A DNA stretch of 64,000 bases from Euglena gracilis. Taxonomy: Eukaryota. The DNA is taken from the NCBI GenBank assembly GCA_039621445.1, contig CP154954.1, positions 16,956,589 to 17,020,588 of the forward strand. The letters run 5' to 3'. The notes below the pieces were generated by a model. It was not told where the DNA came from and searched no databases. It saw nothing but the letters and a program-made list of their open reading frames with translations. A program made the position numbers and the translations under genes. Of this stretch, positions 1-64,000 are shown piece by piece (position 1 is the stretch's first letter; the number at the start of each line of letters is the position of its first letter).

Positions 1-230
1 TGGCCACACTTTAGGAGGCAACAAAAAATGGGCAAAAAGTCTCAAAAATCCAAAAAATTTCCGGCGCCTTCGGCGCCAGACCGGCCACATTTTCCATTTT
101 CGGGCCTACCCCACCCCCGGGGGGCGGGGGGGCTCTGGGCCAAAAAACCAGTCAGTCTCTCTGAAAAAACCAGTCAGTCACCCCCCCCCGGGGGGTGAGG
201 TGGGACAGGTGCTAAGCAATGGTATGGTGA

Positions 231-416
<186 letters not shown>

Positions 417-589
417 AACGCGTGTTATGTGTATGTATGAAGGTGGGTGTGGCTGTGGGTGTGGGTGAACTTTCGTGTCTGTGCACGTGGATTGCATTCC
501 TGATTATGGAGAATGAGATGCGAAAATGAAGTTTGAGGCAAGAGACCGGTTGTTCCTGGGGCTGGGATTCCAGCACAGGGAAGGGGCAC

Positions 590-3500
590 CTCTACGAGGG
601 CAAAGGACAACGTCGGCTTCCAGTGGGGGACCCAGACGTCTGGCACCACGTCCTCCACGGCAGGCACGTCCTCAGCGGCAGTATCCCCAAACAGGTGCCG
701 GGTTGCAGCAGCCGCCTGTGCAACGTAAACAGCAACAAAAATAAAACTCCATTTGACACGGGGTTCGCGCTGCACACTTTGAAACACACATTAAATTACT
801 TTTGGGGGTTGGTGATGGATTATGAGGCTACGAACACCAGAAACTGGCGAGCAAACCTACAACCGAGAGGGTAAAGAAGGTGGGTCGAAACCTCAACATC
901 GGCCTCAGAGCCCGCATTCTCTGAAAAGGGTACTCTCAGGCAGTCTCCTTCGCACTTCACGCGTAAAAGTGGACCTTGTGTATGCAATTGTGCAACTAAC
1001 AGGAAGAAAAAGCGGTTTTAGGGGTCGCTTTCAGGGGTTTTTGAACCTAAGTTAGTCCAAAACATCGAGTTTGTTGTGGTGGATGACTCCCAATGCGTCA
1101 ACAAAAGAAGGCTGTCAGAAACAGGGGTAGGTCTGGAAGTACAAAAAAAATGTTTTGTGGTGGTTGGTTTGAATGCTGACCTTCAAATTTGTGATCACTG
1201 CTGGCACGACGCGCCTTCTGTTGCCGAAGATGTGGACCGGTTTTTCTGCCCCCTTTTCCAGAATGGGTTTTATGTGTCCAAGACAGCCTTCAATAAGCAT
1301 GTTTCATGTTTTGGTACGGCCTACGCCCCCATACAGCATTTGAACAACAATTAGATTGTTCCAGCAGGTGATGGAAGGACGTCAGAATTACCAGGGGTTT
1401 TTTGCACAAAAAGGTGTATTGGTTCACCAAAATATGTGGTCGCTTTCTGTTGTTGGTCAGACATGTAAATGAGATGTTTGACGAAGTGGGTGCAACAACC
1501 CTTCTTTGTCAGGCTGCGAGACAGCGGTACTCTTTTCATCTTTGACGGACGGATGGACAATGTGTAAGATGGTATAAAATGCCTGTGATGGGAACGTCAG
1601 AACGTAGCAGTTGGTTTAATTGTGCCTGTATTTCTTTGAAGGGAAACAACTCAGAAAATGGTTCCCGATGTGGAATGCGGGAATGGGGATGCGGGGATTT
1701 CAAGCACTTGCCCTTTGCCAGACACATCGCCATTGAAAAACAGAAGCACTTCGGGAAATTGTCAAAGAGAGTGGCATGGCTGACATTCTCAACAGTTCAG
1801 CAGCATATTTCAAATTTCAGGCATCTCACTTTTTATTTACCGGCACCGCACCCCTCACTGGCCCTGCAATATAACCCCTGATTTTTGCGGACATGACGCT
1901 GCGCGCAAATTCTGCGTGCCGGCAGGACCTGTCTTGAGGCACCACAGTGAGGACAAAAAAGTTCAAAACAAAGCACGCAGCACGTGGGCAACAATGAAAA
2001 AAAAGAAAACAAAAAGCAGGTGTCCTTGTTTTGACTGAGGTGTGAGTACATGACACAAAGACCTTTTTTTTCCACCATGTAAGGGAACATGGAAAATAGA
2101 CCTGGAACTCACTTGAGTGCTTTGCGAGTGACGAAGCCGAGTCATCCAACGCTCAGTCACTCTGTCACTCTGCAAACACCTCTGTCCTCTGCCCTTCTTT
2201 CACGCCTCTCAACCCCATGGATTATCTTCCCTGATCCCTGTCTTGTGGTCCAGATGCCCATGCAGGAAAACACAACAAAAAATGGGGGTCCAGATTTCCA
2301 CAAAGGGGGTGCTTCAAAAAGGGGCGTGCTTCGAGGGTGCCGGTGTCTTTTTAGGGGGTGTTTGCATGTGTTTGAACTCATGCTCGGGCCGCGAAACATC
2401 GTCAAAAACGAGCCACCAGGGTGAAAACCCCAAAAAGTCATCTGCCAAAGGGACATCTGCAAAAAAAAAAAAAAACACAAAACAGGAAATGTTACTTCTT
2501 TCAACAAGGATTAGAGTGCAAACAAAAAAGTCATTTGCAAAAGAATTGCTAAAAAGTGCGAAGTAGGACACCAGAAAAATTACCCAACCCAACCACCAGG
2601 TGGCAAAGCCAGTGGCCCAGACTGGGGAGAACCAGTGCTTATGGTGATTGGGTGTGGGAGATGGAGGGCTGGTGGCAAGCGGAAGCAAAGGGTTCGGGCA
2701 CACTCCTGTTTGGGCAAGAACTTCACCAACGGGTGCACAGCGTGTAGACAGGCTATCTTTCCTGATGGGGAGAACCCCTTTTTGACAGAAGTGGTTCTCA
2801 AAAAGAATTGCATTCACAAAACAGAAGAAGCTATTTTGAGGAACCACACAAATCTCTGGCTAATTTCTGGCAAATGGTGTATTTTGCAAGAGGAGAAAAT
2901 GTGGCTCCCCCCCTTAATTGTTTTCCCTGACGATTGGGGGGTGGGTGCTAAATTCCCAATGAAACCAAATGCGCGCGGAAGATTCTTTCCTAGCGCGCAA
3001 TTCTTTCCTAGCGCGCTGAAGGCGCCAGGAAAAAAGAGGCCGTTTGGGGGTGGGTTACTGACAACCCAACTTGTCACCAAGGAGGTCTGCGGAGCCCAAA
3101 GGGGTGACAAATAAGGATCACATTGCCGTTATTTTGATGGTTCTCATAAAATGCACAATTTTTCCGTATTGACCATTTTCAATGGAAACCGCACAATTTA
3201 TTCTTGGGGGGTTAAATGAAACAAAACCTGAGAGAGTTTTGTTTGTGGTAGACCCACATATCATAGAGGGACATGTTAAAGTGGGTTCAACAAGTTGGTG
3301 TCCACATCTAAAATTTCATTGACAAATCACATCTTCTTTAATTCAGAACAGGTCAAAATGAAATTTTCGAGGGTTTTACAGAATTAATGGAAAGTTCTGC
3401 AGAATGGTTGAGGTGTTGCAAAAAAATTGGCGCCTCCGCTAGCAAATTCCCCCCCCCCACACATGGGGTGCTTCCAAGGGAGATGGCAAAGTGGATGAGT

Positions 3501-6083
3501 TTTTGGATGTGCCTGGAGAGAGGGGAGGGGCCTGCCCCCCCCCCCCCCCCGGACCCCCCACCTCCCCCTCCCTCCAAATAACAGTCAACAAGCCTCTTTC
3601 AGACGTATTTTTGTGCCCCATTACAGACACAACATTTCACAGCGATTCCGAACATGCAAAAAAGGAACAAGAAAAATTTGTTCAGGTTTACCCCCCCACA
3701 AAGGCAAGAAAACGGGGGCAATTTTTGCAATATATGGGTTTTTCGTCTGTTCTTAGCAGATTCTTTATTCGTTCCATTCCGGGAAGAAATGTGATCAATT
3801 TTGAGTCATCATTGTGGTCCAATTCAAAAGTTCGCTTTTGAAAATTATGTGGAGCCAAGAAGGATCTGTGAGAAAATAATTTTGTTCGCATACGATTCCA
3901 GGGCCAATAGGAAAAATTTGGGACGCATGATTTTGTTGTAAAGCTAACTTGCATCACTTGTGTGAAAACAATTTTTCGAGGGGCAATAAAACAAAGCAAA
4001 TTTCCTATGTGAAATGGCAGAATTTTTCATTTTCTCTCAAGCAAAGCCAAGCCGACATACCTCCATCAGAAGCTAGAATGGGAACAATGAATTGAAAGAA
4101 ATACCCTTGGTACTCGAGAAATGCCTGGATGGATGATCCTCTTCTCATCCGCGGCGGCCAACTCCGTCCCCTGCTGCGCAACGAAGATGTGCATCCAGAG
4201 TGACCCGTTGCCAGGGCTGCACAGGAGGGCCAGCTGGGGGTCCCCCCCCCCTATCTCTGGAAAAAAAATCAGTTTGCAAACTGCCCCCCCCCCCGCCGCC
4301 CAAAAAAAACAATGGATCATGCGAACCTCACAAAAGCAAAATTGCGCACTCAGAATGGCATCACCATTTGCAATTATGTGCTTTCGCCGTTCACAACAGC
4401 ACAACCTAATGTTTTGTGTGCATTTGTCACCAGGGAGGTGGGGGTCGGATCCCCCCTTCCTAGGGTCCCCACCACCACCACAAGAAATCCCATTCAGCCC
4501 TGCCCGTTACCCGCCAAGTACTCATCCACAGGGACCTCCAGCTGGTAGGTGTGCTGCGCCTGGTCCTGTGCGGAGTCGAAGACGACCACATCACGCCAGA
4601 CGTGCAGGCTTGGGTCACCGAAGTCGACGGCCGTCCAGTTCGGGTCTCGTTTTAAGAAGAGCTGGACGTCCAATGACGGCAGAGCGGTGCGGCAAGAGTT
4701 ACCCCCCAAACAGGAGCGTGCAGGGAAAAAACCCGGGGAGTCCAGCCAGCCGGCTGGGAAAAGGTGCTGCCTGGAAGGGGAAAAAGTGAAAGCTAGCTGG
4801 ACCTCTCCCCCAGGGGTCGGCTCCCCTCTGGCTTAAGAAACCCCCTGCCCCCAAAACCCAAGACTTTTGACAGGCGAGGTGGGACGTTCGCAACACGACC
4901 TCGCATCACAAGGTCCTTGTGTTTGCAAAAGTAATGCAAAAGTCGTGCAAACGTATTTGCAAATTTTTTTTCTGCACGCTAGTTATGCAAAGTTGAACGT
5001 CCCCATTTTTGCGTTTCTTTGGAAGTCATTTCCGCTGGAAGACGTAGAAGACGCAAACAGAGATGCCTGCAGCTTGGGGCTTTGGTGTAATTTCCTTCCG
5101 AAAACAAGGAAGCAAGGCCCAGGAGGAGGAGGAAACATTTTGCCAAATCATTTCCAACAGAAAATTAGAATATCCAGAATGAATTTCCAATTATCAAGAA
5201 TAAACCTGAAAAAAAAAATTGCAGCCTGCCCCCCCCCACCGACCCCACAACCTCTGACCGGGGGGGGGGGGTGTTCACGCACCCCCTGACCTGCAACCCC
5301 CGACCAGGGGCTGGTTGTACGACCAGGTGCCAAAAACCCCTATTTTTGCTACGTCAGCTACAATCCCCCAACCACGGGGGTGGGGGGGGGGGGTCGTACG
5401 CACCCCCATGGGCAAGGGAAGGGGGTGTCAACAGTCATCAAAAGATACCATTCCTTTCCATGGTTCTTCCAGGCTGCATGCCACAAAATGCTTTGTTAAA
5501 AAAAAAAGTTGTGACCCTAAATTTTCATCAAATCAAAGGCCAAATTTTTTGAGAGGTTAGACGGTCCATTCCTCTGCAACAAACCAATCCAGTGTTCCAA
5601 GCAAAGAAACCATTTGAGCAGGGGGGAATGTGTCAGCCTGGCCTTGCGAAAAAATGCACAAAAATGTGCAAATATGCCAAAAAAATAAGCCAAATGTACA
5701 AAGTCTGGGAGAAAGTGCAGATTCAAAAAAATGCAAAAATTACCCAAAACACACGCAAAAATGGCAGCAAATTTATAACAATCATATGAAATTCTAAAAA
5801 AAGTTTCAATTTCAAAAAAAAAAAAAAAAATTGGACAAACCACAAAAAAAATGCGCCAAGGAGCAAGAAAATGAACTAAAAAAAAAAACTACAAAAATGC
5901 GCGAAAAAATGCGAATAAAAATGAGAAAAAAAATGCGAACACCTTCCCTCCCCTTTATTGAGCTGAAATGTGAACACCAGCCTGACTGAGGCACCCTTCG
6001 CAAATAATGGTTCATACTCTCGTTGAACCGGTGATGGCTGGTGATTTGGGTTGTAGCGGCGTTCTCCAGCAGGTTCCTTTCTT
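590..6083 (-). CDS. CLPTM1: Second copy (paralog or allele) of five CLPTM1-like exons: 6083-5988, 4674-4506, 4206-4131, 2743-2706, 715-590; runs off the left edge
   Basis: Same exon lengths and junctions as 46907-41509; a few substitutions (GDTAA/GDAAA, PAV/PAM, DPS/DPN, HTY/HTH); no frameshifts in these exons. Confidence 0.82.
1115..1760 (-). pseudogene. Possible degenerate Mutator (MULE)-like transposase fragment; second copy about 42040-42690
   Basis: Interrupted frames read ...CWNNLIVVQMLYGGVGRTKT*NMLIEGCLGHIK, resembling the RTNNxxEGxH motif. Stops and frameshifts present. Confidence 0.3.
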
Positions 6084-8134
6084 GGCCAACAGGGGTTGCT
6101 GAAAGCAAGAAAACAACTTTACACATTTTCACTTCCGACGCTGTGCACAAGAGATGGCAAAAAAAAATTTTCTCTGTAAATTTGGGGATGGTAATTCCTA
6201 ATTTGGTGTCAAATTCCTAATTTTAGTGTGGGGATTCCTAGTTTTTTTGATTTTTCCCCAAAAATTCGTCCTCGGTGATTCCTAATTGGCCGCCTAAAAT
6301 GTGGTGTTCCCCCCGTGACCCCCCCGTGACCCCCCCCCCCCGGTGACCCGAACCACCCCCAGAGGCATCATGGATAATGGGTATACATTTTCTAAATTAT
6401 ATATTTTTTTGGTTCCCAATGATACCAGCCTTGTATCTGAATGTGTGTGAATTAAAAGGACAAGAGGAAAATCAGTTCTTTTCACAATTTGAAATTTAAG
6501 GTTCAATTATTTCATTGAATATTTTCATTTTGAATTTAAAATTTCTAAATTCAAATGACATGGAATGCAAAAAAATCTTGCATTTTTCATTTCTCAAAAA
6601 TTTGATATTGCAAATTAATCATGTCACGTGTGCCTGAAAAGGGACCTGCCTTCTGATCTCACGATCCGCAACACATTGCACCACAAACAAGAGAGTCAGA
6701 AGTTGACAGATACATCCATTAATTACTGTCATCAACTGCAAGTAAAAAAGATTGTTGCCCGTTGGCTGAGTTTGGTCGTCAAAAATTCAAAAATGGGTTG
6801 GGTTATGGTGAATGATGAAAGCAAAAATTTGCAAATAGTGAGTGCCCAATTGTTTGTACCATCGATATTCACAGGAGTCTATTGTTTTCTTGGGGGAGGC
6901 AAAAATATCATTTCCAAAAGAAAACCATTCCAACATCCGAACAGCCCCTGCCAATCGGCCATTTATCCTTTTTTGAAGACGAGGGATGGGGATGTCCACC
7001 AGAAATGTTGACAAAAAAAACTCACTCTTTTTTAAGGATAGGCATTCTTCGGTGGATAGAGTTGGCATTTTTTCCCCGTCATTGAAGCCTGGAACTTAGA
7101 GTTGAACAATTTGTGCAGTTTGCACAGAGTCTGCACAGAAAAGCCTGGGGTCTTTTTGTGATTTTCTTTGATTTCCCATCATTTCGAGAAAATAATAATA
7201 AAAATACTTTTGAAAAAAAAATTGACCCTGAAATGACCGAAAAGCGGCAAAGCAAAAGAGGTGTGTTGGGACAGTATGAATTTGACTATGGCCATAAAAT
7301 GGCCACAGTAGCCACGAACGATGGGCGACCGCGGTGCCGTGGTCGTCCAGGACCCCCGAAAACCTTGGCCCAAAACACTGTTCTTGATCTGAAACCAAGG
7401 AATTTCCTAAGCCGGACCCCCCCCCCTGGGGGTCCAGCCAGCAAGCACCTTTTTTTCCCACAGCACCGCCCAGCCGGGCCGCAACCCCCCCCCCCCCGGT
7501 AATAAAGTTTTTGCAGCCCGGCAAAGCCAGGCTGGACCAAAAAATCGGTGAAATTTTTGAAAAAAGGGGGTCAAAAATGGCCAAGAATCCCTGTTCTTTT
7601 TATTTTGGGGGGGGTTCACCTCAAAAAAATTAAATAAAAATAAAAATAAAAATGCATCCCAGATTTGGGCCTGTTTCGGGTCAAAAAAAGGTGTTGGCTG
7701 GACCCTCCTCCAGGTCCAGGGAGGTCGTTCGAACCTGGCTGCTGGGCTGGACCTGGCTTTTTCCAGCCAGCCGGCCGGGAGAGTGGCGATGTGCTCTTTC
7801 TTTGGCTGGGGGAGCCTTGGAGATATTCGTCCCATAGGGCTGCAAGGTCACCTAAACCCCCCCCCAAATATAAACCCCCCCAAATACAACCCCCCCCCGA
7901 GTGTGGAATCGTGTATGGAGGCTCTGGGTTCACATCCGAACCGGTGTCTTGGACACCGGTTCGGGCGGGAAACCGGTGACTTGGACTGAAGAAACAGGAC
8001 AGAAATGCAAAAGGCCATCATTTGGAATTCGGTGCAAAGAGGTGCGAAACGACCAATAAGGCAAACCGGACAGTACCACAGCCGCAGCGCTAAAACGAAG
8101 GCAACTGTTTTGCCTGAGGGATCAGACACGGCTA

Positions 8135-8810
8135 GTTATTTACCATCAGGGCACAGCCAGGACCCGTAACGGGGGGGATGACCAACCCTGCACAGGCGCA
8201 ATGCGACGGCAAGTGGCAGACATCGCAAACGACTTTACGCTTGCCGCCACAGAGGCCCATGGCACCCCCACAGTTTGGACAGTGGTCCGCATCCCCCAAC
8301 TCCATCTTCGCTTTCATCTCCTTCGGAAGAGAAGCAGCATTGAAAAAAACACAAAGTTGTGGATAATGTGACTGCACCGAAGGCACAAACGAGCCAACAT
8401 GGGAGGGCGCTTCCCTGTACAACGCAGCCAAAGTGTTGACCATCGTGGTCAGCGTGGAAGGGAACCAGGACTGATCCTGCACCTTGGCATTAAAATAAAC
8501 TTCTTCGCGTTGGGCGGTGGCTGCCTGTTGCTTCTCGTAACCGTGATCAAAGGACACGTGACATTTACCGTCCAAAGAGCAAATGCCAAGAGCCAATCGT
8601 CAAATGTTGCCCCACGCAGCTCGCAAACCTTTTGGAAATGCCGGGCAGCTGCCAGCACCACCATTTTGCCTTTCGCAAGACCACCATGGGGGCAACTGTT
8701 GTCAAATGTTTCCCCAAACAAAAGTGAGTGGGCTGCTAGAGGTGCGGCGGCGGCCTCAAGACTAGCCAAAGATTCTGCTGGGGTGGGGGGCAGCGCACTG
8801 GTGCACACGG
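8135..8810 (-). pseudogene. Degenerate ORF relic ending in a PHD-finger-like domain, probably TE-derived; second copy about 50290-50965
   Basis: CPNC-x12-CDVC-x4-HCAC-AGLVIPP, then after a frameshift YGSWLCPD: C4HC3 spacing with the last Cys lost. Confidence 0.5.
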
Positions 8811-10377
8811 TAGTAACCTGGCCGGTGTCATTAAGAAAAAACCTGCCAAGGAAGCAATACGTGACCGTGCGTCCCTAGACACCGGTTCGGAAGCCTCCGA
8901 TACACGGTTTCAAGAACTGTGTCCAAGACACCAGTTCGGGCGTGAAATCAGTGACTAGGACACCGGGTTCACGCCCGAACTGGTGTCTTGGACACAGTTC
9001 TCGATATAAATGGGGCTGACCAAATACAAACCCTCCCCAAAAATAAAGTATCAGCTTCAGGTCCATCACCTCCTGACTCCTCGGATTCATCGCCTCCTGA
9101 CTCCTCGGAAGTTCGTGATTCAGTGGCCTCGGCACTCGAACCGACCGAAATCGAGACACCAAGGGAGTCTTCGAGAGATACTTTTTTATTGGAAGCAAAA
9201 CCAAGATACGCTCGCGATCGTCGGATCGGCCAGAATCTGAGTCGAAAATTGTGGTGATTTTTGGTGCTGCTTGGTTTAAGACACTTAATGAACCATAGAA
9301 AAACGATTTTTCTCTTCGAATCAACGACCAGGGTCCAGGAGGGCACAAGAACTGTGAAATTAGGACTTCCCTGGGACAAGAAATGGGAGTACTGTGTGGT
9401 GCGGCTGAATTTGGTGGTGATCACGAATCGTCTGATGAAAAGAGCTTTCGATTGAGGGGCAAGTTTGTACTGAACGATTGACACAGCCGGCGTCTGTCAA
9501 GGAATGGGCACAAGTCGATTGGGCGGTCGGGTCGACTAGTCGGCCCAACCAGTCGAATCGACTCGCTCCATTTGGGCACGGGTGGTCGAGTCGACTTTGG
9601 GCGGATGAGCCGACCAAGCCGATCCGACCGCCCAACACAGTCCTTGCCCGCCCATGCGTGTTTTTAGCCCCCCCCCAAGAAAAAAATCCACCGATTGAAG
9701 TTTTCACATATTTGCTTCCATGGGCTGACCCAGCAAAGGAAGGGGCAACAGACAAGACTAGAAAGCCTTGGGAGAGGAGGTTTTCTTTACCAAGCACCCC
9801 TTGGCTCCATCGTGGCAGGGACGAATTGTACGCCGCCCGGGGGGGGGGGGGCAGAGTCAAGAATGCCGCTGAAAAGTTGGTGGATTCAACCACCAACCCG
9901 TATTGAAAAACAAGCGCAACCTTCCCAAGGGTTCATTTTTTCAACACAGACATAACTCCCTCCAATTGCAAACACCCCGGGGGCCTTGAAATGCTGCCTG
10001 AATATAAACATGGGGGGTTAAACTTGACAGCATACGGACAAATGGTTCATCCGGCGGGGGGATACCATGTGGTTCCACCTGGGCCCCACTTTCGGGGAAA
10101 GTCGTGATCCTTCAGATAGGATCAGGGTCATGGCCGGACTGCTGTGGACTCTCTTTTTTTTTGGATTCCGGAAGAAGTTAATTTCCGGAAGGATTCCGGA
10201 AGAAGTTTTTGGGGATTTTTTCCCTTAAAAATTATCCCTGTTTGACACATGGCCTTGCCCATCGATTGAAAGCTCTCCTCAAGGGCTTTCGGCAGATGGC
10301 CACAGAAATGCACACTGCGCTCATTTTCGGCGTGACATATTAATTTGAGAAAGCCCACCCTTCAGGCACCATACAGC

Positions 10378-11747
10378 CAGGGCTGGATACAGGTAGAGGT
10401 ACAGGTTGCCAACACAAAAAACATACTCCCACCGACAGCACAAAAAAAAATACCCCCCCCCTTTTTTTTCAGTTTTTGTGGCAGCCATAACTTCGGCTGT
10501 GCACCATGTTGAGGTCTCGGACATACTCCATATTGTTGCCTGTGAAATACCCATCCAAAAATGTCTCTGTGCATTTTCCTCGATTCCCCCTCCACCCCGA
10601 GTTATGGGCCCCTCAAAAGTGCTCCGCACACGACAAGCGAAAATTTTTGAAAAACATGGATTTTGGGCCGGGTTGGAATAATAAACAGCTCACCACTCGG
10701 GAACCCTAAGGAGTTGGGCTCTGGAACTTGGTGGGTCGGATTGGCCATGAAATAGGCTTCAAAAAATATCTACATCAAAATTTGCCATCTCGACACCCAG
10801 AAAAAGTTATTTTATGGTTTTTGGGGCCAGCTCCAAAAAAATTTAGCCCTTTTTGTGTGGGAAAACCTAAAAAATGTGTGTTTTTTAGGTTTTCCCACAC
10901 AAAAAGGGCTAAATTTTTTTGGAGCTGGCCCCAAAAACCATAAAATAACTTTTTCTGGGTGTCGAGATGGCAAATTTTGATGTAGATATTTTTTGAAGCC
11001 TATTTCATGGCCAATCCGACCCACCAAGTTCCAGAGCCCAACTCCTTAGGGTTCCCGAGTGGTGAGCTGTTTATTATTCCAACCCGGCCCAAAATCCATG
11101 TTTTTCAAAAATTTTCGCTTGTCGTGTGCGGAGCACTTTTGAGGGGCCCATAACTCGGGGTGGAGGGGGAATCGAGGAAAATGCACAGAGACATTTTTGG
11201 ATGGGTATTTCACAGGCAACAATATGGAGTATGTCCGAGACCTCAACATGGTGCACAGCCGAAGTTATGGCTGCCACAAAAACTGAAAAAAAAAGGGGGG
11301 GTATGTTTTTTGTGCTGTCAGGGGGGGTATGTTTTTTTGTGTTGGCAACCTGTAGAGGTCAAAGTCCTCTACCTCTATCTGACCCACCTCTACCTCTACC
11401 TCTACCATAAAATGTTATAAACTGGCACCATAAGGGGCCACAAAAGGCTCCAAATGCCTCAAATTTGGCAAGTTAGCATCTTAACACATCTTATTTAGGT
11501 TAGGAATGAGAAAAAATATCCGGATGGGTGGTTTCAAAATTGCCATAAGAGATTTGTCACAAGAATGGTCAATTTCTGATTTTTTCCATAAAATTGCCTT
11601 CGTTCGACATATATTTTCTTTGATAAGCCACTTTCCTTAAAGGTTTGACATTGAGGTGACATAGAGGGATAGCAGAGGTAGAGGTGACCTCAACCTCTAC
11701 CTCTACCTCTACCTCTACCTATATCCCTCTCCCTCTATCCAGCCCTG
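10378..11747. mobile_element. MITE with TIR CAGGGCTGGATA and (TACCTC)n arrays; hosts the fold-back element. Copy without the insert at 52516-52932
   Basis: TIR CAGGGCTGGATA...TATCCAGCCCTG; flanks ATACAGC/ATACAGA (6 of 7). Confidence 0.75.
10402..11352. mobile_element. 951-bp fold-back (almost wholly palindromic) element with TA TSD
   Basis: Arms of about 470 bp around a TGTGTG loop (10875-10880); ends CAGGTTGCCAAC/GTTGGCAACCTG; flanked by TA; empty site GAGG-TA-GAGGTC near 52538. Confidence 0.9.
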
Positions 11748-14700
11748 ATACAGAATATCAATTAAAACCTATTTCCTGGGCCCGACACCTGTCTTGAATT
11801 TCTACAGACACTAACGGATTTCAGGCGGAATCCGTTAGCGTAAAACAATTTCCAAGACAGGCGATCGTTAGTGTAAAACGATTTCCAACACAGGGATCCG
11901 TTGGTGTAAAATGATTTCCAAGACAGGCGATCGCTTTCATAAACAAAAAGGTCCTAAAAAGGCAAGATGTGAGGAGCAAACAAAACACAGCTGAGGCAGC
12001 GGTGCTGTTGATCACGGTGGACGACGAAACGAAAGGGGGGACCCCGCATCGGTGCATATTTTTCATAGAGCCCACGACAAACGACAGATTTTTTTGCCCA
12101 TCAACTTGGCTCAACAACAGGGATTTTTGTGGTCCTCCTCTGTTCCTCCTCTGTCAAAATCCCAGGTGCTATTTGTTGAGCAGTTTCCATGGCACGCACC
12201 CCTCTTTCACGTTTGAGCACTGCAGCAAATTCATTCAGCAACGGAAACGGTTCGCCCGCTTAGCCATTAAGAACAAAAACTGAGGACAAGAAGAACATGT
12301 CACCATCGTCAAAGAGCAAACGATTTCCAAGACAGGGATTCGTTAGAAAACGGCCAAAACTCAAGCCAGGTGCATCGGTCGAATGAATTTTCAAGACAGG
12401 CGTGCGGGCCCAGACGAAATAGGTTTTAGTAAATCAACAGACACTAACGATTTCAGCAGGGGCGCCGGGCCGCTCGCTTCGCTCGCACGGCCCGGCGCCC
12501 CTGCTGAAATTGTTAGCGTCTGTTGATTTACATAGAAAGCTCTTTCCAAGACCTTTCAAATGATGCCCACAGAGCTCAACCACACTTCGCAGGGCTCTGA
12601 AAATCGCCAATCGCATGTTCCGCCCTTTTTTTACAAATTCCAAATTCCACTGTTCCCCTGCAATGTTACCCATGGATTGAAAGCTCTTCTCAAGGGCAAC
12701 CGGAAGATGGCCTCGGGTTTCAGCCACACTGTATGGTGTTCTTATTTTCTAAATTCCCCCAAAATCGCCAAAAGGATTTATTGCACAAAAATACTCCAAA
12801 TACAGGTCAATACCCCCCCCAAAAAACTACTCAGATAAGGTTGCCACATCTCAGCAAACCATTTGGACACTTTTTGGCACTTTTCATTTTGGCCGACTAA
12901 GTTCATTACGGTGCACCAGGGCTGGAGGTACAGGTTTGGAAAAACACCCATACGTATAAGTCCACCACGTATACCTATACCTAACCTCCATTATTTTCCC
13001 TCAAAACCCTTTCATTACCAAACATATAAGAGATATAGGAGACATAGCTGGCATGTCCTCCTGGCAGCGGTGATGACCCCCAAGTCCCCAGAGTCATCGC
13101 ATGATGGATGGTCAAACCTCAGAGAAGTCTGAGCTGCCCCCCGGAGGATTGTTCCCGGTTGGGTGGGGTGTGGGCTGGGCCGGGGTCGGCATTGGTTTCG
13201 CTTTTAGCGTACACGAAATCGCACAGCACAACAGGTGCGCACTGGTCGGCCACTCTGGAATCCAAAAGAATTTGACCCAAAACCGTGAAAAAAAGGCCAA
13301 AAAATTTTCCGGTGCCTTTGGCGCCGGGTCACTTTTGTGGTTTTTGGCCGACCCTCCCCGGGGGGGGGAGGGGTCCGGGCCAAAAACCCGTCAGTCACTC
13401 TGAAAAAACCAACCCCCCCGGGGGGGGCAGTGACTAAGTGATTATGTGGTCCGGACCCCCCCCCTCCAGCTTGCAGGGAGGGACCCCCTCCCACCTGAAC
13501 AATGGCGCGGTCCTGGTGACTGGTTTTCAGGCCGCACAAAGATTCAGGCCGAAAAATTTTGACCCCAAAAATGACCAAAAGCGCCATTTTGGGCACATTT
13601 TGGGCAAAAAAATGCCAAAAATGCAAAAAAAGACTCGGTGCAAAGCGTCGGAAGGGAAAATTTGACTTTGAGGGGGGGGGACACCCCCCCACCCACACCC
13701 CGTATGCCCTCCTTATATCGAACCCTGACGACCCCCCCCCTTGGCACCTCATTCAAAATCGGCTGATTTTCTGGCCCGGACTTCGGCCAGACCGGAATGA
13801 CGCGTGCCCCCCCCCCGGTAAAAAATGCAGGGATGGGTGAGATGGTCCGCCCAGTTGGCTGGCCAGCCTGCGGCCGGCTGGCCCGGCCTCTGGCCGGGCT
13901 GGACCCAATTTTATTTTACTCGACCCCCAGGGGGGGGGGGGTTGTCCCACCCACAGGTTCATTTAACACTTGTGTGGTGGATTGGTTTTTTTTTATGGGT
14001 GGGTGGGTTAGGACCGCTGGCGTCTTTTTTAAAAAATTTTTTTCAAAAAAGCCATTGAGGGGTATGGGCAAAAAAAATTGCTTCCATTCGCAGCATTTTT
14101 TTGAGCCCCCCCCCCCTGCTTGGTCAAAAATGGAACCAAAATGGAATGGTTTCTACTACAAAAGGGGGGGGCGGACGGCGGTTCCGTCCTTCGGACGGAA
14201 CCGGCGTCCGGAACACCGGGTTTTGGACAGAACCGGCGTCCGCCCCCCCTTGTTTAAAGCGGCGTTTTAGAGACGCCGGGCTCAGGACCGAACCGGCGTC
14301 CCCACCCTTCGGCCAAAGGACACTCCCAGGACCAATCTCCGACCACTGATCTGCAATGTCACACCACTTTGCACTTCACCAAATTCCGGCGATCGCGAGG
14401 GTATTTCTGGCTGTGTCAATCGTCCAGGTACAAAGTCACCCCTCAATCGAAAGATCTTTTCATCAGACAACTGGCGATCACCACCAAATTCAGCCACGTC
14501 GCCTGGAGCTCTTATTTTCTGTCACTGGGAAATCCTAATTTCACAACTCTGGTGCCCCCCAGGACCCCTCAGGTGGTCGATTCGAAGAGAAAAAACGTTT
14601 CTGTAGGGTTTATTCAGCATCTTAAACCAAAAGTCACTGAAGATTGCTACAAGTGTCGACTCAGATTCTGGCCGATCCGACGATCGCGAGCGTATCTCGG

Positions 14701-14959
14701 GCTGCGTGCAACGTTAGGGTACCAAGTTACCCCTCGGTCGAAAGTTCTTTTCAACAGACGACCAGCGGTGCTCATCAGATCTTTCCACGCCGCATGGTAA
14801 CCCCCCCCCCTCACTTATAACCCGGGGGTTATAGGATCCTGTTTAGTGGTTGGCCCCGAGGGGGGGTTATAAGCGGGGGGGGGTTACAGCCTTGGCGGTT
14901 CTCTTTGCCTTCTCATGGCTTCCGGGGGGGGGGGGGTATAAGTCACGGTTTAGTGCTTG

Positions 14960-14972
14960 NNNNNNNNNNNNN
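14960..14972. other. Assembly gap (13 N)
   Basis: Run of 13 N. Confidence 0.99.
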
Positions 14973-17260
14973 AGAAATCCCATCCCAGCACATTCACTCA
15001 ATGCAAAAAAATCCACCGGAAATGATAGTCGAAAAAAATGGTTATATTTTGGGGGAAATGGGTCGACTTCGGTGGGGGGGGGGGTGATTTCTGGCATCTG
15101 TGGACCATCCCCCATCCGCCCGAAACGTCGAAAAAATGCGTCTTTCGACTTTTCAATTTTGGTGCCGTTCGAGCCCCGGACCGACCCTCGGCGGCCCTTA
15201 GGCCCAAGGGAGGTCCTTGAGGGGCGGTCCTTAACGGTAGGGGAAAATAGCATCCCGTCGCTTCGGGACTGCCGCCCTGACGTAAGCCCCCCCCTCCCCA
15301 AATACAAAGTTTGCCCAAATACAAATACAAAGGTTTTGATATTGCCGCCCAAATACAAAGCCCCCCCCCAGTGTAAAACCCGCCAAGGGTGCCATTCAGG
15401 GTAAAGGCGTAAAAATTTTGGGTGAATATTACAAATTTTCACAATAAATTCTCAAGTTTGGATAGAAATGGTGCATTTTGGTAAAACAAGGAAGTGCACA
15501 ACCCAAATTTTGGCATAGGTGTTATTTGACTTTGGCCGAAGGCCACCAAAGATCATAGAAGACACCCAAAAAAAGTTTGTCCCCCCAAATGTGAAGCCCC
15601 CCCAAATATGCAATGCCGGGGGGGGTTCATGTTTGGGCTTAAGGGCAGGTGGGATGGTCAGACAACACACCCCTGCCGAAATTGCATCGACAAAAATCAC
15701 CGCCAGTCCACTTTGTGCAGAGAAGCCAGCAGGAAGCACATAGTTCATTTCAGAATGTTTAAAATAAAAGCATTCAGCCAAAAGCATGCTGTCTACTCAA
15801 CCACAGGGAAGATCAAGGAGTCATTCAGGCCGAAGGAGATTTTTCACTCCAGGCGAGAGGTCGGGTCAGCCGGCATGGAGCTCAAACTTCAGTACAATCC
15901 ACTCATCCACCCCCCCCCCAAGGGAATGCAGGCTGCTAACGGGAACAATGCATAAACTTGGACATAAAGTTGGGGACCCCCGGACGCCCCCCGCCTTGCC
16001 ATTCCAGTCCCGAAATGAACAGGGGAGGGGAGGTCCGAGCCCCTCCCTCCCCCCTATGTCCAATTGACCCCAACGGGGGTCCAAATGGGTTCCCAGACTG
16101 GGTTCCCGAAATGTGGCACATTTGTGATGGTTGGCCGCTGGAATGCCCGAAATTTGCCGAAAATCAACCAAATTCGCCCAAAATGGTCGACGTTGGGATG
16201 GCTAGAGACTCCACTGAAGGCCCTCTTCTGCTGCTGATACGTTGCCCTTAGCCGCCAGGTGCTCAGAATCGACACAAGTGATTTTCCCATTCCACTTTTG
16301 CTGGCCAAAGTTTCAAACACGAGCTGTGGCGACCTCTTTAACGTGTCAAAACAGGGTGATTCGTTGCACTTCTCGGGGTCCAAACCCTGAGACACTCTAG
16401 CCATGTTTGGGTAATATGTCCGATGATCGCCTCCAGTCGGAGTTTCAAGCACGGCAAACTGAAACAGACGGACGCGTCTCAAGTTCGCACACACAGGCAC
16501 ATGATTTTGGCCAAAATCTTTAAGTGCTGCTTTGGCCGATTAAGGTGGAGGTGATGACTGTGTGGGCCACAAGAATTCATCTCCAACACACCATTTCTCT
16601 CACCGTACCTCTGTGCCCAGGGCAGCCACGGAAACCAAAAGCACACTGAGGTTTTTCACATTGGCTGTTGCAAGAAGTGATGAAAGTCCTAGCCAATCAC
16701 CCTGGAACTAAACCCCCCAAATATAAATCCCCCCCGAAATGGAGCCAGACGGTGGTGCTATTCAGGAAAGAGCAGAAAATTTTGGGGGGGATAGAGCAAT
16801 TTTTTTCAACAGAAATGCTCCATTTTGGATAAAATTGCGTGTTTTTGGGGGAAGTAGGAGGTATACAACGAAAACTTAGCATAAAACTGGTATTTGACTG
16901 CAGTTGAAGGCTGCCAACTCTGTGGAGCCCACCCAGAAGAGCTTGATTTCTCCCCCCAATTTAAAGCCCCAGCCCCCTCCCAATATAAAGCAATGGGCGG
17001 GATTTCAAAACCCTGGGGGGCTAGAAATCCCGCCGACATATAAAGCCAGGGGGACTTCAAATTTGGGTGGGTTGTGTTACTGCCATGTGCTGCCAAAAGC
17101 TGATTTCTTTGCCTTAATTGGCTGAAAGGGAGAACCCCAGCAAAAAAAAAAAAGGAAAGATGCCGCAAAGAAACACAAACATGTGTCAAAAGAAAGCAAG
17201 TGAGGGTAGCAAACTGGGGCAGGAAAGGCGAGGCAGCGCTTATGGAGGGCCAATGAGCGG

Positions 17261-46907
<29,647 letters not shown>

Positions 46908-48311
46908 GGCCAACAGGGGTTGCTGAAAGCAGGAAAACAACTTTACACATTTTCACTTCCGACGCTGTGCACAAGAGATGGCAAAAAAACATTTTTTCCT
47001 CTGTAAATTTGGGGATGGTGATTCCTAATTTGGTGTCAAATTCCTAATTTTAGGTGTGGGGATTCCTAGTTTTTTTATTTTTCTCCAAAAATTCGTGCTC
47101 GGTGATTCCTAATTGACCGCCTAAAATGCGTTCCCCCCGTGACCCCCCCCCCCGTGACCCCCCCCCCGTGACCCGAACCACCCCCAGAGGCATCATGGAT
47201 AATGGGTAAACATTTTCTAAATTATACATTTTTTGGTTCCCAATGATACCAGCCTTGCATCTGAATGTGTGTGAATTAAAAGGACGAGAGGAAAATCAGT
47301 TCTTTTCACAATTTGAAATTTAAAGTTCAATTATTTCATTGAATATTTTCATTTTGAATTTAAAATTTCTAAAATTCATTTTCAAAATTGAAAATTCAAA
47401 ACAATTTCATTTTGAAATGTAAAAATTTCAAATGAGAATCGAAATTTACAAATTTCAGATATAATTGAATTGAAAAAAAAAATTCAAATTGAAGTTTGCA
47501 ATCAAAATTCAAATGACATGGAATGCAAAAAAAACCTTGCATTTTTCATTTCTCAAAATTTTGATATTGCAAATTAATCATGCTGTGTGTGCCTGAAAAG
47601 GGACCTGCCTTCTGATCTCACGATCCGCAACACATTGCACCACAAACAAGAGAGTCAGAAGTTGACAGATACATCCATTAATTACTGTCATCAACTGCAA
47701 GTAAAGAAGATTGTTGCCCGTTGGCTGAGTTTGGTCGTCAAAAATTCAAAAATGGGGTTGGGTTATGGTGAATGATGAAAGCGAAAATTTGCAAATAGTG
47801 AGTGCACAATTGTTTGTACCACCGATATTCACAGGAGTCTATTGTTTTCTTGGGGGAGGCAAAAATATCATTTCCAAAAGAAAACTATTCCAACATCCGA
47901 ACAGCCCCTGCCAATCGGCGATTTATCCTTTTTGAAGACGAGGGATGGGGATGTCCACCAGAAATGTTGACAAAAAACCCCACTCTTTTTTGAGGATAGG
48001 CATTCTTCGGTGGATAGAGTTGGCATTTTTTTCCCCATCATTGAAGCCTGGAACTTAGTGTTGAACAATTTGTGCAGTTTGCACAGAGTCTGCACAGAAA
48101 AGCCTGGGGTCTTTTTGTGATTTTCTTTGATTTCCCATCATTTTCGAGAAAACATAATAAAAATACTTTTGAAAAAAATTCGACCCTGAAATGACCGAAA
48201 AGCGGCACAGCAAAAGAGGTGTGTTGGGACAGTATGAATTTGACTATGGCCATAAAATGGCCACAGTAGCCACGAACGATGGGGGACCGCGGTGCCGTGG
48301 TCGCCCAGGAC

Positions 48312-49565
48312 CAAGCACCTTCGGTCACCCACCCCTTTGGGCCCCGCATCGCCCTGCATCGCCCTGCATCGCCCTGCATCGCCCTGCATCGCCTTGCATC
48401 GCCCGAGAGCCATCCAATTGTGCCCTATAACCGAAGGCCAAAGTTCCTAGCCCGAACCTCAGGCAACCCCTAGGCAACCTTACAGTCAACCCCCAGGCAA
48501 CCATCAGGCACATCCACACAAAATCCTCGTTGCTCACACTTTGCATCGGCCAGACTACAAAAGAGCATGCAGCACACAGGGAAGCAGAGAGTCAGTCACG
48601 GTGAGGTGAAGGTTAGTGTCAGGGTCAAAATGACAGCACCGTCAATGACTCATGTAGGAATCAGGCACACAAATACAGCAGGGGCACTGGAAAGGTACTG
48701 CAAACACGACCACCTCACCCTCCAGCACCCGCAGCTCCTCCAGCCGGTCCCACCGCTGCCTCTCCAGCAGCAGCAACCACTGCCGGTCGTGCTTCTCCCG
48801 ACCACGCAGCTTCCTCCACTTAAGGAGAGGACGCTGGTCAGCAAAGGCCTTTGGGGGTCACACTTCCCGGGGGTTCCGCTTCTTGGCCTCCAGCCAACCT
48901 TCCTCGACATCCAACTCGCGATTTTGTGTATTAAATTCGCGGCTCGTTGGATGCCAATCCTTCCAAAGGCGCAGTATGCGCACCCCTACAAGCATCCACG
49001 GATGCACATGATCATGCACATGCCTACAACCGCGACTACAGTCGCCCGTTTATCCCACAACAAAAGATTCCTCCCATAACCTCCCTCTCCCACCGGAGCA
49101 TCCACTCCAGGGAGTCACTCAGGGAAAGCCAGACAAGCCAGGGAGGAACATCGTCGACTCAGGTACGAAGCAAGCACCAATGTGGAGGATGTACGCAGGT
49201 ATGCAGCAGGGGCACGATACCTTCGGCTCCAGGGGAGTTGCACACCTCCCGGAGGGGGACGGAGAGGTCCAGCACGGCAGCAGAGGCAGAGGCACGGGCA
49301 GACATGAAGGGCAGGCTGGAGTGGTCTGCGGGGGAGGGAGGGACGAGACAACAGAGGTGTACCCAGCAGTATGGGCCCAAATATGGACCCCACTTCAGCC
49401 ATCCAAAATCCCCGCATCCAAAAAATCCAAAAAAAATCCCCGCATCGCCCTGCATCGCCCTGCATCGGAACCCCACCTTTGGCCTCCAAAATTCCCGCAT
49501 CGCCCTGCATCGCCCTGCATCGCCCTGCATCGCCCTGCATCGCCCTGCATCGCCGAAGGTGCTTG
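48312..49565. mobile_element. hAT-like insertion present only in copy 2, with (GCATCGCCCT)n subterminal arrays
   Basis: TIR CAAGCACCTTCGG/CCGAAGGTGCTTG; TSD CCCAGGAC with an expanded G run on the right; empty site TCCAGGAC near 7346. Confidence 0.85.
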
Positions 49566-52500
49566 CCCAGGGGGACCCCCGAAAACCTTGGCCCAAAACA
49601 CTGTTCTTGGTCTGAAACCAAGGAATTTCCTAAGCCGGACCAACAAGCACCTTTTTTCCCACAGCACCGCCCAGCCGGGCCGCAAACCCCCCCCCCCCCG
49701 GTAATAAAGTTTTTGCAGCCCGGCAAAGCCAGGCTGGACCAAAAAATCGGTGAAATTTTTGAAAAAGGGGGGCCAAAAATGGCCAAAAATAACTGTTCTT
49801 TTTATTTGGAGGGGGGGTCACCTCAAAAAAATTAAATAAAAAATGCATCACAGGGGGTGGAGGTCCAGGGAGGTCGTTCGAACCTGGCTGCTGGGCTGGA
49901 CCCGGCTTTTTCCAGCCAGCCGGCCGGGAGAGTGGTGATGTGCTCTTTCTTTGGCTGGGGGAGCCTTGGAGATATTCGTCCCATAGGGCTGCAAGGTCAC
50001 CTAAACCCCCCCAAATATAAACCCCCCAAATACAACCCCCCCCCCCCCGAGTATGGAATCGTGTATGGAGGCTCTGGGTTCACATCCGAACCGGTGTCTT
50101 GGACACCGGTTCGGGCGGGAAACCGGTGACTTGGACTGAAGAAACAGGACAGAAATGCAAAAGGCCAGATTCATTTGGAATTCGGTGCAAAGAGGTGCGA
50201 AACGACCAATAAGGCAAACCGGACAGTACCACAGCCGCAGCACTAAAACGAAGGCAACTGTTTTGCCTGAGGGATCAGACACGGCTAGTTATTTACCATC
50301 AGGGCACAGCCAGGACCCGTAACGGGGGGGGGATGACCAACCCTGCACAGGCGCAATGCAACGGCAAGTGGCAGACATCGCAAACGACTTTACGCTTGCC
50401 GCCACAGAGGCCCATGGCACCCCCACAGTTTGGACAGTGGTCCGCATCCCCCAACTCCATCTTCGCTTTCATCTCCTTCGGAAGAGAAGCAGCATTGAAA
50501 AAAGCACAAAGTTGTGGATTATGTGACTGCACCGAAGGCACAAACGAGCCAACATGGGAGGGCGCTTCCCTGTACAACGCAGCCAAAGTGTTGACCATCG
50601 TGGTCAGCGTGGAAGGGAACCAGGACTGATCCTGCACCTTGGCATTAAAATAAACTTCTTCGCATTGGGCGGTGTCTGCCTGTTGCTTCTCGTCACCGTG
50701 ATCAAAAGACACGTGACCTTTACCGTCCAAAGAGCAAATGCCAAGAGCCAATCGTCAAATGTTGCCCCACGCAGCTCGCAAACCTTTTGGAAATGCCGGG
50801 CAGCTGCCAGCACCACCATTTTGCCTTTCGCAAGACTACCATGGGGGCAACTGTTGTCAAATGTTCCCCCAAACAAAAGTGAGTGGGCTGCTAGAGGTGC
50901 GGCGGCGGCCTCAAGACTAGCCAAAGATTCTGCTGGGATGGGGGGCAGCGCACTGGTGCACACGGTAGTAACCTGGCCGGTGTCATTAAGAAAAAACCTG
51001 CCAAGGAAGCAATACGTGACCGTGCGTCCCTAGACACCGGTTCGGAAGCCTCCGATACACGGTTTCAAGAACTGCGTCCAAGACACCAGTTCGGGCGTGA
51101 AATCAGTGACTAGGACACCGGGTTCACGCCCGAACTGGTGTCTTGGACACAGTTCTCGATATAAATGGGGCTGACCAAATACAAACCCTCCCCAAAAAAT
51201 GAAGTATCAGCTTCGGGTCCATCACCTCCTGACTCCTCGGAAGTTCGTGATTCAGTGGCCTCGGCACTCGAACCGACCGAAATCGAGACACCAAGGGAGT
51301 CTTCGGAGAGATACTTTTTATTGGAAGCAAAACCAAGATACGCTCGCGATCGTCGGATCGGCCAGAATCTGAGTCGAAAATTGTGGTGATTTTTGGTGCT
51401 GCTTGGTTTAAGACACTTAATGAACCATAGAAAAACGATTTTTCTCTTCGAATCAACGACCAGGGTCCAGGAGGGCACAAGAACTGTGAAATTAGGACTT
51501 CCCTGGGACAAGAAATGGGAGTACTGTGTGGTGCGGCTGAATTTGGTGGTGATCACGAGTCGTCTGATGAAAAGAGCTTTCGATTGAGGGGCAAGTTTGT
51601 ACTGAACGATTGACACAGCCGGCGTCTGTCAAGGAATGGGCGCAAGTCGATTGGGCGGTCGGGTCGACTAGTCGGCCCAACCAGTCGAATCGACTCGCTC
51701 CATTTGGGCACGGGTGGTCGAGTCGACTTTGGGCGGATGAGCCGACCAAGCCGATCCGACCGCCCAACACAGTCCTTGCCCGCCCATGCGTGTTTTTAGC
51801 CCCCCCCCCCAAGAAAAAAATCCACCGATTGAAGTTTTCACATATTTGCTTCCATGGGCTGACCCAGCAAAGGAAGGGGCAACAGACAAGACTAGAAAGC
51901 CTTGGGAGAGGAGGTTTTCTTTACCAAGCACCCCTTGGCTCCATCGTGGCAGGGACGAATTGTACGCCGCCCGGGGGGGGGGGGGGGGGCAGAGTCAAGA
52001 ATGCCGCTGAAAAGTTGGTGGATTCGACCACCAACCCGTATTGAAAAACAAGCGCAACCTTCCCAAGGGTTCATTTTTTCAACACAGACATAACTCCCTC
52101 CAATTGCAAACACCCCGGGGGCCTTGAAATGCTGCCTGAATATAAACATGGGGGGTTAAACTTGACAGCATACGGACAAATGGTTCATCCGGCGGGGGGA
52201 TACCATGTGGTTCCACCTGGGCCCCACTTTCGGGGAAAGTCGTGATCCTTCAGATAGGATCAGGGTCATGGCCGGACTGCTGCGGACTCTCTTTTTTTTT
52301 GGATTCCGGAAGAAGTTAATTTCCGGAAGGATTCCGGAAGAAGTTTTTGGGGATTTTTTCCCTTAAAAATTATCCCTGTTTGACACATGGCCTTGCCCAT
52401 CGATTGAAAGCTCTCCTCAAGGGCTTTCGGTAGATGGCCACAGAAATGCACACTGCGCTCATTTTTGGCGTGACATATTAATTTGAGAAGGCCCACCCTT

Positions 52501-52999
52501 CAGGCACCATACAGCCAGGGCTGGATACAGGTAGAGGTAGAGGTCAAAGTCCTCTACCTCTATCTGACCCACCTCTACCTCTACCTCTACCATAAAATGT
52601 TATAAACTGGCACCAATAAGGGGCCACAAAAGGCTCCAAATGCCTCAAATTTGGCAAATTAGCATCTTAACACATCTTATTTTGGTTAGGAATGAGAAAA
52701 AATATCCGGATGGGTGGTTTCAAAATTGCATAAGAGATTTGTCACAAGAATGGTCAATTTCTGATTTTTTTCATAAAATTGCCTTCGTTCGACATATATT
52801 TTCTTTGATAAGCCACTTTCCTTAAACGTTTGACATTGAGGTGACATAGAGGGATAGCAGAGGTAGAGGGGACCTCAACCTCTACCTCTACCTCTACCTC
52901 TACCTCTATCCCTCTCCCTCTATCCAGCCCTGATACAGAATATCAATTAAAACCTATTTCCTGGGCCCGACACCTGTCTTGAATTTCTACAGACACTAA

Positions 53000-53685
53000 C
53001 GGATTTCAGGCAGAATCCGTTAGCGTAAAACGATTTCCAAGACAGGCGATCGTTAGTGTAAAACGATTTCCAACACAGGGATCCGTTGGTGTAAAACGAT
53101 TTTCAAGACAGGCGATCGCTTTCATAAACAAAAAAGGTCCTAAAAAGGCAAGATGTGAGGAGCAAACAAAACACAGCTGAGGCAGCGGTGCTGTTGATCA
53201 CGGTGGACGACAAAACGAAAGGGGGGGACCCCGCATCGGTGCATATTTTTCATAGAGCCCACGACAAACGACAGAGTTTTTTGCCCATCAACTTGGCTCA
53301 ACAACAGGGATTTTTGTGGTCCTCCTCTGTTCCTCCTCTGTCAAAATCCCAGGTGCTATTCGTTGAGCAGTTTCCATGGCACGCACCCCTCTTTCACGTT
53401 TGAGCACTGCAGCAAATTCATTCAGCAACGGAAACGGTTCGCCCGTTTAGCCATTAAGAACAAAAACTGAGGACAAGAAGAACATGTCACCATCATCAAA
53501 GAGCAAACGATTTCCAAGGCAGGGATTCGTTAGTATAAAACGATTTCCAAGACAGGCGACCGTTAGTGTAAAACGATTTCCAAGACAGGCGACCGTTAGT
53601 GTGAAACGATTTCCAAGACAGGCGACCGTTAGTGTAAAACGATTTCCAAGACAGGGATCTGATAGTGTAAAACGATTTCCAAAAC
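53000..53685 (+). repeat. 33-bp tandem repeat blocks (AAACGATTTCCAAGACAGGCGACCGTTAGTGTA); shorter in copy 1 (11830-11935, 12318-12345)
   Basis: Head-to-tail units with no spacers; copy number differs between the duplicates. Confidence 0.88.
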
Positions 53686-54287
53686 GGCGTACGTTTTCTT
53701 GAAGAAGAAAAAAAAGATGAAAACGGCCAAAACTCAAGCCAGGTGCATCGGTCGGATGAATTTTCAAGACAGGCGTGCGGGCCCAGACGAAATAGGTTTT
53801 AGTAAATCAACAGACACTAACGATTTCAGCAGTGGCGCCGGGCCGTGCGAGCGAAGCGAGCGGCCGGGCGCCCCTGCTGAAATCGTTAGTGTCTGTTGGT
53901 TTACATAGAAAGCTCTTTCCAAGACCTTTCAAATGATGCCCACAGAGCTCAATCACACTTCGCAGGGCTCTGAAAATCGCCAATCGCATGTTCCGCCCTT
54001 TTTTGCAAATTCCAAATTCCACTGTTCCCCTGCAATGTTACCCATGGATTGAAAGCTCTTCTCAAGGGCAACCGGAAGATGGCCTCGGGTTTCAGCCACA
54101 CTGTATGGTGTTCTTATTTTCTAAATTCCCCCAAAATCGCCAAAAGGATTTATTGCACAAAAATACTCCAAATGCAGGTCAATACCCCCCCAAAAAACTA
54201 CTCAGATAAGGTTGCCACATCTCAGCAAACCATTTAGACACTTTTTGGCACTTTTCATTTTGGCCGACTAAGTTCATTACGGTGCAC

Positions 54288-54352
54288 CAGGGCTGGAGGT
54301 ACAGGTTTGGGAAAACACCCATACGTATAAGTCCACCACGTATACCTATACC

Positions 54353-54389
<37 letters not shown>

Positions 54390-55646
54390 GTATACCTATA
54401 CCTAACCTCCATTCTTTTCCCTCAAAACCCTTTCATTACCAAACATATAAGAGATATAGGAGACATAGCTGGCACTTCGTTTAAAACGAAGTTAAAAAAA
54501 CTGTCTTTTTTTAAAAAAAATGTTTTTTTTAAAAAAGCCATTGAGGGGCATGGGCAAAAAAAAATTTGCTTCCGTTTGCAGCATTTTTTTTGAGTCCCCC
54601 CCCCCCCTGCTTGGTCAAAAATGGAACCAAAATGGAATGGTTTCTACTACAAAGGGGGGGGGGCGGACGCCGATTCCGTCCGAAGGACGGAACCGGCGTC
54701 CGGAACACCGGGTTTTGGACAGAACCGGCGTCCGCCCCCCCTTGTTTAAAGCGGCGTTTTAGAGACGCCGGGTTTTAGGATAGAACCTGTCCTGAACCCG
54801 GCGTCTCAAACGCCGGTTTAAGCAAGAAATTGTGAAAATGGAAAAAAAAATGCCCAATTTTGGCCGTTTTTGTGGAAAGGGACCAAAACTCTTTGGTTTT
54901 TGAGTCATTTCAGTTCATTTCAGGTTCAACCTTGCGATCAAAAGGAAAGTTCGGACCATCGTTTTTTCCTTAGTTATTTTCTGTTTTTTTACCGTTTTTT
55001 TAAAAAAAAAAAAAAAAAAAAACAAATAAAAACGTTTTTTTTTTTAATAAGAAAAAGCGGGGTCCAATCAAGATTCAGTCTGAGAACTGCGTGTCACTTC
55101 CCTATGCCACCTCTTGCATTCCTGCCCTTTCCTGCCCATTCACATCCTCTTCCCTACTGCGTAAATGTTTTTCCTTTTTTTTTATGTAAAACTCCGTCCA
55201 CGGCTGCCGTCTGTGCACCCGTGAACCGACCACGGGTGCGCATATGTGAAAACGGGGTCCGTTCACGGGTGCCGTAGTGCGCACCCATGAACGCACCCTC
55301 ACGTGGGGAAGCCCGTGAACGGTTAACGGTTTTAAAAAAACAAAAAAAACACCAGCTATGATAGGAGGTGAGAAAGCCTATACCTATACCTATACCTGTA
55401 CCTATACCTATACCTATACCTATACCTATACCTATACCTATACCTATACCTATACCTATACCTATACCTATACCTATACCTATACCTATACCTATACCTA
55501 TACCTATACCTATACCTATACCTATACCTATACCTATACCTATACCTATACCTATACCTATACCTATACCTATACCTGTACCTGTACCTATACCTATACC
55601 TATACCTATACCTTCCAATATCCCCATATCCCTATATCCAGCCCTG
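54288..55646. mobile_element. MITE with TIR CAGGGCTGGA and a (TATACC)n array; contains the next element
   Basis: CAGGGCTGGA...TCCAGCCCTG; flanks GGTGCAC/GGTGCGC (6 of 7); (TATACC)n at 55378-55612. Confidence 0.7.
54464..55360. mobile_element. MITE with TIR CATAGCTGG and 8-bp TSD
   Basis: ATAGGAGA|CATAGCTGG...CCAGCTATG|ATAGGAGG. Confidence 0.78.
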
Positions 55647-56912
55647 GGTGCGCATTTTGGGCACACAAGGGATTTTGTGATTTTGGGTGTTTGGGCCATC
55701 CTTGCCTTGCACACAACGTTATTTTGGCCGGGGGGGTCCGGGGGGTGTTGGGTGAGCCGACACAGCCAGAGGTAAGCTCGTGATCGTCGGAATTTGGCAA
55801 AATGCAAATCAGCGTGACATTCAGATTAGTGGTGGGAGATTGGTCCTGGGAGTGTCCTTTGACTGAAGGTTGGGGACGCCGGTTTTGTCGTGAACCTGGC
55901 GTCCCAAAAACGCCGCTTTAAGACAGGGGTGGTGGACGCCGGTTCTGTCGTGAACCCGGCGTCCAGGGACGCCGGGTTTACGACAAAACCGGCGTCCACC
56001 ACCCCTTTTCTGATATAGTGTGCTTCGCCATCTCGAGAGGACCACAATGTAATTTTTTGAATTTTTTTGCAGTGCCTCCCATGAGAGCTCCGAGCAGAGA
56101 TGTTGCTATTTTTGCGGACGAAATTTTGCATGCTCGCAACACGTCATTCACTTACATGCCGACAAGCAACAACAGAGCAGGGTGAGCATCGCATGCCATT
56201 GTGGAAACTGCTGAAGTACTGAAGTAACGTGCACGACCTGGGGAGGTCCTCAATGTGTTTATTCCAAGCTTTTGCAGAGTTAAACGGTCGTCATCGGGGT
56301 GGTGAAAAGGCACTCCAAAAGCCTTCAACCCCAACTAGGCAATGAAGGCTGTCACAAGAATTTGATGCCGGGACTATCTGGCAGTGTTCCAAGTGGTGGA
56401 ATGGGGGGGGGGGCAGAAAAAAATGGAAGTTTGTTGTTGAAGTTGCGCTGCCTCGGGCGTTTTTCACCCAGCCATTTAGGGCACGGCAGGGCGCTCCGGG
56501 TGGTTATATATTCTGCCGCTTTTTACATTACGGGGGGTGGTTTGGGACGCGGGGGGAACACCCCCCTACGACTGAAGCGCCGGCGGGATAAAAATGTGCG
56601 ACCCTGGCCCTTGTCACGACCTTCCCATGCGCAATCCTTTTGTGCAAGACCTTTTCATACCACAAGTTTTTCAAGCCCCCTGTAACCACAAATTGTGTTC
56701 TATACGTTGGAGAGAAGAATTATTTGCAGGAGCGGCCAAAGAGCAATTTTGGAAAGCAGAATAGCAAGTGCAGGGATTCCCACGTCCGTTCCCGCAGGAA
56801 TGTGGAAATAGCGTTTGCCGGGGCGTCAGCAAGTTCTCGGCAACAGGCGGTTGGAATGCAGCGCAGAGTGGGACAAGTTGGTGGACATGACCAGCTTTTT
56901 ATCTTGCGTGCA

Positions 56913-57000
56913 TAGGGCTGTTTCGATTAATCGATTAATCGATTAATCGTTCGTCATCGCCGATTAATCGAATCGTTCGGCCCATGGCGATTAATCGTTC
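56913..57000 (+). repeat. (TCGATTAA)n palindromic octamer array after TAGGGCTG; probable orphan hAT-like MITE end
   Basis: TAGGGCTGTTTCGATTAATCGATTAATCGATTAATCG; partner end not found. Confidence 0.55.
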
Positions 57001-57107
57001 ATTGTGGATCTAAACCACAATAGGCACAATATTTGTTGAAATCAACAAAAATTCGTGGGGTAGTCAGTCAGATAGCACACTACTTGCTGGTACACCATGA
57101 AAACGGT

Positions 57108-60100
57108 CTTAGACGGCCGTAACTGGACACTAAAAAATCAAATTGCGCCTGGAATTGTGGCTTGAGAAAATAGCCCTAAAAAGGGCCTTTCGCAAAATGT
57201 CAATCTTCAAAGCCCAAATAACGCCACAACTTCACCATAGAAAGCAAAATTCTTGGAAATCTTTTTGTCACAAAACCCCATGATTTCTGCGGAATTAGCT
57301 TCGAACTTGGGGAAATGAGGTTCAAAAAAGGATCAACATAGGTAGTTCAAGCGCAAATGCGCCTGAAATATCTTATTTTCAATCAGACAAGATCATTACC
57401 TGAGTTATGTTGTTGGATGGGGCTTCACTCAAATCCAGGCGCAATTGCGTCTGAACCATAGCTGGCGTTTTTTTTTGTTTTTTTTTATAAAAAAAAACGT
57501 TTTTTTTGTTTTTTATTAAAAAAACGAGCAAAAAAAAACGGCAAAAAAAAACAAAGGGGAAAATGATGGTCCAAATTTTGCCTTTGATTGCAAGCGTGAA
57601 CCAATCTTAGCTCAAATGACTTGAAAACCAATACTTTTAGTTGTCTTCAACAAGAATGGTCAAAATAGGGCATTTTTCTGCCATTTTGGGATGTTTCAAC
57701 TTGAAACATCCCAAATTAGGTGTCTTTCTCTGACCGAGGATGGGCAAAAAAAAGCTAAAATTAAAGGCAAATTTTTTTTTGCCCTGGACCCTCAATGGCG
57801 TTTTTTTTTGTTTTTTTGAAAAAAAACATGTTTTTTTTAAAAAAACCGTGTTTTTTTTTGACTTCGTTTTAAACGAAGTGCCAGCTATGGCCTGAACGCA
57901 CTCTGAAAAGAGGCTAATTTGGTGGTCCCCAAAAAAGATGAAAAAGGGTAAAACAACGTTCAAAACAAGCTCGGAGTATGCAGTCAGGAGTCTTGAATGC
58001 AAGCACTTACTTCACTGACTCAACAGACTATTTTGTGGACGCCCCCGTACAAATTAATGCACATTAGCACCAAAAAATGCTGTCATGTTTTTTGGAGCCC
58101 TATCACATCGAAATTTGAAAAAGACAAGTGACGATAAAAAAATTCATATACGTCAGATTAACTCCGAATTGACATTTCAAAAAAACGGGACGTAATTGTG
58201 GCTGACAAGAAAATTCCAGGCGCAAATGCGCCTGGATCTTCGGAGAAACGGCCCTTTTTGGCCTTACCCAGACAACCATCCAGGCGCAAATGCGCCTGGA
58301 TGGTTGCCAAAACAATTGTCAATTCACTTTAGATGAAGAATTCATTTGTCGAGATGTGAATGCCACCCTGTATGAACTGATTTTTGTATGTGACCGCTTT
58401 TTAACTTCAGTGGTTGTGTGGCAGATGTTTAGAAATACATTGACCAAACTTAGACGGCCATAACTGCACACTTTTATTCGAAAAAATTGGTCAAAATTTT
58501 GGCCTAAAACGGGTTTTCTAGGAACACTTTTGAAAAAATTCCAGGCGCATTTGCGCCTAAACCCAATTTTAAAAATTTCCACAGAGTGTCATTAAACTGT
58601 ATCTTTTTCAAGGGTTCCAGGCGCAATTGCGCCTGGAACCACCCAGAAACAGGCAAAAAAGGACCAATAATTTCACCCCAGACAGTTTTTGTCTTTGAGC
58701 AAAACCAATTGGCAAAGAATAAATATTTTGGAAAATACACACAGTGATCTATTGTTGTTTTGTCAAGGGGTGTCTCCCGAATATGTTTTTCAAGGTATTT
58801 TTGGCATCATCAAAAAAGTCCTTTGGGCGCATTTGCGCCTGGAATACCTCTCAATACACCAAACAGTGGTGATGAAAGGCGAGAATGTTCGCGAGAGGCA
58901 TCAACATTATTTTGCCAAGTGTGTCTCTTTTTATAAATCTTTTTTTCATCAACATGCAAAGTTCATTCTTCGGCAAAGTCCTTCTACTCCGTGCGTGAGG
59001 TGCCTTTGCCAAGGTTTGTAGGTGAGTGCAGAAAAATAACAGCAAGGGAAGTAGTTGAATCAATTTTTTGAAGGGTAGTGTTTGTTCTTCTTCAAAGCTG
59101 AAGTGTTTTGTAGTTTCCATTTTGAAAATTGCATTTTTTTGTGTTGCAATTTGGTGAATGATGTTTGGGAATGGTGCTCAAAAACTGCGCCACCCTGTGT
59201 TGGTCCTGGCGCAATTGCGCCTGGAATTTCAAAAATGCAATATCAACCAAAGGTATTTTTTTTGAAGGAAATATTATCTCAAAATTTTACATACAAAGAC
59301 ACATTGCGGAACCACTTGGAGTTTGTTTCTTTGGAATTGCTACTGAGGCCTTTCTCACGCTTTGCTCCAGGCGCAAAAGCGCCTACACTATTGCCGAAAC
59401 GGGCGTCAGAGGCGTCCCGGTTTCATATTGGCAAACGCCTTTGACCCATCAAAGGTTTGCGTGGAAAATGATTTGAAACACATAGCAACGTTAAGCATCA
59501 GAAAACGGACAACGAAAGCTGAAAAATGTGCACATTGTTTTCCACATCTCCCCAGTTTTGACCATGTTAAGCTTTGAGACCTGATGCAATGGTGAAGGTA
59601 AAGAGAAGCCTATTTTTAGGACATTGTGGTTTTACGGAGAAAATGCTTCAACCTAACAACATTACAATGCACTTCCTCAATATGCTCCTTCCAAGTTTAT
59701 AGAAGCAATTCAACTGCTGCTGACTTTCATTCAAAACAGATCCATACCCGATGTAGAACACTGAATCAAAATTCTCAATAAGGGATGTATTTTTGGCTTA
59801 CCAGGAATTCCAGGCGCATTTGCGCATGGATCTTTTGAGAAATGCCCTTTTCTTGCCTTGTCCACGTGTTTCTCCAGGCGCAAATGCGCCTGGACAGTTG
59901 CCAAAACAGGCCAATGGTTAATTCAAATTCATGAACAGCACATTTTGTCAAGTTGCCATTGTCTCCCTGTGCTTTTTTTTGCATACCAATTTTTCCTTGC
60001 ATTTTTATGTGGCAAATGATTGGAAACACGTCGTTGACCAATTGGCAATTGGTTGTTTGAGGTTTGAGGCGCATTTGCGGCTGGAACAATGGTGGGAAAA

Positions 60101-61935
60101 AGTTTTGTTGAGGAAAGGAATTCAATCTCAAAGAACTACGTCTCAAACATACAATTTTTTTTGCTCTTGCAATGTGTACAAAATCTGATTTGGGCAATTG
60201 CTCTTGTCATTGACGAGGTGTTTAAAATCGTAAGTTTTTTCCCTTTTTTCGGGTTGCCTTGAAGAACGAAATTTGGTGTTGTTCATTGTTTTGTGTTGCA
60301 ACCATCTCATGTGCATTACGCAAGAATTTTACCTATGTTATTGCCAGGAGTCCATCAGATGTCCTGCTTCAAATGTGTATCTGGTACGTGTCGTTCACTT
60401 GCAGTTTTTTTTTATGCCAAAATTACGTTTTGTGAACTACCTATACGACCTCTCTGCTTTGTCAAATTGAGATTCCAATTCCATCCTGGCATTTATTTTG
60501 CATTTTGCTCAGAAACTTCCTCCAATAACCATAACATCAAAGAAACTGAGCTGTGGAAAATGGTATTTATTTTTCTGACTTCGGGCTTATTCTTCATTCC
60601 CATTTGGTTTCAGGCCATTTCTGAGATTTGAAAAAGAACCATTCAAAATCATTGTGTTCCGACAAACCACAAATCCTCTCTCAACATTCACCTTCCACAG
60701 AATTCATCAACCTCCATTCTCTCTTGCAGGTAATTTTTCTAAAGGATCCTGCCAAAACTGCCAAATCGCCAAAGCAGCAGAGCCCTGCGGAGGAGCGCAG
60801 GGAGGCTAAGAAAGGTTTGAACTTGTGCAATGTTGCCATCTGTCTCGGTCCAAGTTGTTCATGTTGCAAGTTGACGTTGTAGCAAACCGTTTTGACAGTT
60901 GTTTTCAATTCATTCTTTTGCACATTTGATTTTTTTCTAGTTATCACTTATCAAAACCCCGGATTTGGTCACGTAGCCCCTCGTCTCCAACTTTGTGCTC
61001 CCTAGAGAACAAATCCTTAAATGCTGAAGTTTTGCAGCTTTGGTCTTCTTTTCTCATGCTTTGCACATTAGAATCATTCACATATCTGGCTGTTTGGTAA
61101 CAGAATTGTGTTACGATTGGTGCACCTGGTTTCTGGTATATTGTGTTTTTATTTCTGCTTTATTGTGTGGGTCGGTGGCAAAATTCTTGAATGAGGACTA
61201 ACCTCTCAAATTGATTCTGATTTAAAACATGGTCAGGTGCGCCCACTTGAGACTGAGACGGTGCGGCTTTGTTTGCAGGACCTGGCCAGCAAGCTCGCCG
61301 GCGAACTGTTCGGTGATCCGTCACACTGTTTGGCAGGAGCCAAAATGTGTTCCATTTGAGAGTTGCGGATAGTGTGGTGCGTTTTTGAGAGTACTTACTT
61401 CAATAATTATTAACTTTATGTATCTGTAAATATCTGTAAAATTGTATTCTTGAATCATTCACGCCAAATTTTGTTCCTCAAGGTAACCCGAATTAAGGGA
61501 AAAAAACTTACGATTTTAAACACCTCGTCAATGACAAGAACAATTGCCCAAATCAGATTTTGTACACATTGCAAGAGCAAAAAAAATTGTATGTTTGAGA
61601 CGTAGTTCTTTGAGATTGAATTCCTTTCCTCAACAAAACTTTTTCATACCATTGTTCCAGCCGCAAATGCGCCTCAAACCTCAAACAACCAATTGCCAAT
61701 TGGTCAACGACGTGTTTCCAATCATTTGCCACATAAAAATGCAAGGAAAAATTGGTATGCAAAAAAAAGCACAGGGAGACAATGGCAACTCGACAAAATG
61801 TGCTGTTCATGAATTTGAATTAACCATTGGCCTGTTTTGGCAACTGTCCAGGCGCATTTGCGCCTGGAGAAACACGTGGACAAGGCAAGAAAAGGGCATT
61901 TCTCAAAAGATCTATGCGCAAATGCGCCTGGAATT
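57108..61935. repeat. Region with about 15 dispersed CCAGGCGCA-WW-TGCGCCTGG palindromes, starting at a CTTAGACGGCC terminus
   Basis: Copies near 57141, 57349, 57435, 58216, 58280, 58541, 58617, 58826, 59205, 59367, 59810, 59874, 60067, 61660, 61848, 61915; CTTAGACGGCC near 57108 and 58449. Confidence 0.8.
57457..57889. mobile_element. Second CATAGCTGG-family MITE, opposite orientation, 8-bp TSD
   Basis: GTCTGAAC|CATAGCTGG...CCAGCTATG|GCCTGAAC; body is the reverse-complement homolog of the ends of 54464-55360. Confidence 0.8.
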
Positions 61936-62007
61936 CCTGGTAAGCCAAAAATACATCCCTTATTGAGAATTTTGATTCAGTGTTCTACATCGGGTATGTA
62001 TCTGTTT
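59734..62007. repeat. Inverted repeat with arms of about 550 bp (59734-60280 and 61460-62007) and a 1.2-kb spacer
   Basis: ORF-track peptides at 59775-60197(-) and 61544-61966(+) are near identical, as is the DNA. Confidence 0.92.
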
Positions 62008-62477
62008 CAGGGTTGGAATTAAAACACCTGGGAGGAGTAAAATACAAACAAACTGTTTTAAACATTTTTCAAACAGTTTCCAACAATTCAGATCGCGAAA
62101 GACAGCCTGATTCCTAACTTCTGTGTCCCGGCGAAGTAACTGAAGATCAGGGACTGAATGGAACAAGCCTGGCCCATATCCTCTCCAGAATGGTATCTGT
62201 TTGCCTTGCCCCCAAATCAAACAACACCCCACCAGAAAGCACCCAAATCAATCCCCCAAATGAGCCCCAGCAGCCTCAAAAAAGTTCCATCTTCCAAATC
62301 AATCTCCCAAATGATCCCCAGCAGCCCCAAAAAAGTTCCATCTTCCAAATTCCAACCCCCATCTACAACACCCTGGAGGATGAAAACAGGAAGTCAGCTG
62401 ATTGGACAGTGGGTTTCCAGGAGCCCCCCCCCCTCTAGAGAGGGGAGCCCCCCCAGGGGGGACAAGGAAAGGAATTT

Positions 62478-63656
62478 TTGGAAATTAAGACAAAAAAGTT
62501 GGTCGACACCATGGGTCAGACCCCTGGGAGACATTTTAAAGGAAAGACTCACCGACAAAAAACACAAGTGGGAACACATGGGGAGGAGCTTGGACTTAAA
62601 GTTGTCCAAATGGGCCCCAAAGCCCTTCCAACCCCCACCCCCCCCCCGCCAGCGCCGGAACCGGGGACCATTATCCCTGGGGGGGGCCCAACCCAAAACA
62701 TTTCCCACAGAGACCCCCCACAGGGGGGCACCAGGGAGACCCCAACCCAGCAGGCCGCCCCCGCAGCCCACCCGAGGTGGGGACACCCACGGCCCAAAAC
62801 ACCACCTCAAAGCATCACAGTGACGGACCTCCGGGAAGTGGGCACGCAGTACACACCCCCCCCCCCCCCCCCGGAAGAAGACCACCAGCCAACCACAACC
62901 AGGACGAAAAGGAGGATCGCCCCCAACAGGTCGCCAACCCTCCCCCCCCTGTGGAGATATTATCCCAGGAAATGGGGCGACCCCCTCCATATTCCCATCG
63001 GTTTTGGCGGACAGTCTCTCTCACCCTCTTACTGGCAGCAGACGGACTCGGAGAGCGGGGAAGAGTATCCCGCCCGTGCGTGCACCCGAGCGGCACCCCC
63101 CCCCCCGGAGGGACAAACCAAGAGATTGCGCGGAAGAGCGGAGCTCCCCAAACCGGTCCTAGTCCAAAGCAGGATGTGGAGGCAGGAACTCTCCCGTTTC
63201 ACGGTATGGTGCAAGCGGGAACAATGTTTCCTCTTCCAAAAAGACTGCTGGAACAGGCACTTCAAGGTGCGCTGTGGACTCTGCCATCGCCTTCTGCCCA
63301 GCACACCCAAAACGCTGGATCAACATTATTTCGTGTGCACGATACAATTTATGCACGAGGCAGATGAAATTGAGTCGCTTGGACGGGGGACGGCAACTGC
63401 TGGGGGCTGTGTGGAGGAGAATCCGGGGCCGGCCTCAGCTGACGGGGACTACATGCTGGACGCCCCGTGGCAACGAAGAGTTGTCCAGAGGCTGAGCCCA
63501 GTTCTGGAGCCCGAAATAGACGCCTTCGCGGCTGCACATAACAGTCATTACCCTCACTTCTGGGATAAGAGCACAAATGCGCTTCTGCAGGACTGGAATC
63601 GGAGAAACCCGGTATGGATGAACCCGCCGTGGCACTCTTGCTGCCCCAGATTCTAA
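62478..63656 (+). CDS. Probable mobile-element polyprotein: Pro-rich region, Cys/His finger, 2A-like motif, N-terminal part of a Dam-like N6-adenine DNA methyltransferase
   Basis: 392-codon ORF containing CGLC-x13-HYFVC, GCVEENPGP (63405-63431), and DYML...EIDAFAAAHN...FW...NALLQDW...VWMNPPW. True start uncertain. Confidence 0.75.
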   Translation: MEIKTKKLVDTMGQTPGRHFKGKTHRQKTQVGTHGEELGLKVVQMGPKALPTPTPPPPAPEPGTIIPGGGPTQNISHRDPPQGGTRETPTQQAAPAAHPRWGHPRPKTPPQSITVTDLREVGTQYTPPPPPPEEDHQPTTTRTKRRIAPNRSPTLPPLWRYYPRKWGDPLHIPIGFGGQSLSPSYWQQTDSESGEEYPARACTRAAPPPPEGQTKRLRGRAELPKPVLVQSRMWRQELSRFTVWCKREQCFLFQKDCWNRHFKVRCGLCHRLLPSTPKTLDQHYFVCTIQFMHEADEIESLGRGTATAGGCVEENPGPASADGDYMLDAPWQRRVVQRLSPVLEPEIDAFAAAHNSHYPHFWDKSTNALLQDWNRRNPVWMNPPWHSCCPRF

Positions 63657-64000
63657 ACAAGCTCAAGGCAGAAGGAGGGCATGTCCTTCTCCTGTGTCCA
63701 TCCACGCGGCCAGAACTGCACCACCTCCTGCTGATTGCGGAAAACTCTCTCCGCTTACCTACCGGAACCCCATTGTATCGTGCCCAGGGGAATCTGCTTT
63801 TGGAACCGCCACCGTGGTCCACATGGGCCATGCGGATACACACGAAGCCCCTGTCCCGCACATCCGCCCGACCGACGTGTCGGATGACGCCACCGTATCA
63901 GCGGTCACGCCACACCAAAATCCCGCACATCAGGGCCACGGATCTGCCGCCCCCCCGAGGCATGGGTCGCCCTCGACTGCGCCAAAGGATCCTTCCGACT
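63638..64000 (+). CDS. Continuation of the Dam-like methyltransferase after a frameshift; open to the window edge
   Basis: LLPQILNKLKAEGGHVLLLCP...LRLPTGTPLYRAQGNLLLEPPPWSTWAMRI matches the usual post-NPPF/W helix-strand pattern of retroelement-associated adenine MTases; no stop to 64000. Confidence 0.7.
   Translation, partial: MLPQILNKLKAEGGHVLLLCPSTRPELHHLLLIAENSLRLPTGTPLYRAQGNLLLEPPPWSTWAMRIHTKPLSRTSARPTCRMTPPYQRSRHTKIPHIRATDLPPPRGMGRPRLRQRILPT

Follow-up and report, generated by a model that had tools for sequence, protein, structure and literature searches.

A Dam-like methyltransferase domain behind a predicted 2A peptide in a probable R2-like retrotransposon fragment of Euglena gracilis

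What kind of element lies at the end of this stretch of the Euglena gracilis genome? The final 1.9 kb (62120-64000) of the 64,000 nucleotides that we analysed, referred to here as the window, hold the broken front portion of a mobile element, in which a Cys/His cluster, a 2A/StopGo-like peptide and a Dam-like methyltransferase (MTase) domain follow one another. Considered together with its relatives, this fragment is probably the 5' part of a multi-copy, R2-like retrotransposon whose single ORF is divided by 2A peptides, such that its modules would be released separately.

In the mechanism that we propose, a single long ORF would be split by StopGo/2A peptides, at which the ribosome releases the modules as separate proteins. 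In this copy, a proline-rich N-terminal part that includes a CCHC finger comes first, followed by the 2A-like peptide ending in ...GGCVEENPG/P and by a Dam-like MTase of about 140 residues; beyond the window, by analogy, a further 2A, a reverse transcriptase (RT) and a C-terminal CCHC with a PD-(D/E)xK restriction-like endonuclease would follow. At NPG/P, the ribosome would hydrolyse the peptidyl-tRNA and then continue from the Pro. One mRNA would thereby give a finger protein, a free methyltransferase and an RT-endonuclease, an arrangement that would replace a separate ORF1. We infer both the actual skipping and the methyl transfer by the MTase, be it to DNA, to cDNA or to an RNA:DNA hybrid.

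The element fragment and its reading frame

The features of the fragment are collected in Table 1. Its start was put near 62120 because contig depth falls about 5-10 fold near 62170 and loose contig ends lie at 62119-62128. An inverted-repeat element, an unrelated neighbour, ends at 62007. Within the 64-kb window there is no second copy of the element, and an Rfam search of the window gave no match. Pfam recognises no domain in 62439..63209, and the N-terminal 321 residues have no significant BLASTP similarity to any fetched homologue.

Table 1. Features of the element fragment (positions in the window)
Feature	Position	Strand	Remark
Putative 5' end/leader of the element	62120..62438	+	boundary inferred
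51-bp tandem repeat, 2.1 copies	62243-62350		within the putative leader
Proline-rich N-terminal part, no recognisable domain	62439..63209	+	possible start ATG 62511
Cys/His cluster CKREQC...HYFVC	63210..63338	+	
C-x2-C-x12-H-x3-C finger	63273-63338	+	last part of the Cys/His cluster
2A/StopGo-like peptide LGRGTATAGGCVEENPGP	63378..63431	+	predicted break between Gly 63426-63428 and Pro 63429-63431
Dam-like methyltransferase domain (DAFA ... NPPW ...)	63450..63875	+	over two frames
Frame break inside the MTase domain	63633..63637	+	directly after NPPW
Tail after the MTase domain	63876..64000	+	cut at the window end; relatives' next 2A here or slightly beyond

The first-pass annotation had described a Cys/His cluster, the string GGCVEENPGP and a Dam-like domain in one frame of an intronless ORF. 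The succession itself is confirmed, both from the sequence and by the Pfam profile PF05869: a stop-to-stop open frame of 405 codons on the + strand covers 62439..63656, GGCVEENPGP lies at exactly 63402-63431, after the Cys/His cluster and in the same frame, and five residues (ASADG) separate it from DYML...IDAFA...FW...NPPW. As for the open frame, the description holds only as far as NPPW, after which the frame is broken: the next stop lies at 63654-63656, and the remainder of the MTase domain is encoded in the +1 frame (63638-63875). With an X placed at the break and both frames joined, the domain matches positions 1-141 of the 156 in the family HMM (E=1e-48); the whole MTase domain is therefore present at 63450-63875.

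Contigs from three DNA runs (X1, X2 and X4), aligned to the stretch, bear on this break. At this point the X1 contigs are two bases shorter (depth 45.4/45.4), and the version shorter by two bases makes up about half of X2 (527/1137) and a third of X4 (29/83). As these shorter contigs are in frame, in-frame versions of the element exist, and the window copy, being out of frame inside the MTase, is either defective or mis-assembled there. Further upstream, contigs of other runs differ in length from the window copy at 62859, 62990 and 63096, each time by a multiple of three, as coding sequence predicts; downstream, at 63950, some contigs have a one-base length variant.

The stretch is contained in 20 DNA runs from 15 studies, at 0.41-0.66 of sampled words. 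Many contigs match it at 99%, at 95-99% and at 90-95% identity, which identifies a repeat family rather than a single-copy gene. The short contigs of X1, X2 and X4 tile the region, and several span the joins between finger and 2A and between 2A and MTase. One contig (X1 record 7) covers 63370-63709, including the 2A-MTase junction, with 2 other letters, and another (X4 record 23) covers 63383-63501 with 0 differences; the X1 contig with the 2A and the MTase start has two listed base differences only (63544 and 63668), both outside the motif. In X1 (record 5) and X2 (records 11 and 12), diverged contigs join finger and 2A. That the arrangement stems from a chimeric join to contaminant DNA, a source considered initially, is thus unlikely, since independent runs bridge finger and 2A, or 2A and MTase, on single contigs. 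Among the runs listed as containing the stretch there is no RNA run. In the RNA run X21, the 57 reads are all partial matches confined to two poly-C runs (62632-62650, 62856-62873); being of low complexity, these are uninformative on expression.

The methyltransferase, the peptide and their relatives

The proposed assignment to the Dam-like methyltransferases withstood a profile search: Pfam Dam (PF05869) matches with E=4e-9 and 36.8 bits, above its cut-off of 28.1, over positions 30-71 of the profile's 169 only (42/169). NCBIfam TIGR01712, a phage N6-adenine methyltransferase family, matches below its cut-off of 97 (27 bits, E=2.6e-6). The catalytic motif NPPW lies at 63621-63632, and in an alignment of 40 family members, 39 of which match PF05869, DAFA, N-P-P and NPP(F/W) are invariant. 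The window domain does not have the architecture of a full-length Dam, with both catalytic subdomains and a target-recognition region; eukaryotic DAMs are reported to lack the CD-1 and TR-1 subdomains in a recent preprint (10.64898/2026.05.21.726589), the Results of which also report that Dam domains of DIRS and LTR retrotransposons yielded no 6mA when expressed in E. coli. Compared with solved structures, the MTase profile found no match.

The string CVEENPGP (63408-63431) conforms to the core (D/G/C/N)(V/I)ExNPGP, the form to which the 2A consensus was expanded by Li et al. 2026 (PMC12846837). It stands in frame between two modules of one ORF, at a distance of 6 residues from the point where the MTase model begins. 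A six-frame scan of the 64 kb shows no other [VI]ExNPGP, and none of 200 block shuffles gave one; for plain NPGP there are two occurrences, where shuffled sequences average 1.05. The peptide aligns colinearly with the GRG...VExNPGP of two homologues, P0095 and P0003. With the relatives' context GRGxLLxCGD it has in common the GRG and a G before the core, and it is without their Leu-Leu and Cys-Gly-Asp. A nearly identical Cys peptide, VGRGTLTAGGCVETNPGP, is present in P0060, an otherwise unrelated protein of 753 residues that has a second Cys-type 2A and for which no homologue was found in its length range; this near-identity suggests that the Cys-type variant is maintained.

To place the module among its relatives, 168 residues from 63150 were compared by phmmer with 1.84 billion representatives (E<=1e-3). 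This gave 83 proteins, the best at E=3e-12 and 43% identity, and the ten close homologues that were looked up all derive from metagenome or Logan assemblies. The MTase domain is present in 82 of the 83. Directly before it, 26 of these 82 have [NH]PG[PQ]; 32 have at least 20 residues of upstream room and no such motif, and the remaining 24 start too near the domain for an upstream 2A to be judged. Counted from the final Pro to where the MTase begins, the distance is 2-6 residues for 17 of these 26 proteins and 6 for the window. Over all 83 proteins, NPGP occurs 52 times, in 33 of them, where composition predicts 0.48, and 43 of the 52 fit (D/G/C/N)(V/I)ExNPGP. A finger pattern as in the window is found in P0003, P0006, P0008, P0092, P0094 and P0095, followed within 15-84 residues by a 2A, a resemblance of pattern only, the sequence similarity being weak. 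The order finger, 2A, MTase is common to the window, P0003, P0006, P0008 and P0095, and with residues 811-901 of P0095 the window aligns colinearly through the 2A (41% identity, E=1e-17). Metagenome contigs scanned with the window protein contained no relative; scanned with an alignment, they gave six loci (L001-L006), all of which are without a 2A core and without an RT-endonuclease profile. A scan of viral contigs found 2 distant loci only.

Several relatives are long enough to show what lies downstream. An RT is found in P0024, P0034, P0086, P0094, P0095, P0104 and P0105. In P0024 and P0034, the Dam domain is followed by a 2A, about 400 residues and RVT_1; RNase H and integrase are absent. 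P0086 is composed of two 2As, the MTase, a 2A, the RT and a C-terminal CCHC; P0095, one ORF of 2111 residues, runs from a 2A through the finger, a 2A, the MTase, a 2A and the RT to a CCHC; and P0104 and P0105 consist of GVExNPGP, the MTase, two 2As, the RT and a CCHC. With the RT and C-terminal part of P0034 as query, we obtained 164 homologues, with RVT_1 only, of which, among those listed, at least 4 also have PF05869. In 123 proteins examined, strict 2A cores were present in 21 and the MTase in 11. P0034 by itself matched no solved structure. A profile of 20 of the RT-C-terminal homologues has as its best matches solved R2 proteins (9nl3 at 1e-32, 9dou at 2e-32, 9nl2 at 4e-26), compared with about 1e-14 for LINE-1 ORF2p, and in a second stretch its CCHC, RHN, PD and D-V-T-V are aligned with the R2 endonuclease (9nl3).

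The MTase domains were further compared in a tree built by maximum likelihood. It was restricted to the 56 rows with 100 or more HMM positions covered, omitting shorter rows, second domains and P0085, a near-duplicate. A split with 99/97 support places the window together with all 29 2A-bearing homologues on one side (36 rows). In 19 of these homologues the 2A is directly upstream, as in the window, and in about 9, P0005 among them, it is elsewhere. The same side, internally a polytomy, also holds four uninformative rows and three without a 2A, namely P0011, the long-branched P0068, and P0062, which consists of RVT, RNase H and Dam. The other side comprises 20 rows, none with a 2A; it holds one LTR-type row, the Gypsy-like P0048, and rows of W(K/R)T..Y(A/T)V type, which judging from these motifs we read as DIRS/LTR-like. 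Homologues, tree and full-length relatives thus support the view, put forward in the first-pass annotation, of a mobile-element polyprotein with a StopGo placed such that it would release a Dam-like MTase.

Alternative readings

Could the motif be accidental, or have lost its function? Six frames of 64 kb should contain plain NPGP about once, and such a match might by chance have come to lie at a domain boundary. We regard this as scarcely credible: the extended motif was absent from all 200 shuffles, 26 of the 82 homologues have this junction too, and NPGP is present 52 times against 0.48 expected. A chance origin was rejected on these grounds, and the argument originally drawn from the position of the motif on the boundary is borne out. 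More serious, if still unlikely, is the possibility that the peptide no longer skips, having Cys for Asp and having lost Leu-Leu, and that the product is a finger-MTase fusion, or that the peptide does no more than lower the downstream yield. In P2A and F2A, no substitution of the core Asp gave 0.6 activity, as reported in a preprint (10.64898/2026.09.24.754024); in a large screen, most retrotransposon 2A-like peptides lowered protein abundance rather than skipping cleanly (PMC13405545), and highly active peptides are reported for just 43 of 580 2A-bearing contigs associated with reverse-transcribing elements. Against this, natural Cys at the Asp position is over-represented in viral ORFs, with 85 cases, and a natural Cys variant in its native context was more than 95% active in reticulocyte lysate (PMC12846837); the P0060 peptide, with its second Cys-type 2A, speaks for a variant that is maintained, and the base differences of the X1 contig spare the motif. 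The initial caveat about Cys in place of the conserved Asp is therefore softened by the natural variants, though the P2A and F2A data keep it alive. As Asp substitutions fail in P2A and F2A, and as the window peptide is without Leu-Leu, skipping would here depend on the context of the peptide. On balance, we consider a working StopGo at this site somewhat more likely than not.

The class of the element is the other matter to be weighed. A DIRS-type host had also been raised, and Dam-like domains are indeed documented in DIRS and Ty3/Gypsy-like elements (preprint 10.64898/2026.05.21.726589); the Gypsy-like P0048 and the RNase H-containing P0062 are among the homologues, the latter even on the window's side of the tree. 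That the host is a retrotransposon of DIRS or LTR type in which a 2A stands before the MTase by coincidence is nevertheless improbable. On the DIRS/LTR-like side of the tree, all 20 rows are without a 2A, as are P0048 and P0062, the two homologues with RNase H, and the 2A-bearing homologues that reach the RT all have RVT_1 without RNase H or integrase and an R2-like C-terminus. In addition, 62000-64000 contains no tyrosine recombinase, RNase H or terminal repeat, in an element most of which would lie beyond the window. An endogenised fragment of the polyprotein of a 2A-using RNA virus, or an assembly chimera, might be suspected from the T2A-like GRGSLLTCGDVEENPGP strings present in relatives and from the lack of an RT inside the window. 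We consider this very improbable, given that relatives join the module to an RT in one ORF, and that the stretch recurs in 20 DNA runs of 15 studies, with short contigs of three runs tiling it and several of these crossing the finger-2A or the 2A-MTase join. The likeliest host thus appears to be an R2-like non-LTR retrotransposon, and not a DIRS element. Past the MTase domain the window has only 125 bases left, in which no RT, endonuclease or further 2A is visible; we read the fragment as the probable front of an R2-like element because the RT-endonuclease of its relatives resembles that of R2 and because it aligns with P0095. We lean, by a small amount, towards extending this R2-like reading to a widespread, hitherto undescribed non-LTR clade, in which a picornavirus-style multi-2A polyprotein would release the Dam-like MTase and the CCHC finger as ORF1 substitutes, the genome analysed here carrying a sub-lineage with the rare Cys-type core.

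Known systems and significance

In R2 proteins, the RT is fused to DNA-binding domains of the zinc-finger and Myb types at the N-terminus. The upstream modules here differ from these, with a CCHC finger and a Dam-like domain that are delimited by 2As. Downstream, the relatives are like R2 elements (PDB 9nl3, 9dou, 8gh6) in their RT and in a C-terminal part with CCHC, RHN, PD and D-V-T-V.

Retrotransposon 2As were described by Odon et al. 2013 (PMC3708506) in the non-LTR elements L1Tc/Ingi, Rex1, CR1, L2 and Crack. As in those cases, a D(V/I)ExNPGP-type peptide is here located in a single long ORF, upstream of the enzymes, where it is thought to replace a separate ORF1. However, the elements of Odon et al. 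are APE-type and are reported with one 2A near the N-terminus of ORF2p, whereas the relatives described here are R2-like and have two to four 2As that bracket accessory modules, and the window peptide has Cys at the Asp position. A later study adds Dualen/RandI elements and deubiquitinase modules to the carriers of 2As (PMC13405545); the word 'methyltransferase' is absent from its available text. It is likewise absent from Rao et al. 2025 (PMC12338488), and 'methyl' is absent from the 2A landscape preprint.

For the methyltransferase, the described Dam carriers are DIRS, LTR and hepadnavirus-like elements (preprint 10.64898/2026.05.21.726589). The window domain resembles those of the DIRS and DAM-LTR elements in matching PF05869, in its truncated Dam core with NPP(F/W) and in its occurrence in retroelements; there, the domain is fused within the pol of DIRS or Ty3/Gypsy-like elements. 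The available text of that preprint contains neither 'npgp' nor 'skipping' and recognises no non-LTR class, 'non-LTR' appearing once, in the introduction, although the supplementary classification may differ. Its sole mention of LINEs in that text concerns DAM-LTRs of Euglena, with RTs that branch with LINE/L1-like RTs. A further parallel is SymbioLINE-DNMT of Symbiodinium (de Mendoza et al. 2018, PMC5890265), also a LINE-type element with a DNA methyltransferase as an upstream, ORF1-like product. SymbioLINE-DNMT is reported as an APE-type LINE with a cytosine-5 DNMT in a separate ORF1; unlike it, the element described here would have an adenine-type Dam-like domain in the same ORF, separated by a 2A.

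In full-text searches of the literature, we found no paper that joins a 2A or NPGP with an adenine methyltransferase in a retrotransposon; supplementary tables may already contain such elements. Several 2As bracketing a Dam-like domain in an R2-like non-LTR element would thus be a new combination of known parts. If true, non-LTR elements would be the third class of retroelements with a captured eukaryotic DAM domain. Surveys of 2026 have, in their available text, covered retrotransposon Dam-like methyltransferases for DIRS and LTR elements only, and retroelement 2A peptides with no mention of methyltransferases.

An MTase bracketed by StopGo sites implies a free protein that would be made in step with the RT. 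This bears on the role of the enzyme, which may methylate cDNA, target DNA or RNA:DNA hybrids, or may act in trans. The 2A sites would moreover provide a natural boundary for excising the domain for biochemistry, and the family offers natural 2A cores of Cys type and of Gly type in a cellular, not a viral, setting. Restriction-like-endonuclease LINEs would here build an ORF1-like function by recoding.

Poly-C runs and the reading frame of the methyltransferase element

The open frame of the putative retrotransposon, in which a 2A/StopGo-like peptide with Cys at the usual Asp position precedes a Dam-like methyltransferase domain, contains two long poly-C runs (see the table). Their length varies among the contigs, and the pile-up of RNA-seq reads is confined to them; these runs are of low complexity, and it is there that the frame of the assembly is least reliable. 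At a further poly-C run, a one-base length variant accounts for about one third to one half of the contig depth in the three DNA runs and shifts the frame at the end of the window, yielding a string that ends in KGSFRL. This string could be the beginning of the next 2A context, cut by the window end.

Repeats elsewhere in the window

Immediately upstream of the element lies what looks like a distinct foldback or long-TIR element, its arms separated by a spacer of 1248 nt; in the DNA runs, contigs cover it at 5-10 times the depth of the methyltransferase element. Further away, long ORF translations are near-identical at two places about 40.8 kb apart (2314-4789 versus 43137-45722), reflecting either the duplication of a large segment or a second repeat family. 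The VLCCA repeats are ORF translations across a satellite stretch of about 1.1 kb, and an assembly gap in the window shows as 13 consecutive N.

Repeats, poly-C runs and gap, in window positions
Feature	Position	Detail
Assembly gap	14960-14972	
(CA)n microsatellite mixed with 15-bp minisatellite	40350-41450	
Recurring ORF pair 1	2314-2859 with 43137-43727	
Recurring ORF pair 2	4091-4789 with 45072-45722	
Inverted repeat	59734-62007	arms 59734-60246 and 61495-62007, 513 nt each, 98% complementary
Long poly-C runs	62632-62650 and 62856-62872	within the open frame
Poly-C length variant	63950	

Related proteins and their modules

P0060, a protein of 753 residues from a Logan assembly, has a pair of Cys-type 2A cores, of which one is nearly the same as the peptide in the window; downstream of them lies a region that is coiled-coil-like and hydrophobic. 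The protein matches no Pfam family, and homologues within its own length range were not found; it may represent a further module of a related element. In the precomputed Pfam lists, four relatives from the RT-endonuclease family (P0148, P0158, P0172 and P0189) bear differing extra domains, namely PHD, ubiquitin, SAND and PF09250, which suggests that this family readily exchanges its upstream modules.
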